Source: Candidatus Parcubacteria bacterium (GTDB lineage Bacteria; Patescibacteriota; Minisyncoccia; UBA6257; JAGOQP01). From it: a stretch of DNA of 64,000 bases. Numbering within the stretch: the first letter of the stretch is position 1; every line of letters starts with the position of its first letter. The notes under the pieces were generated by a model. The model saw only the letters and a list, made by a program, of their open reading frames with translations. It had not been told where the DNA came from and made no database searches. Location of the stretch: the NCBI GenBank assembly GCA_025999395.1, contig AP024682.1, forward strand, positions 2,105 to 66,104, in the 5' to 3' direction. Shown here one piece after another: positions 1 through 64,000 of the stretch. A program made the translations under genes and the position numbers.

Positions 1-371
1 CACTCTTGATAAAGATAGTCTTCCTTTTTCACTTTATCTTTCTTTTCTCTTTTCCCCTTAATAGTCACCGACTCCGGAGAAATAGAAATATCCAAATCCT
101 CCGGCTCAACGCCTGCTACTGCCGATTCAATAACCAAATGTCGATCATCTTCATAAACATCAATTGTTAACTGCCCTTCAACTTCTTCTTCTAAATCGCC
201 CTCAGAAAAATCGCTCACTAATTGAACCTCTTTCTCGCTTTCTTCCACTTCCAAGGAAGGAGAAAAACTATTTTCTTCTTCAAAAAGATCTTTTTCTTGA
301 GACTCTTCTTGAGATTCTTCTGAAATTACTCCAGCTAATTTTTCGAAAAATTCTTTATTGTTGTCAGCCAT
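1..371 (-). CDS. Hsp20/alpha-crystallin family small heat-shock protein (3' end truncated by window edge)
   Basis: Own translation of the minus strand from the ATG at 371-369: MADNNKEFFEKLAGVISEESQEE...GQLTIDVYEDDRHLVIESAVAGVEPEDLDISISPESVTIKGKREKK. This matches the alpha-crystallin domain pattern. Absent from the ORF track because it runs off the window. Confidence 0.6.
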   Translation of the reverse strand, partial: MADNNKEFFEKLAGVISEESQEESQEKDLFEEENSFSPSLEVEESEKEVQLVSDFSEGDLEEEVEGQLTIDVYEDDRHLVIESAVAGVEPEDLDISISPESVTIKGKREKKDKVKKEDYLYQE

Positions 372-452
372 ATGTTTTTATTCTAACAAAAAATAAAAAA
401 TAAATCTAACTTCTTGCTTCTGATATTTTAGCAAATATTTAAGAAGATGTCT

Positions 453-1130
453 TTAGGCAACCTTTTTTAGTTCTTCAAAATCATAAAGAACAAAAAAGCC
501 TAGAATAGCCAAAAAGGCAATTGGATAGACCAAAAAATCACTGAATTTAAAGACTAAGTAATTAAAAATAATATGAAAAAGAGAAGCCAAAACTAACCCA
601 GCAAAAATAAGCTTTCCTTCCAAATTAAACCTTATCCCCCGCGCCCAATAATGGCCCACAATAGCTGAGGAAAGAGCGTGAAGCAAGTTAGCGCCCACGA
701 ATCTAAAAAGAATAGTTGAAAAAATAGACTCTGGATTAGCAGAAAAAACTAAAAACAAATTTTCGACAGTAGCAAATCCCAAGGCACCAGTGACCATATA
801 AACCATCGCATCAATTGGCTCATCAAAATAAGGACTTCTTCTTACCAATAAATAAATGAAAAAAAATTTCACTACTTCTTCCACTATTCCAAATCCTGTA
901 AAAACACTCAAATTTTCTTCTGCTAATCGCGGTAAAGTAAAGACAATTTTTTCTAATAGTGGTTTAAGAAGAATTTCCAAAAGGAGAGCAAAAAAAGCCG
1001 AAAGTCCTCCAAAGATAAACGCCTTAACAATAAGCCGACGCGGTTCTGGATAAATATCTTCTCTAAGAAAAAAAGCCAACCAAATTAAGGTGGGAATAAA
1101 TCCCAAAGCTAAAGCTACAGCAATAGACAT
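453..1130 (-). CDS. polytopic membrane protein, PrsW-like intramembrane protease family
   Basis: 225 aa with multiple TM helices. Motifs GFATVENLFL and LLHALSSAIVGHYWARG resemble PrsW-protease family signatures. Confidence 0.45.
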   Translation of the reverse strand: MSIAVALALGFIPTLIWLAFFLREDIYPEPRRLIVKAFIFGGLSAFFALLLEILLKPLLEKIVFTLPRLAEENLSVFTGFGIVEEVVKFFFIYLLVRRSPYFDEPIDAMVYMVTGALGFATVENLFLVFSANPESIFSTILFRFVGANLLHALSSAIVGHYWARGIRFNLEGKLIFAGLVLASLFHIIFNYLVFKFSDFLVYPIAFLAILGFFVLYDFEELKKVA

Positions 1131-1240
1131 AAATTAAGTATAAAGTACCCCCCTTTTTGAGACAAGGTTTAAAGAGATTACTAATGTGATAAGAAAAAAT
1201 TGAGATTTATTCCTGATATAAATCGAGATAATTACTGCAT

Positions 1241-1678
1241 CTACTTCTGTTCCTCCTTAATTTTTTTCAAAATCAAAGGCAATTGCCGGCTTATATTAGA
1301 TTTGTTAACAATGAAAGCTTGAGCTCCTGCCTGTTGAGCAGATTGTTGAATAAGTTCATTGGGTTCCTGAAGACTACTGATGGCAATAATAAAAATCTCG
1401 TTGTTTTTCTGAGCTATTGATTTAGCAATTTCGTCTCCTTTTATTTTGTTTTCTCCCAGATCATAATCAATCGCTACTGCATCTGGTAATTCTTCTTCAA
1501 GATGTGCTAAAGCGCTTTCTCCATCAGGAAAATATTGAATCTCAATTCCGCTTACTTCAAACTTTAACAAGCGCTGAATTGCTCTTGCCATCGCTTCATC
1601 ATCGTCAATTAGCCACAACTTAAGATGAGGCTTTTCTTTCTGTTCTTGTACTTCAGGACTAAATTTATTTTCCGACAT
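1241..1678 (-). CDS. stand-alone response regulator receiver (CheY-like) domain protein
   Basis: 145 aa. LWLIDDDEAMARAI...DAVAIDYDLGE...K pattern of the receiver domain (acidic pocket DD, phospho-acceptor D, conserved K). Confidence 0.6.
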   Translation of the reverse strand: MSENKFSPEVQEQKEKPHLKLWLIDDDEAMARAIQRLLKFEVSGIEIQYFPDGESALAHLEEELPDAVAIDYDLGENKIKGDEIAKSIAQKNNEIFIIAISSLQEPNELIQQSAQQAGAQAFIVNKSNISRQLPLILKKIKEEQK

Positions 1679-1708
1679 ACTAACTGATTATTAGACTAAT
1701 TTCTAAAA

Positions 1709-3952
1709 TTACCACTTCTCTATCATCAAAAATTCTTTTTCTTTTTTAGGAAGGCGTTGGTAAATGGCTTCGGTAACAAAGGGCATAAAAGGATGAAGCA
1801 TTATTAAAGATTGATAAAGAATAAAATAAAGCAAAAGAGCGGAAGAATTTCTTTCCTTTTCATTATCACCGCTAAGGATTTTTTTCTTTCCCTCGATAAT
1901 TTCATCCGCGAATCTATGCCAAACATAATGATAAGCAATTTCCGCTGCTTGAGAAAAGCGGAATTTTTCTATTTCCAAAGCAACTTTCTTTTTTATCCCT
2001 TGGAACTCTTTTAGTAATTTTTTGTCTTCTTTCTCAAGCTTTGAAAGATTCTTCCAAAAATTGCCTTTTTGAGAAATTATCTGATCTAACAAAGATTCAG
2101 TTGAAGAAATAACAAATCTCGCGATATTCCACAATTTGTTTGAAAAATTGCGATAGCCTCTAATTTTATTTTCATCATAGATAACATCTTGACCGGGAGA
2201 ATTACCTACTACCAACGCCATTCTTAAAGCATCGGCGCCGTATTGCTCAACTACCCCTAAGGGATCAACAACATTTCCTTTTGATTTGGACATTTTTTGT
2301 TTGTCTTTATCTCTTACCAATCCATGAAGGTAAACCACTTTAAAAGGAACTTTGCCAGTAACATAAAGCCCCAACATAATCATTCGCGCTACCCAGAAAA
2401 AGAGGATGTCATACCCCGTTTCCATAACACTAGTTGGATAAAAATCCTTAAAATCAGAGCCATTTTTTGATTTTTGAGCCATTAAAGTTGCGAAGGGCCA
2501 TTGTCCTGAAGAAAACCAAGTGTCAAAAACATCTTCCTCTTTCTTCATCACACATTTTTTACAAAAAGGACAATGATTGGGTTGATCTTGAGAGATCACA
2601 AAGTTTTTTTCGTTTTCCTGACAATACCAAACTGGAATAGGAATCCCCCAAACAATTTGTCGAGAAATATTCCAATCGCGGATATTTTTCATCCAATGAA
2701 AATAAATCTTTTCTTGAAATTTAGGAATAATTTTAATCTTGCCTTTCTTTACTGCTTCAAGAGCAGGCAAAACCAACTTTTTCTTAGCTTGAGGGCTTGA
2801 AAGATCCAAAAACCACTGATCCAAAATTCTTGGCTCAAGAGGAGTTAGACACTTGTAGCACAAAGAAATGTTGTGTTTATAATCAAAATCAATCTTTTCT
2901 ATTAATCCCAAAGATTGCATATCGTTGGCAATAATTTCTCTCGCTTGAGAGATCTTGAGACCGTGATACTTTTGAGCTTTTTTATTTCCGGGAAAATGTC
3001 TTAATAAATCTAGTCTCCCAAACTGATCGATTACCTGACAAGGGCCAGCAATTTCATTTTTATGCCTTTTCCACATTTCATAATCATCCGGATCATGAGC
3101 GGGGGTAACCTTTACCACTCCAGTACCAAAGTGAGGATCGACTATCTCATCGGCAATTACTTTTATTTTTCTTTTTCCAATTAAAGTTTCTACTTCTAAT
3201 TCCTGACCGATAAATTTCTGATAACGCTTATCTTTGGGATGAACTGCTAAAGCAGTATCCCCAAAAATAGTTTCTAAGCGCACCGTCGCTACCGTTAAGG
3301 GACCGTATTTTATATAGTAAAGAGAATCTTTTCTTTCCTCATATTTTGTTTCTAAATCAGAAAGCGTGGTTTGATGTTTAATACACCAGTTTACCATTCG
3401 CTTATCTTTATAAATAAGGCCATCTTTATAAAGTTTTTCAAAGGTTTGGTAAACAATTTTGACAATTTCTGGATCAAGAGTGAATTTTTCTCGGCTCCAA
3501 TCGCAAGAAGCCCCCAGTCGCCTGATTTGATCTTCCATATGCTTTTTGTTATTCAAAGTGAAATCCCAAATCATCTGAAAAAGCCTTTCCTTTCCCTGCG
3601 GCTGATTAAGAATTTCAAAGCGACTGGTGCCTTCTTTTTCTAACTTCTTTTCAAAAACTACTTGAGTTTCAAATCCCGCATGATCGGCTCCCGGCAACCA
3701 AAGAGTCCTTTTTCCCTTTAATCGAAAATAACGAGTCAAAATATCCTCCAAAGCAATCATTACCGCGTGGCCAACATGAAGCGAACCATTAGCGTTGGGC
3801 GGAGGCATAATAATAGAAAAATAATCCTTTTTTGATTTTTGTAGAGATCGAGGAAGAAATTTATCCGGATTAAAAAAACCCGACCCTTCCCATCGGTGAT
3901 AAATTTTTTCTTCTTGAGAATGATCGTAAGGTTTTAAAAAATCTTGATTCAT
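1709..3952 (-). CDS. valS: valyl-tRNA synthetase (compact form lacking the C-terminal coiled coil)
   Basis: 747 aa. Class I motifs PPPNANGSLHVGHA (HIGH region) and KMSKSKGNVVDP. ValRS-like DTWFSSGQWPF and WCIKHQTT segments. Confidence 0.85.
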   Translation of the reverse strand: MNQDFLKPYDHSQEEKIYHRWEGSGFFNPDKFLPRSLQKSKKDYFSIIMPPPNANGSLHVGHAVMIALEDILTRYFRLKGKRTLWLPGADHAGFETQVVFEKKLEKEGTSRFEILNQPQGKERLFQMIWDFTLNNKKHMEDQIRRLGASCDWSREKFTLDPEIVKIVYQTFEKLYKDGLIYKDKRMVNWCIKHQTTLSDLETKYEERKDSLYYIKYGPLTVATVRLETIFGDTALAVHPKDKRYQKFIGQELEVETLIGKRKIKVIADEIVDPHFGTGVVKVTPAHDPDDYEMWKRHKNEIAGPCQVIDQFGRLDLLRHFPGNKKAQKYHGLKISQAREIIANDMQSLGLIEKIDFDYKHNISLCYKCLTPLEPRILDQWFLDLSSPQAKKKLVLPALEAVKKGKIKIIPKFQEKIYFHWMKNIRDWNISRQIVWGIPIPVWYCQENEKNFVISQDQPNHCPFCKKCVMKKEEDVFDTWFSSGQWPFATLMAQKSKNGSDFKDFYPTSVMETGYDILFFWVARMIMLGLYVTGKVPFKVVYLHGLVRDKDKQKMSKSKGNVVDPLGVVEQYGADALRMALVVGNSPGQDVIYDENKIRGYRNFSNKLWNIARFVISSTESLLDQIISQKGNFWKNLSKLEKEDKKLLKEFQGIKKKVALEIEKFRFSQAAEIAYHYVWHRFADEIIEGKKKILSGDNEKERNSSALLLYFILYQSLIMLHPFMPFVTEAIYQRLPKKEKEFLMIEKW

Positions 3953-4025
3953 AAAGCTAAAAAGAATTTTACAATTTAAGAGAAAAAAATCAAAAAAAAA
4001 TCTCTTAAATTATTCTAAAACTTAG

Positions 4026-5060
4026 TTAGTAATTTACCTCAACAAAAACTCTGGTTTTTGCAGGATCAACCTGAAGTTTTTCTCGAGCTTGAGAGATTTT
4101 CTTAATTTGCCCAGATAAAAGATTAATTACTGTTTGTCTTGTTAGATCATCAAATTCTCCAGAAGCCGGAATTCCTAAATTATTCTGAAGAGTCATCAGC
4201 GCTTGAGAAGTTAAGCTATCAAAATAACCGGTTGGTTGGCGATCGATGGCTTTGGTTTCTAAAAGAAGCGATTGAAGAAAAGAAACATCTTCTCCCGAAT
4301 CTCCTATTTTTAAAGAGCGGGGAAAAAAGGAAGAAAAATCAAGAGTAGTTAATTGATAAATCTCCCAGTCTTTGGAGAAAGGAATACTAAATTCTCTTGA
4401 TTCGAATTTGGGAAGCTGATCAATAACCGTTAAGGAACCTGCCAAAAGCTCCCCTTCCTTATTAAAAATCAGAGCGTAAACATTTGCCGAACGAAAATCG
4501 TAATGAGATTTGTTATTTGCCTTACCGGTAACATACAAAAAGTTTTCTTTGAAAGTCTTAACTTCGCTAACCTGAATTTCTGGTTTTTCGAATTGCTCCA
4601 AAGAAACCCAGAAAGGATTTTTAATTTCTAATTCAGCGCTAATTACTTCTTCTGGATTAACTTCAATAAAGGGCTTTACTAAATACTTTAAATCTCCTGC
4701 ATAAATAAAAGATTTGCCCTCGAAAGATTTAACCGGTACCCCTAAAGAATTTTTTAAGGTAAGAAGATAATCAAATTGTTTAGCTCCCCAGCCGGGGTTA
4801 GGATTATAAATTTCTGCTACTACTCCTACTCCATTACCAGCTCGAAAAACTTTTGTAAACTTTACTTCTATATTCTTTAAAGACTTAATCTCACAAGAAA
4901 GACAGGGACCGCCGCAATCAATTCCTTCTTCTCCTTGATTCCTTTTTCCATCAAAACAACTTGGCTGAGAAGGAAAAAGAAGACTAATTAAAATCCAAAC
5001 AAAAGCAGAAAAAAAGATAAGAAAACCAATCCCGTAAAGTAATTGTTTTGCTAATCTCAT
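4026..5060 (-). CDS. membrane-anchored protein with C-terminal peptidoglycan-binding (PG_binding_1-like) domain
   Basis: N-terminal TM helix. Cys cluster CFDGKRNQGEEGIDCGGPCLSC. C-terminus GDSGEDVSFLQSLL...GYFDSLTSQALMTLQNNLGIPASGEFDDLT typical of PG-binding repeats. Confidence 0.45.
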   Translation of the reverse strand: MRLAKQLLYGIGFLIFFSAFVWILISLLFPSQPSCFDGKRNQGEEGIDCGGPCLSCEIKSLKNIEVKFTKVFRAGNGVGVVAEIYNPNPGWGAKQFDYLLTLKNSLGVPVKSFEGKSFIYAGDLKYLVKPFIEVNPEEVISAELEIKNPFWVSLEQFEKPEIQVSEVKTFKENFLYVTGKANNKSHYDFRSANVYALIFNKEGELLAGSLTVIDQLPKFESREFSIPFSKDWEIYQLTTLDFSSFFPRSLKIGDSGEDVSFLQSLLLETKAIDRQPTGYFDSLTSQALMTLQNNLGIPASGEFDDLTRQTVINLLSGQIKKISQAREKLQVDPAKTRVFVEVNY

Positions 5061-5171
5061 AAATAAAAAAAAAGAAGAAGTTTTTAAATTACATTAAGTA
5101 TTATATCTCATCTTAAAAGAGAGATAAATGGAGCCAGCTTTTTAGCATAAAAAATAAAAAAAGCTCCATTG

Positions 5172-5286
5172 ATTCCCCGGCGAACCCTACTTTCCCCCAT
5201 AAAGGAGTATCATCGGGGTGCAGTGCTTTCACTTCCTAGTTCGGAATGGAATTAGGGTGGTTCACACTGCACTAAATCACCGGGAA
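5172..5286 (-). rRNA. rrf: 5S rRNA
   Basis: Reverse complement contains CCACCCTAATTCCATTCCGAACTAGGAAGTGAAAC, matching the conserved 5S helix/loop consensus. Terminal helix CCGG.../...CCGGGG. Confidence 0.7.
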
Positions 5287-5471
5287 ATCAATAGAGCCTT
5301 TGTTTTTACTTTGGGTAATTTTCTGCAAAGTGAAGGCAAAGCAGAGAAACTTAAAAGTCAAGATTAATTCGGGCTATTAGTACTCCTCGGCTAAAATCCT
5401 TACGGATCTTACACCTGGAGCCTATCAAGGTCGTCATCTTCGACCGCCCTAGGATGCCTAATCTTGGGGTG

Positions 5472-5504
<33 letters not shown>

Positions 5505-5630
5505 CTTCCGAACATAGCTACCCGGCGCTTCAGCTGGTGCCAAAGCCGGTAGACCAGAGGTTCGTTCAGCCCGGTCCTCTCGTACTAGGGCCAACTCCCC
5601 TCAAGCATCCAACGCCTGCAGCAGATAGAG

Positions 5631-5664
<34 letters not shown>

Positions 5665-6353
5665 GCGTACCACTTTAATTGGCGAACAGCCAAACGCTTG
5701 GGAGCTTCTCCACCCCCGCGCTGTGGTGAGCCGACATCGAGGTGCCGAGCGAGGTCGTCGATGTGGACTCTCGGACCTCACCAGCCTGTTATCCCCAGGG
5801 TAGCTTTTATCCGTTGTCTCCGGCCTTCCTATAAGGAGTCATCTTGTCTTGAATAAAACAAGATGACATTGCCGTCGGGTCACTAAGTTCTGCTTTCGCA
5901 TCGGCGCGACTTGTCAGTCTTGCCGTCAAGCCGGCTTGTGCCTTTACACGTCCAGCCCGATTTCCATCCGGGCTAAGCCGACCTTATAAACTCCTCCGTT
6001 ACTCTTTAGGAGGACAACGCCCCATTGAAACTGCCCGCCAGACACTGTCCCCTGACGTTTTTGCCGTCAAGGTTAGACTCTAAAACTTGGAAGGTGGGTG
6101 TTTCATTGGCGGCTCCATCCACCCCGAAAGGTGGACTTCAAAGCCTCCCCACTACGCTACGCATCCAAGCTCTAAAGCCAATATCAAGCTGCAGTAAAGC
6201 TCCTGGGGTCTTTTCGTCCCGCTGCAGGTACCCCGCGTCTTCACGGGAATCGCATTTTCACCGAGCTCATCCTCGAGACAGTTCTCCAGTCGTTACGCCA
6301 TTCGTGCGCTCCGGAACTTACCCGGAAAGGAATTGCGCTACCTTAGAACGGTT

Positions 6354-7107
6354 CACTTGTGTTATCGCTCCATTACCTTGGAGCTTCTCACGGTCGCCCG
6401 TGAGGTCGGACTATATCATTCCCACATATTGCGGGATCCGGCGTATAGTCTCTGAGGATTCAATTTACGAATCGAGATAGTCGGTTAATGAATATTTTCT
6501 TGTTCGCCCTTTTCCTTCGTTTAATTTTTCACGAAGAAGGAGAATTTTTTTAAACCCTTCTTCTGTTAAATGCTCTCCGCGAGCCATAAGCTTAACTATT
6601 TTTTTAAAGATAGAGAAATTTCTCACTTTCAATCGGGAACGGAATGAAAACTTCTCAAAGAAAGGAATTACTCTTTCGTAAAGCATTTTGTAATTCCTAA
6701 CCTCAAAGTAAGCTACTCCATCCTTTCTTTTCCTTAATCTTCCGGTTCCTAATGATTTTTTCAGAAGGATTAGATTGCTTATGTCTCGCTGAGAGACATT
6801 AAAACTTGGTTCGACTTTCCATTTTAGTTGATAATCAGAAACTTTTTTAAGAGAAACATTGAAGCTTCCCTCTCCATCAACAAAGCCTGCCAGATACCAA
6901 CCCACTTCCTGAGGAACTTTCTTTAGCCATTGATTTGAAGTTGTCTGATTCATAGTTGTGGTTACTTGTGATTCGTAAATTGTCTTTCCTGCGGATTGTC
7001 TCTCCACAAAGATTTTTACTGACACGATGACTAGTCGTGCCGAGTACTTTGCTTCAACGAGACTTTCCCGCATATAGCCGGATTTTATAACTACAGACCG
7101 TTATCCT
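6354..7107 (-). mobile_element. group I intron inserted in 23S rRNA domain IV (near E. coli positions ~1917-1931), encoding a LAGLIDADG homing endonuclease
   Basis: Exon sequence ...GGTAACTAT | AACCGTTCTAAGGTAGCG rejoins to the conserved 23S ...AACTATAACGGTCCTAAGGTAGCG. 5' exon ends in U and the intron ends in G (omega G at 6354). The internal ORF carries LAGFVDGEGSF. Confidence 0.7.
6465..7073 (-). CDS. LAGLIDADG homing endonuclease (intron-encoded; likely true start at internal Met ~6953)
   Basis: Single LAGLIDADG motif WYLAGFVDGEGSFNVSL. Size ~160 aa from the internal Met MNQTTSNQ. Located inside 23S rRNA. Confidence 0.75.
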   Translation of the reverse strand: MRESLVEAKYSARLVIVSVKIFVERQSAGKTIYESQVTTTMNQTTSNQWLKKVPQEVGWYLAGFVDGEGSFNVSLKKVSDYQLKWKVEPSFNVSQRDISNLILLKKSLGTGRLRKRKDGVAYFEVRNYKMLYERVIPFFEKFSFRSRLKVRNFSIFKKIVKLMARGEHLTEEGFKKILLLREKLNEGKGRTRKYSLTDYLDS

Positions 7108-8677
7108 ATAGTTACCGCTGACATTGACGAGGGCTTCGGCCGCTCAGCCGTAAGACAACTTGCGTTCTCTTACGACCGGCAGCTTTAACCTTCTCGCATC
7201 GGTCAGGCGTCACCCCCTATACATCCTCTTACGAGTTCGCAGGGAGCTGTGTTTTTAGTAAACAGTCGCCAGAGAGACTTTAGCTGCGGCCTTGCTTACG
7301 CAAGGCAGGCCTTATCCCGAAGTTACGGCCGCTTTTTTGCCGAGTTCCTTGAGGATGACTCACTCGTTCCCCTTAGGCTTCTCGCCTCACCCACCAGTGT
7401 CGGTTTACGGTACGGGCCTAAGTTCTTTATCCTTAGAAGTTTTTCTCGGAAGCTGGCTCGAGGGACTTCCCTTTGATAAACGCCGGGTCGTCTCTACTCT
7501 GGGACTCGCCATTGAAGGCAGTGTTCCGGATTTCCCAAGAACACGTCCTCGATCAAGAACGCCAAACCATTAAGGCGCTCCCTCTACTCAACTTCGTCAC
7601 TCCATCGGGAAGAACTTAGGGGGCCGGAATATTAACCGGCTGTCCATCAGCTTCGGCTTTCGCCATTGCCTTAGGTCCCGCCTAACCCTTCGCTGATTTC
7701 CATTGCGAAGGAAACCTTGGATTTTCGGGGGTCCGAGTTCGCATCGGACTTGTGGTTACTCATGCCAACATTTTCTCTTCCAAACGCTCCACTCCGCCTC
7801 GCGGCTAGAGCTTCATCGCTGTTTGGAATGCTCTCCTACCCCCATCTCATCAAAGGCAAGAACGCTGACTTACGCCGACCTAACGCTAAACCACACAGAA
7901 AAATAAAAAATTTGTTCCGCGTTAGTCTGCGTTAAGCCTGTGTCTTTCCGCGATCTTGTCTCTGACAAGATGAGTCGTGTCTTCGGTAGTGTGCTTAGCC
8001 CCGGTAAATTTTCGGCGCAGCCTGCCATCTAGTAGTGAGTTGTTACACACTCTTTAAAGGATGGCTACCTCTAAGCCAACCTCCTACCTGTCTCTGGCAG
8101 ACCACTACCTTTCACACTTAGCACACATTTAGGGACCTTAGACGACGATCTGGGCTGTTCCCCTCGCGACTATGGAGCTTAGCCCCCACAGTCTAACTGC
8201 CCGAGCTTTACGTTAGAGTATTCGGAGTTTGACTGAGAAGCCGAGCTTTCGCCCTTTACTTCTCAACCAGTGGCTCTACCCCTCTAACGTTTTTCCCGGA
8301 CGCCAGCCCGAAAGCTGTTTCGGAGAGAACCAGCTATTACCAGGTTCGATTAGCTTTTCACTCCTTACCTCAGGTCATCCGAAGGTTTTGCACAACCCAC
8401 CGGTTCGGGCCTCCTCTTGTCTTTCGACAAGATTCACCCTGCCCAAGGTAAGCTCACCTGGCTTCGGGTCTTATGCGCACCGCGTCATCTTGCTAAAAGC
8501 AAGATGGGCGCCCTTTTAAGACTCGCTTTCGCTCTGCCTCCGCTCCGTAGAGCTTAGACACGCGATGCACATAAACTCGTTGGCTCATTCTTCAATAGGC
8601 ACACCGTCACCCTTGCGGGCTCCGGTTCCTTGTAGGTGTGTGGTTTCAGGTTCTATTTCACCGGCCTCACCGGCCTG

Positions 8678-8714
<37 letters not shown>

Positions 8715-9390
8715 ATCACTAAACGTATTTAGCCTTTCCTGATAGTTCAGGAAGATTCCCTCAGGGCGTTCGTTCCCCGAGGTACTCAAGGATGTATACT
8801 AGGAAGTTCTTTTGTTTTCGCCTACGGGACTTTCACCCTCTTTGGTTCTGCTTCCCAGCAGATTCGGCTAACAAAAGAATTTGTAACTTCCCCTTATCGC
8901 CACAAGCGGATTGATGCCAAGCTTTAGCACCAATCCGCGAGAGCGACAGCGTATACACCTTACAACCCCTTCTTTGTACTAAAAAGTACAAAGAAGGTTT
9001 GGGCTCTTCCCTTTTCGCTCGCCGCTACTGGGGGAATAACGATTGTTCTCTTTTCCTCCGCTTACTGAGATGTTTCACTTCAGCGGGTTTGCCTCTGCCA
9101 ACTTGAGATTGGCAGATAACTGCGGTTTACGCAGTTGGGTTGCCCCATTCGGAGATCCCCGGATCACAGGTTGCTACGCACCTCCCCGAGGCTTATCGCA
9201 GCTACGCCACGTCCTTCATCGCCGTTTAGTGTCGAGGCATCCACCACACACCCTTAACCTAATCTTGACTTTTCAAGTCCTCTGCTTTTACCTTCACTTC
9301 GCAGAAAACTACCTTTATACCTGCGCTCTTCAATTTTCAAGGTTCTAAGATACTTAGTAGATTCTTTACCCTTGGGCAGATCTCCTGAAA

Positions 9391-9424
9391 TAAAAATCCG
9401 CCTTCAAGGGCGGATAAGCGAACT
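9391..9424 (-). terminator. rho-independent terminator (minus strand), upstream of the 23S promoter region
   Basis: Minus-strand ATCCGCCCTTGAAGGCGGAT hairpin followed by TTTTTATTT. Confidence 0.45.
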
Positions 9425-9639
9425 GCAAAAAGAAGCGCTTTTTCGCTCATCCGCTTTGGAAATTTACTAAGTATCTCATAACAATAAGGATTATAAGAAA
9501 AACTTGTAAAGATTGTCAAGGCTTACTTAAATAAACTCTTCTTCACCCTAATTTTAATCAGCAAAAACAAAAAATTGGCTTAAAAGATTTTTTCATTGGC
9601 TGAAGGTGTTTTTATTAAAAAAATCTTTAAAACGCCTCT

Positions 9640-10205
9640 TTAGAAATCTTTCTCAATATTTTTAAAAAGAATCCAAAAAATCAAAGTCAATATTAAGGAA
9701 ACAAAAAAGCCCAATAAGAAAATATCTTTTAATTGAAGGGAAGGAGTAATAAATTCAGTTTTAAAATCATTTGAATTATTCGTGCTAGTTTCTTCTTTGA
9801 GAATCAAAGAATTGATTTTATTCTCAGAAAAAATCAGCCAATGATCTTTCTTTTAAAGGAAGAAAAATCACTTCTCCGCTCAAAGGATTTTTTCTCACCA
9901 AAATATCCTCGCCCACTCTTTCTTGATAAACCAATTTATCAACCAAATTATTTTTTTTCATCATAAAGAAAAAGAGTTTCTTTAGTGTTATTTAAAGAAA
10001 TTTTTGTAGTTGAATAATTTAATATCAAAGAGCCATAAGGAGAAAGAGTTTGATCATTAATCAAAAAACTTTTTCCAGAAGCATCCGCAACTCGCCAGCC
10101 ATCAAGAGAAATTTGAGAATTCGATTGATTAGAAATTTTTATGTATTCCCCCTGAGCGTCGTCTCCTTTGGGATTAGGAAAAAACTTCCGAGATAAAAAC
10201 CATAG
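9640..10205 (-). pseudogene. lamin-tail-domain (LTD) protein gene, broken into three frames (shift in an A8 run near 9963-9970)
   Basis: Own translation: MVFISEVFPNPKGDDAQGEYIKISNQSNSQISLDGWRVADASGKSFLINDQTL...TKETLFLYDEKK, then a +1 frame NNLVDKLVYQERVGEDILVRKNPLSGEVIFLPLKERSLADFF, then another frame ending in the TM helix IFLLGFFVSLILTLIFWILF. Confidence 0.4.
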
Positions 10206-10258
10206 CTCTATTTTCTAAAGCCGATTTTTTCTAAAAAATTTCTTTTCGTCCCATATTT

Positions 10259-12294
<2,036 letters not shown>

Positions 12295-12597
12295 TTAGGG
12301 CTGTTGCTGCTCAAGAAAAACACCAAAGGCCCGAGAGACTTTCCCTGATTTCCCTACTGATTTTATCACTTCATAAACGCCATCAGTAGAGGTAGCAACA
12401 CTCACTGTTGATCCATTGCTTAAAGAAAGATTGCAATCAATCTGAGGATCCTTAATAATTTTATAAAAATAACACTCTACCCCTGAATCTGCCGCATAAA
12501 TAGCTTCAGCTGATCGGATAACATCACCTCCAGTTTTAATCTTTTCCAAAGAGATAAATCCGGCAATTGTAGTAATACCCAACATTGTAGCTCCCAA
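12295..12597 (-). CDS. hypothetical small membrane protein; an upstream overlapping frame (MRKEKNIFGFLKTDFLNNKGQAVLMVVLVFG) suggests a 5' frameshift
   Basis: 100-aa ORF starting at a non-ATG codon with hydrophobic N-terminus TMLGITTIAGFISL. Part of the pilus gene cluster. Confidence 0.3.
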   Translation of the reverse strand: MGATMLGITTIAGFISLEKIKTGGDVIRSAEAIYAADSGVECYFYKIIKDPQIDCNLSLSNGSTVSVATSTDGVYEVIKSVGKSGKVSRAFGVFLEQQQP

Positions 12598-12712
12598 AAA
12601 CCAAAACCACCATCAAAACCGCTTGCCCTTTGTTATTAAGAAAATCAGTCTTTAAAAATCCAAAAATATTTTTTTCTTTTCTCATAAAAACTATTTTAAG
12701 AAAAATTAAAAA

Positions 12713-13285
12713 TTATTCTGCTCGTGAGCTAACTACCGTTTGAAGGTAGGTATCAATCTCTTTTGCTTTTCTTTCTGAAACTCTTACTCCCACATTTAAA
12801 ACAACTCGCACCGGCCCCCCAAAGCCAGAATCTAGCGCCTGAGCCTGAAAATAGGAGACATTAACATTATCAGCAGTAATTGGCCGAATCAAAGGAGTAG
12901 GATCGCCTACTTCATCCTCTTCTTTTCTTACAATTCTTCCCTGATTGTTGTTAACCTCAAGAAAATAAGTAATTATCTTCCCATCAGGATTAATAAATTG
13001 GACAGAAGAGCCTCCTTCCGGAAGGGTTTCAATATTGGTTCCGACTCTAATTTCTCTTGTCATTTGTTCTATTGCCGAACTAACATTATCGGTAGCCGCC
13101 ATTAGCTTTAAAAGCAACCTTTGGTTAAAAAGAGTTTGGACAAAACCAGCAATAGAAATGGAGATTAAAACACTAAAAACTCCTAAAGACAAAAGAAGTT
13201 CTATTAAGGTACTGCCCTCTAAATCCTTAGAAAATTTTGCCCCAGAAAAAAACTTCTTAAATTTTTCTTTAATTTCAAAAATCAT
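12713..13285 (-). CDS. type IV pilin-like protein / minor pseudopilin
   Basis: Prepilin-type N-terminus ...LEGSTLIELLLSLGVFSVLISI (G/STLIE motif with E+5) after a basic leader. Confidence 0.55.
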   Translation of the reverse strand: MIFEIKEKFKKFFSGAKFSKDLEGSTLIELLLSLGVFSVLISISIAGFVQTLFNQRLLLKLMAATDNVSSAIEQMTREIRVGTNIETLPEGGSSVQFINPDGKIITYFLEVNNNQGRIVRKEEDEVGDPTPLIRPITADNVNVSYFQAQALDSGFGGPVRVVLNVGVRVSERKAKEIDTYLQTVVSSRAE

Positions 13286-13289
13286 AAAA

Positions 13290-13778
13290 TTATTTCCAAT
13301 TAAAAAAATGATCTTCTAAATTAATTTCAAAAGATCCTTGATTTCTGGTTTTCCAAAAAACAATTGAATTAACCACTATCTTTTCAGGATTATTTAATTG
13401 CTGAAGACGAATAATTCGTCGAAAAGGTGTTGTTTGGCTTTGGCTGCCAGCCTGATAGGAATATCTTTTCGAAACTGAATCAAAATAAAAAGAACGCGCC
13501 GACGATTGAGCTTGAGTTTTATCCTTAGAAAGAAAAAAGAGTTCGCTGCTATTAAAATCAGCCTCAAAATACCCTTCGCCCAACCCAAATCCTCGGCCCC
13601 GAGCTATTTGATTATCAAGAATGTTTTTAGTGATTTCTATTCCTTCTGTTGCTAAATAAGTAGCAATATATTGATCCGCTACCACCTTGTTAAGTGCTAA
13701 AGAATAAGAAAGCAGAGCCAAAAGCCCCAGAAGACCAATTGTTACCATTCCCAAAGCCACCATTGTTTCGGCTAGCAT
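13290..13778 (-). CDS. pilin-like protein (possible prepilin; start uncertain)
   Basis: Sequence upstream of the annotated Met reads ...KIVAG|QMLAETMVALGMVTIGLL (G-x4-E prepilin pattern) but lacks an in-frame ATG. A T6 run lies between the overlapping ORF 13690..13875 and this frame. Confidence 0.35.
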   Translation of the reverse strand: MLAETMVALGMVTIGLLGLLALLSYSLALNKVVADQYIATYLATEGIEITKNILDNQIARGRGFGLGEGYFEADFNSSELFFLSKDKTQAQSSARSFYFDSVSKRYSYQAGSQSQTTPFRRIIRLQQLNNPEKIVVNSIVFWKTRNQGSFEINLEDHFFNWK

Positions 13779-13880
13779 TTGTCCCGCGACAATTTTTGAG
13801 TATCGAAAAAAGATTATCTTTTTCTTTATTTTTCATAAGGCTTAATAAATATTTTTTGTCAAAACATTTTATCAAAAAAT

Positions 13881-14450
13881 TTAATCAGCCGAAATTTGGC
13901 CAAAGCGATTTACTCTTATAGAAAGAGAAAAATTTTCCACTCTGGGTGAAGAAAGAGTAATTACCGCTTCTTCTAAACTCGAGGGGTAGAAATAAACGGT
14001 GGGATTAGGAGGAACAAAAAGAATGTCCAACTCATCGTTTTGACCAAGATTAAGCTGAGATTCTTTTAAAGAAAGAGATTCTAAAACTACATCATTATCA
14101 GAATAAAGAGCACCCGTAAAACTTTTACACCTTTCAAATTCCCCCAATCCTTGCAAAGGAACATCCTTAAAGATAAGAATTTTGTTTTTGACTGCATCAA
14201 AATGAAGCCCCCAACCACAACCCGGATTTGTTTCCTCTCCCAAATAGGTAGAGACAGCCATCGATTTAGCCTCCTGAAGTTTAGAAACAATCAAAGCCTC
14301 TTCTCGATAAACTGAAATCATTTTGTCAGAAGCCCGATTATAAAAAGAAGCCGCTCCAACAAAAAGTAATGATAATCCAATCACTACCATCAACTCTATT
14401 AAAGTAAAGGCTCTAGAAGTAAAAAGAAATTTTTTAAAAAAAGCTTTCAT
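13881..14450 (-). CDS. type IV pseudopilin (GspH/FimT-like)
   Basis: MKAFFKKFLFTSRAFTLIELMVVIGLSLLFVGAASF, a classic prepilin N-terminal methylation motif. Confidence 0.6.
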   Translation of the reverse strand: MKAFFKKFLFTSRAFTLIELMVVIGLSLLFVGAASFYNRASDKMISVYREEALIVSKLQEAKSMAVSTYLGEETNPGCGWGLHFDAVKNKILIFKDVPLQGLGEFERCKSFTGALYSDNDVVLESLSLKESQLNLGQNDELDILFVPPNPTVYFYPSSLEEAVITLSSPRVENFSLSIRVNRFGQISAD

Positions 14451-14494
14451 TTTAAAAGCGGTAGAAAAAACACTAACTCTTCCTAATTAAGAAA

Positions 14495-15420
14495 CTAAAT
14501 CGCTAAACTTTCTACATTCCAATTATAGCAAAATACAAAGAAAGAATCTTGGCTCCAAAGAAAAAGGTGGCAACTGCCGCCCAAAACAATAAACGGTCCA
14601 AAAGGAACCAAATCAGAAACCTTTTTCTTTCCTAAAAGAATTAAAATTAAAGAAACGAGAGCTCCCAGAATAAAAGCCACAAAAATAATTAATAAAATAT
14701 CGGGCCATCCAAAAAGTAATCCCAAGGCAAAGATTAACTTAACATCTCCCATTCCCATTGCTTTTCCTGCTGAAAGCAATACGATTAAGAAAAAAAAAGA
14801 TTCCCCCTACTAAAGCTCCCGCCAAATGAGCCAGCCAAACATTTTCAATAGTAGGAAAAATCGCCGAAAAAACTTTTTAAGAAAGAACCAGCAAAAGAGT
14901 TTTCAAAAATTCTTCCTTGAGTTCCCAAAAAGATCCAAGCTACCGCCAAAACTAAAAGTAAAAGATTTAAAATGTTAGGGATAAGATAATGTTTAAGATC
15001 AATCAAGAAAACCAAAAGAAGATCCAATAAAACCAAAATCCAAAGAAAAGCAGCAAAAACCCAAATCCAGGAAGCTAAAGGCGGAAAGTAAAAAAAGAAA
15101 TTTTTTAAAAAAAGAGGAACTAAAACAAAAATTAATCCTCCCAACAGCTCAACCACTGGGTATTGAAAAGAAATTCTATTCTTACACGAACGACATTTCC
15201 CCCCTTGAATTAAAAAACTTAAAAGCGGAATTAATTCATACCAAGAAAGTTTTTTCTTACAAAAAAGACAATGAGATCGTCCCCAAAAAACTTCCTTTTC
15301 CCAAGTTTTTCTCGAGGGTTGATATCGAAAAGAAACGACATTAAGAAAGCTTCCTACTGCTAAACCTATTAAGAAAAGAAAGGAAAAAGAGTAGTAGCTA
15401 TTAAACAACAAGATGTTCAT
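14495..15420 (-). CDS. pilD: prepilin peptidase PilD (A24 family), interrupted by at least 2 frameshifts (T9 run at 14789-14797 and T5/T6 runs ~14860-14875)
   Basis: N-terminal part has the Zn-binding CLFCKKKL...CRSCKNRI tetracysteine and TM helices (IPNILNLL). The C-terminal ORF has the catalytic GKAMGMGDVKLIFALGLLFGW motif. All three frames contain stops between 14780 and 14845. Confidence 0.7.
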
Positions 15421-15443
15421 TTTCAGAAAATTTTAAAGAAAAG

Positions 15444-15944
15444 TTAGGATCCTACACAATAACGCTTTAATCCCCCTACTTCCGCACCACAAGTAAAGCC
15501 AGTTCCAGTATCGCAATTAGTTTCATCGACTGCAGGAGCGTCTTTGAAGGAGGATGAATCTTTAGAAATAAGAGCGGAAATAACATATCCTTGTCCTCCA
15601 TCGCACGGCTTGTAACCGTAATTTTTGGTATTATCACTAGCAAATTGAGGATCATTAGGAATAGAAGTTATTCCGATACTAGCGTTCTTTAGTGCTACCT
15701 CCAAAGACGTAGCTGATCCCGACCAAGTAGTAATACCTGTTGGATAGGCTCTATTCTTGTTGTAATAAATTTCCAGATAACTTTGCACTCTTTGAAGATC
15801 GGCTAATCTTTTTGAATCATAAGCACTTCCTCGAAACCCTCTTAAACCCACCAAAAAAATAGAAGCCAAAATAGCAATAATTGCTACTACCACCAACATT
15901 TCCACCAAAGTAAAACCTTTCGAGTTAAAAAAATTTTTTCTCAT
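15444..15944 (-). CDS. pilA: type IV major pilin (PilA-like)
   Basis: MRKNFFNSKGFTLVEMLVVVAIIAILASI: G|FTLVE prepilin motif. C-terminal Cys pairs (CDGG...C, CDTGTGFTC...C) typical of pilin disulfide loops. Confidence 0.7.
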   Translation of the reverse strand: MRKNFFNSKGFTLVEMLVVVAIIAILASIFLVGLRGFRGSAYDSKRLADLQRVQSYLEIYYNKNRAYPTGITTWSGSATSLEVALKNASIGITSIPNDPQFASDNTKNYGYKPCDGGQGYVISALISKDSSSFKDAPAVDETNCDTGTGFTCGAEVGGLKRYCVGS

Positions 15945-16024
15945 AGGATAGATTTTAAATTTAGAAAAGACCTTTGATAAAGAAAAACAACTACTTGATA
16001 AAATTATAAACTAAATTAATTTTT

Positions 16025-17242
16025 TTACAACTTAAAGGTTTGGGCCAAGTTATAAATCGGCAAAAGAATCGAAGCAAAGAGTAATCCAACAAACAAACCA
16101 ATGACTAAAATCAAAATCGGTTGCAGCAATTCCGAAAGATTAGCCATAATGTCATTTACCTCTTTATCATAGAAATCATAGACTTTAAGCATCATTTCAT
16201 CTACTCTTCCGGTAGTTTCTCCAATAGCAATCATTTGTCCCACCATTGGAGGAAAGTATTTTTCCTGTTCAAAAAGAAGTTGAGAAAAAAGATGTCCTTC
16301 TCTAACCCCTCCGGCAACCTTTTCTAAAACATCCTTATAAATAACATTACCAATTGTATCAGCAGCGATCTCAATTGCTTGAGCAATAGGTACTCCCCCT
16401 TTAATCAAAACACTTAAGGATTGAGAAAAGCGCGCAATATAAATTTTTTGAAAAAGTTTTCCAAAAACAGGCAAAATCAAAATGATTTGGCTGGCTACCA
16501 ACTTTCCTTCTTTACTACGAAAATAATCAACAACCATAAAAACCAATCCTGCTACCACTAAAATAACTAACCACCACCATTTCACCAAAAAGTCCCCCGC
16601 TCCCAAAAGAGCTCTACTTATCCAAGGAAGTTCTACTCCTGACTCCTCAAAAATAGGCTGAATTTTAGGAAAAACTACCGCCACCATTACCGCTGCCACA
16701 ATTAAAAAGAGCCCCAAAAGAACCGAGGGGTAAATCATGGCATTAGTGATTCGACTTTTCCACTGAACTTCTTTTTCTACATAATCAGCCAAAAAAGACA
16801 TCGCCTCCTGAAGTCGCCCCGTTACCTCAGCTGAGCGAACCATACTGACATAAAAATCTGAAAAAATTGGCTTTTGTCTTTCCAAAGCTTGAGAAAGAGC
16901 AAGTCCTGATTCTACATCCTGCTGAATTTGAAAAATTGCTTCTTTTAAAATAGGATTTTTAGTTTGCTGAATTAAAGTTTTTAGGGCATTATCCAGCGGC
17001 ATTTCCGATTCCATTAAAGTCGCCAATTGCCTAGTAAAAACCATCAAATCCTTAACTTTAACCCGATTAAGAAAGGAAAAGAGACCTTCTTTAATTCCCT
17101 TTTTTTCAGTAGAAACCAAACTTAAAACGAAGAGATCGTGACTAAGTAAAATCTTGGTAGCCGCTTCCTGATCCGGAGCTTCTACAAAACCCACCTGCAG
17201 TTCTCCCTCCTTATTTCGCGCTTGGTACTTAAACTTAGCCAT
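16025..17242 (-). CDS. pilC: type IV pilus inner-membrane platform protein PilC (GspF family)
   Basis: 405 aa with two T2SSF-like repeats and TM helices. Located between pilT and the pilin gene. Confidence 0.75.
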   Translation of the reverse strand: MAKFKYQARNKEGELQVGFVEAPDQEAATKILLSHDLFVLSLVSTEKKGIKEGLFSFLNRVKVKDLMVFTRQLATLMESEMPLDNALKTLIQQTKNPILKEAIFQIQQDVESGLALSQALERQKPIFSDFYVSMVRSAEVTGRLQEAMSFLADYVEKEVQWKSRITNAMIYPSVLLGLFLIVAAVMVAVVFPKIQPIFEESGVELPWISRALLGAGDFLVKWWWLVILVVAGLVFMVVDYFRSKEGKLVASQIILILPVFGKLFQKIYIARFSQSLSVLIKGGVPIAQAIEIAADTIGNVIYKDVLEKVAGGVREGHLFSQLLFEQEKYFPPMVGQMIAIGETTGRVDEMMLKVYDFYDKEVNDIMANLSELLQPILILVIGLFVGLLFASILLPIYNLAQTFKL

Positions 17243-17273
17243 TATAATTTACCAACAAAAAATTTTTCAAAAA

Positions 17274-18344
17274 CTACTTTTCCAAAAGAATTCTTAATTC
17301 TGCCGGATTCAAAGAATACATCTCTGCATTTTCCAAACTAATTTCTCTTTGTCTAACTAAATCTGCCAAAGAACGATTAAGAGTGATCATCCCTTCCTGA
17401 GCATTGGTTTCGATAACCAAATCAATTTGATAACTCTTTCTTTCCCGAATAAGATTGCGAATAGCAGGATTGGCAATCATAATTTCACAAGCCGGCACCC
17501 TTCCTCCTTCTACTCGAGGAATTAATCTTTCAGAAATAATTGCCACCAAAGTTGCTGCCAGCTGAGAAGCAATTTGTCCTTGTTGTTCGGCGGGGAAGCT
17601 ATCGATGATTCTGTCGATTGTTTGAGCAGCGGAGTTAGTATGAAGAGTAGAAAAAACTAAGTGCCCAGTTTCAGCCGCAGTTAAAGCAGTGGCAATTGAT
17701 TCGGTGTCTCTCATTTCTCCAATCATAATTACATCCGGATCCTGTCTTAAAACTGAACGCAATGCCTGAGAAAAATCGGGAGTGTCGCTTCTTACCTCTC
17801 TTTGAGAAATAATACTTTTATCCTGAATAAAAATATACTCAATTGGATCCTCAATGGTAATAATGTGCTCGGTTCGAGTATGATTAATTTCGTCTAACAA
17901 CGCTGCTAAAGTAGTTGATTTCCCATGACCCGCCGGCCCCACTACCAAAACAAACCCCTGCGAAAGAGAGGTAAAATCATGTAAAATTGGCGGCAATCTT
18001 AATTCTTCAATTGTTCTAATTTTGGCCGGAATCAATCTTAGAGCTGCCGCCATGTAACCTCTTTGAAAATAAGCGTTAACTCGAAAACGAGCTTTGTCTT
18101 CATAAGTGTAAGAAAAGTCCACCTGCCGTTTCAAAAGAAGTTCTCCTTGCTGTTTCTCAGTTAAAAGAGAAAAAATCAATTGTTCTACATCCTGAGGGGT
18201 TAGAATCGGATAAGAAGTCAAAGGAACCAAAGCTCCATCAATTCTTAAGGTTGGATGACGCCCTACTGCTAAATGTAAGTCCGAAGCATCTTGCTTAGCG
18301 CAAGTTAGTAAAAGTTCTCCTAATTTTTGTTTATAGTCTGTCAT
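17274..18344 (-). CDS. pilT: twitching-motility retraction ATPase PilT
   Basis: 356 aa. Walker A VLVVGPAGHGKSTTLAAL, Asp box and His box of secretion ATPases. Size typical of PilT. Confidence 0.75.
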   Translation of the reverse strand: MTDYKQKLGELLLTCAKQDASDLHLAVGRHPTLRIDGALVPLTSYPILTPQDVEQLIFSLLTEKQQGELLLKRQVDFSYTYEDKARFRVNAYFQRGYMAAALRLIPAKIRTIEELRLPPILHDFTSLSQGFVLVVGPAGHGKSTTLAALLDEINHTRTEHIITIEDPIEYIFIQDKSIISQREVRSDTPDFSQALRSVLRQDPDVIMIGEMRDTESIATALTAAETGHLVFSTLHTNSAAQTIDRIIDSFPAEQQGQIASQLAATLVAIISERLIPRVEGGRVPACEIMIANPAIRNLIRERKSYQIDLVIETNAQEGMITLNRSLADLVRQREISLENAEMYSLNPAELRILLEK

Positions 18345-18387
18345 ACAATATAAGTATAAAAAAAGTTAGCCCAAAAAACAAATAAAA

Positions 18388-20131
18388 TTAAAATTCTTCG
18401 GTTTCTCTCAAAACCGCTTCCAAAGAAACTAATCCTTTCAAAGCTTTAATCACGCCATCTTGACGCAAGGTAATCATCTTTTGACGCTTCGCTTCCTTAA
18501 CAATTTCGGATTCCGATTTTCGACTAACAACAATTTCTTCTAACTCTTTAGTCATTTGTAAAATTTCAAAAAGAGCTACTCGCCCGCTTACTCCTTTTCC
18601 CTTACAAGCTGGGCACCCCTTTGATTCAAAAATTTGATAAGAAGAAATTTGTTCTCCTTCCAATTCTTCCAAAACCTGAGGATCCATTTCTTTAAGAGTT
18701 TTTTCAATAATGGCTTTAATTTCTGAAGAAGGCTCCTTTTTAGAAAGACATTGCTGACACAAACGAGGAATTAATCTTTGCGCCACCATTAAATTAAGAG
18801 CCGCTGGTAAAAGAAAGGGTTCTACCTTCATATCCACCAGCCGGGGAATAACTCCGGCAGCATTATTGGTATGCAAAGTAGAAAGTACAATGTGACCAGT
18901 TAAGGCCGCGTGAATTGCTAAACCCGCAGTTTCATTATCTCGAATCTCTCCTACCATAATTACATCTGGATCCTGACGCAAAATTTGTCTTAAACCCGAG
19001 GCAAAGTCGTAACCAATCTCCGGATGAACCTGCGATTGGTTGAGCCCGTCGATGTAATATTCAACTGGATCCTCCAAGCTGACAATATTAACTTGCTCTT
19101 TGTTTAAAATCTGCATCAAAGCATACAAGGTGGTGGTTTTTCCTGAACCAGTCGGCCCAGTAATTAAAACCATCCCGTAGGGTTTTTTTTATCCCTTCCT
19201 GTAAAATTCTTAAGTTCTTTCCCAAAAGTCCTAATTCTTCCAACCCTTTTAATCCTACTTGAGGATCTAGGACTCTTAAAGCAATCTTTTCTCCTGCCGG
19301 AGTGGGAAAAGTCGCTACCCGAAAATCGATGTCTCTTCCCAAAAGCACCGTCCGAAACCGGCCATCTTGAGGAACGCGGGTTTCATCAATTTTCAAATTT
19401 GCTAATACTTTAATTCTGGAAACAATCGGCTGATGAAGCTCCAAAGGCATTGAGCTTACTTCCTGAAGTTCTCCATCAATTCGAAAACGAATACGCAACC
19501 TTTCCCTTTGAGGCTCAATGTGAATATCAGAAGCTTTTTGCCAAACTGCTTCTTTTAAGGTAGAGGCTACAATTTTAATAATGGGAGCCTCTTCAGCACC
19601 CGCTCCCGCCTCGATTTGAACAATTCTTTGAGGAAGAGAAATTTTTTTACTCCCTAAAGAAAGAAGAGATTTTACTGCTGCCTCAACTTCACTTCGATAA
19701 GGAGAATACTTTCTTAAAATACTTTCCCAAAGCCCCAAAGAAACCAAATAAATTCCCAAATTCACTCTCAATTGTTTAGCAATAAATTTCAAAGCTTCTT
19801 GAGCCTTTATATCATCCGGATTAACCATTCCGGCTACCAACAATCCTTCTTCAAAAGAAAGAGGAACAATCTTAAAATTTCTAACCGTTTCCTCAGGAAT
19901 CAGTTTAATTAACTCATCACTAATAGTTTGAGGATCAACTTGTTTAAAAGGAACTTTTAAAATTTGGCTCTTTACTTTCAAGACATCTTCCTCAGGTACC
20001 ATTCTCTTTTCATAGATAATCTCTTCGGCGGATTTCTTAGAAAAAGAGCTTTCCTGAAGAATTTTTTGAGCGGTTTCGGGAGAAATTAATTTTTGCTCTA
20101 AAAGCTTGTCAAGAAAAACCTTGTTTTCCAT
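18388..20131 (-). CDS. pilB: type IV pilus assembly ATPase PilB (GspE family), frameshifted in a T8 run (19185-19192)
   Basis: The N-terminal ORF (19088..20131) has the GspE N-domain and start of the ATPase. The C-terminal ORF (18388..19173) has Walker A MVLITGPTGSGKTTTL and a tetracysteine motif (CQQC...CPAC). Frame switch reads ...IKK(T)PYGMVLITGPTGSGKT. Confidence 0.8.
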
Positions 20132-20173
20132 AAAAACTAAACTTTTACCGTTTTAAAAAATAAAATTCTTAAA

Positions 20174-20467
20174 TTAGAAAACACCAAAAGGAGAGCTGTT
20201 GCCAGCAGGCATCAGAGTAGGAGGAGGAACTAACTGCCGAGCAGAGCGGAAGAAGTTGGAAGAAATGAGTTCTTGCGGATCAAAATTAAGCTTGGCCAAT
20301 TCATCAATCGAGCGTAGCTTTACCGGCACCACCGAAGAAATTAACTCCGGCTTAACAAAAAAAAGATAATAAATAGCAATCCCCAAAATAGCTAGAGTGA
20401 TGAGAGCAATTCCAAAACTAAACCACCGTCCGCCATTTCTTTTTTCTTCTTCGATAACGATTGCCAT
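20174..20467 (-). CDS. hypothetical small membrane protein in pilus cluster
   Basis: 97 aa with one TM helix (FSFGIALITLAILGIAIYYLFF). Confidence 0.3.
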   Translation of the reverse strand: MAIVIEEEKRNGGRWFSFGIALITLAILGIAIYYLFFVKPELISSVVPVKLRSIDELAKLNFDPQELISSNFFRSARQLVPPPTLMPAGNSSPFGVF

Positions 20468-20471
20468 ACTT

Positions 20472-21038
20472 TTATTCTACTTGATAATAACTAGTAATGG
20501 AAAGGGAATAGTTTAAAGTACTAGTTTCCCCTTTGGCTTGATTAGCTTCAATTCTCAAATCATTTACATCTAAAATAAGAATGTTATTTTCCAAATTCTT
20601 CAAAAATGATTTAAACCCAGCATAACTTCCTTTTAGACGGAGATCTGCTTTGAGGCGACCAACATTGCGAACAATATTAGAGCGAGAGGGTTGCAAGGGA
20701 GCTACTTGAGTAGAAAGAGATTCTAACTCCAATCCATTTACCCGTGCCAACCCTGTAATTTGATTAATTAGATAGCCGGGATCTTTTTCATTAGGAAGAA
20801 TTAAACTAGCTCTTTTTTGAACTTCGCTAGCGTTCTGTAAGCTTTTTAAAAGCGACTGAACCCGAGTAATGGTTTCCTGAGTTTTTACAAAAGAATCAGT
20901 TTTTGAAGCTAAATCTGAGCGAAGAGTGGTGATATTTTGATAAGCATCTTTCACAAAAGTAGAATAAAGAAAAGCTGAGCCCATAAAAAGAGCCAACGAA
21001 AGAAAAATAAATAATATTCTTTTAGAAGATCCGCTCAT
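20472..21038 (-). CDS. pilO: type IV pilus assembly protein PilO-like
   Basis: 188 aa. N-terminal TM plus coiled coil. Position after pilN in a pilMNO arrangement. Confidence 0.45.
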   Translation of the reverse strand: MSGSSKRILFIFLSLALFMGSAFLYSTFVKDAYQNITTLRSDLASKTDSFVKTQETITRVQSLLKSLQNASEVQKRASLILPNEKDPGYLINQITGLARVNGLELESLSTQVAPLQPSRSNIVRNVGRLKADLRLKGSYAGFKSFLKNLENNILILDVNDLRIEANQAKGETSTLNYSLSITSYYQVE

Positions 21039-21610
21039 TTTTCAGAATTAAATAAAAATTTTTTATTTAAAATAATCTTAGAAGAAAAGAAAACTCCACC
21101 CCCATCTTTGACTTCCAATTGTCGAGAAGTATCCAAAGAAACACTTTCCACATTAGGATTTTTTTGAAAAACACTCAATTGATTAGCTAAATCGTTGTAA
21201 CTAACAATTACTCCTTCCATTCTTATCTCCCCTGATCCCAAATCTGCTTGGAAGTTGGTTAGTCTTACCGTCGGATAAAGAGAAGTTTCAAGAAACTCAA
21301 ATAGCTTAGAGGGGTAAGGATGGGAAGCGGCTAAAGATTTAATGTTGTAAAGTTGAGAATAAAAACTAGAAAATTCTTTTTGCTGAGCTTCACTAAAAGT
21401 ACTGGAAAGAGATTCTAACTTAGCATCAATTTTTTTAATTTCTGATTTAAGATAAGGAGAGTAACCAAATTCCATTCCTGCCCAAATTACTAAAGTCAAT
21501 ATAAAAACCACCAAAGCAATAACAAAAATTCTCCAAGGAACCCCCAAAGAAGAAATTGCCTCTCTTTGAGAACTACTTCTAGGAACCGCTGAAAAATTAA
21601 AAGCTGCCAT
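21035..21610 (-). CDS. pilN: type IV pilus assembly protein PilN-like
   Basis: 191 aa with a single TM (RIFVIALVVFILTLVIWAGM). Start overlaps the pilO stop by 4 nt. Follows pilM. Confidence 0.45.
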   Translation of the reverse strand: MAAFNFSAVPRSSSQREAISSLGVPWRIFVIALVVFILTLVIWAGMEFGYSPYLKSEIKKIDAKLESLSSTFSEAQQKEFSSFYSQLYNIKSLAASHPYPSKLFEFLETSLYPTVRLTNFQADLGSGEIRMEGVIVSYNDLANQLSVFQKNPNVESVSLDTSRQLEVKDGGGVFFSSKIILNKKFLFNSEK

Positions 21611-21654
21611 AAATTTTATTTTAACCTTTCTTCCAATCCTTGATTAATTTTTAT

Positions 21655-22734
21655 TTAAAGAAAACCTTTAATAGCCAAACCAATTGCAGTAGCAAAACGA
21701 ACTTGGATCTCCTTTGCTACCACACTTAATTGAGGTGGAGTATTAACATAAAGCAACCCGTTTCCCAAAACCACCGGGATTCCAATCTTGCTTTCGAAAT
21801 ACTTATCTAATCCCAAAAGCAACGCTCCTCCACCGATTAAAAGAACTCTTTGTAAAGAAGAGCCGTAACTTTTTTCAAAGTTTTCCTTGGCCTTCATTAC
21901 TTCTTTAATTATAACATCTACAAAAGGCATTTCCAATGTGGATAACTCGTACTCACCTATCCCTCCACTTATTCCTCTTTGTTTTTTTAATTCTTCTGCT
22001 CGCCGATAACTAATCCCCAAACCCTTAACAATCGCCTGGGTTAAAGAATCGCCCGCATAATCAAATTGAACACTTGATTTAAGAAAGCCGCCTTCAACAA
22101 TACTAACACTGGAAGAACGAGCGCCAATATCTGCTATCAGAGTTGGAACCGGATCATTTCCAATAAGAGCTCGAGTAGCAGCTAAGTTTTCTATCTCCAA
22201 GGCTCTCAGCGAAAGACCAGCATTTTTGAAAATAGATTTATAACAGCTAATCACTTCGTTGGGAATAGCAATAAGAAGAATCTGTTGTTTCTCAAAACCA
22301 TTTTCATCTTGCCGCTGTCCTACCCTTATCCAATCAACCGCAATTTCGGCTAATGGCAAGGGAACACTTTGCCGAATCTGAAAAGCCATTGCTTTATTAG
22401 TTTCTTCTTCTGACATCGCTGGTAACTCCAGTAAAGTAACAAAAGAAGAAAAAGGAGGAATTGAAGCAATCGCCAATCTTGTTTTAAACTTAACCTTGTT
22501 TAAAAGAATTTTTAAAAGCGCAGTTGTTTCCTTTTCAGAAATTTTTACCGAATTAGCCTGAATTACATTATTGGCTCTCTCATAATGACCAAAGCTTTCC
22601 AGTAAAGCATAATTACTAAGAGTTACATTATTTTTTGAGCCGGATAACTCTGCTACTTTAATAGAAGTAGTTCCAATATCCACTCCCAAGTAAGCATTGG
22701 CTTTTTTAAATAAACCCAAAAAAGAATCAAACAT
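21655..22734 (-). CDS. pilM: type IV pilus assembly ATPase-like protein PilM (actin/HSP70 fold)
   Basis: N-terminal LGVDIGTTSIKVAELS phosphate-1 motif. 359 aa. Confidence 0.7.
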   Translation of the reverse strand: MFDSFLGLFKKANAYLGVDIGTTSIKVAELSGSKNNVTLSNYALLESFGHYERANNVIQANSVKISEKETTALLKILLNKVKFKTRLAIASIPPFSSFVTLLELPAMSEEETNKAMAFQIRQSVPLPLAEIAVDWIRVGQRQDENGFEKQQILLIAIPNEVISCYKSIFKNAGLSLRALEIENLAATRALIGNDPVPTLIADIGARSSSVSIVEGGFLKSSVQFDYAGDSLTQAIVKGLGISYRRAEELKKQRGISGGIGEYELSTLEMPFVDVIIKEVMKAKENFEKSYGSSLQRVLLIGGGALLLGLDKYFESKIGIPVVLGNGLLYVNTPPQLSVVAKEIQVRFATAIGLAIKGFL

Positions 22735-22785
22735 ATTTCAAAAACTTCTCAAACCTAATTTTCTAAAAAATTTTTTTCAATTAAA

Positions 22786-23532
22786 ATGAAAAAGGTCATA
22801 GAAATTATAAACATTTTAATGCTTTTAAGCAAAGAAAAAATCAAAAGGGTGGCAGATTTTTTCTTAGATATTCTTTTTCCTCCTATTTGTTTAAACTGCC
22901 GATCTTCCCTTCCTTCTCAAAAGCTTTTACTTTGCCCTCTTTGTTTTGAACTTCTGGAAATTAATTCTTTTCTCCACTGTCCAGAATGCGGGCAAAGAAT
23001 TGTTAATCTTAAATTTAGCTGTCCTCATCAAGCCTCCTTTTTTCTAGCTGCCGCTTCTAATTATTTTCCGCCCATTCCTGCCTTAATTCATTACTTTAAG
23101 TACAAAAAACTTGAAGGGATTTCGGATTTTTTATCTGCTCTCTTGATCGTTTATCTTAAAAGAATAGATTTAAACCTTAGCTCTTTTTATATTACCTACA
23201 TTCCTCTTTATTGGATTAAAGAAAAGCAAAGAGGGTTTAATCAAGCTCAAATTCTAGCCGAAAAGATTGCTAATTATTTTTCTTTGCCTCTCTTAAGAAC
23301 ACTTAAAAGAATAAAAAATACTCCCTCTCAAGCAAAAAGTAAAAATTTTCAGGAACGTCAAAAAAATATCGCCAACTGCTTTTTACCCATCAATCCTTCA
23401 GAAATTAAAGGAAAAAATTTTATTTTAATCGATGATATCTATACCTCTGGTTCCACTATTAAAGAAGCAGTGAAAGTTCTAAAAGAAAATGGAGCTAAAA
23501 AGATAATTGCTCTCGTTGTCGCTAAAGCTTAA
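22786..23532 (+). CDS. comFC: competence protein ComFC (double zinc ribbon + phosphoribosyltransferase domain)
   Basis: CxxC pairs (PICLNCRS...CPLCFE, CPECGQRIV) then the PRTase motif FILIDDIYTSGSTIKEAVKVL. Confidence 0.7.
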   Translation: MKKVIEIINILMLLSKEKIKRVADFFLDILFPPICLNCRSSLPSQKLLLCPLCFELLEINSFLHCPECGQRIVNLKFSCPHQASFFLAAASNYFPPIPALIHYFKYKKLEGISDFLSALLIVYLKRIDLNLSSFYITYIPLYWIKEKQRGFNQAQILAEKIANYFSLPLLRTLKRIKNTPSQAKSKNFQERQKNIANCFLPINPSEIKGKNFILIDDIYTSGSTIKEAVKVLKENGAKKIIALVVAKA

Positions 23533-23587
23533 AAGCGGTATAGCAAAAGAAAAAGCTCGCCTTTGGCGAGCTTAAGAATGCTCTACT

Positions 23588-24118
23588 TTACTTTCTAAAG
23601 CGTTCTCGCTGTAAGCGAGAAACTTCGAGGATAAACTCATAATATTTTTTGAGCTCATCTTCCTCATCTTCTTTTCTGTCATCGGGAGGAGAGTGCTTCA
23701 GGCACTCCCTATGAAGTTGACACAATGGCTTTCCACACCTCCCATATGGGAAACCAGATGTTTCATCATTTCTCTGACATACATGGGAGGCTGGTCTTCC
23801 GCAACAATCGCAAGGAACCTGAAGATGAGTAATGCAGAATGGATTAGAGGGCGAGGCTCCAAACCATTCATCCAGCCAACTAAGCGGCTTACCGCAGAAC
23901 CCTAATTCACCTCTCCCAACACACCATCCAAAATACCGCTCATACCCATGATTGTTATTTACTACAATAAATTCTTGAGCTCTTTTTGTAAAAAAACAAT
24001 TCCAACAGAAAAAGCGGTAAATTAGGTAGAGCCTTCCACTTATAACTTCCTGAACCTTAACTCGAGTGCCACCATCAACTGCCTCCGCACCGCAGAGAAA
24101 GCAATTCTTTTTTGTCAT
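23588..24118 (-). CDS. cysteine-rich hypothetical protein (compositionally atypical, ~50% GC)
   Basis: 176 aa with >15 Cys in CxxC/CC arrangements (CFLCGAE, CWNCFF, CDCCGRPASHVC, CGKPLC). Acidic C-terminal tail. Confidence 0.4.
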   Translation of the reverse strand: MTKKNCFLCGAEAVDGGTRVKVQEVISGRLYLIYRFFCWNCFFTKRAQEFIVVNNNHGYERYFGWCVGRGELGFCGKPLSWLDEWFGASPSNPFCITHLQVPCDCCGRPASHVCQRNDETSGFPYGRCGKPLCQLHRECLKHSPPDDRKEDEEDELKKYYEFILEVSRLQRERFRK

Positions 24119-24204
24119 CTCTCCCCCCCTTTCTTTAGAGTTCTAAAAAGAAAGATAACATAAAACAACCTCAACAAAAACAAAAGCTGTGGAAAACTAA
24201 TTAG

Positions 24205-24289
24205 CGGAGGGTAGAGGACTCGAACCTCTAAGCCCCTTACGGGGCCCCAGTTTTCAAGACTGGTGCCTTACCATTCGGCGCAACCCTCC
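24205..24289 (-). tRNA. tRNA-Ser (anticodon TGA), no encoded CCA
   Basis: Cloverleaf with anticodon loop CUUGAAA and long variable arm GGCCCCGTAAGGGGCTTAG. Acceptor GGAGGGT/ACCCTCC. Confidence 0.75.
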
Positions 24290-24381
24290 TCTTTTTTCAA
24301 AAGTTTTTCAGTATTTTAACGCTAACTTTTGAAAAAAGTAAAGGAAATCAAAAAAAGCAAAAAAAAGGAAGGCCGACTTAA

Positions 24382-24825
24382 CTATTTTGAAAAAATTTTT
24401 TCTAGTAAATCAAGTGGCTTTGTTTTTAAATAATTTCCCCGCCCTATAAGTTTTAGCTGGCCCGAAAAAGAGGAAAGAAGATCTTTAATTTCATTAACAA
24501 CATAACTTTCAGCAAAAAGATAAATCCTGCTAATCTTTTTGTCTGATAAAAGAGGCTTGATTGCTTTTTTAAACTCTTTTGAGAACTCAATTTTAATTTT
24601 TTCCTTACTTACATTATAAGATGGTCCTCCGCCGATTGTTATTCCGCCAGCCCGCCGGGCCACGAATCCTTCTCTATCAGAATAACGAGGCTTTTCCACT
24701 TTAAAGGAAGAAATTTTATTAATTTCTCCGTTGAAAAGAAGATAAAAATCCGCCTCCATCTGACCAGCTACCACAATTAAAGCTTTTTCATCTTCAAATT
24801 GAGGAAACTTTTGGGGCAACTTCAT
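24382..24825 (-). CDS. hypothetical protein
   Basis: 147-aa ORF. No recognisable motif. Confidence 0.3.
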   Translation of the reverse strand: MKLPQKFPQFEDEKALIVVAGQMEADFYLLFNGEINKISSFKVEKPRYSDREGFVARRAGGITIGGGPSYNVSKEKIKIEFSKEFKKAIKPLLSDKKISRIYLFAESYVVNEIKDLLSSFSGQLKLIGRGNYLKTKPLDLLEKIFSK

Positions 24826-24839
24826 GAAATTAATTTTTC

Positions 24840-25220
24840 TTAGTGATGATGCTCTGCTTCTGCCTTCATTGCTTCTTCTTTAGTTGAATGAATAGTTCCC
24901 TCCGGATGATTGGCTGGCGAATAAATAGTGTAAAGCTTCATTTTCTCACTCGAAGTATTGATAATGTTATGTCTTGTGCCGGCTGGAATCACAACTGCCC
25001 AATCATCCTCAATTTCAAATTCTTCTCCATCTAACACCGCTTTCCCTTTTCCGGTTTCAATGCGAATAAATTGATCGACTTCGTGAACCTCTTCCCCAAT
25101 ATCTTCTCCCGGCAAAAGACTCATTACCACTAATTGACTATGAGGAGCGGTAAATAAAACTTTTCTAAAATTTTCATTCTCTTTGGTTTCTTTTTCAATG
25201 TTACCAATGTAGCCTTTCAT
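24840..25220 (-). CDS. cupin-domain protein
   Basis: 126 aa. G(x)5HxH...E / HN pattern (GEEVHEVDQFIRIETGKG...AGTRHNIIN) of the cupin_2 fold. Confidence 0.5.
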   Translation of the reverse strand: MKGYIGNIEKETKENENFRKVLFTAPHSQLVVMSLLPGEDIGEEVHEVDQFIRIETGKGKAVLDGEEFEIEDDWAVVIPAGTRHNIINTSSEKMKLYTIYSPANHPEGTIHSTKEEAMKAEAEHHH

Positions 25221-25382
25221 ATTGTAAAAAAATCCTTACTTAATAATCTAATTCCTAAATTTCTTGCGACCTTTGAGTTGTTAAATATTTTTTCCAAGAG
25301 CAAGGCTTACTTTATTATAGCAAAGTATTTCGATTTCAATAAATCAATTCATTGCTTTCAAAAATTAGATAGTGGACCCGGG

Positions 25383-25454
25383 CGGGATCGAACCGCCGCT
25401 CTCCTCATTGCAAATGAGGCGTTTTACCACTAAACTACGGGCCCTTTTCTCACC
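25383..25454 (-). tRNA. tRNA-Ala (anticodon TGC), no encoded CCA
   Basis: GGGCCCGTAGTTTAGTGGTAAAACGCCTCATTTGCAATGAGG... with the G3:U70 identity pair. Anticodon loop TTTGCAA. Confidence 0.75.
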
Positions 25455-25548
25455 CTAAAGCCACTCTTTTATTCTATTTGCAAGCACCCAACTTAGTCAA
25501 ACAAAGGACTAATTTTAAAATCCCCTCCTAATTAACTAAGAAAATAAA

Positions 25549-26163
25549 CTATTTCAAAAAATAACCATCAAAATCTCCAATTAAGCTTAGAAACTTGTCG
25601 TTTAATTTATTAATTTCGTCCGCTTCTTTATTAAGCTGATTGACTACTTTATTAATCTCATCATAATCAGTTTTCTTACTAAAAAGTCCGTCCTTAATTA
25701 AAGTCAAAAGCTTGCTTAAAAGTTCGTTGTAATTAACTAATCTCTGAATTAAAACCGTCTCAGTGCTTAAAGCCTCTAAAGCCGTCTTTCCCACCTTTGG
25801 AGGACGGATATAGGAAATGGCATTAGTCATCTTGGTTAATTCCTCTGCTAGTAAAACCGCTTTTTGGCGGACTTGATTATTTTTTTCAATCTGAACCAGA
25901 ACAATATCCAAGGCTTTGGCGTCTTTATCCTTACCTTCCAAATTCTGGATTTCTCTCAGACTCTGAGAAATTTCGTGAATAAGACCAACAATTTCTTTAG
26001 CATACAAAGAAGCTTGGCTTCTCCCTTGTTGAAAAGCAGGGGGGATTTCTGCTTTTGAAAAAAGAAGGTTAAAAACTCCAAAACTTACCGCTCCCAAAAG
26101 AATCAGAAAAAAAATAATAAGTTTTAGCTTTTTGTGATTTTTCAAAAAAAGAAAACTTGGCAT
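25549..26163 (-). CDS. hypothetical membrane-anchored coiled-coil protein
   Basis: 204 aa. N-terminal TM (LKLIIFFLILLGAVSFGVF). Confidence 0.3.
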   Translation of the reverse strand: MPSFLFLKNHKKLKLIIFFLILLGAVSFGVFNLLFSKAEIPPAFQQGRSQASLYAKEIVGLIHEISQSLREIQNLEGKDKDAKALDIVLVQIEKNNQVRQKAVLLAEELTKMTNAISYIRPPKVGKTALEALSTETVLIQRLVNYNELLSKLLTLIKDGLFSKKTDYDEINKVVNQLNKEADEINKLNDKFLSLIGDFDGYFLK

Positions 26164-26262
26164 GTGTTTTAAATAAATTTTCTTTCCTCTCTCCCACCAA
26201 AACTAAACTTACCTTAAAATTCTTCTCTCATAATCTTAACAATTTTTTTCAATCCTTGAAAA

Positions 26263-26336
26263 GAGCGGGTGAGCGGAATCGAACCGCCATCTTCACCTTG
26301 GAAGGGTGACATAATAACCATTATACGACACCCGCT
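26263..26336 (-). tRNA. tRNA-Trp (anticodon CCA), no encoded CCA
   Basis: AGCGGGTGTCGTATAATGG...TCACCCTTCCAAGGTGA...GGTTCGATTCCGC...ACCCGCT. A1:U72 as in bacterial tRNA-Trp. Confidence 0.7.
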
Positions 26337-26412
26337 TGAAAATTAGGTAAACTTTTTAAGTAAAAATAATTTTAACCTCTTTTTAAGATTTTTCAAGATT
26401 TCAGAGCGTAAG

Positions 26413-27651
26413 CTAAAACATTAGCCACTCGGGTTTAAAAATCAAAAGCATTCCTAAAATTAACAAAATAATCCCTCCTACCAACCTTGACCAACGAGAA
26501 TATTTGCTCGAAAGCCCGCTTAGCTGAAAAGTAAGAACCGCTCCCCCAAAAACAATCATATCGTCCAGCATATAAAAAAGAATATAAAGTAAAAGATAGC
26601 CGTAATAAGAAAGGAGAGGAAGACGATTCAAAGACAAAATTTGTGTATAAACCGCTGGCAATCCCGCCGAACACATTAATTCCACCAAATTAACCGAAGC
26701 GGCTAAAAGAATAATACCCCCCAAAGCTAACCAAAAACTCTCTTTTCTAACTGCCAACTTTAATTTTTCAAAAGTAGTCTTTTTCCTTTCAGAATCAGCA
26801 GTCGAACAAACCGCCTGAGGTTTGGTAAAAAAATCTTTTAGGCTCCAGACTCCTCCGCCTACTGCCACCAAGCCAATCAAGACTCTGACCCAAAAAATTA
26901 ACCCCAAGAAAAGAAAGAGGTTCAACCAAGCCGCCATAAAGATAAAATAAACCACCCCCGAAGCTAAAATAAAAGCAGACCCCAAAAGAAACATTCTTTT
27001 TTTATCTTTCATTTCCAAAAGCAACCCAATTAAAAAAATTAGCGTCCACATCGCACAAGGATTAAATCCGTCCGCCAATCCAAAAACCACCGTCAAAAAA
27101 GGCAAAGAAAGATCTTTGGTTTTTATTTCCCCCAAAAAAGGAAGAGAGATTTTTTCCGGAAGAGAGGAGGGAAGAACTAGATCAACTTTTTTATCCTTCT
27201 TTCCTTCATTTTGATTTAAGAGTTTTAAAGAATCCGGGCACGACACTTTTAAACAATTTTTTATCTGCTCTTCAATCTCTTTACCAGTCGTTTCATCATC
27301 TAAGTAACCCACCTTAAACCAATTTCCAATCACCGTAAAAGGAACGCCGCTAACTTGAGCATTTAAAATTTCAGCTGCTCGAGTTAAAAGCTTCCGATTA
27401 TCAGAATTGTACCAAACCTCAAATCTCTTAATTTCCAAAGAAGGGTATTTCTCTTGAAGTTTTTTTAAAAAAATCTCTTCTTTAGCACAATGAGGGCAAC
27501 TATCTCCATAAAAAAAATAAAGGGTTACCGAGAATGATTCTTGAGCCAAAGAAAAAGCATAATAAGAAAAAAAGAAAAAGAGCCCTACTCCCCCAATTAA
27601 TCGAAAGAAATTTTTTTTGATATTGAAAACCATACAGCTAATAAACCTCAA
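26413..27651 (-). CDS. thioredoxin-like domain fused to a CcdA/DsbD-type thiol-disulfide transporter membrane domain
   Basis: N-terminal YFFYGDSCPHCAKEE (CxxC thioredoxin motif). Then a polytopic domain with GFNPCAMWTLIFLIGLL, with Cys in TM helices. Confidence 0.5.
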   Translation of the reverse strand: MRFISCMVFNIKKNFFRLIGGVGLFFFFSYYAFSLAQESFSVTLYFFYGDSCPHCAKEEIFLKKLQEKYPSLEIKRFEVWYNSDNRKLLTRAAEILNAQVSGVPFTVIGNWFKVGYLDDETTGKEIEEQIKNCLKVSCPDSLKLLNQNEGKKDKKVDLVLPSSLPEKISLPFLGEIKTKDLSLPFLTVVFGLADGFNPCAMWTLIFLIGLLLEMKDKKRMFLLGSAFILASGVVYFIFMAAWLNLFLFLGLIFWVRVLIGLVAVGGGVWSLKDFFTKPQAVCSTADSERKKTTFEKLKLAVRKESFWLALGGIILLAASVNLVELMCSAGLPAVYTQILSLNRLPLLSYYGYLLLYILFYMLDDMIVFGGAVLTFQLSGLSSKYSRWSRLVGGIILLILGMLLIFKPEWLMF

Positions 27652-27741
27652 TTTATTAAAAAGGCAAACATCAAAAATTCTAACAAAACTTTATTTTAAG
27701 AAAAAGATCAATTAAGATAAGAAAGGTAAAAAAACAAAGAT

Positions 27742-27815
27742 GGGCCGGTAGCTCAGTTGGCTAGAGCGCGGCAATCGCAATGCCGAGGTCAGGGGTTCGA
27801 ATCCCCTCCGGTCCA
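27742..27815 (+). tRNA. tRNA-Ala (anticodon CGC), no encoded CCA
   Basis: GGGCCGGTAGCTCAGTTGGCTAGAGCGCGGCAATCGCAATGCCGAGGTCAGGGGTTCGAATCCCCTCCGGTCCA. G3:U70 present. Confidence 0.75.
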
Positions 27816-28033
27816 CACCTCACAAACTGTCAAACTTTTTTAAAGAACTAATTTCACCTTACTTCTTGTTTTATCTTGCTTAAAAACTAGGAGGCTTCCC
27901 CTTTTACTTTTATCGAAAAAATAGAGTAAAAGGATCTAAAATCAACTTCAGGATCCCTAAATTTATTTTAACTCTTTTTAGAACATTACTCGAAATAATC
28001 TGCTTTATGTTTATCTATAAAAATCTTTAAAAA

Positions 28034-28068
28034 TTGACAAATAAAGATTTGATTAGTATAAGTAAACA
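28034..28068 (+). promoter_or_regulatory. sigma70-like promoter (TTGACA-N17-TATAAG) with downstream RBS AAAGGAGGA for the response-regulator gene
   Basis: TTGACAAATAAAGATTTGATTAGTATAAGT at 28034-28063. Shine-Dalgarno at 28095-28103, 6 nt before the ATG at 28110. Confidence 0.4.
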
Positions 28069-28109
28069 AAAGATAGAAAAACAGTTCTCTAAAAAGAAAG
28101 GAGGAAGAT

Positions 28110-28502
28110 ATGAAGTATCTGTTTATTGATGATAACAAGGAGTGGCTCGAATGTTTACAAATACTACTGGAAATGCTGTTTCAGAATCAGAATTTTGTTT
28201 TTGCTGAATGTCATAGCACCGAAGAGGCACTTTGTGCAATTTCCAAACACCACCCCGATGTTATTTTTCTTGATCATCACCTCACCACCACAGGCAACGA
28301 AGGAATTGAGGTTGTAGATCAACTGCGTCAAGAACAGAGGGAGAAAATAAAAATCTACTCCACAACAAGCGACGAAAGCATCATTTTTGAGTATCAAAAA
28401 CGCGGGATCGAAAGAATTAGCAAGAACAATCTCGTATCAACACTGACAAAACAGCTGCCCACCTCTTCTAATCCACTTCCTCCTTCTAATCATTGCCCCT
28501 AA
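28110..28502 (+). CDS. stand-alone response regulator receiver domain protein
   Basis: 130 aa. MKYLFIDDNKEW...DVIFLDHHL...IKIYSTTSDE receiver-domain pattern. Confidence 0.55.
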   Translation: MKYLFIDDNKEWLECLQILLEMLFQNQNFVFAECHSTEEALCAISKHHPDVIFLDHHLTTTGNEGIEVVDQLRQEQREKIKIYSTTSDESIIFEYQKRGIERISKNNLVSTLTKQLPTSSNPLPPSNHCP

Positions 28503-28512
28503 GCTTAGCACC

Positions 28513-28545
28513 CAAAAGGAGTCCAAAGGACTCCTTTTTATTTAG
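28513..28545 (+). terminator. rho-independent terminator
   Basis: AAAGGAGTCC-AAA-GGACTCCTTT hairpin followed by TTATTTAG, directly after the stop at 28502. Confidence 0.5.
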
Positions 28546-28800
28546 AGACTAAGAAAATAGAAGAAAAGCAAGTAAAAAATAACTTCAACAAAGTTACCAA
28601 AGAAGAATTTAAAACCATTTTAAAGATAAAAGAATTAACAAAACATAAAAAACGAAGATGTTTTGAAAAAACAAATAAAGTATAGGGGCGACTTCTATAG
28701 CCCCCAGCCCCCCTTCTTAAAACCTTCATGACAAACTCTTCTCCCAAAAAGTTACTAATATCTGAGTATTGGGAATGAAAAGAATTAGAAACAAACACAG

Positions 28801-29853
28801 TTACTTAAAAAAAGTTCTCCACAAATCAAAAATTAAAATCACCATCCACCCCAAAAGAAGCAAGAACCAACCAACTAATTCAATTCTTTCTGGAGACCAG
28901 CTAAAACGCTCAGCCACAATTGAGTAAATATCCTCCATTGCTTCAAGTTTGTTTTTAATGTGCTTGCGCCATTCTTCAAACTTAAATTTCTTAGCCGCCA
29001 AATCATAAAGACGCGCCCAATACCAATCACCAATAAGCTTAATATCTCTTTCTAAAGCCTGAAATTCAAAGATAGAAGCGGAACGAATTTTAATAATTGA
29101 TTGCATTCCCTCCTTTACCTCTTTGCCTCCCAAAAAAGCCCCCAAGAATGGTTTTTTCTGAGGAAAGCTCCCAAAAATTTTAGCTACCTCCAAAAGACGC
29201 TCATCCAATTCAAAATCAAGAAGACGGTACTTTAAAAGCTGAAAATTAGCTAATTCCAAGAGTTCCACAATAGCAGCAAAGTCTCCCTCCGGATCAAAAA
29301 TAAAAGCTCCATCCCAATCAATAATTACTAAATCGTTTTTAGCATATTTAAGTTGGGCCTCTAGGGTTTGATTAATTTCTTTCTCATCTAAGGGCAACTT
29401 TTCTGATTTCAGGAAGCTAGCAATTTTTTCCTTCCACTGAAAAAACTGTTCGGGCTCTCCTTGATAATTACTTACTACCCAAACCGAATACTCCTCTACC
29501 CATTCCTTTTTTCCTCCTCGCTTTTCAAAAAACAAATAGCAAGCCTCAAGCAATTTATCTTTATAATCCAAGGCTTTGTCAAAAAAGATATTTTCCAAAG
29601 ACACCCTTGCCTCTACTACTAAAATATCGGGAAGATAAGTTTTTATCTGAAATTCAACCAAGCGATCTTCAATCGTTTGCTTTTCAGATTTGAGAATTAA
29701 TTGTTTGGGCAAAGAGGCTCTAAAATAAGTAGGCGCCGAGCGCAAAGTGATTGGCTCTAATTTTTCTCCCCGAGGCCGCCCCTTGAACTGTCCGACCACA
29801 AAAACAATAAGTTCACCGGCAATTTCTTTTTCTGAAAGAAATTTCTGATTCAT
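28801..29853 (-). CDS. hypothetical protein with C-terminal TM helix
   Basis: 350-aa ORF. No recognisable catalytic motif. A possible minus-strand terminator hairpin GGGGCTATAGAAGTCGCCCC lies at ~28684-28710. Confidence 0.3.
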   Translation of the reverse strand: MNQKFLSEKEIAGELIVFVVGQFKGRPRGEKLEPITLRSAPTYFRASLPKQLILKSEKQTIEDRLVEFQIKTYLPDILVVEARVSLENIFFDKALDYKDKLLEACYLFFEKRGGKKEWVEEYSVWVVSNYQGEPEQFFQWKEKIASFLKSEKLPLDEKEINQTLEAQLKYAKNDLVIIDWDGAFIFDPEGDFAAIVELLELANFQLLKYRLLDFELDERLLEVAKIFGSFPQKKPFLGAFLGGKEVKEGMQSIIKIRSASIFEFQALERDIKLIGDWYWARLYDLAAKKFKFEEWRKHIKNKLEAMEDIYSIVAERFSWSPERIELVGWFLLLLGWMVILIFDLWRTFFK

Positions 29854-29864
29854 ACTTACTAATT

Positions 29865-30044
29865 TTATTCTCTTTCCGCTAAAGAAGCTATTTCGATATT
29901 ACAAGAATGATATTTTTTGCACCACTGCTGACATTTTTTAGCCAAATCTTTATCACGATATCGCAAGCCACACTCTGGACACGAGAAAAGCTTCTTTTTA
30001 TTTTGAGATAAAGATTTTTTATTAAGAGATTTGATTGTTTTCAT
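29865..30044 (-). CDS. small zinc-ribbon protein (59 aa), not in the ORF track because it is <60 aa
   Basis: Own translation MKTIKSLNKKSLSQNKKKLFSCPECGLRYRDKDLAKKCQQWCKKYHSCNIEIASLAERE. CPxCG...C..C..C arrangement. Confidence 0.3.
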   Translation of the reverse strand: MKTIKSLNKKSLSQNKKKLFSCPECGLRYRDKDLAKKCQQWCKKYHSCNIEIASLAERE

Positions 30045-30053
30045 AAGTTGAGA

Positions 30054-30755
30054 TTAAATCACCTTTATAATTTTAGCTTTTTGTTGAGATTTTCGAATTG
30101 TAATTTCTTCTTCGTTTTCCAAAACAAAACTTTCAGGGACATTATCGGCATAAACCACCGCCGGCCCCCGGGTAATTTTCATTCTAATCACCGAATCCTC
30201 TTTTAAAACTACATGATCAGATTGCTCGGTACTATTATTAAAAGCTAACCCCAAACCGACCTCAAAAAAACTATCGGTAATACTTCGATAATAGCCAGTA
30301 GAACCTAAAGGAGTAGAGGCCACAATTCCATCACCAATAATTTCCCTCCCTTCGGCGTAAGGTTGATCATTAATAAAAATCAAATAGCGCAAAGCGTGAC
30401 GCACATCACTATTGTGAACCACAATATCATTAAGAGCAACCAATCGATGATCTTTAGAAAAAGCTTCTAATTTTTCCACTTCTTCAAGAGTAAAAAAACC
30501 ATCTTTGAATTTCTGGAGAATTTCTAAATTTGAAAACTTTTGATTCAAAAAAGAAGAGCAGAGTTTACAAACTCGACTTCCTTTGAGAAGAAGTTTGGGA
30601 ATACCAGGAAAAAGATATTCAGCTTGCAAAAGAGAGCCATCTCCTCCCCACACCAAAATCACCTCCGGATTTTCTTCTACTAAAGAAAAATTCTCTTTTA
30701 AAAAAGGCAAAAGATCAGAAACATTATGCCGAGAGAAAATTTTTATTCTCTTCAT
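30054..30755 (-). CDS. ppnK: NAD(+) kinase
   Basis: GGDGSLL motif (VWGGDGSLLQAEYL), NDIVV, and DGIVASTPLGSTGYYRS (NAD-kinase signature). Confidence 0.75.
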   Translation of the reverse strand: MKRIKIFSRHNVSDLLPFLKENFSLVEENPEVILVWGGDGSLLQAEYLFPGIPKLLLKGSRVCKLCSSFLNQKFSNLEILQKFKDGFFTLEEVEKLEAFSKDHRLVALNDIVVHNSDVRHALRYLIFINDQPYAEGREIIGDGIVASTPLGSTGYYRSITDSFFEVGLGLAFNNSTEQSDHVVLKEDSVIRMKITRGPAVVYADNVPESFVLENEEEITIRKSQQKAKIIKVI

Positions 30756-30785
30756 CTTTTTAAAAAAAGAAAAAATAAAAAACTT

Positions 30786-31139
30786 TTAAGAAATTCCTAA
30801 CCCCGAATCTACCTCTTCATCAGTAGTTAAAAGAACAGGGCCTTTTTGGGGGTCTGAGGCCGCCAACAACATTCCTTGACTTTCTAACTCTTCAAACTCT
30901 TCCCCTTCTCCCTGACGAATTCTAAACTTCTTAGGCTCTAGGTTGGCAACAATGATAATAATTTTTCCAATCAAATCTTGAGGCTGATATTTTAAGCCAA
31001 TGCCAGCAATAATTTGTCTTTTTTCAGAACCCATTTCTACTTGAAGCTTTAATAACTTTTCCGAACCTTTCACTTTTTCTGCCTCTAAAACTTTGGCTGT
31101 TTTTAATTCGATTTCTTTGAAACGTTCTAAATTTATCAT
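30786..31139 (-). CDS. tRNA-binding domain protein (CsaA/Trbp111-like, EMAP/Myf fold)
   Basis: Pattern KTAKVLEAEKVKGSEKLLKLQVEMG...IIAGIGLKY...IIVANLEPKKFRIRQGEG...ESQGMLLAA matches the OB-fold tRNA-binding domain. Confidence 0.55.
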   Translation of the reverse strand: MINLERFKEIELKTAKVLEAEKVKGSEKLLKLQVEMGSEKRQIIAGIGLKYQPQDLIGKIIIIVANLEPKKFRIRQGEGEEFEELESQGMLLAASDPQKGPVLLTTDEEVDSGLGIS

Positions 31140-31189
31140 ATTAATTTCATTGAATTTTATTATTGTAATTTTATTATTGATCTAAAAAA

Positions 31190-32254
31190 TTAATTGCCCC
31201 TCGCCTCTTTGGTTATTTCAGAATAAATCTTAACCAAAGAAAAGAAAACACTAACAATCACTGGTCCGGCAATTAATCCTATCGGCCCCAAAAAAGAAAC
31301 TCCCCCTAAAACGCTTAATAAAACCATTAAAGGATGAATTTCGGTTCCTTTTTTCATAAGATAAGGCCTTAACAAATTATCTATCAATCCAACCGCCAAA
31401 GCTCCCCACAAAAGAAGCCCTAAAGCCATCGGCCAAGAGGAAAAAAGAAAGAGAAAAATTACCGCTGGAACGATTACTAAAGAAGTTCCCACCGTTGGAA
31501 CCAAGGCAGCCAAAGCAGTCACCCCACCCCAAAGCGCCGGATTAGGAACTCCAAAAATATAAAAACCTATTCCCGCTACTAATCCTTGAATAAAAGCCAC
31601 AATTAAAGATCCGCCAATAACCGAACGAATAGATGATTTTATTTTCTGAAAAATTATTTCCCTATACTTTTCTTCCAAAGGAAAAAGAGAAATAAAAGAA
31701 TCCTTAAACTTAGCTCCGTCTTTAAAGAGGTAAAAAAGAAGAAAAAGAGCCAGTGCTAAACTTACAGCTCCTTGAATTACTCCCGAAAAAATTGCTCCTA
31801 AATTTTTAATTAGCCACTCTAAAGTTTTAGTTAAATATCCTTCTAAATTGATCTCCTGCGACCAATAAGGAAGGATGCTTAGTTTTTTTTGAAAAGAGGT
31901 AAACCACTGATTTATAAAACCTAAACTTTTTTCATTCGTGAGAGAATAATAAAGATTTAAAGTTTCCTTAAAAACTAAAGTCCCCAAGACCAAAAAAGGA
32001 ATAGTGATAATAAAAAAAACAATTAGCACCGTTAAAAGAGAAGCTAATCCTTTTAAAGAAATCATTCGATTAATCTTCAAAAAAAGTGGCTCAAAAACAA
32101 CCGCCATCACCAACGCCAAAAAAACTACATTCCAATAGGGAAGAAAGATAAAAAAAGAAAGCACCGAAAAAATAATCAGAAATAAAATAAAAAAGAAATT
32201 TTTGGGCATAGTTAAGCTTTTAAAGAATAATAACAAGGCTGTAAATTTAAGCAA
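31190..32254 (-). CDS. AI-2E family (UPF0118/PerM-like) transporter
   Basis: 354 aa, ~8 TM helices. C-terminal GLIDNLLRPYLMKKGTEIHPLMVLLSVLGG characteristic of the family. Confidence 0.55.
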   Translation of the reverse strand: MLKFTALLLFFKSLTMPKNFFFILFLIIFSVLSFFIFLPYWNVVFLALVMAVVFEPLFLKINRMISLKGLASLLTVLIVFFIITIPFLVLGTLVFKETLNLYYSLTNEKSLGFINQWFTSFQKKLSILPYWSQEINLEGYLTKTLEWLIKNLGAIFSGVIQGAVSLALALFLLFYLFKDGAKFKDSFISLFPLEEKYREIIFQKIKSSIRSVIGGSLIVAFIQGLVAGIGFYIFGVPNPALWGGVTALAALVPTVGTSLVIVPAVIFLFLFSSWPMALGLLLWGALAVGLIDNLLRPYLMKKGTEIHPLMVLLSVLGGVSFLGPIGLIAGPVIVSVFFSLVKIYSEITKEARGN

Positions 32255-32326
32255 GGAAAAAACTTGTTATTAAAAAAAGTTAGGCTATAATCAAAATTAT
32301 CTATTGAAAGTAAGAAAAAAGTTTCT

Positions 32327-34726
32327 ATGAACTATCCTCATCAAAAAATAGAAACCTATTGGGCCAAAAAATGGGTTCAAGACAAGATTTATCGAGCCAA
32401 AGATAGTTCTTCCAAACCTAAACAATACATTTTAGATATGTTTCCTTACCCTTCCGGAGAGGGGTTACATGTAGGCCATATCGAAGGCTACACTGCCTCA
32501 GATATTTTGGCGCGCTATTTCCGAATGAAAGGATATGAAGTTTTACATCCAATCGGCTGGGATGCTTTTGGTTTACCAACTGAAAATTTTGCTATCAAAA
32601 CCAAACAAGATCCTCATCAAGTTACTCAAAAAAATATCGCTATTTTTAGATCTCAGTGTCAAAGAGTCGGTCTTTCTTATGATTGGGATCGGGAAATTAA
32701 TACCGCCGACAAAGATTATTACAAGTGGAGTCAGTGGCTCTTTTTACAGCTTTACAAGAAAGGATTGGCCTATAAAGCCAAAGCCCCAGCTAACTGGTGT
32801 ACCGGTTGCCTTACAGTTTTAGCCAACGAACAAGTAATTAACGGCCGCTGTGAAAGGTGTGATTCTTTAGTAGAAATTAGAAACATTGAGCAATGGTTTT
32901 TTAAAATCACCGCCTATATCGACAGATTAGTTAAGGGCTTAGAAAAATTAGATTGGCCTCAAAGAACCAAAATCGGACAAATCAACTGGATTGGAGAAAG
33001 TCAAGGATTTGAGATTAATTTCCCCCTAAAAGACAAGAAAATAAACTTGCCAGTTTTTACCACTCGTCCGGAAACTATTCCCGGTGTTACTTTTCTTGCT
33101 ATTGCCCCGGAACATCCCCTTTTGGAAGAAATTGTTAGCGACAAGCAGCTTATTCAAGTAAAAAACTTCTTGGAAAAAGTAAAAAATAAAACCCTCCTAG
33201 AAAGGAAAACTGGTGAAAAGAAAAAAGAAGGAATTTTTAGTGGAAGCTGGGCAATTAATCCCTTTAACAAAAAAGAAATCCCAGTTTTTGTGGCGGATTA
33301 TGTGCTAATGGATTATGCTACGGGGGTGGTAATGGGAGTACCCGCTCATGATAAAAGAGATTTCCAATTTGCTAAGGAAAACAACTTACCCATTACTTAT
33401 GTCTTTTTGCCTGATTCTATTAAAAAACCAGAAGATAAACCCTACCCCGATGAAGAAGGAAAAATGATTGTTTCTCCTTTCAAAGGAATGGATCTAAAAA
33501 CTGCTCGTCAAAAAATAGAAGCAAAGCTCTCTAAATTTGGAAAGAAAACTACCTACTTCAAACTTCAAGACTGGTTGATTTCTCGAGAAAGATATTGGGG
33601 AGCACCTATTCCCATTATTTATTGTCCAAAATGTGGCCAAGTACCAGTGCCAGAAAAAGATTTGCCAGTTCTTTTACCTGATGATATCAAAGATTTTCGC
33701 CCCAAAGGAATTCCGCCCCTAGCTCAATCAAAAAAATTTGTTAATACTCAATGCCCTCAATGCCAAGGACCTGCTCAAAGAGAAACAAAAACTTTAGACA
33801 CCTTCGTGGATTCGGCTTGGTATTTTTTAAGATTTCCCGATCCCAAAAACAAAAAACAATTTGCTGATCCTAAAAAATTAAAACGCTGGATGCCGGTTGA
33901 TATTTATATTGGAGGAGCCGAGCATACCGTTGGTCACCTTCTTTACTCTCGCTTTATTACCAAAGTTCTTTACGACTTAAAACTAATTGATTTTGATGAG
34001 CCCTTTCTTAAACTTCGCCATCAAGGAATGATTTTGGGAGAAGACAACAGGAAAATGAGCAAGCGCTGGGGAAATGTTATTCGACCCGATGAGGTGGCTC
34101 AAAAATTTGGCGCCGATACTTTAAGAATGTATGAGATGTTTATGGGACCCTTAGAACAAAGCAAGCCTTGGAGTACTCGTTCTCTAATTGGGGTAAGAAG
34201 ATTAATTGAAAGAATCTGGAAACTTAAAGATAAAGTAAAAACCAAAGTCGTCAAAGAAGACGAAAAAGAAAAAGAAATTACTCAAAAATTAATTTTCAAT
34301 GTCACTCAGTATTTAGAAAAGGAAAAGTTTAATCTTTGTGTCAGCGAGTTTATGAAATATGTTAATCAAGCCGAAGAATTAAGCGCTCTTTCCAAAAAAT
34401 GGTGGGAAAAATTCGTTTTGGTTTTGGCGCCCTTTGCTCCCTTTTTGGCAGAAGAGCTTTGGAAACAACTTAAAAACAAATACAGCGTTCACCAACAAAA
34501 ATGGCCTCAAATAGAAGAGAAAATAAAAGAAGAAATTCTAAAAATTGTTGTTCAGGTTAACGGCAAATTAAGAGGAGTTCTTCAGCTGCCTTCAAACAAA
34601 AGCTACTCTGATCAAGAGATTCTAAAGGTAGCTCAAAATGATCCTAAAATCTCTTCTAAAATAAAAGACCTAAAAATCAAAAAAGTTATCTACGTCCCCA
34701 GAAAAGTAATTAATCTTGTGGTGTGA
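32327..34726 (+). CDS. leuS: leucyl-tRNA synthetase
   Basis: MFPYPSGEGLHVGHIEGYTASDILARYFRMKGYEVLHPIGWDAFGLPTEN (HIGH region), KMSKRWGN (KMSKS), and the CP1/Zn segment WCTGC...CERC. Confidence 0.9.
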   Translation: MNYPHQKIETYWAKKWVQDKIYRAKDSSSKPKQYILDMFPYPSGEGLHVGHIEGYTASDILARYFRMKGYEVLHPIGWDAFGLPTENFAIKTKQDPHQVTQKNIAIFRSQCQRVGLSYDWDREINTADKDYYKWSQWLFLQLYKKGLAYKAKAPANWCTGCLTVLANEQVINGRCERCDSLVEIRNIEQWFFKITAYIDRLVKGLEKLDWPQRTKIGQINWIGESQGFEINFPLKDKKINLPVFTTRPETIPGVTFLAIAPEHPLLEEIVSDKQLIQVKNFLEKVKNKTLLERKTGEKKKEGIFSGSWAINPFNKKEIPVFVADYVLMDYATGVVMGVPAHDKRDFQFAKENNLPITYVFLPDSIKKPEDKPYPDEEGKMIVSPFKGMDLKTARQKIEAKLSKFGKKTTYFKLQDWLISRERYWGAPIPIIYCPKCGQVPVPEKDLPVLLPDDIKDFRPKGIPPLAQSKKFVNTQCPQCQGPAQRETKTLDTFVDSAWYFLRFPDPKNKKQFADPKKLKRWMPVDIYIGGAEHTVGHLLYSRFITKVLYDLKLIDFDEPFLKLRHQGMILGEDNRKMSKRWGNVIRPDEVAQKFGADTLRMYEMFMGPLEQSKPWSTRSLIGVRRLIERIWKLKDKVKTKVVKEDEKEKEITQKLIFNVTQYLEKEKFNLCVSEFMKYVNQAEELSALSKKWWEKFVLVLAPFAPFLAEELWKQLKNKYSVHQQKWPQIEEKIKEEILKIVVQVNGKLRGVLQLPSNKSYSDQEILKVAQNDPKISSKIKDLKIKKVIYVPRKVINLVV

Positions 34727-34783
34727 TTTCAACTCCCTCTCAATTTCTTAAAAGCTTTTTATTTCTGTTTCAATTATCTTAAG

Positions 34784-34854
34784 TCGGGCTGCTGGGAATC
34801 GAACCCAGTCTTCACGCACCCGAAGCGTGCGTACTACCGGTATACGACAGCCCG
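34784..34854 (-). tRNA. tRNA-Pro (anticodon CGG), no encoded CCA
   Basis: CGGGCTG...CACGC-TTCGGGT-GCGTG...CTGGGTTCGATTCCCAG-CAGCCCG. The C1:G72 pair is typical of bacterial tRNA-Pro. The 4-nt variable loop makes the model slightly short. Confidence 0.55.
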
Positions 34855-34962
34855 CTTTACGCTTCTTCTTTACAATACAATCTTTTGCTTCTTAAAAAAG
34901 ATTATACAACAAAAAGGCAGATTTTACATCTGCCTTTTTATAAGAAAATTTAGAATAAAAAT

Positions 34963-35253
34963 TTATTGGCAAACCCCAACTATTGCTGAACCATCCCAAA
35001 CTCCATGGTACTTACCTCCAACATCAATTTTGCTAAGTCCATTGCGACCGACTATTCCACCGCAAGAACCAAAGTTCTCTAACTTTCTTGCCTCCGACTG
35101 GTTAAGATAATCAGAAACTATTTTAGAGAGTATCTTACGCTCAACTCCATAATTTTTCCCGTAAAAATACCCCCCAAACGCTGCTACTACCACAACTAAA
35201 ACAATCAAAATGATTTTAAAGACATTACTCTTTTTTTCCATAAAATAAATCAA
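34963..35253 (-). CDS. hypothetical small membrane-anchored protein
   Basis: 96 aa. TM helix IILIVLVVVVAAFGGYFYG. Confidence 0.3.
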   Translation of the reverse strand: MIYFMEKKSNVFKIILIVLVVVVAAFGGYFYGKNYGVERKILSKIVSDYLNQSEARKLENFGSCGGIVGRNGLSKIDVGGKYHGVWDGSAIVGVCQ

Positions 35254-35313
35254 TAAAAAGATTTTTATTTTCGACCTTTGAAAATTACGAATAATAACAT
35301 TATAACAAAAAAA

Positions 35314-36570
35314 TCAAAGAACTTCTACCGAAACCTTCTCGGCATTATCTAATAAATTCTGACCAGTTGCATCTTTTACCAAAGAACCTTCTTTCTGACG
35401 AGAAGATTTAAAATCTGGATAAAAAACAATTTTGCCTTTTTGTAAAGTTTGAAATTTCACCTCACCTAAATCTAAATAATTGTTAGAAACTAATTGAGGA
35501 TTATCAGCAACCCAACTTAAAATTAAGGAGTTATCCTCTAAATTAACCATCTGCAAAGCTAGATTCCAAGAAGAATTTAAATTTCTCACTTTTTCGTTTA
35601 TTACCACCATCGCAGGATCAAATTTTAAAGATAAGTGAACTTCTTTAATGAAAAGAATGTCTCCTGATTTAATTGAAATCTTTAAGGGAATTTTTTCTCC
35701 CAACGCATAAGAATTTTTATCAACTCTCAAACTTAAAATCGCCCCCTTCCCTATAGGAACCTGAGATTTTTCCTCGACTACTTTAGGAGAAAAATCAGGT
35801 ATTTTGGCAACAAAAAGAATGGAACTCAAAAATCCTATTATAAAAAGAGAGAGAGCAAAAACTATCCATTTAGTTGCTTTGTGTTTAGGAAAAAAGTAAA
35901 ACCCCTCCTTAATCTTATTAAGCGCTTCAGAAATTTTTAATGGGGCGCTTTTTTCAGATTGCTGAAGATTATACGGAGCAATTTCATTAATTTCTTTTCC
36001 CAGCTCTTTCAAAGCTAAAATCTTAATTAGATCATGACGCCCTATTACTCCTAAAACTCTTTTAGCATTATCTACTACCACTATCGGACTTAACCGATGA
36101 TACTGAGCGAATTTATTCAAAATCTCTTCCAGAGGAGCATCAGCATACAAAAACAAAGGATTTTCATTCATTATGTCCTTAGCCCTTAGTCTTCTTATCG
36201 GCTTTAAAATATCTTCAAGAATTAACCTCTCCTGCTCTAAAGGAGAAACTTTTATTTCCTCAAAAATCTTTAAAAGGGTTGGAATATGAAAACCACTTTC
36301 CTTAACAACTAAATCAAATTGAGTAATCAGACCTACCAAAACATTTTTTTCTGAAACCACTGGAATTCCAACAAAATCGTACTTCTTAAAAATTTCAACA
36401 ACTTCATAAATGGGAGCATCTTTTCTTACCGAAACAACATTGGGATTCATTACATCAGCCGCCGTCACTACAATTCCATAATAAGAAATGGGATTTTTTA
36501 GATTTTCATTCATAGATTTCAAAACTGCCAAAGCTTGGAAAATAAACAAAAAAACCAATATCAGCTTCAA
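35314..36570 (-). CDS. CBS-domain protein with a central TM helix
   Basis: N-terminal tandem CBS-like segments (VMNPNVVSVRKDAPIYEVVEIFKKYDFVGIPVV; ...RLSPIVVVDNAKRVLGVIGRHDLIK), a TM helix (WIVFALSLFIIGFLSSILFV) and a C-terminal beta-rich domain. Confidence 0.45.
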   Translation of the reverse strand: MKLILVFLFIFQALAVLKSMNENLKNPISYYGIVVTAADVMNPNVVSVRKDAPIYEVVEIFKKYDFVGIPVVSEKNVLVGLITQFDLVVKESGFHIPTLLKIFEEIKVSPLEQERLILEDILKPIRRLRAKDIMNENPLFLYADAPLEEILNKFAQYHRLSPIVVVDNAKRVLGVIGRHDLIKILALKELGKEINEIAPYNLQQSEKSAPLKISEALNKIKEGFYFFPKHKATKWIVFALSLFIIGFLSSILFVAKIPDFSPKVVEEKSQVPIGKGAILSLRVDKNSYALGEKIPLKISIKSGDILFIKEVHLSLKFDPAMVVINEKVRNLNSSWNLALQMVNLEDNSLILSWVADNPQLVSNNYLDLGEVKFQTLQKGKIVFYPDFKSSRQKEGSLVKDATGQNLLDNAEKVSVEVL

Positions 36571-36694
36571 GCTGGTTTTTTAAAAACCATCAGACATCAT
36601 CCACACAGATGTCCTCTTTTAGAATAACAAAGAAAAAGAAAGATAGCTACTTACAAAGAAACAAAACCTTTTTTTGTCAAGAAGAGTTAAAAAA

Positions 36695-37510
36695 TTAAAA
36701 GAGGCTAACCTTTTTTAAATCGAGATCTTTTCTTTCAAGAAATAAATGAAAAAGATTTCTTACTCGCCAAGAATCTTCAGTGGTATAAAAAATTCTCTCC
36801 CCCTCCTTTTTGAGCTCTGAATCAATTTCTGGGTGAGCCTTAAGATAAATAGCTAACTTTTGAGCTACAATCGGTCCTTGAGAAAAAACTGCCACCGAAG
36901 AAGGAAAAAATTTTTTGAAGATATTTTCAATAAGAGCGTAGTGAGTACAAGCTAAAACTGCAACATCTAATTTTGAACTTTTTTCTAATAATTGATTGAC
37001 ATACTTTTTAACTGCCAACTCCAATCCTTCCCACTCTAATTCTCCCGCCTCAATAATAGGTACCAGAAGAGGACAGGCTTGCTGATGGGTTTTAATTGAG
37101 CTATCTAATTTGGCAATTTCTTTAGGATAAGCAAAAGAATGAACAGTTGCTTGAGTAGCTAAAATTCCAATTTCTTTGGATTTTGTTAAAGAAACCACCT
37201 CTTCAGCAGTAGGAATAATAATTCCCAACACCCTTCTTTCAGGAAAATGCTGAGGGAGAAATTCTTGCTGGATTCTTCTTAAGGCTACCGCCGAGGCAGT
37301 ATTACAAGCTAAAATCACTAATTTAGCCCCCTTCTTAAAAAGCCACCTTATCCCCTGTAAAGTAAAGCGATAAATCACCTCCGGGCTATGAAAACCATAA
37401 GGAGCGCGCGCATTATCGCCCAAATAAAGATAAGAGTAGGAAGGAAGAAGTTTTTCTACTTCTTTAAAAATTGCCAACCCCCCTACCCCGGAATCAAAGA
37501 AACCTATCAT
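36695..37510 (-). CDS. murI: glutamate racemase
   Basis: MIGFFDSGVGGLAIFKEV, VILACNTASA and VLACTHYAL (the two catalytic Cys motifs). Confidence 0.8.
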   Translation of the reverse strand: MIGFFDSGVGGLAIFKEVEKLLPSYSYLYLGDNARAPYGFHSPEVIYRFTLQGIRWLFKKGAKLVILACNTASAVALRRIQQEFLPQHFPERRVLGIIIPTAEEVVSLTKSKEIGILATQATVHSFAYPKEIAKLDSSIKTHQQACPLLVPIIEAGELEWEGLELAVKKYVNQLLEKSSKLDVAVLACTHYALIENIFKKFFPSSVAVFSQGPIVAQKLAIYLKAHPEIDSELKKEGERIFYTTEDSWRVRNLFHLFLERKDLDLKKVSLF

Positions 37511-37538
37511 ATTAAATAGCTTACTTAAAAATAAAAAC

Positions 37539-39080
37539 TTAAACTTTATACTTACTTCTCATCTCAGCTTCTATTCCCGCTTCGTATTCCTGCTTTCTTT
37601 TCTCCGCCCTCTTTCTTAATTCTTGCAACTCTTCATCCGAAAGCTTATTTAGTTCTAACGCTTTTTTCTTTAAATATTCCTCGCTATTTTTTTTCGGATC
37701 TTCAATCACTTCTTCTAAAAGCGCATTAAGAATGTGTCCGACTCGCGGTCCCGGTTTGATTTTTAAAAACTCCATTAATTGATAGCCATTAATTTTCAGC
37801 TGCTTGGGGGAAATCGGATCGTGTCTTACTTTTTCTATCATAAATTTTAGATGGCGCAACCGATAAGGAAAAGCCTTAGGAACCCCCGAGCCAATTCGAT
37901 CAGCTTCTCTTACCTTTAAAAGATCATCGACATTTTTCTCTCCCACTCGCGCTAAAAATCTTCTTACTCCTGCCGCTGTCACCTCGCCCACATTGTAATA
38001 AAAAAGATGGTGTTTTACTAAAAGAGTTACTTTTTCTACCACCTCCCCAGGGAACTTGAGATTCTTTAAAATCTTTTCTGTCATTCGAGCGCCCACATAT
38101 TCATGCCCATAAAAAGTTGATTCCGGTCCCTCGCCTCTTTTAGTTCGAGGTTTTCCCACATCATGAAGCAACGATGCCAATCTCACCTCCAAAGAATAAT
38201 TGCGTTTAGCCGCATAATCCAAGGCTCTTAAATTATGTTCCCAAACCGTATAGATATGATGTTTGTTTTGAGTTACGCCAATTCCTTCCTCTAACTCAGG
38301 AATAATAAAGCGAAGAAGTTTTAAATTAGAAAGCAGCTGAATTGCCCAAGCGGCTCTTGAAGTATTTATCATCTTTATTAACTCATCTCGAATCCTTTCT
38401 TTGGAAATAAATTTCAATAAGTGACTATTTTCAACGATTGAATTTAAAGTTTGGTTTTCAATGTCAAAATCCAGTTGAGCAGCAAACCGTACCGCTCTTA
38501 ACATTCTTAAAGCATCTTCCTTAAATCTTTCGTTGGGGTCACCTACAGCGCGAATAATTTTATTTTTTAAATCTTTTTCTCCTTCAAAAAGATCAATGAG
38601 TTGGAACTTTAAAACTTTCAAATATTTTCGATTTTGATTTAAGGCTCCTAAAGAAGAAGTGGGCAAATCCAGCGCCAAAGCATTAATAGTAAAATCGCGC
38701 CGTTTTAAATCTTCTTTTAAACTTTTGGCAAAAATAATTTTATCTGGATGCCTTTTGTCGCTGTAGCCGATCTCCTGACGAAAAGTGGTGATTTCTACAA
38801 TCTGAGTTTCTGAATTATCTTTACTTTTTACCTTTACCCCCACCGTTCCAAATTCGTTTTCATAAACGCTTTCCGGAAAAATTTTTTGAACTTCTTGAGG
38901 TAAAGCATCAGTGGCAATATCCCAATCTTTAGGCAAAAAAACTTTTTGAGAATTACTTTTCAAATGAGCTAGCAAAATATCGCGTACACAGCCGCCCACT
39001 AGATAAGCCTGAAAATTAGCTTCTTTAAGCTTTTTGATAATTTCTCCAATTTCTTTGGGAAGATAAAAATTTTTCATCAA
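37539..39080 (-). CDS. cca: CCA-adding tRNA nucleotidyltransferase with HD domain
   Basis: Head-domain motif GGCVRDILL...DWDIATDA and HD motif LLHDVGKPRTK. 513 aa. Confidence 0.7.
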   Translation of the reverse strand: MMKNFYLPKEIGEIIKKLKEANFQAYLVGGCVRDILLAHLKSNSQKVFLPKDWDIATDALPQEVQKIFPESVYENEFGTVGVKVKSKDNSETQIVEITTFRQEIGYSDKRHPDKIIFAKSLKEDLKRRDFTINALALDLPTSSLGALNQNRKYLKVLKFQLIDLFEGEKDLKNKIIRAVGDPNERFKEDALRMLRAVRFAAQLDFDIENQTLNSIVENSHLLKFISKERIRDELIKMINTSRAAWAIQLLSNLKLLRFIIPELEEGIGVTQNKHHIYTVWEHNLRALDYAAKRNYSLEVRLASLLHDVGKPRTKRGEGPESTFYGHEYVGARMTEKILKNLKFPGEVVEKVTLLVKHHLFYYNVGEVTAAGVRRFLARVGEKNVDDLLKVREADRIGSGVPKAFPYRLRHLKFMIEKVRHDPISPKQLKINGYQLMEFLKIKPGPRVGHILNALLEEVIEDPKKNSEEYLKKKALELNKLSDEELQELRKRAEKRKQEYEAGIEAEMRSKYKV

Positions 39081-39097
39081 GAGATTAGAAAAGAAGC

Positions 39098-39169
39098 GCG
39101 CCCGGAGGGACTTGAACCCCCAACGACGGTTCCGAAGACCGTTGTGATATCCATTTCACCACGGGCGCT
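39098..39169 (-). tRNA. tRNA-Arg (anticodon TCG), no encoded CCA
   Basis: GCGCCCGTGGTGAAATGGATATCAC-A-ACGGT-CTTCGGA-ACCGT...GGGGGTTCAAGTCCCTCC-GGGCGCG. Confidence 0.55.
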
Positions 39170-39349
39170 TAGCATTAACTATAATGAATATATTTATACA
39201 AAGTGCAAACCTATTTTACAAAAAATCCCTGAAAAAATCCATTTGATAGATGCTCTGCACCTGTCAACGTCCCAGCAACTGCCACTAGCCGCAACAAGCA
39301 CTTTATGGGGTTAAGGAAAGGTGTTATACTAACTTAGCCCCATTTTTTT

Positions 39350-40069
39350 ATGAAAAAAATCATTCGCAGAATTTGTGATGAGATTGTTAGACAGTATAAA
39401 CCAAACAAAAATGTTTTGGGTATTTTATTATTTGGATCCGTAGCAAGAAATACATTTGATCAATATTCAGATATTGATATATACATCCTCCTAAATAAAA
39501 AAGGGAGGTTCTCTAGAATAAATTTCATAAAAAACGGCTTCCGTGTTGACATTATCTTGAATACGAAAAAAGAGGCGATGCAATATCTCAAAGAAGATAA
39601 AAATAATTTGAGAAGAATTACTTCGCACATGATTGCCCATGGTAAAATCATTTTTCAAAGAAGAAAGTACTTAGAAAATATTCAAGCTATCGCCAAAAGC
39701 AACCTAAAATTGAGAACAAAATACAAAAAAAGCGAGGTTTTAATGCATAAGTATTCGATCGATGATTTTTGGGGAGAGGTTCAACGAGATATTAAAAATG
39801 ATGACCACCTAGCCTTTGGCCTCGACAGTCACCTGCTAATTTCTAACATCATGGAATTATTTCTTAAGCTGAATGGTGAATTTTTAAGACAGCCTAAAGA
39901 GATGAGAGAAGTGTTAAAAAAATTAGATAGAAAATTTTCCAACAAAATAGAAAATTTCTATAAAACAGGCGAGATTCAAAGTAAGAAAAAGATCCTATCC
40001 AACCTGGTTGAATATATTTATAAAAAATCCGGCGGGCCATTGCCCTCAAAATGGTTTTTAAAGGACTAG
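39350..40069 (+). CDS. nucleotidyltransferase-domain protein (KNTase/MNT-like: Pol-beta-type NTase N-domain + helical C-domain)
   Basis: LGILLFGSVARNTFDQYSDIDIYILL (GS...DxD NTase signature). 239 aa. Possible Rx4H (RRITSH) after the NTase core. Confidence 0.5.
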   Translation: MKKIIRRICDEIVRQYKPNKNVLGILLFGSVARNTFDQYSDIDIYILLNKKGRFSRINFIKNGFRVDIILNTKKEAMQYLKEDKNNLRRITSHMIAHGKIIFQRRKYLENIQAIAKSNLKLRTKYKKSEVLMHKYSIDDFWGEVQRDIKNDDHLAFGLDSHLLISNIMELFLKLNGEFLRQPKEMREVLKKLDRKFSNKIENFYKTGEIQSKKKILSNLVEYIYKKSGGPLPSKWFLKD

Positions 40070-40189
40070 CAAGAATTTCTTAACTCGCGAGCAAAAAGCA
40101 AAAATGAAGGAAGAGCTTCCTATTCGCAAGTCGAGTTAAATCTTGCTACTTATAAATTTATCCTCAAAAAATATTCTGTTTTGTGTTAG

Positions 40190-40262
40190 AGCGGGAGACG
40201 GGATTTGAACCCGCGAATCTCCACCTTGGCAAGGTGGCGTGTTACCGCTACACCACTCCCGC
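40190..40262 (-). tRNA. tRNA-Gly (anticodon GCC), no encoded CCA
   Basis: GCGGGAGTGGTGTAGCGGTAACACGCCACCTTGCCAAGGTGGAGATTCGCGGGTTCAAATCCCGTCTCCCGC with discriminator U. Confidence 0.75.
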
Positions 40263-40328
40263 TTTTGATAAAAAATAATAACTTTTTTTCAAATTACTTT
40301 CAAACCTCTAACAAGTCCACCCGGAAGG

Positions 40329-40401
40329 AGTCGAACCTTCAACCATCTCCTTAAGAGGGAGCTGCTCTGCCAGTTGAGCTACGGGTGGAGACTTAAAAAA
40401 A
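40329..40401 (-). tRNA. tRNA-Lys (anticodon CTT), no encoded CCA
   Basis: CCACCCGTAGCTCAACTGGCAGAGCAGCTCCCTCTTAAGGAGATGGTTGAAGGTTCGACTCCTTCCGGGTGGA. Anticodon loop CTCTTAA. Confidence 0.65.
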
Positions 40402-40501
40402 GTTTAATACAAAAAGTAAAAATATCAAGAAGAAGCGCTAATAAACAACAAATCCTCCTTTAAGGAGGATTTGTTGTTTAAGAAACTGAAAAAATTCACT
40501 T

Positions 40502-41317
40502 CTAATTACTAGTATTATTAGCAAACAACTCATTGCCCTTAATTGCTATCTCTCTAAAAAGAGAGTAGGCATCTTTGATTAAAGTTTTAATTTCATTTAA
40601 CTTATTTTGAATCTCAGAAAGATTAGAGATATCCAATACGCCACTATTAGCCTGATTTCTTAATTCTTGCAATTTTGCCTTGGCTTGGCTAATTTTTTGA
40701 TTGGCTTGATTAAGCAAATTCTCCAACTGAGCTACATCTTTACCAGCGTTTTTCAAATCTGCAATTCTTTGAGCGATTTTTTGGCTTCGATTTTCAGCAG
40801 CTTTAATAAGAGAATTCTCGAATTGGCCAATGTGAGCCAAAACTATCAATTTTCTTAAGACTTCTTTCTCTTTCTGGCGGTAGGTTTTAAGCTCTTCAGC
40901 AATCGCTTTTAATTCGTCAGCGGTAGTAGCTGATTGCAAGCGAGTTTTAATCTGATTTAAAGATTCTAAGTTGGCTTTAATCTGATTTAGCAATTCCTGT
41001 GCAATTCCTTCGTAAACCTTTTCTCGATTTTTAACTCTTTCCTCTAATTGCTGAAGTCTTTTTTCCATCACCTCAATTGCTCTCTCCAAAGCTAACTTTC
41101 TTCCTTTATTGAGTTGATCCTTGAAAGAAGCTGGGTTGCGCTCAAAATTAGCTCTCACTCTTTCCCAGTTTTTCTTTTCTTCTCTAAACTTCAAGAAAGA
41201 CTTAGAAAAATCATCGTCTCCTCCTTGAGCATTAACCTGCGGAGTAAGGTAAATAAAACCTCCTACTCCCGCTATTAAAATTAAAGTTAACAAGGAAAGT
41301 AATAATTTCTTTTTCAT
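40502..41317 (-). CDS. secreted/membrane-anchored coiled-coil protein
   Basis: Signal-like N-terminus MKKKLLLSLLTLILIAGVGGF. Heptad-rich K/E/Q sequence. Confidence 0.3.
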   Translation of the reverse strand: MKKKLLLSLLTLILIAGVGGFIYLTPQVNAQGGDDDFSKSFLKFREEKKNWERVRANFERNPASFKDQLNKGRKLALERAIEVMEKRLQQLEERVKNREKVYEGIAQELLNQIKANLESLNQIKTRLQSATTADELKAIAEELKTYRQKEKEVLRKLIVLAHIGQFENSLIKAAENRSQKIAQRIADLKNAGKDVAQLENLLNQANQKISQAKAKLQELRNQANSGVLDISNLSEIQNKLNEIKTLIKDAYSLFREIAIKGNELFANNTSN

Positions 41318-41328
41318 ATTTTTTAAAA

Positions 41329-41988
41329 TTAAAAGTTACTTAATAATGAATCGACCTCACTTAAATTATTTTCTTGAGAAAAAAAGCTATTTAAGTCAGT
41401 TTCTGTCTCTAATCCCTTTAACTCAGCATCAATCTGATTTGTATCAAAACCATTTACTTCTGCCGTTGAACTAAGAGCCACTTGATTTAACAAATCATCT
41501 ACCTCTCTTAACTGTTTTTCGCTGGCTAAGAAGCTATCAAAATCAACCCCTGCTTCTTCTGCCATACTTTCATCGCTGGCAATATCTTTTAATTCGGCTA
41601 CCTGAAGATTTTCTTTGCCAAAGGGATTAAGCAAAACCACCAATCCTATCAAAACAACAACGGCAGCAGGAATAGCAATAGTTAAAATTTTTGGCATATG
41701 CATTTGAATTTTTAATTTAAAAGGAAAGAAGCTCGACCTTAAATTTTCTTCCTCCTTTAAAGGACGAGGAGAGGAAAGATTTGTGGCGGATTTTTCTTCT
41801 AAAAGCCGATTAAGCACCTTTAAAGCCAAATCTTGTGAAGGCTCAATTCTTTTTTTAAGCTGCACTAAACGAGCCAAAAAACCTTTTAGCTCTTTTTCCT
41901 CTTCTTTATCCAAGATCTCAAAGAAACTGGCTAAATCCTTATCTTCAACCTCTTTAATTATTTTTTTGAAATCTTTTTCCTTTTTCAT
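41329..41988 (-). CDS. putative anti-sigma factor (single-pass membrane protein downstream of an ECF sigma gene)
   Basis: 219 aa with central TM ILTIAIPAAVVVLIGLVVLL. Immediately 3' of the sigma factor gene 42006..42581 on the same strand. Confidence 0.35.
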   Translation of the reverse strand: MKKEKDFKKIIKEVEDKDLASFFEILDKEEEKELKGFLARLVQLKKRIEPSQDLALKVLNRLLEEKSATNLSSPRPLKEEENLRSSFFPFKLKIQMHMPKILTIAIPAAVVVLIGLVVLLNPFGKENLQVAELKDIASDESMAEEAGVDFDSFLASEKQLREVDDLLNQVALSSTAEVNGFDTNQIDAELKGLETETDLNSFFSQENNLSEVDSLLSNF

Positions 41989-42005
41989 TTTTATAATTTT
42001 ATTAA

Positions 42006-42581
42006 TTACCTTTTTTTGTTTTTATTCTCATTTCTAAAAACCAAAGCTTTTTTAAGATTAATCAGGGCTCGATATTGAAGAGATCGAATGGCGGTATTAG
42101 ATTTTCCCATAATTTCTTCTATTTCAGGCAAAGTTAATCCTTCAAAAAATCTCAAAATAATAACCTGCCTTTGTTCTTCGCTTAAACTATCCAAAACCTC
42201 CCAAACATCTTTTAGCAAATTTCTTAAATCTAAATCATCTTCCAAAGAAGAAGAACTTTCTTTTTCTAAATAAGAAAAATCAGCAACACTAACTTCTTTC
42301 TTTTGACGAAAATAATCTACCAGTAAATGATGAGCAATCTTAAAAAGCCAAGCTAAGATTTTCTCTCTTTCTCGAAGAAGGTGAATTTTTTCCCAAGCTT
42401 TTAGAAAGACGGCCTGACAGAGATCTTCTGCCAAAGCTTGATTTCTCAGGCGCAAAAAGAAAAAGCGAAAAATCAAAGCAACATATTCCTGATAAACCTT
42501 TTCAAAAGCTTCTTTGTCAAAAGAAGAAGCGCTTTCCACCAATTTTTCAAATGTCTTACTTAAATTATCTTTTTCTTCCAT
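42006..42581 (-). CDS. ECF-type RNA polymerase sigma factor (sigma-70 regions 2 and 4)
   Basis: Region 2 ...LCQAVFLKAWEKIHLL...WLFKIAHHLLVDYFRQKK. Region 4 LSEEQRQVIILRFFEGLTLPEIEEIMGKSNTAIRSLQYRALINLKK. Confidence 0.7.
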   Translation of the reverse strand: MEEKDNLSKTFEKLVESASSFDKEAFEKVYQEYVALIFRFFFLRLRNQALAEDLCQAVFLKAWEKIHLLREREKILAWLFKIAHHLLVDYFRQKKEVSVADFSYLEKESSSSLEDDLDLRNLLKDVWEVLDSLSEEQRQVIILRFFEGLTLPEIEEIMGKSNTAIRSLQYRALINLKKALVFRNENKNKKR

Positions 42582-42685
42582 ATAAGACGCTAAAATTAAA
42601 AATTTGTGATGACAAAACCAACAATTGCTTCAAAAGGCTTAAATTCTATTATACTTCTTTTTTAGAAAATATAAAAAAACAGCAG

Positions 42686-43579
42686 CTAATTATTAAAAAA
42701 AACATTCAGTTGAGAAAGATTTTTTCTCAGAATTTCTTCAAAAGAATCGCCCTTTTCACCAGCTGCATCCAAAATTATTAGCCGAGCTGAAATTTTTCTT
42801 TCCTTTAAGAAAAACTCAAATTCTTGAGCGGGGAAATCACTATTTACCAAGATAAAAGAATTCTTTTTGCCTTCAACTTTTTTAGCTAACTCTTCAAAAG
42901 TTTCGTTTTGAGAAGAAGTCTTAATTTCAAAGGAATCGCTTACCTTAAAGCCAATTTCTTCTAAAAAATTAACCCACCTTTTATCCGTCAAAAGAAAAAA
43001 CTTTTGAGGGAAAGAAAAGCGATTTCCCTCAAGCCACTGGGAGATCTTTCGCAAAGAAACAATTTTTTCATAAGCTTGATCAAGATAAAAAGTGCGATTA
43101 ATAGGATCCAATTGTCCAAAAAGACGAGCCAAAAAGCTGATTATCTTTTCCAAAGCCTGAGGGGAAACCCAAAAAAAATCTTTGGCTTGGTAGTCAGAAT
43201 CAGAGATTTCCTGAGCCAAATTAATAATTTGAGCCTCATCTAAATCTTTGTCCGGAAATTTTTCCTTTAATTGTTGAAAGCTTCTAAAATCATCATCGTT
43301 TAAAGCCAAAAAAACCGGCTGCCTTCCCAAATTAAAATTCAAAGAAAAGTTATCTTCCTCAACTTTTTTTAAAACAAGGTTAGAAGAGGAAAGCTCCTGA
43401 ACCAAAAGAAAAAGGGTAGGATTTTTAACTACAACTACCCTTCGAGCCTCTAAAGGTAAAGAGTCCAAGGAGAAGTTTTTTTTCTGAAAGCTATTCTGAA
43501 GCAAAAAAAGAAAAATTCCAGTTAAGAAAAAAATTATTCCAAACAAAAGCCAATCCTTTTTATTTCTAAAAAGAAACAT
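42686..43579 (-). CDS. hypothetical membrane-anchored protein
   Basis: 297 aa. N-terminal TM (WLLFGIIFFLTGIFLFLL). Confidence 0.3.
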   Translation of the reverse strand: MFLFRNKKDWLLFGIIFFLTGIFLFLLQNSFQKKNFSLDSLPLEARRVVVVKNPTLFLLVQELSSSNLVLKKVEEDNFSLNFNLGRQPVFLALNDDDFRSFQQLKEKFPDKDLDEAQIINLAQEISDSDYQAKDFFWVSPQALEKIISFLARLFGQLDPINRTFYLDQAYEKIVSLRKISQWLEGNRFSFPQKFFLLTDKRWVNFLEEIGFKVSDSFEIKTSSQNETFEELAKKVEGKKNSFILVNSDFPAQEFEFFLKERKISARLIILDAAGEKGDSFEEILRKNLSQLNVFFNN

Positions 43580-43594
43580 AAAATTGCCAAAAAT

Positions 43595-44947
43595 TTAATT
43601 TTCCAAACCCCTCAAAGAAGGAAGGTTAAAAATAAAGGTTAAAGGATCAAAGTAACCAAAATCTTGAGGGTTAGAAGAGGTATAGCCAACACAAGCTGTT
43701 CCCTTTGGACTAAGGCATTCATCTTTGAGAGGAGCGCCTAAAACCGGAGCAGTTTTGATTTCCAAGTGAAGATGGAGATCATCCTCTCCCTGTTTTTGAC
43801 ACCCATCCTCGCCAACTTTCCAAAAACGACAACCAAAACCAGTATTTCCAACTTTTCCTAATAAACTTCCACCCTTAAGATAATCTCCCTCCTTAATCTC
43901 TGGATTAAGAGATTCCAAATGTCCATACAGCGAATAAAAGGTTTCTCCATCCTTTTGATGCTTTAAGATAACAGTATTTCCCAAACCGCCGTCTTCTTTT
44001 CCATTAAGAATAATTTTTTCTACTATTCCCGGATAAACAGAAAAAACATTCAAATTCAAAGCATCGGGCAAAGGAGCTAAATCTAAGCCGGAATGCTGAA
44101 TATAGTTTTCTCTCTTATCCTGAAAATAATTCCAGTTATTTTTTAGAGGAGAATTAAATCTTTGGCGAATCCAAAAAGAAGAAACATCTACCGGGGCGAA
44201 AAATCCTTCCTTTAAAGTTGCCCCCTCAAAGGTTAGATACGAAACCACCGCATCTCCAGTTTGAGCGGTTTGAAAAAAATCCTCCGCCACCTTATCTTCC
44301 AACCGCAAACAACCTCCCGAAAATTGACTGCTAACCTTTGTACCATCCTGATAATAAGGAATGCTGTGAATAAAGAAATCTTCATACAATTGAACAGCGT
44401 TTTCCATAAAAACCGGAACGATTGAAGAAAGAAATTTCTTTTTCTTTACTCCAATCTCAAAAAATCCAGTAGGTGTCTGAAACCATTTGCCATAAGGCGC
44501 CTGATAAGCAACCGGAAAGGTCTTTTTTAAAAGCCCATTTTCATAAAAAAGAATTCGATTATCAGAAAGATTAATTTCAAAAAGACGCCAGCGATTTAAT
44601 TTGGGAGGATAAAAACAAAACTTTTTATCAGTTTCCTCAAAAAAAGAGGCATCCGAACTACAATAATAGTTTACCTGCCCAGAAAAAGATTTTTCTAAAG
44701 CTAAATTTTGAGAAAAGCCCTCAGAAGAGGTAGAGCTTTGAGAAAAGCTTTCTTGGAGCTGATTTGCTAACAATAAATCATCGCCTTCATTTACTAAAGA
44801 AGCTTTTAAAAAAGAGGAGGGGTCTTTTTCTCCCCAAGATCCCGAATAAGCAAAAAGAAATCCTCCCACCACCAACAAAAGAAAAACCGCTAAAAAGTAA
44901 GCAATTCTCATCTCTTCAAGGATAAACAAAAAAATACCGATCCTCAA
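43595..44947 (-). CDS. cell-wall hydrolase fusion: L,D-transpeptidase (YkuD) domain + M23 metallopeptidase domain
   Basis: YkuD-like catalytic segment HSIPYYQDGTKVSSQFSGGCLRL (H...SxGC[LI]R). M23 motifs HSGLDLAP...GNTG...HLHLEIK (HxxxD / HxH). Confidence 0.6.
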   Translation of the reverse strand: MRIGIFLFILEEMRIAYFLAVFLLLVVGGFLFAYSGSWGEKDPSSFLKASLVNEGDDLLLANQLQESFSQSSTSSEGFSQNLALEKSFSGQVNYYCSSDASFFEETDKKFCFYPPKLNRWRLFEINLSDNRILFYENGLLKKTFPVAYQAPYGKWFQTPTGFFEIGVKKKKFLSSIVPVFMENAVQLYEDFFIHSIPYYQDGTKVSSQFSGGCLRLEDKVAEDFFQTAQTGDAVVSYLTFEGATLKEGFFAPVDVSSFWIRQRFNSPLKNNWNYFQDKRENYIQHSGLDLAPLPDALNLNVFSVYPGIVEKIILNGKEDGGLGNTVILKHQKDGETFYSLYGHLESLNPEIKEGDYLKGGSLLGKVGNTGFGCRFWKVGEDGCQKQGEDDLHLHLEIKTAPVLGAPLKDECLSPKGTACVGYTSSNPQDFGYFDPLTFIFNLPSLRGLEN

Positions 44948-45145
44948 GCTCTTTGATCTGTTTTCTCATTAAACTGAAGGCTTTTAATAGTTCAAAAGGG
45001 ATTTGGCAAAACAAAAATAAAGTGTTATATTGATAATAAATCAAGCTCCCTTTTTAGGGAGCTTTTTTAAAGATTAATGAAAATCAACGAGATTTTAAAA
45101 GGATTAATAAGTTTATGAAACTAAAAGGGCTCTGATTCGTTTTAT

Positions 45146-45742
45146 ATGAAAGATGAACTTTATAATCTAAAAAAGGGAGATTTAGATCAAGATGAGGAGG
45201 TTTTGGTAAAACAAGCTATCGAGGGGGATGCTAAGGCTTTTGGATTGATTTATGATAAGTATCAGCCCTCTATTTTTAGGTTCATTTACCTAAAAGTAGG
45301 CCACCGGGAAGAAGCTGAAGATTTAACCCATCAAACCTTTCTCTCTGCTTGGCAAAGTATTGGAGAGTTTCAGCAAAGAAACCTTCCTATCTCCAGCTGG
45401 CTTTACAGAATCGCCCGCAATAAGGTGATTGACTACTACCGCACCCGGAAGATGACGCTGGAATTAGAAAAAAACGATCAGGAATCGGAAGAAAACCTTG
45501 CCACCAACCCCTTTGAAAGCTTATCTCAAAAGATGAGCTTGGAGATAGTAGAAAAAGCTTTGCGACTGCTCCCCCCTCATTATCAGGATGTCTTGATTAT
45601 GAGGTTTGTGGAAGAAATGTCTTATAAAGAAATTTCTCAAGTGATTGGAAAAAGTCAGGGATTAATTAGAGTAATTCAATTCCGAGCTCTGAAAAAAATC
45701 AAAAAAATTATCGAAGAAAATGAAAAAAAACGAGATAATTAA
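45146..45742 (+). CDS. ECF-type RNA polymerase sigma factor
   Basis: Region 2 FLSAWQSIGEF...WLYRIARNKVIDYYR. Region 4 LPPHYQDVLIMRFVEEMSYKEISQVIGKSQGLIRVIQFRALKKI. Confidence 0.7.
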   Translation: MKDELYNLKKGDLDQDEEVLVKQAIEGDAKAFGLIYDKYQPSIFRFIYLKVGHREEAEDLTHQTFLSAWQSIGEFQQRNLPISSWLYRIARNKVIDYYRTRKMTLELEKNDQESEENLATNPFESLSQKMSLEIVEKALRLLPPHYQDVLIMRFVEEMSYKEISQVIGKSQGLIRVIQFRALKKIKKIIEENEKKRDN

Positions 45743-46262
45743 AAATCTTAAATTTTTCCGAGAAATCCAGCCCAAAGAGGAGTTTAGCAACCGCTCCAAA
45801 ACAGCGTTGTTAAGCTACTTTTCTCAAAACAAATCCTACCCCAAACTTGAAACAACTTTAGCTAAAAAAGAATCGCCAAGATTAGTTTCTTCTTTAGTAA
45901 GAAAGGTGGCTGTTTCCTTTTCCTTTACTTTAGCCGCTTTAATCTTGTTGGTGGGAATTTTTTATCTTACTCGGGAAATTTCTCCGCTCTTTTTGCCTGG
46001 ATTAAATGAGAGTAAAATTAGAGCAGAAGCAGAAGTAATTAATAACCAAATCAATATCAAATTCTCTCAATTAGAAAAGTTCAAAGAAACTGCCTCTCAA
46101 GAAAATAAAATTCTTCGACAAACCGCCACTAACCAACTTGACCACTTAAACGAAATAGTTTTAGATAAGGAAAAGAAAGAGGTTGATCTTTCTTCGGCTC
46201 AAAGTTTATTAGAGAAAAACAAGGAGCTTAATCAGATTTTAGAATCTTTAAGTCAGGAATAA
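45720..46262 (+). CDS. putative anti-sigma factor (single TM), overlapping the sigma gene stop
   Basis: 180 aa with TM VAVSFSFTLAALILLVGIFYL. Start overlaps the end of the sigma gene (45720 vs 45742). Confidence 0.35.
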   Translation: MKKNEIIKNLKFFREIQPKEEFSNRSKTALLSYFSQNKSYPKLETTLAKKESPRLVSSLVRKVAVSFSFTLAALILLVGIFYLTREISPLFLPGLNESKIRAEAEVINNQINIKFSQLEKFKETASQENKILRQTATNQLDHLNEIVLDKEKKEVDLSSAQSLLEKNKELNQILESLSQE

Positions 46263-46267
46263 ATCAA

Positions 46268-47188
46268 ATGTTTATTTCAAAAGATCAGAAAAGAAAAGCT
46301 TACTTTTTAATTCTTACTTTAGTAGGAGTAAGTTTGTTTTTGGGCAGCTTCATCCATCTCCAAGCTCAATCAGTCACCAAATTGGAAGAAAAGCTGGCTC
46401 AAACTCAATCAGAACTTAAAAAACTCTTTGAAATTAAGGACGACACTCAAATAAGCCCAGAAGAAAAAGAAAAATTAGAAAAAGAGCTGCGCTTAAAAAT
46501 CATCTTGGAAATTATAGAAATTTCCCAAACCCAATTAGAAGAACTAAAACACAACTGGGAAAAAATTCCCAACTTTCCTCTTTCAGAAGATTGGCAGAAA
46601 GTTAAAGAATTTTTCTTAAAGAAAATAGACGAGTCTCAAGGCTACTGGGAAAGTCAAAAAGCTTACCTTAAAGAAAAGGAGGGGGAGTTAACCACTAAAG
46701 ATTTAAAGGATTTGGCTAAAAAAATTGAAGAAGATAAAAAATCTCAAATCGATCCTTTAATTGAGCAGTCCAGCGAGATTTTTATGGTTTTTGATTTAAC
46801 GGAAATTCTTGAGATTGCTAATCAAAGGTTAGAAAAGATTAGAGTTGATGTAAATAAAATCTACTCTAAAAAAATGACCCAAAGTCCAACTTTAAAGAAT
46901 CTTTTAACTCAAGCCTCCGATTATTTAGATCAAGCTCAGCAATATAACGATCGATCCAAAGAACTAATTCTTCATCTTTATGATCCGCAAGAGAAAGATT
47001 TGGCTGATATCCAAAACTTAATAGAAGAAGTAAGAAAACAACTAAGAAAAACCAAGGGAGATTTTTCTCTTCAAGAGGAGGGGCAAGATTATATCCGAGA
47101 ATTAATCCTTCTTGCCTTTGGAAAGGTAAAATCCAGCTACGAACTTTTCTTAAAGATGAGCACCTTAGCAAAACAGTTAATTATTTAA
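46268..47188 (+). CDS. hypothetical membrane-anchored coiled-coil protein
   Basis: 306 aa. N-terminal TM (AYFLILTLVGVSLFLGSFIHL). Confidence 0.3.
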   Translation: MFISKDQKRKAYFLILTLVGVSLFLGSFIHLQAQSVTKLEEKLAQTQSELKKLFEIKDDTQISPEEKEKLEKELRLKIILEIIEISQTQLEELKHNWEKIPNFPLSEDWQKVKEFFLKKIDESQGYWESQKAYLKEKEGELTTKDLKDLAKKIEEDKKSQIDPLIEQSSEIFMVFDLTEILEIANQRLEKIRVDVNKIYSKKMTQSPTLKNLLTQASDYLDQAQQYNDRSKELILHLYDPQEKDLADIQNLIEEVRKQLRKTKGDFSLQEEGQDYIRELILLAFGKVKSSYELFLKMSTLAKQLII

Positions 47189-47211
47189 CTTTAGCCCCAT
47201 TTTCCTAATCA

Positions 47212-47252
47212 AAAATAAAGGCTTGTCTTTCTAAGACAAGCCTTTATTTTTC
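47212..47252. terminator. bidirectional rho-independent terminator between convergent genes
   Basis: AAAGGCTTGTCTT-TCTAA-GACAAGCCTTT hairpin flanked by T-runs on both strands (ATTTTTC on +, ATTTTTGATT on -). Confidence 0.55.
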
Positions 47253-47275
47253 TTTTAAGGGATTATCCAAAAACT

Positions 47276-47551
47276 TTAGAGAACCGCTTCTTTGAGAGCT
47301 TTAGCCGCTCTGAATTTGGGCTTGGTTGAGGCAGGGATATGAATCTTTTCTCCAGTGCGCGGATTGATTCCTTCTCGAGCCGCTCTCTTAGAAACCCGAA
47401 AAGTACCAAACCCCGGGATAGAGACTTCCTCGCCGCGGCTTAAAGCCTTGGTAATAGTGTCAAAAACCGCATCTACCGCTGCCGCCGCCTGCTTTTTTAC
47501 CTCAATCCCGGCTGCCTTCATTACCGCTTCAACTAACTGTGGTTTTTTCAT
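47276..47551 (-). CDS. hup: DNA-binding protein HU
   Basis: 91 aa. MKKPQLVEAVMKAAG...VSIPGFGTFRVSKRAAREGINPRTGEKIHIPASTKPKFRAAKALK, the canonical HU/IHF arm. Confidence 0.85.
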   Translation of the reverse strand: MKKPQLVEAVMKAAGIEVKKQAAAAVDAVFDTITKALSRGEEVSIPGFGTFRVSKRAAREGINPRTGEKIHIPASTKPKFRAAKALKEAVL

Positions 47552-47782
47552 ATGAGAAAATAAGAGATTTTATAATTTAAGAGTTAGTCGACCTTTTCTT
47601 ATACGCCTACTAAAATGGCGCTTTTTCTTACTAAATTATAGACTAAAAAATCAAAAAAACAAGGTTTTTTATACACTTTCAACGCTTTCAAAATTAATGG
47701 CTCCTGAAGGGTTTTTAAAGCGTATTGGAATAATCGCACTTCAACAGTAACTTTTTTCTTAGTAAAAAGCGCCAATCAAGGC

Positions 47783-49153
47783 TTATTCTACTACAATTGT
47801 GCCAAAATCACTGGGAGCAAGATGATTGTGATATTTCCAACTACCTTTTTTGGTAAAAGTAAAACTCCAAGAATTACCGGGCAAAACGCCGCTACAAGCA
47901 TCAAAGGCAACAGCGGCGGTGTCAGGGCAATGCTCCTCAAGCGAAGTACCACCATAAACGGTATGACTGGGATGAAATGCCGATGCTGTCCACATTGATC
48001 GCGAGCTTTCATTTTTGAAGATAACCGTTGTTCCAGCCTTTATTTTTAAAATGCTTGGTGAATAGCCTGAGTTAGTATAAGTCACAACACTTTGTTCAAC
48101 AGAGCTTTGTTTTTCATCTTTTTCTTCTTCCTCTAGCCGACCTTCTTGTTGATTTACTTCCTCTCTATTTTTGTCCCCCTCTTCTTTGTTCTTATTAACT
48201 TCTTTCGATTTTTCTTCCTCTACTTCTTTTATTTTTTTCTCCTCTTCCTTTTGTTCTTCGGCTTCAGCTTTTTTATCCTCATCATCTTCTGCCTCGGATA
48301 ACTTTTCTAAGTTCTTTTCCACCTCTTTAAGACTCTTTTTAGCTTCTTTAACTAAACGCTTTGCTTCATCATAATTGCCGCTTGTAAAAGCAGATTTTAC
48401 CTGAGAAAGAAGGCTGTCAAATGTATTAAACGCTCCAGCGGGTATTTCGACATTTTCGTTCTTTGCTTCGTTTATAATTTCTGCCTTATCTTTTTCAACT
48501 TCTCTGATTTTTTTGGCAATTTCTTCCTGTAATCCCATTGCTTCCTCAATTTGTTCTCTTTCTTCCTCAACTACTGAATCGCTCTCTTCTTCTTTCTGAT
48601 CAAGTAACTCTCTTTGAGTTTTTACTTCAGCAAGCTGTTTTACAAGTGCCTCAACTTGAGCTGTGTCGCCTTCTTGGCGAGCTTCTTTTATTTTCGCTTT
48701 TAGCTCGCTTTCTTTTGCTTTAAGAGCTTCTTTTTGAGTTTGAAAGGTTTCTTTAAGAGTATTCTGCACTTCTTCAACCTCTTGAGAAAGTTCTTTGGCA
48801 AGATTAGCGGTATCTTTTCCACTTTGTTTTTCCTCTACTAAAACAACCGCAGCTTTTTTAAGATTGTCCGCTAGCCTTGCTTCAGCAACGCTTAATCCCT
48901 TGGCGTTTACACCCTTCTTTTCTAAAACAAGCTTTATTTCGGCAATCCGCTCTTTAGCAAAACTAATTTCAAGTCGAGCCTGGCTTTCAGGATTAAAAGT
49001 GAAAAATCGCTGAAGAGCCTCGCCTAACCGATCAAGAAAATAAAATGGACTTTCTGGTGTAAGCCCAGCGCTTGGCAAATTCGTTTGATTTTGAGCAAAA
49101 ACCAAAAGCGGGAGAGCAAAAAGCGAGATAGCAAATAACTTTATTTTATTCAT
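47783..49153 (-). CDS. secreted coiled-coil/acidic protein with C-terminal cupredoxin-like domain
   Basis: Signal peptide MNKIKLFAISLFALPLLVFA. Long E/K-rich coiled coil. C-terminal ~100 aa with H...C...H...(FHPSHTVYGG, EHCP, ACSGV, KYHNHLAPSDFG), reminiscent of type-1 copper site spacing. Confidence 0.35.
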   Translation of the reverse strand: MNKIKLFAISLFALPLLVFAQNQTNLPSAGLTPESPFYFLDRLGEALQRFFTFNPESQARLEISFAKERIAEIKLVLEKKGVNAKGLSVAEARLADNLKKAAVVLVEEKQSGKDTANLAKELSQEVEEVQNTLKETFQTQKEALKAKESELKAKIKEARQEGDTAQVEALVKQLAEVKTQRELLDQKEEESDSVVEEEREQIEEAMGLQEEIAKKIREVEKDKAEIINEAKNENVEIPAGAFNTFDSLLSQVKSAFTSGNYDEAKRLVKEAKKSLKEVEKNLEKLSEAEDDEDKKAEAEEQKEEEKKIKEVEEEKSKEVNKNKEEGDKNREEVNQQEGRLEEEEKDEKQSSVEQSVVTYTNSGYSPSILKIKAGTTVIFKNESSRSMWTASAFHPSHTVYGGTSLEEHCPDTAAVAFDACSGVLPGNSWSFTFTKKGSWKYHNHLAPSDFGTIVVE

Positions 49154-49208
49154 CGTTTTATTTTTTTTAATAGTTATTACTAATAGTTAAGATATTTTAA
49201 AATCGACT

Positions 49209-49667
49209 TTATTTGTTCCCATTCCCACGCTTTTTCCAAAGTGGGATCCTATTGAAGAGAGATTCTGGCAGAGACTCTATCGTCACCGTCACCGCTGCCG
49301 CTAAAATAGCAATATCTCTTACGGTTATATCAGTAATACCGCTGGTCACTAAAATAACTCCAAGGTGAAGAGCGCCTATTAAAGCTACCAACCAAGTAAA
49401 AGAATTAATTAAAAGCAAAAAACCAACGGAAATATCCAAAATCGCTGTCCCTAACATTGCTTGAGAAAGAGGTATTGGCAAAAGCTTAGCCGCCCAAGGT
49501 TTTAAATAACCTCCCCACGCCTCCGGCTGCTTAAGAATCAAAATACCAATCCAAAGAAAGGTAATCGCCAACCCTATTCTTAAAATATGAAATCCGACTG
49601 CAGAATGTTGATTATTGAATCTCATAAAAAAATACCGCATTAGGGTATTATAAACTTTATTAGTCAA
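49209..49667 (-). CDS. DoxX-family membrane protein
   Basis: 152 aa. Four TM helices with the DoxX-like pattern (RIGLAITFLWIGILIL...). Confidence 0.45.
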   Translation of the reverse strand: MTNKVYNTLMRYFFMRFNNQHSAVGFHILRIGLAITFLWIGILILKQPEAWGGYLKPWAAKLLPIPLSQAMLGTAILDISVGFLLLINSFTWLVALIGALHLGVILVTSGITDITVRDIAILAAAVTVTIESLPESLFNRIPLWKKRGNGNK

Positions 49668-49740
49668 AAAGAAAATTAAACTTACAAAATTAAGAATGTT
49701 TTGAAATAACTTTTAAGTAATAATTTGGGATGAAAAAATT

Positions 49741-51009
49741 AAAAATTGAATAGGTAGATTAGACGATCTCCTGAAGACGACGATAGACGTGATCTACAAA
49801 AGTAGAAATTGAATAGGTAGATTAGACCTCTTTTAGAGAAAATGGACGATTGGATCTACAAAAGTAGAAATTGAATAGGTAGATTAGACACAAAAATGTC
49901 AAGCCCCTACCTGTGGAATCTACAAAAGTAGAAATTGAATAGGTAGATTAGACACTACGTTCAGAGTTAATCCCAGAGTATCTACAAAAGTAGAAATTGA
50001 ATAGGTAGATTAGACAGTTTAAAATCCGGGGCTTGGGTATATATCTACAAAAGTAGAAATTGAATAGGTAGATTAGACTGTATAGAACATCAACACCACA
50101 ATATCTACAAAAGTAGAAATTGAATAGGTAGATTAGACTGGAAATGGTTTGCTTTATATTCAAATCTACAAAAGTAGAAATTGAATAGGTAGATTAGACT
50201 GTTAAAATTCTTAAAAAGTATCTATCGATCTACAAAAGTAGAAATTGAATAGGTAGATTAGACAAATAGTAAATACAGTTATAGAAAAAATCTACAAAAG
50301 TAGAAATTGAATAGGTAGATTAGACAATACATACCAACATTATGGAGCAAAATCTACAAAAGTAGAAATTGAATAGGTAGATTAGACTATCGCTTAGATC
50401 AAAGCATAAATTATCTACAAAAGTAGAAATTGAATAGGTAGATTAGACTAAGCATTAGCCCATACATTGAACAAAATCTACAAAAGTAGAAATTGAATAG
50501 GTAGATTAGACTAAGCATAGCATAACATTGAACAATATCTACAAAAGTAGAAATTGAATAGGTAGATTAGACTGAATTAGCAAGAATACAACCGATGGAT
50601 CTACAAAAGTAGAAATTGAATAGGTAGATTAGACATTGAAATGTCCCCGACCTTTATATTATCTACAAAAGTAGAAATTGAATAGGTAGATTAGACAAAT
50701 ATACATTCCTAATCCTGCCTTTATCTACAAAAGTAGAAATTGAATAGGTAGATTAGACACGAAGTAAAAAGAAATACCGATTCATCTACAAAAGTAGAAA
50801 TTGAATAGGTAGATTAGACTGTATCGCTAAATTCGCAACCCTATCTTATCTACAAAAGTAGAAATTGAATAGGTAGATTAGACATTGGAATAATTATGTG
50901 ATTAAAGTAAAATCTACAAAAGTAGAAATTGAATAGGTAGATTAGACTATTTATGCAATTCTAAACAGAATTAATCTACAAAAGTAGAAATTGAATAGGT
51001 AGATTAGAC
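49741..51009 (-). CRISPR. CRISPR array, type V-A (Cas12a) repeat: 20 full 36-bp repeats + 1 degenerate terminal repeat (49741-49764); 20 spacers of 24-28 nt
   Basis: Plus-strand repeat ATCTACAAAAGTAGAAATTGAATAGGTAGATTAGAC. crRNA sense (minus strand) GTCTAATCTACCTATTCAATTTCTACTTTTGTAGAT ends in the Cas12a handle AAUUUCUACU-UUU-GUAGAU. Full repeats start at 49792, 49854, 49918, 49980, 50043, 50103, 50164, 50228, 50290, 50352, 50413, 50476, 50537, 50599, 50661, 50723, 50784, 50848, 50912, 50974. Confidence 0.95.
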
Positions 51010-51220
51010 AGCGGAAATGGCTTAAAATCAATATAATTTTGGCCAAGCCAAAAATTAATAATTTGCAAAAACCTCATAAAATAAAGCCATTTCCGCCATA
51101 AAAATTCATAAAGACTGAGGTTTTGCAATTTTATGTACATTTTAAAATATAGTAATCTACCCACAACAACTTCTACCTTTGTTATTAATTAAACTAATGT
51201 AAAACTGTCAAAGAACTGGA
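51010..51220 (-). promoter_or_regulatory. CRISPR leader (AT-rich, ~210 bp between cas2 stop and first repeat) with nested inverted repeats
   Basis: 13-bp IR GCGGAAATGGCTT (51011-51023) / AAGCCATTTCCGC (51086-51098). IR TTGCAAAAACCTCA (51056-69) / TGAGGTTTTGCAA (51115-27). Palindrome TTGGCCAA. Inverted degenerate repeat copy at 51153-51183. Confidence 0.5.
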
Positions 51221-51502
51221 CTAACCAAAAACAACCACTTCCTTTTCTTCATTTTCTGAATAACCGTATCTTCTGATTTTCTTTTGGCATGACTCACACA
51301 AACTTAAAATAATCACACTATCAGATCCACCAAATTTCTTGCTATAATTTGATTCTATCTCAATTAAAATATTATTCAAGACTCTTTGACTATTTTTAAT
51401 CTCATAAACAGAATACTGGATTTTCCTACCAAACTTCTTTAAAAATTTAGAAAATTTATTTCTTTGCCTGTCGTCTTGAATATCGTAAGAAACTAAAATC
51501 AT
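51221..51502 (-). CDS. cas2: CRISPR-associated endoribonuclease Cas2
   Basis: 93 aa. MILVSYDIQDDRQRNKFSKFLKKFGRKIQYSVYE, the canonical Cas2 N-terminus (VSYDI...R..V...L...G.R.Q.SV.E). Confidence 0.85.
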   Translation of the reverse strand: MILVSYDIQDDRQRNKFSKFLKKFGRKIQYSVYEIKNSQRVLNNILIEIESNYSKKFGGSDSVIILSLCESCQKKIRRYGYSENEEKEVVVFG

Positions 51503-51521
51503 ATTCTCTTCAATAAAACTA

Positions 51522-52477
51522 CTAACGCGATACTTTAAAATAAGGAAAATTATACTTTTCGCTGTCCATTACAAAATGATAAAAATCTCTTATATATTTA
51601 TAAATTTCTTCTTTATTTTTCATTATTGTTTCTAAAAAAACCGAAGCGTATTTCGTAGATTTGCTGTAAAGCATATAAACTTTGCTATCTTTTGCTTTAA
51701 AATCTTTTTCATTAAAAATTTTTAAGTTAAAAATTTTTAGCACTTCTCGATCAACAATGCATCTAAACGGCTCAATAATATCGCAAGAAAGGGATTTCCT
51801 TTGAAAAAATAACTTGTGATAAAAACCCTTATAAGTATCGAAGCCAAAAAGATTCAGCAAAGCATCTATAAAATTAAAAAGTAAGGTATAGCCCATATCT
51901 AATAAAAAATTGACTGCGTCAGGCTTAACTCTGGGCATTCGTGCAAACCAACCAATTTCTTTAAAATAAGCAGAAAAAAATTCTTTTGAGAAATTTCCCT
52001 CAATTCCTCTTAAGGTCTCTAAATTTTCAGCTTGATTAATTAAATTTCTGATTTCTTGTTTTGTTCTACTAATTAATTTCCCTCTTGATTTAAGCAATCT
52101 AAGTTGATTCTCAATTTTATTTAAAACAAGACTTTTAGAAAATTTTAAATCAAAATCGTCTGAAAAAAAGTATTGTCTCATTTTCAATAAATAATTGCCA
52201 CATTTTTCGCGCCAATTGAGGCGTAACAACGGAAACTATTATCTAGCAAAAAGAAGGAGATACCATATTTTAAGCCTTTTTTAATTAACTCAGAGGTGAT
52301 AGAAATGTTACCAATAATAAAAACAGAAAATATTCGGTGACAAGATACTCTATTTTCTACTCGTTCATCTTTTTCAAAAACAATATTGTCGTTGTAAATT
52401 TTAATCTTATTTAAAACACCGCTTTCGGTCTTAATAAAAAGAATCTGCTTTTGTCTAAAATCCGGAAGAGTAATCAT
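51522..52477 (-). CDS. cas1: CRISPR-associated integrase Cas1, split into two frames (97 aa + 235 aa; shift near 52200-52215)
   Basis: N-terminal ORF MITLPDFRQKQILFI...GNISITSELIKKGLKYGISFFLLDNSFRCYASIG (Cas1 beta-sandwich domain). Second ORF ...NYLLKMRQYFFSDDFDLKFSKSLVLNKIENQLRLLKSRG...ARMPRVKPDAVNFLLDMGYTLLFN (Cas1 alpha-helical catalytic domain pattern). Combined ~330 aa. Confidence 0.75.
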
Positions 52478-53043
52478 TTTACCAATTTAAGGTTGAATAA
52501 ATAGAATTTTGACCACCTTGGGCAAGAATGGTTAATTAACTGGAGAGGATTAAAATTCCTTATGCGTTTAAGAATATCCTCAAATATGTTTTTATCCTTA
52601 TTAGAAGGAAGGGGTATAAAGTAATTTTTATTATCGCTCATAGATCTAATAATTATTTTTTTAACTTCATAACCCATTTCCAAAAGACAGAAATATTGAG
52701 CATAAAGCTGATATTTATAACCGTCATAAATGCATTTTACTTTCGTTTTTCTTTCAATTAGAGTTTTCTCTTCTTTGTCATAAATATCAATCTTGCCCAT
52801 TATTCTATACTTGTCGCTATAAACTTCTTTTCCAACAAGAAAACGATTGGAAGTAGAATAATTTTTTTCTTCAATGGATTGATGTTTTATTCTCCCTTTT
52901 CTTTGCGGTTCATCATGAAACAAATCATCAGAAAAATCTTCATACATCATATGAAGATATAAAGTTTTTGGACAATAAAGAAAATCGTTAATTTTAGAAA
53001 TTGGGATATAGGAGTACATTATCTTTGAACAAATTTGTCCCAC
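52474..53043 (-). CDS. cas4: CRISPR-associated Cas4 (PD-(D/E)xK RecB-like nuclease)
   Basis: 189 aa. N-terminal YCPKTLYL, motif II/III GKIDIYDKEEKTLIERKT (D...ExK), QxxxY motif YKYQLYAQYF. Only one C-terminal Cys (HSCPRW). Start overlaps the cas12a stop; stop overlaps the cas1 start by 4 nt. Confidence 0.7.
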   Translation of the reverse strand: MGQICSKIMYSYIPISKINDFLYCPKTLYLHMMYEDFSDDLFHDEPQRKGRIKHQSIEEKNYSTSNRFLVGKEVYSDKYRIMGKIDIYDKEEKTLIERKTKVKCIYDGYKYQLYAQYFCLLEMGYEVKKIIIRSMSDNKNYFIPLPSNKDKNIFEDILKRIRNFNPLQLINHSCPRWSKFYLFNLKLVK

Positions 53044-56000
53044 TCTTCCTTTGAAATGCTTAAATCCGGTTTATTAGGATTATTTTTGATTTTTTCTAAA
53101 ATAATTAATCCTTTTCTGGCAATGTTATAAGCGCCAACACCATCAGCATCAAATTTCTCCTCTGGCTTATATTCTTTTAATCTATCTTTAAATTCAGCCA
53201 AATTTTCAGAAGCAATTTCTTCTCTGGCGTTATCTTTCACGACTTTCCCATCTTTTTCTATACCAATTTCTCTCAAACCAAAAGTTGTGAAAAATGGTTT
53301 TACTGGCGAAGCAAAAAAGTCAATGCCATAATCAATTTTTTTAAGTTTCTTTTCCGTCTTATCAATTTCTACTGATAAAGAATAAGTATTTCTCACTTGC
53401 AAAACAATATTAAAGAGAAAAATAAATCTCTCGTAAAAGTTTTTTAATCTTCCATCAAACTCCTTTTTTTCGACTAATAATTTATCGTTTTCTGCTATCC
53501 TCTTTTTAAGATTAGAGAGGATGTCGTTACTTTGTGCCTCAAATCCGTATTTTTCCAATAAATCTCTAAACTCCTCGTTTAAATTAATCTTTTTATAACT
53601 CCAATAACTACTTTTTGATTCTTTCCATCTTATGACTCGAGGAACCTTTGTCCAAATAGTCCAATCCTTGCTAAGAGGTTTTTTCTTTTTCTCGGCAAAA
53701 TCAACTTGATTGTATTCAATAAAATAACTTTCTTCTGTATCATCCCAGCCAAATTTTTTTAATTTATTTATTAATTCTTTTATCTTCTCTTGCGAAGCAG
53801 AATTGCTAATATAAATATTTTTTCTAAAACCAGTTAAGGGATCGGTTTGAGAAGTGTATTCCGCGCTCGTGTAAAATAGAACTCCGGTTTGTTTGGCTTT
53901 CTCAATATCTTTAAAAGAAGTAAAGGGCGCGGCTAACTGATAACCGTTTAAAACACCACCCGGAGAAAAAACATCACGATTATCTTTAAAAATCAGATAA
54001 TTCAACTTATCTATCAATGCTTTTTCAAATTGTTGATAAACTGTTCTTTCAGAAATACCATTTCTAATTTGTTTAAATCTTCTACTTAAATCTTCTAAAA
54101 CAACAATCGCATTATGGTTTATAATCAAATCGCAAATCTTTCTTACTACATAAGAAATATATCCTTGTTTTAAATCTTTAATTTTAGCCACTGGTTCCCA
54201 AGATTGTCTTTCTAATTGTCGTTGCTTTTCTCTTTCAACAAGTTTGTCAAAATAATTAACATTATTTACCTTGTTTAAATTTATCTTGTTTAAGCTTCCA
54301 TAGTCTAAAATTTCTTGATTCTGGTTAATCACGCAATAATAAAGAAGGTTCTTCTCGCCTCGGTCAATACCGATAATATTGATTTTACCAAGATTATCTT
54401 TGATAAAATGATTTAATTTACTGGAAAAATTTTTAAACGAAGAAGATGGTTTATCAGCGTTTAGAGTAATAGGACAGTGAAATAAATATGTAGGTTTTAA
54501 ATATCTTTGATAATGATAAACAGGTTTATCTTCTCTCTTTGCCTGCTTTGCGCCATTTAATCTTTCTAGAATAACCGGCTTTCTCATTTCTTCATTCATT
54601 TCTAAAACATCTCTATAAAATATTTCTGCTTTCCCGTTTAATCTAATTAATGGATATTTTATTTCTTCTAAATTTTCCTTGCTAAAAATATGTTCCCAGT
54701 AAAGAGTGTGAATATTTTTCCTGCTATCTGGTTTTTTGTATTTATAAAAATCTTTATTAGAAACTTCAAATAAATAAAGATTGCCATCATTTAGTTGTTT
54801 TTCAATATAACTCGCCTTTATTTTATCAAAATTTATCTTGTACCCCTGAAGAGCAATATGATCGGTAAAATCTTTAAAGGTTTGATATTCTTCTGATGGA
54901 AGTAATTTTAAATCAAATTTTTTCCAATAAATAAGAGCGCATTTTCTAAAATAATTAATAATTTTAACCAAATCCTCTCTATTTACTTTTTCCCTTTTAT
55001 ATGTACCTTTTTCTTTTATCCTTTTTATTTCATCTGGCCAATGTTTATTTTTTTCTTCTAATTTAGTAAATCGTTTTACAGTATTGTCTGGCATTAATAC
55101 CAAATTAAAAATATCCTTTGCCGGATCAGCTATTTGCCAATAATTCATTTTTAAATAGAAATCCTCATTATCATTAGCTAAAATTTCATTTTTTAAATTA
55201 TTTTTTCTTTCCTTTTCTTTCTGGTTATCTTTTTCAGTAATTTGATAATCAAACAATTTAGAATTCTCTTTTCTCAAAACGCCAAGATAATATTTATTGT
55301 TTTTTATAAAAATCAACCCCAAATTATCTTTTTCTTTACTAACATCCCAACCATCTAAAAGACTGCGGCTTTCAAAATTTAATTTTATCTTATTCTCATC
55401 CGAAGGTTTTTTAGTTATAAAATTTCTGATTCCATTATAATATTTGTTAAATTCAAAATTATTAAAGTATTCATCAACTAGACGATAAAATTCAGTGCTT
55501 AAACCGCTAGGGACATCTTTTCTATCTTTATCTGATAAATTAAAATACCGCATCATTCGGTTAATGCGCAAAGCAGCATCGCAGTAATTTTTAATCGTTT
55601 TAATCTGCTCTTTCTCCGCTGAATAAAATTTAATTTTCTCGGCTTCTTTTTCTAATTTATCCGTATAACCCCAAAATATCTGAATAGGTTCTCCATTTTT
55701 ATCTTTTTTAATTTCGCCTTTTTCAACCTTATCTTTAAAAAGCGACTCAAATTCAAACCGCCAAATTTTAAGAAAATTCTCCCAGTTATTACTCTTTTCT
55801 TCTTTTTCTAATGGCGCTTCTGGATTTACTTCGTTTTTGTAAAATCTCGATTTAAAAATATCGCCTTCTAAACTTAAAATCGCATTTTTAAATTCGTCTA
55901 GAGAGGTAAATTTTTTAAGTTTTATTTTCTCTTCTGATTTAACGCCCGTAAGTTTCATTAAAAATTCTTCCGGATTGGAAAACCATTTATTAACAATTTC

Positions 56001-57269
56001 GTTTATAACATTCTTCTTTAAATAAATACTTTGATAATCATTTTCAAAAATACCACTGGTAAAATCCTCAATAAATTTTTTAGCGCCTTCAATTTCTTCT
56101 TTTTCATCGCCGTAAATTTTTATTTTATTTCTCTTTATAAACTCTTGGAATCTATCAATAAAAACCTCTTCTTCTGTTTTTTCATCTTTCGCTTCTATAA
56201 AAACTCTTTCCTTTTTAACTTCTCCAAGAATTTGTTTTTCTAAATTTAGAAAAAGCGGTAAATCTTTTTTATCTATTTTATTTTTATCGCGGTATTCTTT
56301 TGTTTTTCTGTTAATTTCGCCGATTATTTTGTTATATTTATCAATTCCTTCTTGAATTAAACAATCATAATAGTAGTTAATTTCAAAAACTTTCTCTTCT
56401 TCTTTAGTTAGCCCAACATCCTTAGCTTTGTTTTTATATTTTTCTTCAAAAAGAGATTTATTTTCTAAGAATCTTTCAAAATTGCTAACAATACGGGTAG
56501 CAACCGCTGTGCTCGTGCCGTCATCTTTATATAAATTTTCTCTTGTCTGCTGGAATTTAGATAGATAAGTGGTAAATTTGTCGAAACTTTCAAAAATATA
56601 AATTTTCTTTCCCGGATTTAATTCGTCATTTATAAATAAACTTGGATAGCCCTCTTTTCTAAATTCCTCATCTTTCTCTGCTGGAAACTTATATTTTAAG
56701 ATATTTATAATTCCGGCGGCGGTCAAAAAATTAACCCCTTTTTGTTTTAAATCAGCACTACTAAACTTTATCTTCTCTTTCTTACCACCCCTTTCAATTT
56801 CTTTATCTTGATATTCTTTCTTCCATTTCTCCGCTCTTTTATCAAATAATTCTCTTATTTCTTTATAAAGATTTTCTCTTTGACCCTCGATTTCTTTTTC
56901 AAGTTTAGAAATTTCGTCCCAATTCTTTTTATTTTTATCTTTAACCTCTTTGTTTTTCTTTTTTAGAGAGACAATTTTCTCTTTATTTGACTCAAAAATT
57001 TTCGCAAACTTTTCAAAATCAATATTCCTAATTCCATTTTCAACAGATAATGATTCTTTAATAAAATCTTGATGGAGTTTATCAAAATAAAATTTCGCTT
57101 GATTATAACTTTTATCTATATTTAAATCTTTCTTAAAAATGTCATTTTCCTCCAGCCACTTCTTCGTCTCGCCAACCGGTTTTAATTCAAACCTTAATGT
57201 CTTTTGTAATGAATATTTTTTAGTAAAAACCGACCAAATGCTTTGAGTTTGATTATTTTTATTCTCCAT
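53019..57269 (-). CDS. cas12a: Cas12a (Cpf1), type V-A CRISPR effector, 1416 aa
   Basis: N-terminus KYSLQKTLRFELKPVGETKKWLEEN (Cas12a WED-I signature KYSLSKTLRFELIPQGKT). PI/WED region GNLYLFEVSNKDF...NIHTLYWEHIFSKENL...LNGKAEIFYR. RuvC-I IGIDRGEKNLLYYCVI, RuvC-II NAIVVLEDLSRRFKQIR, RuvC-III FDADGVGAYNIARKGL. Confidence 0.92.
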   Translation of the reverse strand: MENKNNQTQSIWSVFTKKYSLQKTLRFELKPVGETKKWLEENDIFKKDLNIDKSYNQAKFYFDKLHQDFIKESLSVENGIRNIDFEKFAKIFESNKEKIVSLKKKNKEVKDKNKKNWDEISKLEKEIEGQRENLYKEIRELFDKRAEKWKKEYQDKEIERGGKKEKIKFSSADLKQKGVNFLTAAGIINILKYKFPAEKDEEFRKEGYPSLFINDELNPGKKIYIFESFDKFTTYLSKFQQTRENLYKDDGTSTAVATRIVSNFERFLENKSLFEEKYKNKAKDVGLTKEEEKVFEINYYYDCLIQEGIDKYNKIIGEINRKTKEYRDKNKIDKKDLPLFLNLEKQILGEVKKERVFIEAKDEKTEEEVFIDRFQEFIKRNKIKIYGDEKEEIEGAKKFIEDFTSGIFENDYQSIYLKKNVINEIVNKWFSNPEEFLMKLTGVKSEEKIKLKKFTSLDEFKNAILSLEGDIFKSRFYKNEVNPEAPLEKEEKSNNWENFLKIWRFEFESLFKDKVEKGEIKKDKNGEPIQIFWGYTDKLEKEAEKIKFYSAEKEQIKTIKNYCDAALRINRMMRYFNLSDKDRKDVPSGLSTEFYRLVDEYFNNFEFNKYYNGIRNFITKKPSDENKIKLNFESRSLLDGWDVSKEKDNLGLIFIKNNKYYLGVLRKENSKLFDYQITEKDNQKEKERKNNLKNEILANDNEDFYLKMNYWQIADPAKDIFNLVLMPDNTVKRFTKLEEKNKHWPDEIKRIKEKGTYKREKVNREDLVKIINYFRKCALIYWKKFDLKLLPSEEYQTFKDFTDHIALQGYKINFDKIKASYIEKQLNDGNLYLFEVSNKDFYKYKKPDSRKNIHTLYWEHIFSKENLEEIKYPLIRLNGKAEIFYRDVLEMNEEMRKPVILERLNGAKQAKREDKPVYHYQRYLKPTYLFHCPITLNADKPSSSFKNFSSKLNHFIKDNLGKINIIGIDRGEKNLLYYCVINQNQEILDYGSLNKINLNKVNNVNYFDKLVEREKQRQLERQSWEPVAKIKDLKQGYISYVVRKICDLIINHNAIVVLEDLSRRFKQIRNGISERTVYQQFEKALIDKLNYLIFKDNRDVFSPGGVLNGYQLAAPFTSFKDIEKAKQTGVLFYTSAEYTSQTDPLTGFRKNIYISNSASQEKIKELINKLKKFGWDDTEESYFIEYNQVDFAEKKKKPLSKDWTIWTKVPRVIRWKESKSSYWSYKKINLNEEFRDLLEKYGFEAQSNDILSNLKKRIAENDKLLVEKKEFDGRLKNFYERFIFLFNIVLQVRNTYSLSVEIDKTEKKLKKIDYGIDFFASPVKPFFTTFGLREIGIEKDGKVVKDNAREEIASENLAEFKDRLKEYKPEEKFDADGVGAYNIARKGLIILEKIKNNPNKPDLSISKEEWDKFVQR

Positions 57270-57335
57270 ATTTTTAAATTTATTTAATTATTTTTTAACC
57301 TTTGATTTTTAATTATTCCCCCAAAAATCAAAAAG

Positions 57336-57435
57336 GGACGACGGTTGTCGCCCAATAGATATGCTTACCAAACGGTTAAGCGCTACTGGAACCGTCGCCC
57401 CTCTTTGATGAGAAGGCGGCATATCTATTGGCGAC
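57336..57435. repeat. GC-rich ~100-bp imperfect palindrome in the cas12a upstream region (nested hairpins)
   Basis: Outer IR GTCGCCCAATAGATATGC (57347-64) / GCATATCTATTGGCGAC (57419-35), 17/18 match. Inner IR ACGGTT (57372-77) / AACCGT (57390-95). GTCGCCC occurs twice. Composition ~55% GC within an AT-rich intergenic region. Confidence 0.5.
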
Positions 57436-57440
57436 ACTCA

Positions 57441-57470
57441 TTAGTATAACAAAAAATAAAAATTATGCAA
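57441..57470 (-). promoter_or_regulatory. candidate sigma70-like promoter for cas12a (minus strand TTGCAT-N16-TATACT)
   Basis: Reverse complement of 57443-57470 reads TTGCATAATTTTTATTTTTTGTTATACT. It would place the palindromic element in the cas12a 5' UTR. Confidence 0.3.
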
Positions 57471-57726
57471 TTTAAACCACAACCTTTCTTATCTATAAAT
57501 TATACCGCAATTCTGAATAATTTTCTGATTAGTACAATTTAAAAACCTCTCCGCCTCTCCATAAGAGTAATTAAGCTGGCTTTTATAAAGCTTATTACCC
57601 TCTAAAAAGCAAGTAAAATTAGGCCGAGGATTACTGAGGCTATACTAAGATACTGATTAAAAACAAGTTTTTTAAGAAAAACTCGGATACCAAAAAGATT
57701 TTAAGTAATAAAATCTAAAGCCCAAG

Positions 57727-59589
57727 TTACCAACTGCCTCCTCCGCCACCCCCTGAACCGCCGCCGGAGTGGCCGCTTCCGCCAAAACCGCTGCTAAAAC
57801 CACCACTTGATCTAGAGGCAGTATTAAAAACTTGATTAAAGGAATTGTTAAATAAAGTTAAATTATTTACAATCATATGACTACTAAAGGCTGTTGCTGT
57901 TGGATCCTCATACCAATTTGGAATAGAGTTATAGATTCCCTCAAATTTTTTAGCCCACTTATCTTCAACTCCTAAAACCATTGCGTAAGGCAAGAATTTT
58001 TCAAAAACCTCAGGTTTAAGTTCGGGAGCGTTGGTGAGTTCTAATTTGTCCTTTTCGGTTAATTCCAAAAACTCTTTAAACCCTAAGATTTTTTCAAGCG
58101 CTGAAATTCCCTGCGGAGTTAACTTATCAGAAGATCGGAGAATATATCTTACACACAAAATGCTTCCCACAATAACCAAAGCGGTAAAAATAGATTCAAA
58201 AATACCTGAAATCTGAATTTTTGCCAAATTCAATATTAAATCCAATCCTCGAAAACCAACATAGACAGCAACAATCACCACAAGAATACGAGAGATTGTT
58301 TTTTTCATTTTAATTTGAGTAAAATAACCTTTATCAGAAAGATATTGCTCTACATCTTCAGTTATTTTTTTAATGAGCAATTGGAAGGTTGTTCCTTGTT
58401 CTTTTAATTCGCTTAATTTAACGCTGTCCCGAACATTAAATAAAAAATTAAAGACTATTTTATCAGCAGGATGAGTTAAATCAGCGCCATCTTTAAGCTT
58501 AACAAATTCAAAATCTTTTTTATCTGGCCAGAAAGGAATCTCTTCAAGAGTGTAGCGAATCTTTAGATAACCTCTAACAGCCAAGTTGATAATAACAGAG
58601 GAAATATCAGCAATATCGACGCGACGATCTAACAAAGCGCCAACATCAATCGGAGATAAATTATCAGGCGGCTCATATTGAGTAGTAATGAGACGGTTTT
58701 TTAATTCGGCAGGAATAACCGGTTTTGGTTTAGTTGTTTTTCTAGAAAGGATTCGAAACCAGAAGTAGATAAAAAACAAGAAAAAGATTATGAATATAGA
58801 GATAAAAGAGATAAACTCATCAATCACACTAAACAAACTTGAATTGGAAATAGGAAGATAAGGAGAAGGAAGAGAATAATCTGTGGTGGAGGAGACATAA
58901 GTATTTTGTATGTACCCTAACGGTATCCCTAAAACAAATGTTAAACCTTCTTTTGCATTTAAAGGTTGAGTGGCGGAATAGCTAATGTTAGCGCCATTTT
59001 GATTAAAAACACAATTCTTTTGCGTACTTCCTTGCGGGCCAGTAAAACAATCCATTTTAATGCCTACAGCGACAAAATCAGGAAGTCTTACCAAAGCACT
59101 GGCGTTTTGAATAGCTACAGGCCATTGATTTCCAGTAACATTCCAATAGAGCTCATCATGATCATTAAAAGTTCTAATGGCGTTATAAACTCGATAACCA
59201 ATTACATAAGTTTTAACTCCGCTTACAGTTACATTTGGATCCCCGATCTTGATTCGCAGAACATTATTTGTAACCGAAGTAGTGTATTGGTAGGGTTCTC
59301 CTACTTCGTCGCTTACATTAAAAACATTAATACTTAATTGCGGACCATTTGTTGATGTTAGTGGAATATCCCTGAAAATCCCGTGTTTCTGATTGGAGCC
59401 AAAATCATAGATAATAGTTTCAGTAACAACAAGAGAGCCGTTTTTTTGAATATCTATATTAGCATTAAAACTTTTTATAACTTCGGATTCTGCTTTTGTT
59501 GTACCAAAAAGAAAAAAGCCCAAAAATAAAAATAGCAAACCAAAAACAGAAAGGTATTTTAGAAAAGCACTTCCTCTGCTAATCTTCAT
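57727..59589 (-). CDS. DUF2207-family membrane protein with C-terminal Gly-rich tail
   Basis: 620 aa. N-terminal signal/TM, extracellular domain, TM helices, C-terminal SGGFSSGFGGSGHSGGGSGGGGGGSW tail typical of DUF2207 proteins. Adjacent to lemA. Confidence 0.5.
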   Translation of the reverse strand: MKISRGSAFLKYLSVFGLLFLFLGFFLFGTTKAESEVIKSFNANIDIQKNGSLVVTETIIYDFGSNQKHGIFRDIPLTSTNGPQLSINVFNVSDEVGEPYQYTTSVTNNVLRIKIGDPNVTVSGVKTYVIGYRVYNAIRTFNDHDELYWNVTGNQWPVAIQNASALVRLPDFVAVGIKMDCFTGPQGSTQKNCVFNQNGANISYSATQPLNAKEGLTFVLGIPLGYIQNTYVSSTTDYSLPSPYLPISNSSLFSVIDEFISFISIFIIFFLFFIYFWFRILSRKTTKPKPVIPAELKNRLITTQYEPPDNLSPIDVGALLDRRVDIADISSVIINLAVRGYLKIRYTLEEIPFWPDKKDFEFVKLKDGADLTHPADKIVFNFLFNVRDSVKLSELKEQGTTFQLLIKKITEDVEQYLSDKGYFTQIKMKKTISRILVVIVAVYVGFRGLDLILNLAKIQISGIFESIFTALVIVGSILCVRYILRSSDKLTPQGISALEKILGFKEFLELTEKDKLELTNAPELKPEVFEKFLPYAMVLGVEDKWAKKFEGIYNSIPNWYEDPTATAFSSHMIVNNLTLFNNSFNQVFNTASRSSGGFSSGFGGSGHSGGGSGGGGGGSW

Positions 59590-59599
59590 AAATTAAGCT

Positions 59600-60151
59600 C
59601 TAAAAAGACACTTTTACAACATCTTTTTCGTTTTCATCTGCTCCGAAAAATTCCGCCTGTCTAAAACCAAAAATTCCAGCTACAACATTAGCTGGAAAAA
59701 CTTGAATAGCATTGTTTAATTCTCTGACTGCAGCATTATAGTATCTTCTTGCTGATTGAATATCATTTTCAATAGCAGAAAGTTGCTCTTGTAATTTTTG
59801 AAAATTTTCTGAGGCTCGAAGCTGAGGATAATTTTCTGCTACCGCAAACAAACTTTTTAAGGCGCTGGATAACATATTTTCAGCTTGAGCTTTAGCCACT
59901 AAATCATTTTGATTCATCGCGCTTACCCTTGCGTTGGTAACATTTTCTAAAACAGCCGCTTCATATTCTTTATAGCCTTTTACCGTTTCAACTAAATTAG
60001 GAATAAGATCGTAACGCCTTTTAAGCTGAACATCTATATCAGACCAAGCATTTTTAACGCGGTTTCTTTTTTGAATTAAAGAATTAAATACCGCAATAAC
60101 CCAAATAAGTACAATTGCCCCAACCCCAATTGCTAACCATGTATAAAGCAT
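59600..60151 (-). CDS. lemA: LemA-family protein
   Basis: 183 aa. N-terminal TM then LIQKRNRVKNAWSDIDVQLKRRYDLIPNLVETVKGY...AVRELNNAIQVFPANVVAGIFGF, the characteristic LemA sequence. Confidence 0.7.
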   Translation of the reverse strand: MLYTWLAIGVGAIVLIWVIAVFNSLIQKRNRVKNAWSDIDVQLKRRYDLIPNLVETVKGYKEYEAAVLENVTNARVSAMNQNDLVAKAQAENMLSSALKSLFAVAENYPQLRASENFQKLQEQLSAIENDIQSARRYYNAAVRELNNAIQVFPANVVAGIFGFRQAEFFGADENEKDVVKVSF

Positions 60152-60259
60152 AGTTTTAATTAAAATTACTTTTAAAATTATTTAAGCTTTTATTTAATAT
60201 ACCAAAATAATTTTAAAAACTAAACAAGCAAATTAAAAACAAGTTAAATTTTCTAAAAA

Positions 60260-61780
60260 TTACCTCGCGTATTCGACAGCTCTGGTTTCTCTGATTACTA
60301 CTACTTTAATTTCTCCCGGGAATTTTACCTCTGATTCAATTTTCTTGGAGATATTGCGAGCAAGCTCGAGAGCCCCAAAGTCATCCACCTTTTCCGCATC
60401 AACAAAAATTCTGATTTCTCTTCCAGCTGAGATAGCATAAGCATTCTTAACCCCTTCAAAACTAGAAGCAATGTTTTCTAACTCACTTAATCTTTTAAGA
60501 TAATTTTCCAAGGTATCGCGGCGAGCACCAGGGCGAGAAGCCGAAATAGCGTCAGCAGCAGCTACTACATAAGCCTCAGGAATCGCGTAAGGATACTCCT
60601 CATGATGAGCCTCCATCGCCTGAATAACTCTTTCATCGATGCCGTATTTTTTAAGGATTTTTCTTCCAATTTCAACATGGCTGCCGGGCACCTCATGATC
60701 GATCGATTTACCAATATCGTGAAGCAAGGCTCCTTTTTTGGCAATTTCTGCATCTAACCCTAATTCCGAAGCAATCATTGAAGCAAAATGAGCTACTTCG
60801 ACTGAATGTCTTAAAACATTTTGGCCGTAACTGGTACGATAATTTAATCTTCCTAAAAGCTGAATAATTTCTTTGGGTAAATCATAAATTCCCACCTCAT
60901 AAGCCGCCGCTTCACCCGCTTCGATAATTTTTTTAGAAACTTCGGCGGTAGCTTCTTCTACTTTTTCTTCAATTTTGGCGGGCTGGATTCGGCCATCTTT
61001 AATTAACTTTTCTAAAGCACTTTTAGCAATCTCTCGGCGCACTGGATCAAAAGAAGAAATTACAATGCTGTCGGGAGTTTCATCAATGACCAATTCGACT
61101 CCGGTTAATCTCTCAAAGGTGCGAATATTTCTTCCTTCTTTTCCAATAATTTTTCCTTTGAAATCTTCATCGGGTAAAGAAACGACGGTTGTAGTTAACT
61201 CAGAAGCCGAAGAACGGCTATAACGCTGGAGTGCTGTTGCCAAAATCTCAGTAGCTCTTTTTTCAATCTCTTCTTTTCTTTCTTTCATTAGCTTATTAAT
61301 ATACTCGTTTAAATCCTGACGATACTTCTGGCTAACTTCAGCAAAAAGCATCTCCTTGGCCTCTTGAGCGCTTAAGCCAGCAATTTTTTCTAATTGAGTA
61401 GAAAGATTGTTTTTGAGTTGTTCAATGTAGCTTTTGGCTTCATTGATTTTTTCCAAATCCAAATTTAGCCTCTTTTCTTTCTCCTTTATTTCCAGAGACT
61501 CTTTTTCTAAAAGTTCTTCCTTTTTAAGAAGGCGCTCTTCTAATTTATCTAGTTGAGCTTTTCTTTCTCTTTCTTCGGTTTTAATTTCTTCTAAAATCTG
61601 AGCCGCTTTTTCCTGCGCCTCTAAAATAATTTCCTTTGCCTTGGAACGGCTTTCTTCCAGCTGTCTTTTAATCTTTTCTTCAACCGAAGAAGCTTGTTTA
61701 GAGACTAAGAACTGGCGGATAAAGTAGCCTAAAGCAACGCCCAAAAGAATAGCGCCTACAAAAAGATAGGTGTTGTTCAT
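60260..61780 (-). CDS. rny: ribonuclease Y
   Basis: N-terminal TM, long coiled coil, KH domain (IIGKEGRNIRTFERLTGVELVID) and HD domain (ALLHDIGKSIDHE). 506 aa. Confidence 0.85.
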   Translation of the reverse strand: MNNTYLFVGAILLGVALGYFIRQFLVSKQASSVEEKIKRQLEESRSKAKEIILEAQEKAAQILEEIKTEERERKAQLDKLEERLLKKEELLEKESLEIKEKEKRLNLDLEKINEAKSYIEQLKNNLSTQLEKIAGLSAQEAKEMLFAEVSQKYRQDLNEYINKLMKERKEEIEKRATEILATALQRYSRSSASELTTTVVSLPDEDFKGKIIGKEGRNIRTFERLTGVELVIDETPDSIVISSFDPVRREIAKSALEKLIKDGRIQPAKIEEKVEEATAEVSKKIIEAGEAAAYEVGIYDLPKEIIQLLGRLNYRTSYGQNVLRHSVEVAHFASMIASELGLDAEIAKKGALLHDIGKSIDHEVPGSHVEIGRKILKKYGIDERVIQAMEAHHEEYPYAIPEAYVVAAADAISASRPGARRDTLENYLKRLSELENIASSFEGVKNAYAISAGREIRIFVDAEKVDDFGALELARNISKKIESEVKFPGEIKVVVIRETRAVEYAR

Positions 61781-61977
61781 AGTTTTTTATTTTCAGACTC
61801 TTCTTTGGGAAAAAATTAATTTTCCAAGAGTCAAAAGTTAAAGAATTCATCTGAAAATTGAATTAAGTTTCTAATTTTTAAAAGCAAAAGCACTTTAATC
61901 ATAATCTCCTTTTTAAAAGTGGTCAATACTCCCCTTGCTCTGGATAAAGAGCATCATTTTGGGATATTATTAAGGTT

Positions 61978-63519
61978 ATGAAAAAACAGGTAATCTTAGT
62001 AGTTTTAGATGGTTGGGGAATTGGTCAAGAAAACCAATCCAATCCAATCTATGTAACCAAGCCACCAACCATTGAGTATATAAAAAACAATTTTCCTTCG
62101 GGCGCTTTACAGGCTTCGGGTATTGCTGTTGGACTTCCCTGGGGAGAGGAGGGCAATAGCGAAGTGGGACACTTAACAATGGGAATTGGAAAAATTCTTT
62201 ATCAGCACTACCCTCGCATTAGTTTAGCTATTAAAGATGGCAGTTTTTTCAAAAACGAAACCATTCGGCAAGCAATTGAGCATACTAAAAAAAATCAATC
62301 TCGCCTTCATTTGGTAGGATTGATAGGGCAAGCCAATGTTCACTCTTCTTTAGAACACTTAAATGCTTTAATTAAATGGTTAGAAGAAGAAAAAGTTAAT
62401 TGGCGCCTTCATATTTTTACTGACGGTCGCGACAGCGATCCTTATTCGGCTTGGTCTTTAATTTCCCAATATCCCTTGGAAAGAATTTCCAGTATTTCAG
62501 GAAGATACTACGCTATGGATCGAGATAAACACTGGGATCTAACCGCGCGAACTTATTTGGCATTAGTAGGAAAAGCACCGGTTATTTCTTCTCAAGAAAT
62601 AAAAAATCACATTCAAGAAACTTACAAAAAAAATCTTAACGATGAGTTTATTATTCCAGCCACCATTGATAATCCTCAAAATGGCATTCAGGATAACGAT
62701 GCGGTTTTCTTTTTTAATTTTCGAGAAGACAGAATAAGACAAATTGGGGAAAGCTTTGTTAATCCTTATTTTGATAAATTCCCTATTAACCGTTTTTCTA
62801 ATCTTTTCGTTGCCTCAATGACTAAAATCAGAGAGGATTTCACTATCCCAGTAGCCTTTCCTCCCCAATCTATTCAAAACTCAGTGGGAAAGGTAATTTC
62901 CGAAGCCGGAATGTCTCAATTAAGAATTGCCGAAACTCAAAAATACGCTCATGTTACCTTCTTTTTTAACGGTTTAGATGATAAGCCCTTTGCCAACGAA
63001 TACCGAATTTTGATTCCTTCCAAAACTGTTCCTCGCCAAGATCAAGATCCGGAAATGATGGCGCCAGCAATTACTACTCGCCTTCTTCAGGCAATTGAGG
63101 AAGGAGTTTTTGATTTTATTTTGGTAAATTATGCCAACCCGGATATGGTGGCTCACACAGGAAACTTTTCAGCTTCCTGCCAAGTAGTAAAAATTATTGA
63201 TCAACAAATAGAAAAGATTATAAAAGCCGTGCTTGCTAAAGAAGCAGTCTTAATTATCACCTCCGATCACGGCAATATCGAAAGACTTTTTAATCCCCTA
63301 ACGGGTGAGCCAGAAACTAAACACGATCCCAGTCCCGTGCCCATTTATTTAATAGCCAAACAATTTCAAAAACCTCAAGATCCTTTTGCGGTAAAAGAAA
63401 GAGAAAGATTTACCATTGGAATGTTGGCCGACATTGCTCCGACTGTTTTAGAGCTTTTGGGCTTAAAGAAGTCAGCTGATATGACAGGAGAAAGTCTTCT
63501 TAAGCAACTGCTTTCTTAA
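61978..63519 (+). CDS. gpmI: 2,3-bisphosphoglycerate-independent phosphoglycerate mutase
   Basis: MKKQVILVVLDGWGIGQE N-terminus and 513 aa length typical of iPGM. Mn-binding segments (ITSDHGN, DMVAHTG). Confidence 0.85.
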   Translation: MKKQVILVVLDGWGIGQENQSNPIYVTKPPTIEYIKNNFPSGALQASGIAVGLPWGEEGNSEVGHLTMGIGKILYQHYPRISLAIKDGSFFKNETIRQAIEHTKKNQSRLHLVGLIGQANVHSSLEHLNALIKWLEEEKVNWRLHIFTDGRDSDPYSAWSLISQYPLERISSISGRYYAMDRDKHWDLTARTYLALVGKAPVISSQEIKNHIQETYKKNLNDEFIIPATIDNPQNGIQDNDAVFFFNFREDRIRQIGESFVNPYFDKFPINRFSNLFVASMTKIREDFTIPVAFPPQSIQNSVGKVISEAGMSQLRIAETQKYAHVTFFFNGLDDKPFANEYRILIPSKTVPRQDQDPEMMAPAITTRLLQAIEEGVFDFILVNYANPDMVAHTGNFSASCQVVKIIDQQIEKIIKAVLAKEAVLIITSDHGNIERLFNPLTGEPETKHDPSPVPIYLIAKQFQKPQDPFAVKERERFTIGMLADIAPTVLELLGLKKSADMTGESLLKQLLS

Positions 63520-64000
63520 TCTCTTTTGTGGTGATAATTTTCTAAATGTCTTTTAGCTAAATCGGTAATTATTCTTCCCGAAGGAGTGCGCTGCAAAAAG
63601 CCTAATTTAATCAAATAAGGCTCATAAACATCTTCAATTATTCCTTTGTCTTCTCCTAAAGCGGCCGCTAAAGAAGAAATCCCCACCGGTCCCCCGTTAA
63701 ATCTTTCCTTAATCACTCTTAAAAGGCGTCTATCTGGTTCTTCTAATCCCCACTCATCAATTTCAAAAAGAGAAAGAGCTTCTAAAGCAATTTCTTGGCT
63801 TATTCTTTCGGCCCTTTTTACCTGAGCCAAATCTCTTACTCTTTTAAGAAGTCTATTAGCAATCCGCGGAGTAAAGCGGGAGGCTTTAGCAATCACCTCT
63901 ACTGCTTCTTCAAGAATTTCCACTTTCAAGATTTTAGCCGAACGCTGAATAATTTTTTTAATGTCTTCTAAAGAATAATAATCAATTTGAAAAACCGCCC
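63516..64000 (-). CDS. ruvB: Holliday junction helicase RuvB (C-terminal part; 5' end beyond window)
   Basis: ...YYSLEDIKKIIQRSAKILKVEILEEAVEVIAKASRFTPRIANRLLKRVRDLAQV...GPVGISSLAAALGEDKGIIEDVYEPYLIKLGFLQRTPSGR, the conserved RuvB C-terminal winged-helix region. Reading frame continues open to position 64000. Confidence 0.8.
   Translation of the reverse strand, partial: AVFQIDYYSLEDIKKIIQRSAKILKVEILEEAVEVIAKASRFTPRIANRLLKRVRDLAQVKRAERISQEIALEALSLFEIDEWGLEEPDRRLLRVIKERFNGGPVGISSLAAALGEDKGIIEDVYEPYLIKLGFLQRTPSGRIITDLAKRHLENYHHKRD

Follow-up and report, generated by a model that had tools for sequence, protein, structure and literature searches.

The 23S rRNA gene in the 64-kb stretch of DNA that we analysed (the window) very probably carries a mobile L1917-lineage group I intron with its own homing endonuclease gene, in a host belonging to the Paceibacterota (CPR). 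The intron takes up positions 6354..7107 of the minus strand, with its first base at 7107 and its omega-G at 6354, as placed by a MAFFT alignment, partial Rfam matches and covariation. The sequence shows that the parts required by such an element are all there, intact and under selection. The window intron is one more member of the already catalogued L1917/23IS6 class.

The 23S rRNA gene and the insertion site

The 23S rRNA gene extends over 5357..9267 and matches the full Rfam model LSU_rRNA_bacteria (1-2925) with 2400 bits; it is 3911 nt long including the intron. A 5S gene was found downstream of it at 5174-5285 (Rfam, 49.6 bits), and no 16S gene is present anywhere in the 64-kb window. Regarding orientation, the first-pass annotation of this DNA gave no strand; the 23S gene is on the minus strand.

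That annotation had placed an intron at 6354-7107, around E. coli position 1917 in domain IV, as a 754-nt insert ending in G, and had named an alignment of the flanking exons to 23S references as a way to check it. In a global MAFFT alignment against E. coli rrlH (L001:60-2963) there is one single insertion of 754 nt, 6354-7107, exactly after E. coli 1917, so that the coordinates agree to the base. The insertion point belongs to domain IV: it interrupts the helix 69 loop directly 3' of the base that corresponds to E. coli U1917. Read on the RNA strand, the 5' junction is ...GCGGUAACUAU|AGGAUAACGG... and the 3' junction ...CACAAGUG|AACCGUUCUAAGGUAGCG, or, with other lengths of sequence displayed, ...GCGGUAACUAU|AGGAUAACGGUCUGUAGUUAU... 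and ...GAUAACACAAGUG|AACCGUUCUAAGGUAGCG. From the 3' junction sequence the terminal base of the insert is G6354, as had been noted. After excision the ligated exons are expected to meet as GGUAACUAU-AACCGUUC, and the intron-less junction sequence is ...CAGCGGTAACTATAACCGTTCTAAGGTAGCG.... Without the insert, helix 69 is whole again: the loop AACUAUA is identical to that of E. coli and the stem AGCGGU/ACCGUU is fully paired.

The intron is not the only extra sequence in this gene. Other hairpin insertions, long ones of the intervening-sequence type located elsewhere in the gene, account in the alignment to E. coli rrlH for around 250 nt of additional length. The earlier estimate of a 23S gene of about 3.9 kb is thus correct, with the refinement that these 250 nt of the excess come from hairpins and not from the intron.

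Anatomy of the intron RNA

The helices were assigned on the minus strand and each pair was checked by script in window coordinates. P1 (7115-7108 / 7094-7087) has 8 bp, all verified, and is formed by the 5' exon strand GUAACUAU at 7108..7115 and the internal guide sequence GUAGUUAU at 7087..7094. U7108, which corresponds to E. coli U1917, makes a U7108·G7094 wobble at the 5' splice site. The P10 guide (7095..7102) is made up of AACGGU and, beyond a bulged C7096, of U7095, and its partner is the start of the 3' exon at 6353-6347. Six P10 pairs were verified (7102-7097 / 6352-6347) and a seventh, U7095-A6353, is formed across the bulged C. The 3' exon start, AACCGUU (6347..6353), therefore pairs in P10 until ligation and afterwards serves as the 3' strand of helix 69, fully paired in both states.

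The 5' half of the core begins with P3 (7083-7077 / 6442-6436), whose 5' strand is AUCCGGC. It is followed by the P4-P5 domain (6990..7072), which is supported by verified pairs, covariation, the MFE fold and the 5'-half match to Rfam (6934-7072). This domain contains P4 (7072-7067 / 6995-6990), P5 (7063-7059 / 7002-6998) and, beside a conserved A-rich strand, a branched extension made of P5a (7051-7047 / 7011-7007) and P5b (7041-7035 / 7027-7021). The 5' strands of P6 and P6a occupy 6970..6989; P6 (6989-6987 / 6458-6456) leads to P6a (6982-6970 / 6473-6461), a perfect 13-bp stem, and here too the pairs were verified.

The 3' half of the core (6409..6461) comprises the 3' strand of P6, J6/7, P7, the 3' strand of P3, P8 and J8/7. 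P7 (6450-6444 / 6415-6409) forms a pseudoknot with P3, and P8 lies at 6435-6430 / 6426-6421. In the region 6367..6404 we assigned P9 (6404-6398 / 6393-6387), which is closed by a GCGA tetraloop, and P9.1 (6384-6379 / 6372-6367). The terminal G at 6354 directly precedes the 3' exon. With helices assigned across the whole insert, P2 is absent.

The first-pass annotation had called the insert a group I intron and had made that call depend on a P1-P9 fold. The complete group I architecture is there, without P2: P1, P10 and P3 to P9.1 are all paired, with covariation in 20 homologues. The MFE fold of the ORF-deleted core, in which the P6 loop was replaced by GAAA, recovers P3-P6a, P8, P9 and P9.1, that is, all the helices that are not part of the pseudoknot. 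An Rfam comparison of 6354-7107, also proposed in that annotation, gave a divided outcome. Both halves of the intron align to RF00028 and both partial alignments give the same helix assignments as the manual structure, but the scores, 26.0 bits for the 3' half (6387-6542, E 2e-4) and 16.7 bits for the 5' half (6934-7072), do not reach the gathering score (50), since the model is interrupted by the 489-nt ORF.

Comparative support for the fold

Using the endonuclease gene as query, we fetched 39 loci from species-representative genomes. In nearly all of them the 5' exon ends in ...TAACTAT and the guide GTAGTT appears within a few bases after it. Pairs for the proposed structure were then counted in an alignment (A1) of 20 cores from which the ORF had been deleted and to which the exon flanks were attached. 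The structural alignment does not contain L007, L009, L026, L027 and L038, whose boundaries had been mis-called by the search patterns, and the column-wise covariation count excludes P5a/b, P6a, P8 and P9.1, which MAFFT puts out of register. P6a was examined sequence by sequence via duplex folding instead.

Standard pairs are found in 92.4% of the cells of A1, versus 26-41% when the partners are slid by 1-3 columns. Double (compensatory) changes occur at 16 pairs, including five of seven in P3, five of seven in P9, three of five in P5 and one in P4 (UA/GC at 11:9), and the observed covariation score was reached by none of 500 shuffles. Both P4 and P9 are 100% paired. P7 is 96% paired and nearly invariant and, like the invariant P6, it is for this reason uninformative for covariation. 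At the splice sites, the guide GTAGTT is invariant in A1 and the U·G wobble is invariant in all 20 homologues, and the P10 guide and the 3' exon co-vary (GC/AU at one pair). A P6a-like stem enclosing the ORF recurs in most homologues with unrelated sequences.

Homologues at the L1917 site that have no ORF exceed the RF00028 gathering score of 50, with 57.4 bits for L012 and 64.6 bits for L007. The cores of such ORF-less relatives are 64% (L007) and 61% (L010) identical to that of the window. Thus, as far as sequence comparison can establish it, the group I assignment of the insert is established. The fold appears to be under selection, since conservation accompanied by compensatory changes extends over the core, the splice-site wobble, the omega-G and P10.

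The endonuclease gene and its product

The homing endonuclease gene (6465..6953, minus strand) lies in the P6 loop and encodes 162 aa with a single LAGLIDADG motif. A single-motif protein of about 160 aa with LAGFVDGEGSF had been reported for this locus, and this description stands; the gene is intact. In the longer ORF (6465-7073) Pfam finds one LAGLIDADG_1 domain (PF00961) at residues 61-160 of 202, with 66.7 bits against a cut-off of 23.1 and an E of 3.8e-18. The motif corresponds to L21-G29 of the 162-aa product, and its acidic residue E28 is invariant across the family. In an alignment of 29 homologues there are 35 invariant columns, all of them kept in the window protein, which is of full length.

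Regarding the start codon, the reading frame can be extended upstream over 6954..7073 up to an ATG at 7073, giving 202 aa in total and overlapping P4-P6. We rejected this longer reading: the 40 extra residues coincide with the P4-P6 ribozyme core and are without counterpart in the homologues, whose N-termini align at ATG 6953 (position M41 of the 202-aa ORF). Therefore the true start is probably ATG 6953, with a product of 162 aa, and the extension is probably not part of the enzyme. No obvious Shine-Dalgarno sequence was seen before ATG 6953 on reading the sequence. At the other end, the stop UAA (6467-6465) falls inside the 3' strand of P6a; in many relatives the ORF continues into J6/7 and P7, with the C-terminal peptide ESSETIR. 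Neither the intron nor the enzyme gene has a second copy in the window.

The search against PDB gave 91 sequences at E<=0.01, covering residues 19-149. The matches include the halves of I-SmaMI (the best, 2.5e-34) and three single-domain enzymes, 5gkk (1.3e-19), I-Vdi141I (3e54, 1.6e-15) and I-CeuI (2ex5, 8.9e-15), and the halves of I-OnuI-family monomers are also among them. Compared with the relatives, dN is 0.24-0.40 and dS is saturated, for most pairs to the point that a proper dN/dS ratio is unobtainable. A dN of this size with saturated dS indicates long-term purifying selection on the enzyme gene.

Proposed mechanism and alternative explanations

In the mechanism that we propose, the 23S precursor would be transcribed with the intron inside, and the guide GUAGUUAU would form P1 with the exon end GUAACUAU, holding U1917 in the U·G wobble. 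Excision would then proceed through two guanosine-initiated transesterifications guided by P1 and P10: a free guanosine in the P7 pocket would attack the 5' splice site, the 3' exon would be positioned by P10 (AACGGU with ACCGUU), and the guanosine site would then be occupied by the terminal G 6354. Ligation of the exons would rebuild helix 69 with its stem AGCGGU/ACCGUU and its loop AACUAUA. The ORF in the P6 loop would yield the 162-aa single-motif LAGLIDADG protein as a homodimer, the dimer would cut 23S rDNA copies that lack the intron, around the sequence coding for helix 69, and repair from the intron-bearing copy would spread the intron (homing). The helix-69 coding sequence reads as a natural partial inverted repeat, AGCGGT...ACCGTT, which would suit a homodimer. 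We infer splicing, dimerisation, cleavage and homing by analogy with group I introns and LAGLIDADG enzymes.

Three other explanations have to be weighed against this mechanism. That the insert is a chimera of the metagenome assembly, or resembles an intron by chance, is extremely improbable. The sole hint in that direction is the GC content, 35.4% in the endonuclease ORF vs 52.5% in the rRNA exons; however, the ORF value equals the genome average of 35.5%, and the same architecture occurs at the same nucleotide in dozens of genomes. Moreover, an independent Logan assembly from another run (SRR15510186, L042) is 99.93% identical over 5787-8714 with both junctions identical, and therefore the insert is not an assembly artefact. 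It is also quite improbable, although less so, that the insert is not self-spliced and is either retained in mature 23S or excised by an RNase without ligation, leaving a fragmented 23S. The other intervening-sequence-type hairpins in the same gene would fit such a fate, and for at least one group I intron in a bacterial 23S gene, a chlamydial one, the title of Everett et al. 1999 (reference 28 in PMC11270868) reports a lack of splicing. Nevertheless, the conservation of the catalytic core, the U·G, the terminal G and P10 with compensatory changes is expected only under selection for the fold. The site is the loop of the universally conserved helix 69, and without the insert this loop has the E. 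coli sequence AACUAUA. According to the introduction of PMC11270868, the rRNA insertions of CPR bacteria are taken out of the transcripts.

The explanation that comes closest to ours, though still an unlikely one, accepts a functional ribozyme and takes the endonuclease gene as decaying or as a maturase only, so that the element would be effectively immobile. Several observations agree with it. In the near-identical assembly (P0001/L042) there is a run of A8 where the window has A7 (6545-6551), which causes a frameshift in the ORF; the related genomes L007, L010 and L012 have ORF-less L1917 introns, the gene having been lost in some lineages; the ATG 6953 lacks a clear ribosome-binding site; and maturase activity has been reported for a LAGLIDADG protein of a Thermotoga 23S intron (PMC3984707). 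The A8 allele may mean that the enzyme gene is decaying in part of the population, but it lies in a homopolymer and may equally be an assembly error. In the window, furthermore, the ORF is full length, every invariant residue of the family is kept, E28 included, and dN is far under the saturated dS. We therefore prefer the reading of a mobile intron with its homing endonuclease.

Comparison with known introns and enzymes

The nearest known system is found in the same host radiation. Tsurumaki et al. 2024 (PMC11270868, J Bacteriol) surveyed rRNA insertions of CPR bacteria, and in their scheme position 1917 is 23IS6, which is among the sites where LAGLIDADG_1 genes are predominant and the flanks are group-I-like. 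The 23IS6 insertions share with the window intron the host radiation, the insertion position, the group-I-like flanks and a single-domain LAGLIDADG_1 ORF, and we see no difference in kind between them. Our scan, too, met this element in many CPR genome bins. The remark in the first-pass annotation that rRNA introns with homing endonucleases are known in CPR bacteria is borne out by this survey, in which site 1917 with LAGLIDADG_1 is listed as common.

Outside the CPR, Haugen et al. 2007 (PMC1995217) described L1917 introns in Synechococcus sp. C9 (743 nt, 181-aa enzyme) and in Thermotoga subterranea (774 nt, 168-aa enzyme). In the L1917 introns of that work a single-motif LAGLIDADG gene begins in P6, P2 is lacking, P5 is complex and the core is IC1-like. 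By description, both have in common with the window intron the site, the size range, the start of the ORF in P6, the lack of P2, the complex P5 and the IC1-like core. The Synechococcus ORF spans P7, P3 and P8 into P9, whereas that of the window stops in P6a, an end point shared by only part of the CPR homologues. Compared in this way, by description, the host lineage and the end of the ORF are the only differences.

Regarding the enzymes, I-ShaI of a Shapirobacteria member is the single CPR enzyme of this type that has been tested biochemically; it cuts its own insertion site and dimerises (PMC11270868). By description it resembles the window enzyme in being a single-domain LAGLIDADG_1 protein whose gene lies centrally in a group-I-like 23S insertion, although it belongs to the neighbouring site 23IS7 and the window enzyme to 23IS6. 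The best-scoring solved relatives, of the I-SmaMI/I-OnuI type, are two-domain monomers of fungal mitochondria, whereas the window protein has one domain. A further sequence homologue of the window enzyme (2ex5, E as above) is I-CeuI, from a Chlamydomonas chloroplast 23S intron. I-CeuI is a single-motif homodimer and its target is the helix-69 region of 23S rDNA. In Coxiella burnetii, one of the 23S introns is presumably at L1917, and that intron is not known to have an endonuclease gene. Coxiella burnetii is obligately host-associated, and the title of Raghavan et al. 2007 (cited in PMC11270868) attests group I introns in its 23S gene; as far as that source goes, they fall in the same short 23S stretch as the window intron.

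A 23S gene of 3.9 kb, with an intron and several hairpin insertions, is relevant to rRNA annotation, to the design of primers and to the mapping of reads in CPR bacteria. There is also the possibility that the compact 162-aa enzyme has a so far uncharacterised specificity towards the DNA that encodes helix 69. As an additional intact single-domain LAGLIDADG enzyme, putatively aimed at the universally conserved helix-69 region, it might serve as a small scaffold for meganucleases. Practical benefits are modest, and the established picture of group I introns and of the biology of CPR bacteria stays as it was.

Host and distribution

The best named homologues of the adjacent valyl-tRNA synthetase belong only to Paceibacterota, Patescibacteria or Parcubacteria-group bacteria (57-66% identity), Giovannoni-, Wolfe- and Liptonbacteria being among them. 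The flanking genes thus place the host in the Paceibacterota/Patescibacteria. An exact search with the valyl-tRNA synthetase sequence of the window matched no recorded entry. A contig with a 99%-identical valyl-tRNA synthetase gene (L041) runs away from the rRNA operon and is uninformative on the intron of that strain.

The enzyme family is large, with 2,677 homologues at E<=1e-10, mostly in CPR genomes, and an intron at the same nucleotide harbours the closest homologue in 35 of the 38 distinct related loci. The particular intron sequence of the window is absent from the scanned species-representative genomes. In those genomes the closest relative of the enzyme (72% protein identity) is that of a Jorgensenbacteria MAG, which also has the nearest 23S gene among the fetched loci (81% identity).

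A neighbouring intron in related genomes

In three of the fetched loci, all of Parcubacteria type (L007, L010 and L012), the L1917 intron is ORF-less and an endonuclease gene is found in the P6 loop of a second intron. This is a paralogous intron at L1931, 14 nt downstream of the L1917 site. It is conceivable, and we suggest it only tentatively, that the endonuclease gene moves between the adjacent introns apart from the ribozyme, or that one enzyme drives the co-conversion of the two introns. The L1931-sited genes of these three loci are 57-61% identical to the window enzyme; for ordinary LAGLIDADG genes at second sites of these 23S genes the identity is no more than 26-39%.

Endonuclease genes in adjoining introns

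In three related genomes (L007, L010 and L012) the group I intron at L1917 of the 23S rRNA gene lacks an ORF and is 237, 248 and 452 nt long, respectively. In these cases an intron at L1931, 14 nt downstream, bears the ORF instead, and its P6 loop holds a gene 57-61% identical to the L1917 enzyme of the window (intron pairs at L007:2584-3650, L010:2504-3560 and L012:2299-3550). In contrast, the remaining second-site LAGLIDADG genes of these 23S genes are just 26-39% identical. This pattern suggests that the endonuclease gene was transferred between the adjoining paralogous introns L1917 and L1931.

Tandem L1917 and L1931 introns separated by a 14-nt exon seem to be present in many related 23S genes. 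The candidate loci, called where a 3' exon ...CTAAGGT or ...CTATGGT was followed by non-rRNA sequence, were L005, L009, L014, L018, L019, L027, L029-L032, L034 and L036. The window carries the L1917 intron only.

Regarding the intron boundary, exon alignment placed an A instead of the canonical terminal G at the 3'-end of the L1917 intron in L010 (2740-2752, ...GGCA/AATCG) and in L016 (3560-3571, ...GACA/AATCG), where the slash marks the junction.

Frame and start of the endonuclease ORF

The endonuclease gene has a run of seven A at 6545-6551 in the window, whereas the near-identical Logan contig L042 (SRR15510186) has eight. The additional A causes a frameshift that replaces the final 27 residues, giving the protein P0001 of a public collection. 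Either the allele is real and in decay, or the assembly is wrong in the homopolymer. At the other end of the gene, gene callers add 40 codons upstream (6954-7073, minus strand), starting at an ATG located in the ribozyme's J3/4 and P4, and P0001 is annotated with this same 40-codon extension. The extension is an annotation pitfall for intron-internal ORFs.

Host labels of related loci

Several loci with this CPR-type intron and its enzyme (L004, L019, L025, L027-L029, L032 and L040) belong to MAGs whose titles name Gammaproteobacteria, Pseudomonadales, Planctomycetia or Bdellovibrionales. These titles could mean that CPR contigs were mis-binned or mislabelled, or could reflect a true spread beyond CPR. 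One more locus, L033, comes from the thermophile 'Candidatus Hydrothermus pacificus'.

rRNA gene arrangement and extra 23S segments

No 16S rRNA gene was found in the whole 64-kb window, and thus the 23S (5357-9267) and 5S (5174-5285) genes are unlinked from it. The region of around 1.1 kb upstream of the 23S gene (9268-10380) is ORF-poor, without any ORF of at least 80 aa.

Besides the intron, the 23S gene contains several extra segments relative to E. coli, all on the minus strand: 57+55 nt at 7842-7973 (near E. coli 1164-1184), 80+27 nt at 8874-8997 (at 272-289), 33 nt at 5844-5876 (near 2395) and 21 nt at 8486-8506 (at 653). Three of them were folded: 7842-7973 and 8874-8997 each gave a long, almost perfect hairpin (z = -8.0 and -7.4, respectively), and the 33-nt segment a shorter one (z = -3.6). 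The extra segments do not look like introns; they resemble extended helices or intervening sequences of the RNase III type.

Follow-up and report, generated by a model that had tools for sequence, protein, structure and literature searches.

The closest described type V-A systems are those of FnCas12a, AsCas12a and LbCas12a (Francisella novicida, Acidaminococcus sp. and Lachnospiraceae), in which the genes follow the order cas12a-cas4-cas1-cas2-array, the 36-nt repeat ends in AAUUUCUAC-loop-GUAGAU, no tracrRNA is used, and the effector (~1230-1310 aa) carries a RuvC D/E/D triad and a Nuc arginine. The catalytic residue roles (Fn D917, E1006 and D1255, and the Nuc Arg R1218) are taken from PMC11127173, and the Cas12a handle motif UCUAC[N3-5]GUAGAU from PMC7757703. 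According to Chen et al. 2019 (PMC6509639), who cite Zetsche 2015, Cas12a has been known in CPR bacteria (Parcubacteria, Dojkabacteria and Roizmanbacteria) since 2015, and in a CPR "group 1" the RuvC-III Asn is changed to Val. Metagenomic Cas12a-M families, including the ~1,400-aa Cas12a-M57, have been described by Goltsman et al. 2020 (PMC7757703). In the present study, 64,000 nucleotides of a Parcubacteria contig, AP024682.1, were analysed as a whole (hereafter the window; positions are counted from its first letter). The host genome is ~0.56 Mb in size, belongs to Parcubacteria/Patescibacteria (CPR), and was obtained from hot-spring sediment at 52 °C. The locus described herein proves to be real, but it is an unremarkable type V-A CRISPR-Cas12a immune locus of a CPR bacterium.

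All elements of the locus lie on the minus strand, in the same order as in the three reference systems. The cas12a (cpf1) gene at 53019..57269 encodes a single effector of 1416 aa (BCX15829.1), identified from its ORF, profile matches and PDB matches. This gene is followed by a type V-subtype cas4 (52474..53019), with a frameshifted C-terminus, a type V-subtype cas1 in two fragments (51522..52477), an intact cas2 of 93 aa (51221..51502; PF09827, 6e-17; TIGR01573, 1e-14), an AT-rich leader of 211 bp extending from the cas2 stop to the first repeat (51010..51220), and a CRISPR array (49729..51009) that reads in the direction of the cas genes. The cas12a stop and the cas4 ATG overlap by 1 nt at 53019, and the gene layout is the same in a related contig (L001). 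The exact cas2 sequence is present on at least 14 public contigs. The original prediction, made from the letters of the window, had named a type V-A Cas12a system with four collinear minus-strand genes, a cas12a/cas4 stop/start overlap, a leader of ~210 bp and 20 spacers; the ORF calls and profile matches agree with this layout, and every testable defining feature of the type was found.

The array contains 20 identical 36-nt repeats, GTCTAATCTACCTATTCAATTTCTACTTTTGTAGAT, spaced 60-64 nt apart, and a degenerate 21st repeat with seven mismatches at the trailer end (49729-49764). The 20 spacers are 24-28 nt long (mean 26.25). Twenty perfect copies at regular spacing exclude a chance origin of the array. 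[quoted passage not shown] The Cas12a 3' handle noted earlier was thus recovered as UCUAC-UUUU-GUAGAU, consistent with the published motif, and a mature crRNA would be predicted to consist of a 5' handle, AAUUUCUACUUUUGUAGAU, followed by the spacer. A literature search returned no match to the exact handle sequence. Within the 64-kb window, neither an anti-repeat nor a tracrRNA was found, in agreement with the first reading of the locus and with the reference systems; outside the array, neither the repeat nor its complement matched over more than 12 nt, and one such 12-nt match falls inside the cas12a coding sequence. The leader lies within blocks that are 99.8-99.95% identical and common to relatives. 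A promoter scan of the leader gave no convincing sigma-70 promoter, and neither there nor upstream of cas12a did promoter and terminator scans reveal anything over shuffled expectation.

The assignment of the effector is supported at the family, domain and residue levels. First, the 1416-aa protein scored 605.1 bits against the TIGR04330 equivalog (cut-off 300) and 967 bits against the PADLOC Cas12a model, with residues 11-1416 covering profile positions 3-1145 of 1147; the profile comparison proposed as a check therefore gave full-length matches above the cut-offs. PDB Cas12a chains matched at E values of 1e-84 to 1e-132 (1e-84 to 1e-117 for the Fn, As and Lb chains), among them ReChb (6e-132) and FnCas12a (1.8e-117). 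Second, the Pfam search placed REC1 at aa 159-346, RuvC_1 at 946-1415 and NUC at 1143-1311, and returned no HNH family. Third, D969 (RuvC-I), E1059 (RuvC-II) and D1376 (RuvC-III) align to AsCas12a D908, E993 and D1263, and D969 also aligns to FnCas12a D917. R1293 is probably the equivalent of Fn R1218, judging from the motif Q-x-R-N-[ST]. These four residues are invariant across 50 homologues, so that the earlier claim of three conserved RuvC catalytic motifs holds for the acidic triad. It has also been considered that the array is not a CRISPR, or that the ORF is not Cas12a and reflects chance likeness or another type V effector family. A weak secondary match to Cas12e/CasX (63.8 bits) points in that direction but is far under the cut-off of 200, and the full-length Cas12a matches over curated cut-offs already refute it, as do, for the array, the identical repeats with their unique spacers; the probability of this explanation is practically nil.

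Compared with FnCas12a, AsCas12a and LbCas12a, the protein is longer, with additional sequence rich in Lys and Glu in its N-terminal REC region. The locus resembles other CPR Cas12a systems in its CPR/Patescibacteria host, very small genome and type V-A architecture. It shares the RuvC-III Asn to Val change with CPR "group 1"; in contrast to that group, which shows a RuvC-II Glu to Asn change and a second Cas12a', E1059 is kept and a single effector is present. The named CPR relatives (Moranbacteria and Kaiserbacteria) are just 35-36% identical to this Cas12a. Like the Cas12a-M proteins, this effector is large and of metagenomic origin, and the UCUAC[N3-5]GUAGAU motif of its repeat has a loop of 4 nt. 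Membership in Cas12a-M57 was not supported, as the M57 model reached 419 bits in a partial match to the protein, versus 967 bits for the generic Cas12a model. MCX7615899.1, a member of the 90%-identity cluster to which this protein belongs, differs at a single DNA position and is annotated in GenBank as Cas12a/Cpf1. Because CPR Cas12a has been known since 2015 and this near-identical protein already carries the label, the locus is less notable than first proposed. It has little weight for basic biology, representing one more Cas12a system among the minority of CPR bacteria with CRISPR-Cas, a pattern documented in 2015-2019.

Comparison of the array with those of near-identical strains revealed a clear polarity. 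Spacers 11-21 of L001 correspond to spacers 4-14 of a second related contig, L004, and the leader-proximal spacers are unique. The window array has only trailer-side spacer 18 (L001 spacer 16, L004 spacer 9) and the terminal spacer in common with these two arrays, and the terminal spacer is common to all arrays compared. Since old spacers are common to the related arrays and the differences lie near the leader, the lineage acquires spacers, and the polarity of turnover places the acquisition end at the leader side. At least 16 window spacers have no counterpart in the related arrays recovered, so that acquisition was recent. Leader-polarised spacer turnover among near-identical strains is active adaptation in this lineage, and the locus provides a clean natural example of this process in a symbiont-type genome of ~0.56 Mb.

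Two of the genes for spacer acquisition are frame-broken in the window. The cas1 gene is split into fragments in different frames, 52184-52477 (97 aa) and 51522-52229 (235 aa), which match TIGR04329 at profile positions 1-86 and 88-316, respectively. One base is missing at 52202, where the window reads AAAAAT-GTGG and all ten other contigs read AAAAATAGTGG. The intact form is a protein of 318 aa, and the Cas1 of an intact relative scored 314.9 bits against the PREFRAN Cas1 model. The cas4 gene, which like cas1 belongs to the PREFRAN subtype (TIGR04328, 198.9 bits, cut-off 70), has its true start at the ATG at 53019, and an extra G at 52514 shifts its last ~11 codons, changing CPRC to CPRW; the C-terminus reads ...CPRWSKFYLFNLKLVK here and ...CPRCQNSIYSTLNW without the extra G. 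The indel-free reading is AAAAATAGTGG at the cas1 site and AAGGTGTC at the cas4 site, and the authentic cas4 stop would fall at ~52479-52481. In intact loci, cas4 ends two bases ahead of the cas1 ATG with one base in between. The cas4/cas1 stop/start overlap in the original prediction is therefore lost, as it results from the rewriting of the cas4 C-terminus by the extra G. An alternative genetic code was also considered for the split cas1. Recoding of UGA occurs in some CPR lineages, but this explanation was rejected on the grounds that the two parts lie in different frames and that long ORFs are normal with table 11.

The origin of these indels was examined against related sequences. The cas operon is 99.8-99.95% identical in ten other contigs, which come from nine assemblies. 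In each of these, the 318-aa cas1 or the matching part of it is intact, and the extra cas4 G is absent from nine of the nine other contigs spanning the site. The intact Cas1 is full in L001-L004 and L006-L011 and partial in L005. Over 11,336 non-array columns, one contig, L003, matches the window without a single substitution, and the two cas indels are the only differences. The reads behind L003 are those of DRR290133, very probably the Katase HiFi run from which this MAG was built. Elsewhere in the window, ligA, a presumably essential gene, and a PilB-like ATPase gene are also split into two frames, and a third single-base discrepancy occurs in the terminal spacer. Since ten contigs are intact, L003 lacks substitutions and very probably derives from the same reads, and ligA and the pilB-like gene are also split, the frameshifts at 52202 and 52514 are most likely consensus errors of the metaFlye/HiFi assembly. 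Two observations count against an artefact: neither cas indel is a simple homopolymer-length error, and among 21 kb of comparable sequence the indels are confined to the cas4-cas1 region. The alternative is that the indels represent a real allele of the population, whether minority or majority.

If the indels were real, the strain might be capable of interference only, with spacer acquisition switched off and with Cas12a, cas2 and the 20-spacer array functioning as a frozen memory. Both unique indels are located in adaptation genes and none in the 4.2-kb cas12a, the cas4 change costs the C-terminal CPRC motif its second Cys, and the form of the indels noted above also fits such a loss. However, both genes are intact in a contig with zero substitutions that very probably stems from the same reads; the intact cas1 reading is found in 10/10 other contigs; the breaks in ligA and the PilB-like gene indicate a general indel error rate; and the many spacers missing from related arrays imply recent acquisition. 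Real pseudogenisation of the adaptation module was accordingly downgraded once the intact same-read-set contig and the other split genes in the window were taken into account, and a frozen memory appears improbable. The claim of a complete locus fails for this sequence, in which cas1 and cas4 are frame-broken, and very probably stands for the organism. Overall, we have high confidence in a canonical type V-A adaptive immune locus in which the cas1 and cas4 breaks are most likely consensus errors and which is probably complete in the organism. In practice, indel errors in this MAG probably yield false pseudogenes (cas1, cas4, ligA and pilB-like), and caution is required in its use.

Herein, we outline a mechanism whose steps are drawn from family membership. 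Gene and repeat anatomy, membership of the family itself, the conserved DNase residues and the leader-polarised spacer turnover are directly supported. The array would be transcribed from the leader on the minus strand. [quoted passage not shown] Both strands would then be cut by the single RuvC site (D969, E1059 and D1376), with Nuc R1293 assisting and with the staggered, PAM-distal cleavage of type V-A systems, and new spacers would be inserted at the leader end by Cas4-Cas1-Cas2. Against the interference step, none of the spacers tried yielded a protospacer, and no PAM was derived. With up to five mismatches allowed, no spacer had a self-match in the window; none of the 20 matched INPHARED phages; window spacers 18, 6 and 16, the degenerate spacer 19 and 8/9 family patterns, and two L001 spacers had no match in IMG/VR; and spacers 18 and 3 had none in JGI metagenomes. 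For the spacer-17 family, a degenerate core of 19 nt matched five IMG/VR contigs; these candidates were rejected, with the seven PAM-proximal bases mismatching and a flank that is not T-rich. By our own rough estimate, a few such matches would be expected by chance.

Several features of Cas12a count against a fully canonical reading. First, the RNase loop is shorter than in FnCas12a, AsCas12a and LbCas12a, and the H/K/K triad (Fn H843, K852 and K869) could not be placed, as three aligners disagree: phmmer aligns Fn H843, K852 and K869 to K897, G906 and H919, MAFFT places the H843 loop in a gap, and BLASTP gives a third alignment with H843 elsewhere. H919 aligns to As K860/Fn K869, the position of the base lysine, and an Fn-like RNase loop was seen in 1 of 50 homologues. 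Second, the PI segment reads KDIFN, with DIFN in place of MLPK, and lacks the lysine of KM[IL]PK, which we take to be Fn K671/As K607. Several closer relatives (P0006, P0009-P0012, P0020 and P0022) carry KDI[FYH]NLVLMPDG at this segment, not KM[IL]PK. Third, RuvC-III reads DGVGAY, compared with DANGAY in the three reference proteins, and Asn is replaced by Val or Ile throughout the subclade of at least 48% identity, the same change as in CPR "group 1" (Chen et al. 2019). Pre-crRNA self-processing and a T-rich PAM are assumptions here.

These differences might indicate a divergent Cas12a subclade with altered biochemistry, in which the RNase site is rearranged or self-processing is lost and the PI domain recognises a non-TTTV PAM. 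In the rearranged form, a His would occupy the Fn K869 base position and a Lys would lie near the Fn H843 acid. With His at the base position and no canonical PI lysine, the protein could use a permuted acid-base pair and a non-TTTV PAM, and it may represent a subclade from a 52 °C habitat that is in part CPR-associated and for the most part uncharacterised. However, the loop is short and poorly alignable, and the seeming substitutions may be alignment noise. The repeat retains the exact canonical handle with its upstream AAUUU context, the RuvC acidic triad is intact, and the turnover and retention of arrays in many strains imply working crRNA biogenesis and interference. We consider altered biochemistry unlikely, although less so than the frozen memory discussed above. 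If it were true, this protein would represent a potentially thermotolerant Cas12a with a new targeting range. The locus draws attention to a subclade, uncharacterised and possibly thermotolerant, whose RNase loop and PI segment are non-canonical; genome-editing groups seeking new PAMs may find it of interest. A scan of GTDB genomes recovered 100%-identical fragments from a single fragmentary MAG, on two short contigs only.

Five minus-strand open reading frames (ORFs) were identified within 49729-57269, and all four cas genes of the predicted type V-A locus are represented among them. First, the 1416-aa product of cas12a (53019-57269) was recognized by TIGR04330 (cas_Cpf1; 605 bits, cut-off 300) and, over residues 11-1416, by the PADLOC Cas12a model (967 bits), with the Pfam domains REC1, RuvC_1 and NUC, and the PDB chains matched were Cas12a proteins, namely ReChb (E 6e-132), FnCas12a (1.8e-117), AsCas12a (approximately 1e-105) and LbCas12a (approximately 1e-84). 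Second, a type V Cas4 is encoded by an ORF at 52474-53043 (189 aa; TIGR04328 198.9 bits, cut-off 70), and this gene truly starts with the ATG at 53019, giving a one-base overlap with the cas12a stop, an arrangement shared by related loci and expected from the original prediction. Third, type V Cas1 is divided between an N-terminal part (52184-52477, 97 aa, TIGR04329 positions 1-86) and a C-terminal part (51522-52229, 235 aa, positions 88-316), followed by Cas2 (51221-51502, 93 aa). The locus had been described as complete, and its gene content and strand are as described, but cas1 and cas4 are frame-broken in the window.

These breaks were compared base by base with ten further contigs from nine assemblies, obtained through protein look-ups, whose cas operons are 99.8-99.95% identical to that of the window. 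Cas1 is read intact in all ten, and the complete 318-aa gene is present in nine. Both indels are confined to the window: at 52202 one base is missing (AAAAAT-GTGG instead of AAAAATAGTGG), splitting cas1, and this base is present in 10/10 of the other contigs; at 52514 an extra G in cas4 (AAGGTGGTC instead of AAGGTGTC) is absent from the nine contigs spanning the site. The extra G converts the Cas4 C-terminus from ...CPRCQNSIYSTLNW to ...CPRWSKFYLFNLKLVK and lengthens the ORF so that it covers the cas1 ATG; therefore, the cas4/cas1 stop/start overlap noted originally is a by-product of the frameshift and not a feature of the operon. Single-base indels of their own, which might be errors or strain variants, were also observed in two near-identical Logan loci (L006, 2233-6484; L009, 1-3938), where cas12a is split into two ORFs at an A-run (window position 56900) and a T-run (55545).

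The window belongs to MAG KatS3mg098, and its Cas12a is BCX15829.1 on a 561,860-bp contig. The "mg"-series MAGs derive from the Katase hot-spring study, in which sediment at 52 C was sequenced with PacBio HiFi and assembled using metaFlye (reads DRA011957; PMC9671151); mg098 is absent from the main text of that paper, and the link is made via the record name. One of the compared contigs, L003, was assembled by Logan from run DRR290133. A paper that names the Katase study as source (PMC10928208) used no DDBJ data set other than this run, which makes a common read set for L003 and the window very probable. The two sequences align across 11,336 non-array columns without a substitution, the two indels being the only differences. 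In addition, the terminal and oldest spacer of the window (spacer 20, 49765-49791) is longer by one A (at 49784; CACGTCTATCG...) than the 26-nt version of every other locus, including L003. Two further genes of the window are each interrupted and read as a pair of overlapping ORFs in differing frames. NAD-dependent DNA ligase, presumably an essential enzyme, is divided on the minus strand into a 531-aa ORF with the Ia, adenylation and OB domains (10675-12270) and a 142-aa ORF with HhH (10380-10808), and a PilB/T2SSE-type ATPase, also on the minus strand, into ORFs of 347 aa (19088-20131; MshEN and T2SSE profile positions 3-140) and 261 aa (18388-19173; T2SSE 144-370); both splits are probably assembly indels. 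The intact genes of L003, without a single substitution, together with these two other split genes, argue for consensus errors as the origin of both the cas1 and the cas4 break, and we consider it likely that the locus of the organism is complete. The alternative, that the frameshifts in the window represent a real allele in which spacer adaptation is disabled, retains a residual probability.

The array comprises 20 identical 36-nt repeats (GTCTAATCTACCTATTCAATTTCTACTTTTGTAGAT) at a spacing of 60-64 nt, a regularity not attributable to chance, and a 21st copy with seven mismatches (49729-49764), enclosing 20 unique spacers of 24-28 nt (mean 26.25). The degenerate repeat marks the end distal to cas2, where the oldest spacers, common to several strains, are also located, and the new spacers adjoin the 211-bp gap between the cas genes and the array (51010-51220); thus, the leader adjoins cas2, and array and cas genes share one direction of transcription. 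[quoted passage not shown] Outside the array, no stretch of the repeat or its complement longer than 12 nt was observed in the 64-kb window, and hence nothing indicates a tracrRNA. The 20-spacer array, the leader of about 210 bp, the diagnostic handle and the lack of an anti-repeat in the window had all been predicted, and these results bear them out.

Dynamic changes were observed at the leader end of related arrays. Spacers 4-14 of locus L004 are identical to spacers 11-21 of locus L001, and the leader-end spacers differ (10 in L001, three in L004). Only two spacers of the window, the terminal one and number 18 (L001 spacer 16), recur in these arrays, and the rest are unique. This classic signature of polarised acquisition, with common old spacers, speaks for adaptation having been at work in the lineage. 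Spacers 8 and 9 of the window (50449-50536) are near-variants of each other, spacer 19 (49828-49853) differs from L001 spacer 14 by two mismatches, and spacer 17 (49954-49979) resembles L001 spacers 15 and 17, suggesting that the same site in diverging invaders was sampled repeatedly; the order of near-variants differs between arrays, possibly through recombination between them. Protospacers were found neither in the window itself nor in INPHARED phages, nor, for the spacers tried, in JGI metagenomes; for the spacers tried in IMG/VR none was accepted, the matches from a single query being rejected.

The retention of all three RuvC motifs was confirmed: D969, E1059 and D1376 were aligned by HMMER with D908, E993 and D1263 of AsCas12a, and D969 also with D917 of FnCas12a, whose residue roles have been described (PMC11127173). 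Together with R1293, the Nuc arginine assigned by its Q-V-R-N-T motif, these residues are invariant in an alignment of 50 homologues (34-75% identity). RuvC-III reads DADGVGAY (residues 1374-1381, window approximately 53127-53150), with Val in place of Asn, and D-G-V/I-G-A-Y replaces D-A-N-G-A-Y in every homologue of at least 48% identity. For one group of CPR Cas12a proteins, Chen et al. 2019 (PMC6509639) described this Asn to Val change along with Glu to Asn in RuvC-II; the Cas12a of the window shares the former without the latter. The pre-crRNA RNase triad of FnCas12a, H843 (acid), K852 and K869 (base) (PMC11127173), is aligned with K897, G906 and H919 by phmmer, whereas the His loop falls in a gap with MAFFT and BLASTP gives a third solution; an Fn-like loop is present in only one of the 50 homologues. 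We therefore infer pre-crRNA self-processing from family membership and the canonical handle, not from residues. The PI-domain segment KM[IL]PK of most homologues, presumably the site of the PAM-reading lysine, is KDIFN in the window and several closer relatives, and a T-rich PAM is assumed.

The system is of a well-known kind. CPR bacteria contributed Cas12a systems to the original Cpf1 collection, and later analyses of such systems exist (PMC6509639), as do descriptions of metagenomic families of approximately 1,400 aa whose repeats have a 4-nt loop (PMC7757703); membership in the M57 family was rejected by profile comparison. A sister-MAG protein, MCX7615899.1, in the same 90%-identity cluster and different at one DNA position, is labelled "type V CRISPR-associated protein Cas12a/Cpf1" by NCBI, and the record of the window itself reads "hypothetical protein". 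The nearest other cluster is 73% identical, compared with 35-36% for named relatives (Moranbacteria, Kaiserbacteria). For a specialist, the points that might merit follow-up are limited to the thermal habitat and the RNase and PI segments, both non-canonical.

The G+C content across the locus (50000-58000) is 27-30%, compared with approximately 35% in the flanks, in agreement with a horizontal origin. The neighbouring ORFs checked, namely DUF2207 upstream and, downstream, DUF5667 and a weak DoxX-like ORF, included neither an integrase nor a transposase. The 152-aa ORF directly downstream of the array (49209-49667, minus strand), with a sub-threshold DoxX match only, keeps its position in all related loci, where it is called as 138-143 aa. 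Elsewhere, the window contains no 16S gene, and a 5S gene (5174-5285) follows the 23S rRNA gene (5357-9267, minus strand), which is 3911 nt long against a 2925-nt model. The insertion of approximately 1 kb carries a LAGLIDADG homing endonuclease ORF (6465-7073; PF00961, 3.8e-18) and a sub-threshold group I intron match (6387-6542), and rRNA insertions of this type are typical of CPR bacteria.

Follow-up and report, generated by a model that had tools for sequence, protein, structure and literature searches.

Type V-A CRISPR-Cas loci, such as those of Francisella novicida, Acidaminococcus and Lachnospiraceae, present the gene order cas12a-cas4-cas1-cas2-leader-array, with 36-nt repeats that end in AAUUUCUACU-UUU-GUAGAU and form a 5-bp hairpin, spacers of 24–28 nt and a degenerate terminal repeat. 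We found the same organization on the minus strand of a 64,000-nt stretch of DNA (hereafter the window, meaning the whole stretch that was analysed). In contrast with those type V-A loci, this one belongs to an uncultivated bacterium detected in hot-spring metagenomes, and both cas1 and cas4 are frameshifted in the window; in addition, the effector is longer (1416 aa) than the Cas12a proteins of solved structure (about 1200–1370 aa). Within the array of this locus, two neighbouring spacers are variants of one another, and their origin is the main subject of this work.

A canonical type V-A locus

The locus comprises the following features, listed from the effector gene to the end of the array:

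53019..57269, minus strand: cas12a, coding for a 1416-aa effector (Pfam RuvC_1, 3.5e-67; REC1, 4.4e-20; NUC, 1.4e-14)
52474..53043, minus strand: cas4 (Pfam Cas_Cas4)
51522..52477, minus strand: cas1, present as two ORFs, 52184-52477 (97 aa) and 51522-52229 (235 aa)
51221..51502, minus strand: cas2 (Pfam CRISPR_Cas2, 6e-17)
51010..51220, minus strand: leader, 211 nt between cas2 and the first repeat
49729..51009, minus strand: CRISPR array, in which 20 perfect 36-nt repeats alternate with 20 spacers and a degenerate repeat closes the leader-distal end
49765..49791, minus strand: oldest spacer, at the array terminus, in which the window alone has an additional A (49784)
49729-49764, minus strand: degenerate terminal repeat, matching the repeat at 29 of 36 positions

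The single effector has a REC lobe, a split RuvC and a Nuc domain, and its similarity to the Cas12a chains in the PDB is very high (phmmer E-values from 1e-84 to 6e-132, including 6e-132 for ReChb and 1.8e-117 for FnCas12a). The genes cas4, cas1 and cas2 lie between this effector and the array. In every defining feature that could be tested, the locus is therefore a canonical type V-A (Cas12a) system. The window Cas12a (53019-57269), coming from a hot-spring bacterium, is possibly a thermotolerant orthologue. In two related contigs (L004 at ~4608 and L008 at ~1416, corresponding to window positions 56894 and 55542), single-base changes in the length of A/T runs break cas12a into two ORFs, which could reflect either homopolymer errors or a real on/off variation of the effector.

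The 20 copies of the repeat are all perfect and read ATCTACAAAAGTAGAAATTGAATAGGTAGATTAGAC on the plus strand and GTCTAATCTACCTATTCAATTTCTACTTTTGTAGAT in crRNA sense (minus strand). The 3' end of the repeat carries the crRNA handle (AAUUUCUACU...GUAGAU), which folds into a 5-bp stem (UCUAC/GUAGA) with a UUUU loop (−4.8 kcal/mol), namely the canonical Cas12a crRNA handle, and the spacer follows 3' of it. Spacer lengths range from 24 to 28 nt (n=20) and the overall A+T content of the 20 spacers is 68%. Since the cas genes and then the leader are located upstream on the minus strand, the array is read from 51009 down to 49729, which places the degenerate repeat at the leader-distal end, where a preliminary description of this DNA had situated an old array terminus. 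This repeat is indeed present: over 49729-49764 it keeps the first 22 nt of the repeat intact (49743-49764), and folding indicates that the crRNA hairpin has been lost. At the other end of the array, the leader contains a perfect 13-nt inverted repeat (51011-51023 and 51084-51096; GCGGAAATGGCTT and AAGCCATTTCCGC), one base off the first repeat. The two arms are 60 nt apart, with a smaller GC hairpin (51037-51053) between them. This inverted repeat is conserved in a related contig, L001, whose leader has one base different. Two tRNA genes are encoded elsewhere in the window, also on the minus strand (40190-40262 and 40316-40388; Rfam tRNA, 66 and 64 bits).

The adaptation genes of the window carry two indels that are missing from all the related contigs covering these sites (9/9). 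The first one, an additional G at 52513, alters the C-terminus of Cas4 from ...CPRCQNSIYSTLNW in the relatives to ...CPRWSKFYLFNLKLVK in the window, so that the C-terminal ...CPRC... becomes ...CPRW... and the ORF is lengthened. The second one, a 1-nt deletion at ~52201, splits cas1 and divides the Pfam Cas_Cas1 profile between its two ORFs (positions 9–75 in one and 76–278 in the other), whereas the relatives carry a whole Cas1 of 318 aa and an intact cas4. These frameshifts are either assembly indel errors or real, in which case this strain would have lost a working adaptation module and its array would be frozen.

Two near-identical neighbouring spacers

The preliminary description had pointed out that two adjacent spacers, which it numbered 12 and 13, were near-identical. 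Read from the leader, they correspond to the following positions (sequences in crRNA sense):

50512..50536, minus strand: newer spacer (number 13), 8th from the leader, 25 nt, ATTGTTCAATGTTATGCTATGCTTA
50449..50475, minus strand: older spacer (number 12), 9th from the leader, 27 nt, TTTGTTCAATGTATGGGCTAATGCTTA

Their best global alignment scores 16.5: 23 positions are identical, 1 is mismatched and 3 gaps are opened, which together take up 4 columns. The second-ranking pair among the 190 possible ones scores 8.5. This likeness stood far above all the controls. With shuffled spacers (300 sets), scores peaked at 12.5 (mean of the maxima 7.0, sd 1.4), and shuffling of the pair itself yielded z = 6.1. 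A further control used real sequence: 1000 sets, each of 20 segments taken without overlap from AT-rich viral contigs, peaked at 14.0 and so fell short of 16.5. Low-complexity composition, which the preliminary description had named, together with the lack of a shared target, as what would undo its claim, is thus excluded as the cause of the resemblance.

The differences between the two spacers are unevenly distributed. Counted in crRNA sense, position 1 is mismatched and positions 2–12 agree, after which the register is lost through indels (+1, −2 and −1, net 2 nt), in such a way that no reading frame stays aligned across both halves. Both spacers begin at a homologous nucleotide adjoining the repeat and, despite the net 2-nt difference in length, both finish at the same homologous nucleotide (...TGCTTA). 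Cas12a recognizes its targets through a PAM-proximal seed, and cleavage needs roughly 15 or more contiguous matched bases. Judging from the position of the indels, we infer that neither crRNA should support Cas12a cleavage of the target of the other; with no cross-cleavage predicted, the newer spacer would not be redundant and would add an immunity that the older one cannot give.

Variant spacers in sister arrays

Ten related contigs were retrieved through exact matches to the Cas2 protein, and eight of them are 99.5–99.99% identical to the window; the source run of one near-identical contig (DRR290133, HiFi) consists of hot-spring reads according to a preprint. Besides that run, the strain is represented in ERZ781397, SRR27730028/32/33, SRR32929653, SRR30574052, SRR15510187 and the sample behind GCA_026419535.1. 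Exact-protein look-ups with Cas2 and with the gene downstream of the array gave only two contigs spanning an array, L001 (NCBI MAG GCA_026419535.1) and L003 (ENA ERZ781397). Outside the array, they are 98.4–99.8% identical to the window (99.2% and 98.6% for L001). In several Logan contigs of the same strain (L002, L005-L007, L148-L156), the terminal spacer and the degenerate repeat follow directly on the leader and a single repeat, most likely owing to k-mer assembly collapse rather than to array-less strains. The remaining Cas2-matched Logan contigs stop at the latest within the first repeat.

None of the 16 spacers nearest the leader in the window (50016-51009), the pair included, occurs in L001 or L003; spacers thus turn over quickly compared with the divergence of the genomes. 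The oldest part of the array could be compared with that of the two sister arrays (window 49765-49979 versus L001 10494-11850 and L003 1548-2460). One spacer, TCCACAGGTAGGGGCTTGACATTTTTGT, is common to the three of them and identical at 28 of 28 positions. The terminal spacer is also the same in the three, except for the additional A of the window, which reads CACGTCTATCG... where all 6 related contigs reaching this spacer have CACGTCTTCG.... Being leader-proximal to these shared spacers and missing from both sister arrays, the pair is young. Two further spacers of the window have variant counterparts in the sister arrays:

49954..49979, minus strand: spacer ACTCTGGGATTAACTCTGAACGTAGT, third allele of a family whose other two members are both found in L001 and L003
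49828..49853, minus strand: spacer CCAATCGTCCATTTTCTCTAAAAGAG, with 2 substitutions relative to spacer CCAAGCGTCCCTTTTCTCTAAAAGAG of L001 and L003

CCAATCGTCCATTTTCTCTAAAAGAG in the window and CCAAGCGTCCCTTTTCTCTAAAAGAG in the sister arrays are located on opposite sides of the shared TCCACAGG spacer. This two-allele spacer, CCAA(T/G)CGTCC(A/C)TTTT... (alleles CCAAGCG... and CCAATCG...), has a different array position in the window and in the sister arrays. In the case of the three-allele family, L001 and L003 each hold ACTCTCCGTTTAACTCTGAAGAAGAT and ATTGTCCGTTTAACTCCGAAAAAGATG, one spacer apart, and the window has ACTCTGGGATTAACTCTGAACGTAGT. The members of this family (starting with ACTCTCCG..., ATTGTCCG... 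and ACTCTGGG...) share the same 5' register and have unequal 3' ends, and they differ by substitutions only, with no indels. Two forward frames are open in this family, which would agree with a coding target. The sequences themselves show that each variant pair contains at least one difference within crRNA positions 1–8 (the seed).

These variant families in sister arrays imply either independent re-acquisition or array recombination. The existence of further families in L001 and L003 indicates that variant spacers of one protospacer recur in this lineage and that the pair is no one-off. In arrays whose genomes are only ~1% apart, a small number of protospacers have been sampled repeatedly, in an unchanged register but from different alleles; there are three such families, one of which comprises three alleles, and the re-sampled spacers sit next to or near the older versions. 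A rough count of ~44 distinct spacers gives ~900 pairs, among which four or five are coincident; under the assumption that all spacers hit one 40-kb phage with ~1000 TTTV sites (assumed numbers), ~1 coincident pair would be expected. This excess is mild evidence in favour of hot spots, a small invader or selection.

Origin of the pair

We favour the interpretation, with a probability of about 0.5, that the two spacers are separate acquisitions made at one PAM-defined site from two variants of one mobile element or phage. The Cas4-Cas1-Cas2 module would have taken both consecutively at the same putative PAM site from diverged copies, adding the older spacer (50449-50475) at the leader end before the newer one (50512-50536). 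A homologous first base in both spacers is what double use of a single PAM would produce. Most likely, the source was a non-coding stretch shared by two variants of the same mobile element or phage; a non-coding target is suggested by the indels, whose net 2 nt break the alignment of the reading frames. One possible form of this scenario would be the appearance of an escape variant of the invader followed by re-acquisition of the site.

Two observations fit this interpretation less well. The shared end (...TGCTTA) would be automatic under a duplication followed by internal indels, while independent trimming would produce it only about one quarter of the time, given that spacer lengths spread over 24–28 nt. 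Moreover, no known mechanism favours the re-sampling of one site, since priming was not detected when E. coli carrying type V-A or V-B systems was examined for it (PMC9419969). The same study found that Cas4 is required for PAM selection and that spacer lengths are broadly distributed (PMC9419969). A priming-like, target-directed route operating in natural Cas12a systems, or a very strong hot spot, by which escaped sites would be re-acquired, seems rather unlikely to us.

The preliminary description had proposed a BLASTn search of the spacers for two related protospacer alleles carrying a TTTV PAM. No protospacer was found for the pair or for six other spacers in IMG/VR, JGI metagenomes, GTDB genomes, GenBank phages and PLSDB plasmids, and these phage, plasmid and metagenome collections yielded no shared target, no paired alleles and no TTTV PAM. 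A degenerate pattern covering both spacers with 20 specified bases (TTGTTCAATGN{3,6}GCTAN{0,1}TGCTTA) had 0 matches in IMG/VR and 17 elsewhere (13 metagenome and 4 genome loci). We rejected these 17 loci as targets: their interior bases misfit, they have no TTTV PAM, and their number is about that expected by chance for 20 bases. The nearest thing to a target was located in contig L017 (ERZ1034318 NODE_186, 38 kb), where positions 907-931 (TTGTTCAATGATATTGCTATGCTTA) match 23 of the 25 bases of the newer spacer. This match is intergenic and lies upstream of a phage-like 240-aa HTH ORF with tandem peptide repeats. It was likewise discarded as due to chance, because 20 of the matched bases are forced by the pattern and the bases upstream are TGAA, no T-rich PAM.

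Other searches were also negative. Patterns for six other spacers or spacer families had 0 matches each in IMG/VR. The PAM-plus-seed pattern TTTNNTTGTTCAATGT occurred there at no fewer than 120 loci (at least 120) and, among the matches listed, none had a fitting distal part, the best one scoring 4 out of a possible 13–15. The whole array compared by blastn with GenBank phages and PLSDB plasmids gave sub-significant matches only and no convincing spacer match. We found no self-targets in the window and related loci, and no Rfam match in the pair region that would fit the idea of a structured-RNA target. The preliminary description had read the pair as variants of one invader and as the signature of an arms race. 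Separate acquisition from diverged versions of a protospacer is indeed the best-supported part of that claim; the arms race can at most be inferred, as no protospacer, PAM or pair of alleles turned up in any collection and imperfect repeats carried by one element would look no different.

Such repeats are the basis of a possible alternative, which we regard as tentative: a short non-coding repeat (replication-origin iterons, terminal inverted repeats or direct terminal repeats, for example) might have been present twice, in imperfect copies, in one invader genome, both copies being acquired back to back in one encounter. Differences consisting mainly of indels, with a net change of 2 nt, are more typical of non-coding repeats than of allelic coding variation, and the adjacency of the two spacers would fit a single adaptation episode (19 of the 190 pairs are adjacent, hence a probability of 0.1 by chance). 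However, the other variant families are spread over genomes and array positions, which is a better fit to allelic variation of the invader, and the searches revealed no repeat-bearing target.

It is quite unlikely that recombination or slippage between repeats doubled a spacer-repeat unit whose copies later diverged by mutation. Such a duplication would explain that both spacer ends coincide and that the differences are internal indels. A similar indel bias is observed between the window and L002, which show 0 substitutions and 3 indels in 13.5 kb, all of them within 49784-52513, these being 1-nt indels private to the window within the locus. Nevertheless, duplication needs 4–5 events in 27 nt whereas the 720 nt of repeats have none. 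The number of in-array mutations expected between two 27-nt copies is about 0.35–0.4, to be compared with the 4–5 (at least 4) observed, and the Poisson probability of 4 or more events with ~0.35 expected is about 5e-4. Furthermore, the spacer shared with the sister arrays has remained identical (28/28) in a genome that is ~1% diverged, while the pair belongs to the young, strain-specific part of the array. The two copies are not identical, and they are more diverged than neighbouring neutral sequence. An origin by mutation only thus fits poorly with the ~1% background divergence, the unchanged shared spacer and the invariant repeats.

An artefact of assembly or sequencing, from a noisy long-read consensus or a chimeric array, is a very unlikely source of the second copy. 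The window-private indels at 52513, 52201 and 49784, missing from all the relatives that span them, could be residual errors, but ~3 errors in 21 kb predict only ~0.007 in the 52 nt of the pair, the 20 repeats are all perfect, and a whole extra repeat-spacer unit would have to be created. Finally, chance resemblance between two AT-rich spacers is refuted, with 0 of 300 shuffled and 0 of 1000 real-sequence sets reaching the score of the pair.

If its targets are found, the pair would become a dated two-step record, with the old and then the new allele of one invader site, in the Cas12a system of an uncultivated hot-spring bacterium. Combined with the families of the sister arrays, it could reveal whether escaped sites are re-sampled by type V-A systems beyond the frequency expected from naive adaptation.

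As a variant spacer pair, it is a known kind of pattern, ordinary in a canonical array, and it involves no new mechanism. Repeated or independent acquisition of protospacers, acquisition hot spots and the clustering of spacers with few mismatches (as practised, for example, in PMC4814470) are known in natural arrays. The window resembles the repeated protospacer acquisition seen in natural populations in that homologous spacers share their register, both inside a single array and between sister arrays, and differs from it in that the members of its adjacent pair are distinguished by indels, not by substitutions. It also recalls the primed adaptation of types I and II, with a new spacer against an already recorded element inserted directly after the old one. 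However, priming, which depends on the effector and shows strand bias, yields spacers near, not at, the old protospacer, whereas the two spacers of the window share their putative site.

Follow-up and report, generated by a model that had tools for sequence, protein, structure and literature searches.

Cas12a cuts dsDNA under RNA guidance, leaving staggered ends, and has collateral ssDNase activity. It processes its own pre-crRNA through residues of the WED-III domain (H843, K852, and K869 in Francisella novicida FnCas12a) and uses no tracrRNA. Its T-rich 5′ PAM is read by lysines of the WED and PI domains (K613, K671, and K677 in FnCas12a). In Cas9 orthologs, such as Nme1/2/3Cas9 of Neisseria, the PAM-interacting domain (PID) is naturally exchanged, and the PAM-reading modules of closely related backbones diverge sharply. 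The Cas12a chains in the PDB are about 1228 aa (Lb), about 1307 aa (As), and, in a cryo-EM structure, 1365 residues (AmCas12a) long. The described proteins closest to the one analyzed here are FnCas12a (1300 aa; PDB 5NG6, 5NFV, and 6I1K), the reconstructed Cas12a ReChb (1261 aa; PDB 8QWD/E/F), and PbCpf1 of Parcubacteria group bacterium GW2011_GWC2_44_17 (KKT48220.1; 1352 aa). The "PbCas12a" of PMC6362571 was excluded from the comparison, as it may come from another organism.

We analyzed a 64-kb stretch of DNA from a Candidatus Parcubacteria bacterium (the window), which encodes a Cas12a of 1416 aa within a CRISPR locus (Table 1). The original prediction described this protein as unusually long compared with characterized orthologs of about 1200–1310 aa. 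It indeed exceeds FnCas12a by 116 aa and is also longer than the As and Lb proteins; the range given was incomplete, as PbCpf1 and AmCas12a lie above it. We consider it very probable that the protein is a functional type V-A Cas12a of a long-form Patescibacteria/CPR clade and that its length is the sum of structured elaborations typical of that lineage.

Table 1. Coordinates of the cas12a gene, its motifs and expanded regions, and the neighboring CRISPR-Cas features in the window
Feature	Position	Strand	Residues	Remarks
cas12a ORF	53019..57269	minus	1416 aa + stop	from ORF list and translation
REC1 K/E-rich helical hairpin	56808..57017	minus	85-154	holds a 16-aa insertion (106-121) vs FnCas12a
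REC1 segment (FPAEKDEEFRKEGYPSLFINDELNPGKK...)	56619..56705	minus	189-217	29-aa block missing from FnCas12a
WED-II (distal)/PI/WED-III block, "type A" cassette	54420..55352	minus	~640-950	separate evolutionary history
WED-II insertion (ITEKDNQKEKERKNNLKNEI)	55182..55241	minus	677-696	20 aa vs FnCas12a (MAFFT), 18 aa vs ReChb (phmmer)
PI entry (QIADPAKDIFNLVLMPDNTVKRFTKLEEKNKHW)	55035..55124	minus	716-745	stands in place of the canonical "..KMLPKVFFS.." lysine loop
RuvC-I motif IGIDRGE (D969)	54354..54374	minus	966-972	pairs with Fn D917
RuvC-II motif VVLEDL (E1059)	54087..54104	minus	1056-1061	pairs with Fn E1006
Distal Nuc expansion	53163..53501	minus	1257-1369	insertions 1257-1272, 1298-1312, 1335-1369
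RuvC-III motif DADGVGAYNIARKG (D1376)	53109..53150	minus	1374-1387	pairs with Fn D1255
cas4	52474..53043	minus		Pfam Cas_Cas4; likely start ATG at 53019, overlaps the cas12a stop
cas1	51522..52477	minus		Pfam Cas_Cas1 on both pieces (97-aa and 235-aa ORFs)
cas2	51221..51502	minus	93 aa	Pfam CRISPR_Cas2; identical protein on 18 contigs
CRISPR array	49735..51009	minus		20 perfect 36-nt repeats GTCTAATCTACCTATTCAATTTCTACTTTTGTAGAT and one degenerate terminal repeat

Integrity of the gene and its locus

The ORF encodes the predicted Cas12a, with all quoted motifs present in its translation, and lies on the minus strand, which the original prediction had left unstated. Pfam domains REC1, NUC (55.4 bits; aa 1143–1311), and RuvC_1 (226.7 bits) were detected together with a PI-like domain, and HNH gave no match. 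Searches with phmmer matched the Cas12a chains of the PDB with E-values of 6e-132 to 1e-83. The protein is identical to BCX15829.1 and differs by one residue from MCX7615899.1, which carries the NCBI name Cas12a/Cpf1. AF2 models of its two halves reached pLDDT values of 88–89, and their significant Foldseek matches were exclusively Cas12a (TM 0.65–0.74 for the NUC lobe). The Pfam, AF2, and Foldseek results and the bridge-helix residue W1024 all agree with the bilobed REC1-REC2/WED-PI-RuvC-BH-Nuc architecture.

An excess length might also arise from a read-through fusion, a wrong start codon, or a frameshift error in the long-read assembly. Compared with other assemblies, that of the window does differ by 1-nt indels at two or more sites: a deletion in an A-run at 52202 splits cas1, and an additional G at 52514 changes the final ~12 codons of cas4 (179 aa elsewhere). 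The L085 assembly has a frameshift inside cas12a at codon 124, in an A-rich, Lys-encoding part. However, the alignment of the N-terminal MENKNNQTQSIWSVFTKKYSLQKTLRFELKPVGET begins at residue 9–11, opposite residue 3–4 of FnCas12a and ReChb, and the N-terminus is therefore longer by only ~8 aa; upstream extension of the ORF is impossible. Homology continues unbroken from residue 9 to residue 1415, and relatives of 1377–1399 aa align end to end with 99–100% coverage. Moreover, in GCA_026419535.1, an independent assembly, locus L081 contains an ORF of equal length that differs by one substitution, so the length is not an assembly artifact. The start codon, flagged beforehand as a possible error, is thus correct according to the alignment with FnCas12a and ReChb. 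Together, the N-terminal alignment and the independent assembly rule out a mis-called start or an assembly artifact, and an artifactual length of any of these kinds has a negligible probability.

The three RuvC motifs are intact, as originally predicted, each catalytic residue pairing with its FnCas12a counterpart (Table 1). The RuvC-I Asp was invariant in all 119 relatives, and E1059 and D1376 were likewise invariant among relatives. R1293 in the Nuc domain pairs with R1218 of FnCas12a, and the bridge-helix residue W1024 is conserved. For the RNA-processing residues, R912 pairs with K852 and H919 with K869 of FnCas12a. No counterpart could be aligned to FnCas12a H843, which lies in a gap-rich stretch of poor alignment and has no His in its vicinity, so that pre-crRNA processing by the 1416-aa protein is putative; this counts against a functional effector. 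That no RNase histidine can be aligned in this sub-lineage poses a testable question on crRNA maturation.

The type V-A locus is complete, in the order cas12a-cas4-cas1-cas2-leader-21 repeats. The array adjoins cas4-cas1-cas2 and comprises 20 spacers of 24–28 nt behind a 211-nt leader (51010–51220). Its repeat contains a AAUUUCUAC-loop-GUAGAU handle as in type V-A systems, and the loop of the 3′ handle AAUUUCUACUUUUGUAGAU is UUUU, a crRNA loop reported for Pb/Pe/LiCas12a (PMC7093978). The GC content of the locus is 27–28%, compared with 35–38% in the flanks, which suggests acquired DNA. No Rfam family was found for the upstream hairpin.

Some of these features would fit a decaying locus whose long Cas12a has lost its activity or taken on another role, for example, a nuclease-independent one. 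The split cas1, which also counts against a functional effector, the altered 3′ end of cas4, the non-alignable RNase histidine, and the low GC content all point in this direction. Nevertheless, every DNase catalytic residue is intact, the 20 repeats are perfect, and an unbroken cas1 (318 aa) occupies the same locus in five other assemblies. In addition, cas12a is essentially unchanged from sample to sample, and arrays from different samples have trailer-end spacers in common but diverge at their leader ends, a sign that spacers are still being acquired. We therefore regard decay or repurposing as very unlikely. As a functional type V-A effector, which is presumably enzymatically active, the 1416-aa Cas12a would bind crRNA through the canonical handle and recognize the PAM with its WED and PI domains; the R-loop would form within the REC lobe, and DNA would be cut by the single RuvC site with the assistance of the Nuc domain.

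Location and distribution of the extra length

Insertions were mapped by MAFFT alignment with FnCas12a and, independently, by phmmer; the FnCas12a reference was verified against PDB chains (1–1300 to 1–1300; 2895 bits), and the As and Lb proteins were compared through phmmer coordinate ranges. The net excess of 116 aa over FnCas12a was concentrated in a few regions, with balances of +62 aa in distal Nuc, +47 aa in N-terminal REC1, +18–20 aa in WED-II, and −38 aa in mid REC1. Thus, the extra length lies in discrete places (REC1, WED-II, and Nuc) rather than in many tiny loop differences, and the earlier guess of insertions around the Nuc domain proved correct.

The original prediction noted low-complexity, K/E-rich stretches in the N-terminal REC lobe. 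The composition was borne out, with Lys and Glu making up 47% of aa 85–165 as compared with 26% of the whole protein and a K/E-rich run KKKNKEVKDKNKKNWDEISKLEKEIEGQRENLYKEI at aa 103–138; the label "low-complexity" was inappropriate, as AF2 predicted two long helices in this stretch (aa 85–108 and 114–154; pLDDT 83–97) and therefore no disordered linker. Thermophily was considered as a cause of the K/E richness, as the prefix of the MAG name recurs in hot-spring papers, but was not adopted, the GC content of the rRNA exon being only about 52–56%. The segment at 90–125 spans 36 aa here and 16 aa in FnCas12a; it measures 27–44 aa in relatives P0002–P0047, 25–44 aa across the long-form clade, and 11–23 aa outside it. 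Similarly, the segment at 155–220 measures 66 aa in the 1416-aa protein, 53–71 aa in the long-form clade, and 34–52 aa outside. Within it, the segment aa 189–217, modeled by AF2 as two short helices and strands, showed 100% occupancy and 48–58% identity in relatives P0002–P0047 and still 74% occupancy in more distant relatives, and is hence better read as a deletion in FnCas12a.

In WED-II, the insertion was predicted to form a helix (aa 683–696; pLDDT 92–96) and was confined to carriers of the type A block described below. The distal Nuc insertions amount to 16, 15, and 35 aa relative to FnCas12a (MAFFT) and flank the conserved R1293; relative to ReChb, 92 aa stand against 36 aa between matched flanks (phmmer). 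The AF2 model places extra strands here (1269–1271/1274–1276, 1299–1303/1308–1313, and 1331–1339/1342–1353) along with a helix (1358–1363), at pLDDT values of 75–97. On these models, the length would derive from elaborations in several domains: in REC1, the helical hairpin formed by the K/E-rich stretch is longer and extra elements are present; the type A WED-PI cassette brings a further helix in WED-II and a β-hairpin at the PI entry; and three added β-hairpins enlarge the distal sheet of Nuc about its conserved arginine. Such insertions would be peripheral decorations rather than new activities.

These expansions are shared widely among relatives. The original prediction raised the possibility of novel insertions, but the Nuc and REC1 expansions recur in ~45–65 of the nearest database relatives (1337–1399 aa), PbCpf1 among them. 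An enlarged Nuc with an enlarged N-terminal REC1 was present in P0002–P0047 in the same pattern as in the 1416-aa protein. The distal Nuc region, 125 aa in this protein, measures 105–136 aa in most of P0001–P0068 and 57–92 aa in most others, and the occupancy of Nuc insertions 1 and 2 across the long-form clade was 0.87–0.99. The nearest relative, P0002 (1393 aa; 73% identity), showed only loop-sized differences of 4–11 aa per region. By sequence comparison, the 1416-aa protein belongs to this long-form clade, which is found mainly in Patescibacteria/CPR genomes. It is thus unremarkable within an established family; its insertions are clade features, and a copy has already been annotated at NCBI.

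Complete Cas12a genes in GTDB species-representative genomes (n = 67) had a median length of 1281 aa and a maximum of 1506 aa; at least 1350 aa was reached by 17 genes and at least 1400 aa by three. The comparison set of the original prediction was too narrow given these 17 genes. Since long Cas12a genes are common in bacteria of the candidate phyla radiation, the unusual length in itself matters little. Cas12a proteins of 1400–1506 aa from other lineages carry their insertions elsewhere, and hot spots of insertion in other Cas12a lineages were PI, proximal Nuc, and REC2. The present insertions provide a map of the sites at which the Cas12a fold tolerates structured additions (the tip of the REC1 hairpin, the WED-II loop, the PI entry, and the distal Nuc sheet), which may be useful for engineering fusions or minimizing Cas12a.

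The WED-PI block and PAM-reading residues

The history of the WED-PI block was examined by sliding-window identity, partitioned identity matrices, column bootstrap, and cumulative-difference breakpoints. Breakpoints were located at about aa 637–680 and 951, and the block was incongruent with the rest of the protein at bootstrap values of 0.96–1.00 in nine triplet tests. Two block types, A and B, were scattered patchily over three backbone groups, and relatives with type B retained about 70% identity to the 1416-aa protein outside the cassette (71% in P0003). Related Cas12a genes thus appear to have exchanged their PAM-reading middle block. Near-identical backbones that bear WED-PI cassettes of two strongly differing kinds offer a natural experiment for PAM specificity and chimera design.

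The residues at the PI entry also depart from those of FnCas12a. K671 of FnCas12a pairs with N722 (MAFFT) or L723 (phmmer), and this absence of the canonical PAM-reading lysine counts against a functional effector; K677 pairs with L737, and the DIFNLVL stretch contains neither Lys nor Arg. AF2 predicted a β-hairpin at the PI entry (723–725/731–733; pLDDT about 95). The motif QIADxxKDIxNLVLMPDGxVxRFTK occurred in nine of the 119 relatives and was strongly conserved among these carriers, and "QIAxxxxDIxNL"-like entries were found in further Cas12a clusters.

The original prediction suggested functional consequences of the insertions, such as altered PAM or heteroduplex handling, for which the replaced lysine is the single concrete hint. 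These observations raise the alternative that the additional residues reflect a Cas12a of distinct function, whose type A cassette would confer a non-TTTV PAM and/or resistance to inhibitors directed at that lysine and be exchanged between Cas12a backbones under phage pressure. The replaced lysine, the conserved PI-entry motif with its related forms, and the phylogenetic incongruence of the block all favor such a function, and the literature has discussed how the PAMs of close Cas12a orthologs diversify, perhaps in response to phage escape or anti-CRISPRs (PMC7261169). On the other hand, the WED lysine K613 of FnCas12a is retained as K645, nearby K730, R731, and K734 could replace the absent lysine, and the helical PI domain still matches the Pfam PI-like family (PF22222; aa 730–810). 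The cassette accounts for only about 19 of the 116 additional residues. Furthermore, all searches for protospacers from which a PAM might be read were negative: spacers 3, 16, and 18 of the window against viral contigs; spacers 6 and 17 against metagenome contigs; all array spacers against the 64-kb window with up to four mismatches; two degenerate patterns built from spacer variants common to several samples; and three spacers of the array of a type A relative (L087). When all spacers were compared with all fetched loci, the sole match was a low-complexity one with three mismatches, which we judged to be due to chance. The negative protospacer searches likewise count against a functional effector. 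A functionally distinct Cas12a is therefore conceivable but on balance unlikely. We put forward still more tentatively, as a rather unlikely proposal, that the clade exchanges the cassette at aa ~640–950 by recombination and that type A gives a PAM unlike that of type B, possibly with immunity to lysine-targeting anti-CRISPRs.

Comparison with described systems

FnCas12a and the 1416-aa protein have an equal domain order and fold (NUC-lobe TM 0.68–0.73) at about 31% identity, and share the catalytic D/E/D residues, the Nuc arginine, the bridge-helix tryptophan, and a 36-nt repeat with a UCUAC...GUAGA stem. ReChb was the top match in the PDB both by sequence (E 6e-132) and by structure (E 4e-54; TM 0.72). 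It is shorter by 155 aa and lacks the WED-II insertion (18-aa gap) and ~56 aa of distal Nuc.

PbCpf1 belongs, like the 1416-aa protein, to the long-form clade, and its 90% cluster representative is 47% identical to that protein over 99% of the query. Its REC1 hairpin (42 aa; 16 in FnCas12a), and REC1b (62 aa; 39 in FnCas12a) are likewise expanded, and its Nuc region (92 aa; 63 in FnCas12a) is so in part. Its crRNA handle contains the UUUU loop found in the repeat described here (PMC7093978), and its PI entry, "QIADASKD," resembles that of the 1416-aa protein. In contrast, the WED-II helix, the NLVLMPDG hairpin, and the greater part of the third Nuc insertion (aa 1335–1369) are missing from PbCpf1, whose WED-PI block shares no more than 41% identity with that of the 1416-aa protein.

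The pattern of the WED-PI block resembles the PID exchange of Cas9. Cas9 represents a different effector family, the Cas12a block additionally spans WED-III with the crRNA-processing site, and for Cas12a a shift of the PAM is a prediction. If recombinational exchange of the cassette were true, PAM modules would be swapped naturally among the Cas12a genes of this clade, much as PIDs are exchanged in Cas9.

The cas12a gene and its assignment

The cas12a interval was filled by one ORF (the query), and its plus-strand translation contained many stops. All motifs named in the original prediction were found in the translated product, including the K/E-rich run (see table). The whole query matched Pfam REC1, NUC, and RuvC_1, and a Cpf1 PI-like Pfam domain was detected at aa 730–810 when the middle block was scanned alone. 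Every hit in a phmmer search against all PDB chains was a Cas12a protein; E-values were 6e-132 for ReChb (a reconstructed Cas12a; PDB ID: 8QWD/E/F; 1261 aa) and 2e-117 for FnCas12a (Francisella novicida; 1300 aa), extending to 1e-83 for LbCas12a. The query was identical to BCX15829.1, which is listed as a "hypothetical protein" in a Candidatus Parcubacteria MAG (561,860-bp contig). It differed by one substitution from MCX7615899.1 of a different assembly, to which NCBI gives the name "type V CRISPR-associated protein Cas12a/Cpf1". The query is an ordinary though uncharacterized member of a long-form Patescibacteria Cas12a clade.

A mis-assigned start codon, proposed earlier as a possible source of the extra length, was ruled out. 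In the phmmer alignments, residue 9–11 of the query N-terminus (…SIWSVFTKKYSLQKTLRFELKPVGET) aligned to residue 3–4 of FnCas12a and ReChb, so the start codon is correct, and the N-terminal excess was only about 8 aa. Base-by-base comparison with GCA_026419535.1 (locus L081), the assembly that encodes MCX7615899.1, showed one C-to-T change in the entire gene. The locus of another assembly (L085; SRR32929653) carried an extra A at codon 124, equivalent to window 56900, in the A-rich lysine-encoding REC1 stretch, breaking cas12a into ORFs of 135 aa and 1294 aa. Indel-prone homopolymer runs encode this K-rich part of REC1, and the indel may be an error or a real variant.

Features of the locus and region lengths of the query and FnCas12a
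Feature	Position	Strand	Query	FnCas12a	Remark
cas12a ORF	window 53019–57269	minus	1416 codons		single ORF filling the interval
CRISPR array	window 49735–51009				20 spacers of 24–28 nt
WED-II/PI/WED-III block	window 54420–55352; aa ~640–950	minus			phylogenetically incongruent with the rest of Cas12a
K/E-rich run	aa 103–138
RuvC-I motif IGIDRGE	aa 966–972
RuvC-II motif VVLEDL	aa 1056–1061
RuvC-III motif DADGVGAYNIARKG	aa 1374–1387
N-terminus			10 aa	2 aa
REC1	aa 90–125		36 aa	16 aa
REC1	aa 155–220		66 aa	39 aa
REC1	aa 221–345		125 aa	163 aa
REC2			255 aa	241 aa
WED-II			100 aa	82 aa
PI			100 aa	103 aa
WED-III			145 aa	141 aa
RuvC			195 aa	190 aa
Proximal Nuc			110 aa	108 aa
Distal Nuc			125 aa	63 aa
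RuvC-III			41 aa	43 aa

Mosaicism of the WED-PI block and functional residues

Beyond what the original prediction covered, sliding-window identity to the query (P0001) varied sharply along its numbered database relatives. P0003 and P0004 were 63–87% identical over most of aa 1–630 and 930–1416, dropping to 43–58% at aa 361–420 and within the K/E-rich part of REC1, and only 18–48% identical over aa 631–930; P0005, P0008, P0016, and P0018 showed the reverse contrast. Outside the block, partitioned identity matrices resolved three backbone groups (P0001, P0002, P0003, and P0004; P0005, P0009, and P0012; P0016, P0018, and P0023), which were 62–74% identical there. Within the block, type A (P0001, P0002, P0005, P0008, P0016, and P0018; mutual identity 52–76%) was only 31–45% identical to type B (P0003, P0004, P0009, P0012, P0015, and P0023, with the distant P0049 and P0060; 47–68%), and both types occurred in each backbone group. 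The nearest neighbor changed between partitions in 96–100% of replicates in nine triplet tests (1000 column bootstraps). A cumulative-difference scan placed the boundaries at about aa 637–680 and about aa 951, so that the block spans from within WED-II to just before RuvC-I. The simplest reading of these sequence comparisons suggests that a WED-PI cassette has been repeatedly exchanged by recombination among Cas12a genes. The crRNA handle was the same in carriers of both block types.

Type A was marked by all three block-internal insertions (aa 677–696, 725–733, and 896–906) and by a lysine-less PI entry motif, QIADxxKDIxNLVLMPDGxVxRFTK, present in only 9 of 119 relatives. An exhaustive HMMER search with query aa 660–790 retrieved only 20 representatives at E ≤1e-3, several of which (1273–1480 aa) had related QIAxxxxDIxNL entries.

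In the alignment, the RuvC residues D969, E1059, and D1376, Nuc R1293, and bridge-helix W1024 were conserved, and the WED PAM lysine Fn K613 was retained as K645. Fn K671, established by structural work as the PI lysine inserting into the PAM duplex, aligned to N722 (MAFFT) or L723 (phmmer), and the local sequence, DIFNLVL, contained no basic residue. Regarding the pre-crRNA RNase triad, Fn K852 aligned to R912 and Fn K869 to H919, and Fn H843 fell in a gapped stretch without histidine, where no counterpart could be aligned to it. H919 was the sole nearby His in this part of WED-III (window 54510–54600, minus strand; aa ~890–920); some type B relatives instead carried a GIHKK motif.

The CRISPR locus and its surroundings

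Genes identified by Pfam as cas4, cas1, and cas2 follow downstream of cas12a on its strand. After them come a leader of 211 nt and the array, with 20 perfect repeats of 36 nt (GTCTAATCTACCTATTCAATTTCTACTTTTGTAGAT) and one degenerate terminal repeat, which makes the type V-A locus complete. The 3' handle of the repeat has a UUUU loop, as reported for Pb/Pe/LiCas12a crRNAs (PMC7093978). Cas1, intact at 318 aa in five other assemblies, was split in the window into 97-aa and 235-aa ORFs because a single A was absent from an A6 run at 52202, and a surplus G at 52514, close to the 3' end of cas4, altered its last ~12 codons. Called relative to two independent assemblies (L081 and L085), both indels resemble assembly errors or strain-specific changes.

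The identical Cas2 protein occurred on 18 contigs from several samples. Arrays on two of these contigs (L081 8494–9787 and L083 1548–2403) shared trailer-end spacers with the window, such as TCCACAGGTAGGGGCTTGACATTTTTGT, and leader-end spacers differed among the three. Point-variant spacers (window 8/9; window 17 with L081 15/17; window 19 with L081 14) imply that one protospacer was sampled repeatedly in targets that were diverging. Judged from spacer sequences, the pattern fits a system in use, with polarized, ongoing acquisition against evolving targets.

The GC content of the CRISPR-cas locus (window 50000–57000) was 27–31% vs. 33–39% in flanking genes (cas12a, 28.0%; window mean, 35.5%), consistent with horizontal acquisition. 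A strongly folding intergenic hairpin upstream of cas12a (window 57325–57445, minus strand; −48.3 kcal/mol; z = −5.55) ended in a U-run and had no match in Rfam; it may be a terminator/antiterminator, because the segment GUGUCGCCAAUAGAUAUGC upstream of it offers an alternative pairing partner for part of the stem. The 23S rRNA gene (window 5357–9267, minus strand) spanned 3911 nt vs. the 2925-nt model and contained a roughly 1-kb low-GC insert with a 202-aa ORF (6465–7073, minus strand) bearing a LAGFVDGEGSF (LAGLIDADG-type) motif. This insert looks like an rRNA intron with a homing endonuclease, and such introns are common in CPR bacteria.

Insertions and the length range of Cas12a

The query was aligned with 118 database relatives and FnCas12a, whose sequence was verified against PDB chains (1–1300 to 1–1300; 2895 bits). 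Counting indels of at least 4 aa, insertions relative to FnCas12a summed to 200 aa and deletions to 92 aa. Over half of the +116 aa net excess fell in distal Nuc, as three insertions (aa 1257–1272, 1298–1312, and 1335–1369), and most of the remainder was shared between N-terminal REC1 and a loop of WED-II. HMMER alignments independently agreed, leaving aa 679–696 facing an 18-aa gap in ReChb and giving 92 distal Nuc residues between matched flanks vs. 36 in ReChb. The extra length thus resides in discrete insertions, the Nuc domain included, as had been guessed.

Structures were predicted by AlphaFold2 for two overlapping halves, each with 79-sequence alignments (mean pLDDT 89.4 for aa 1–620 and 88.1 for aa 600–1416; pTM 0.84 for both). 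The REC1 stretch originally described as K/E-rich low complexity was instead modeled as two long helices (aa 85–108 and 114–154; pLDDT 83–97), a predicted lengthened helical hairpin, followed by a small β-hairpin (aa 157–166). The models also contained a helix in the WED-II insertion (aa 683–696), a β-hairpin at the PI entry (aa 723–725/731–733), and, in the Nuc insertions, a short helix and strands (1269–1271/1274–1276, 1299–1303/1308–1313, and 1331–1339/1342–1353) lying around the strand that bears R1293, the counterpart of Fn R1218. The insertions are thus predicted to be folded. Foldseek matched both half-models to Cas12a structures only, at TM 0.65–0.74 for the NUC lobe and about 0.5 for REC (best fit to binary complexes), the latter being expected because the REC lobe is mobile.

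The insertions were common among relatives. The nearest 47 (1270–1399 aa) shared the REC1 expansions, and most of the nearest 68 had an enlarged distal Nuc (about 105–136 aa; about 57–92 aa in remoter ones). In P0002–P0023, occupancy was 0.93–1.00 for aa 189–217 and all three Nuc insertions, with 24–58% identity to the query in these columns. The aa 189–217 segment also occurred in 74% of even distant relatives and is therefore really a deletion in FnCas12a. The closest relative (P0002; 1393 aa; 73% identity) differed by only 4–11 aa per region, and the 90% cluster of one clade member included KKT48220.1 (Parcubacteria group bacterium GW2011_GWC2_44_17; 1352 aa), which is PbCpf1 from the original panel of Cpf1 orthologs.

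When a single genome from each GTDB species was surveyed, 426 stretches encoding Cas12a were found. The best 80 of these loci yielded 67 complete genes with a median length of 1281 aa, among them 17 of at least 1350 aa and three of at least 1400 aa; the longest (L024, OZ241840.1, a Bdellovibrionales MAG) reached 1506 aa. Other long lineages were expanded in PI (+45–60 aa; P0062, P0068, P0095, and P0105), proximal Nuc (+25–45 aa; P0090, P0100, P0106, and P0108), or REC2 (+45–55 aa; P0079 and P0100). Other Cas12a lineages attain about 1400 aa, and presumably up to 1506 aa, through insertions at sites unlike those of the query. The original observation of length was correct and its interpretation half right, but the claim of unusualness does not hold. 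Only two features of the query merit follow-up: its mosaic cassette and the absence of the PAM lysine. Long Cas12a proteins include AmCas12a (1365 residues), for which a cryo-EM structure already exists, so the query ranks among the longest of a continuous length range and is not an outlier.
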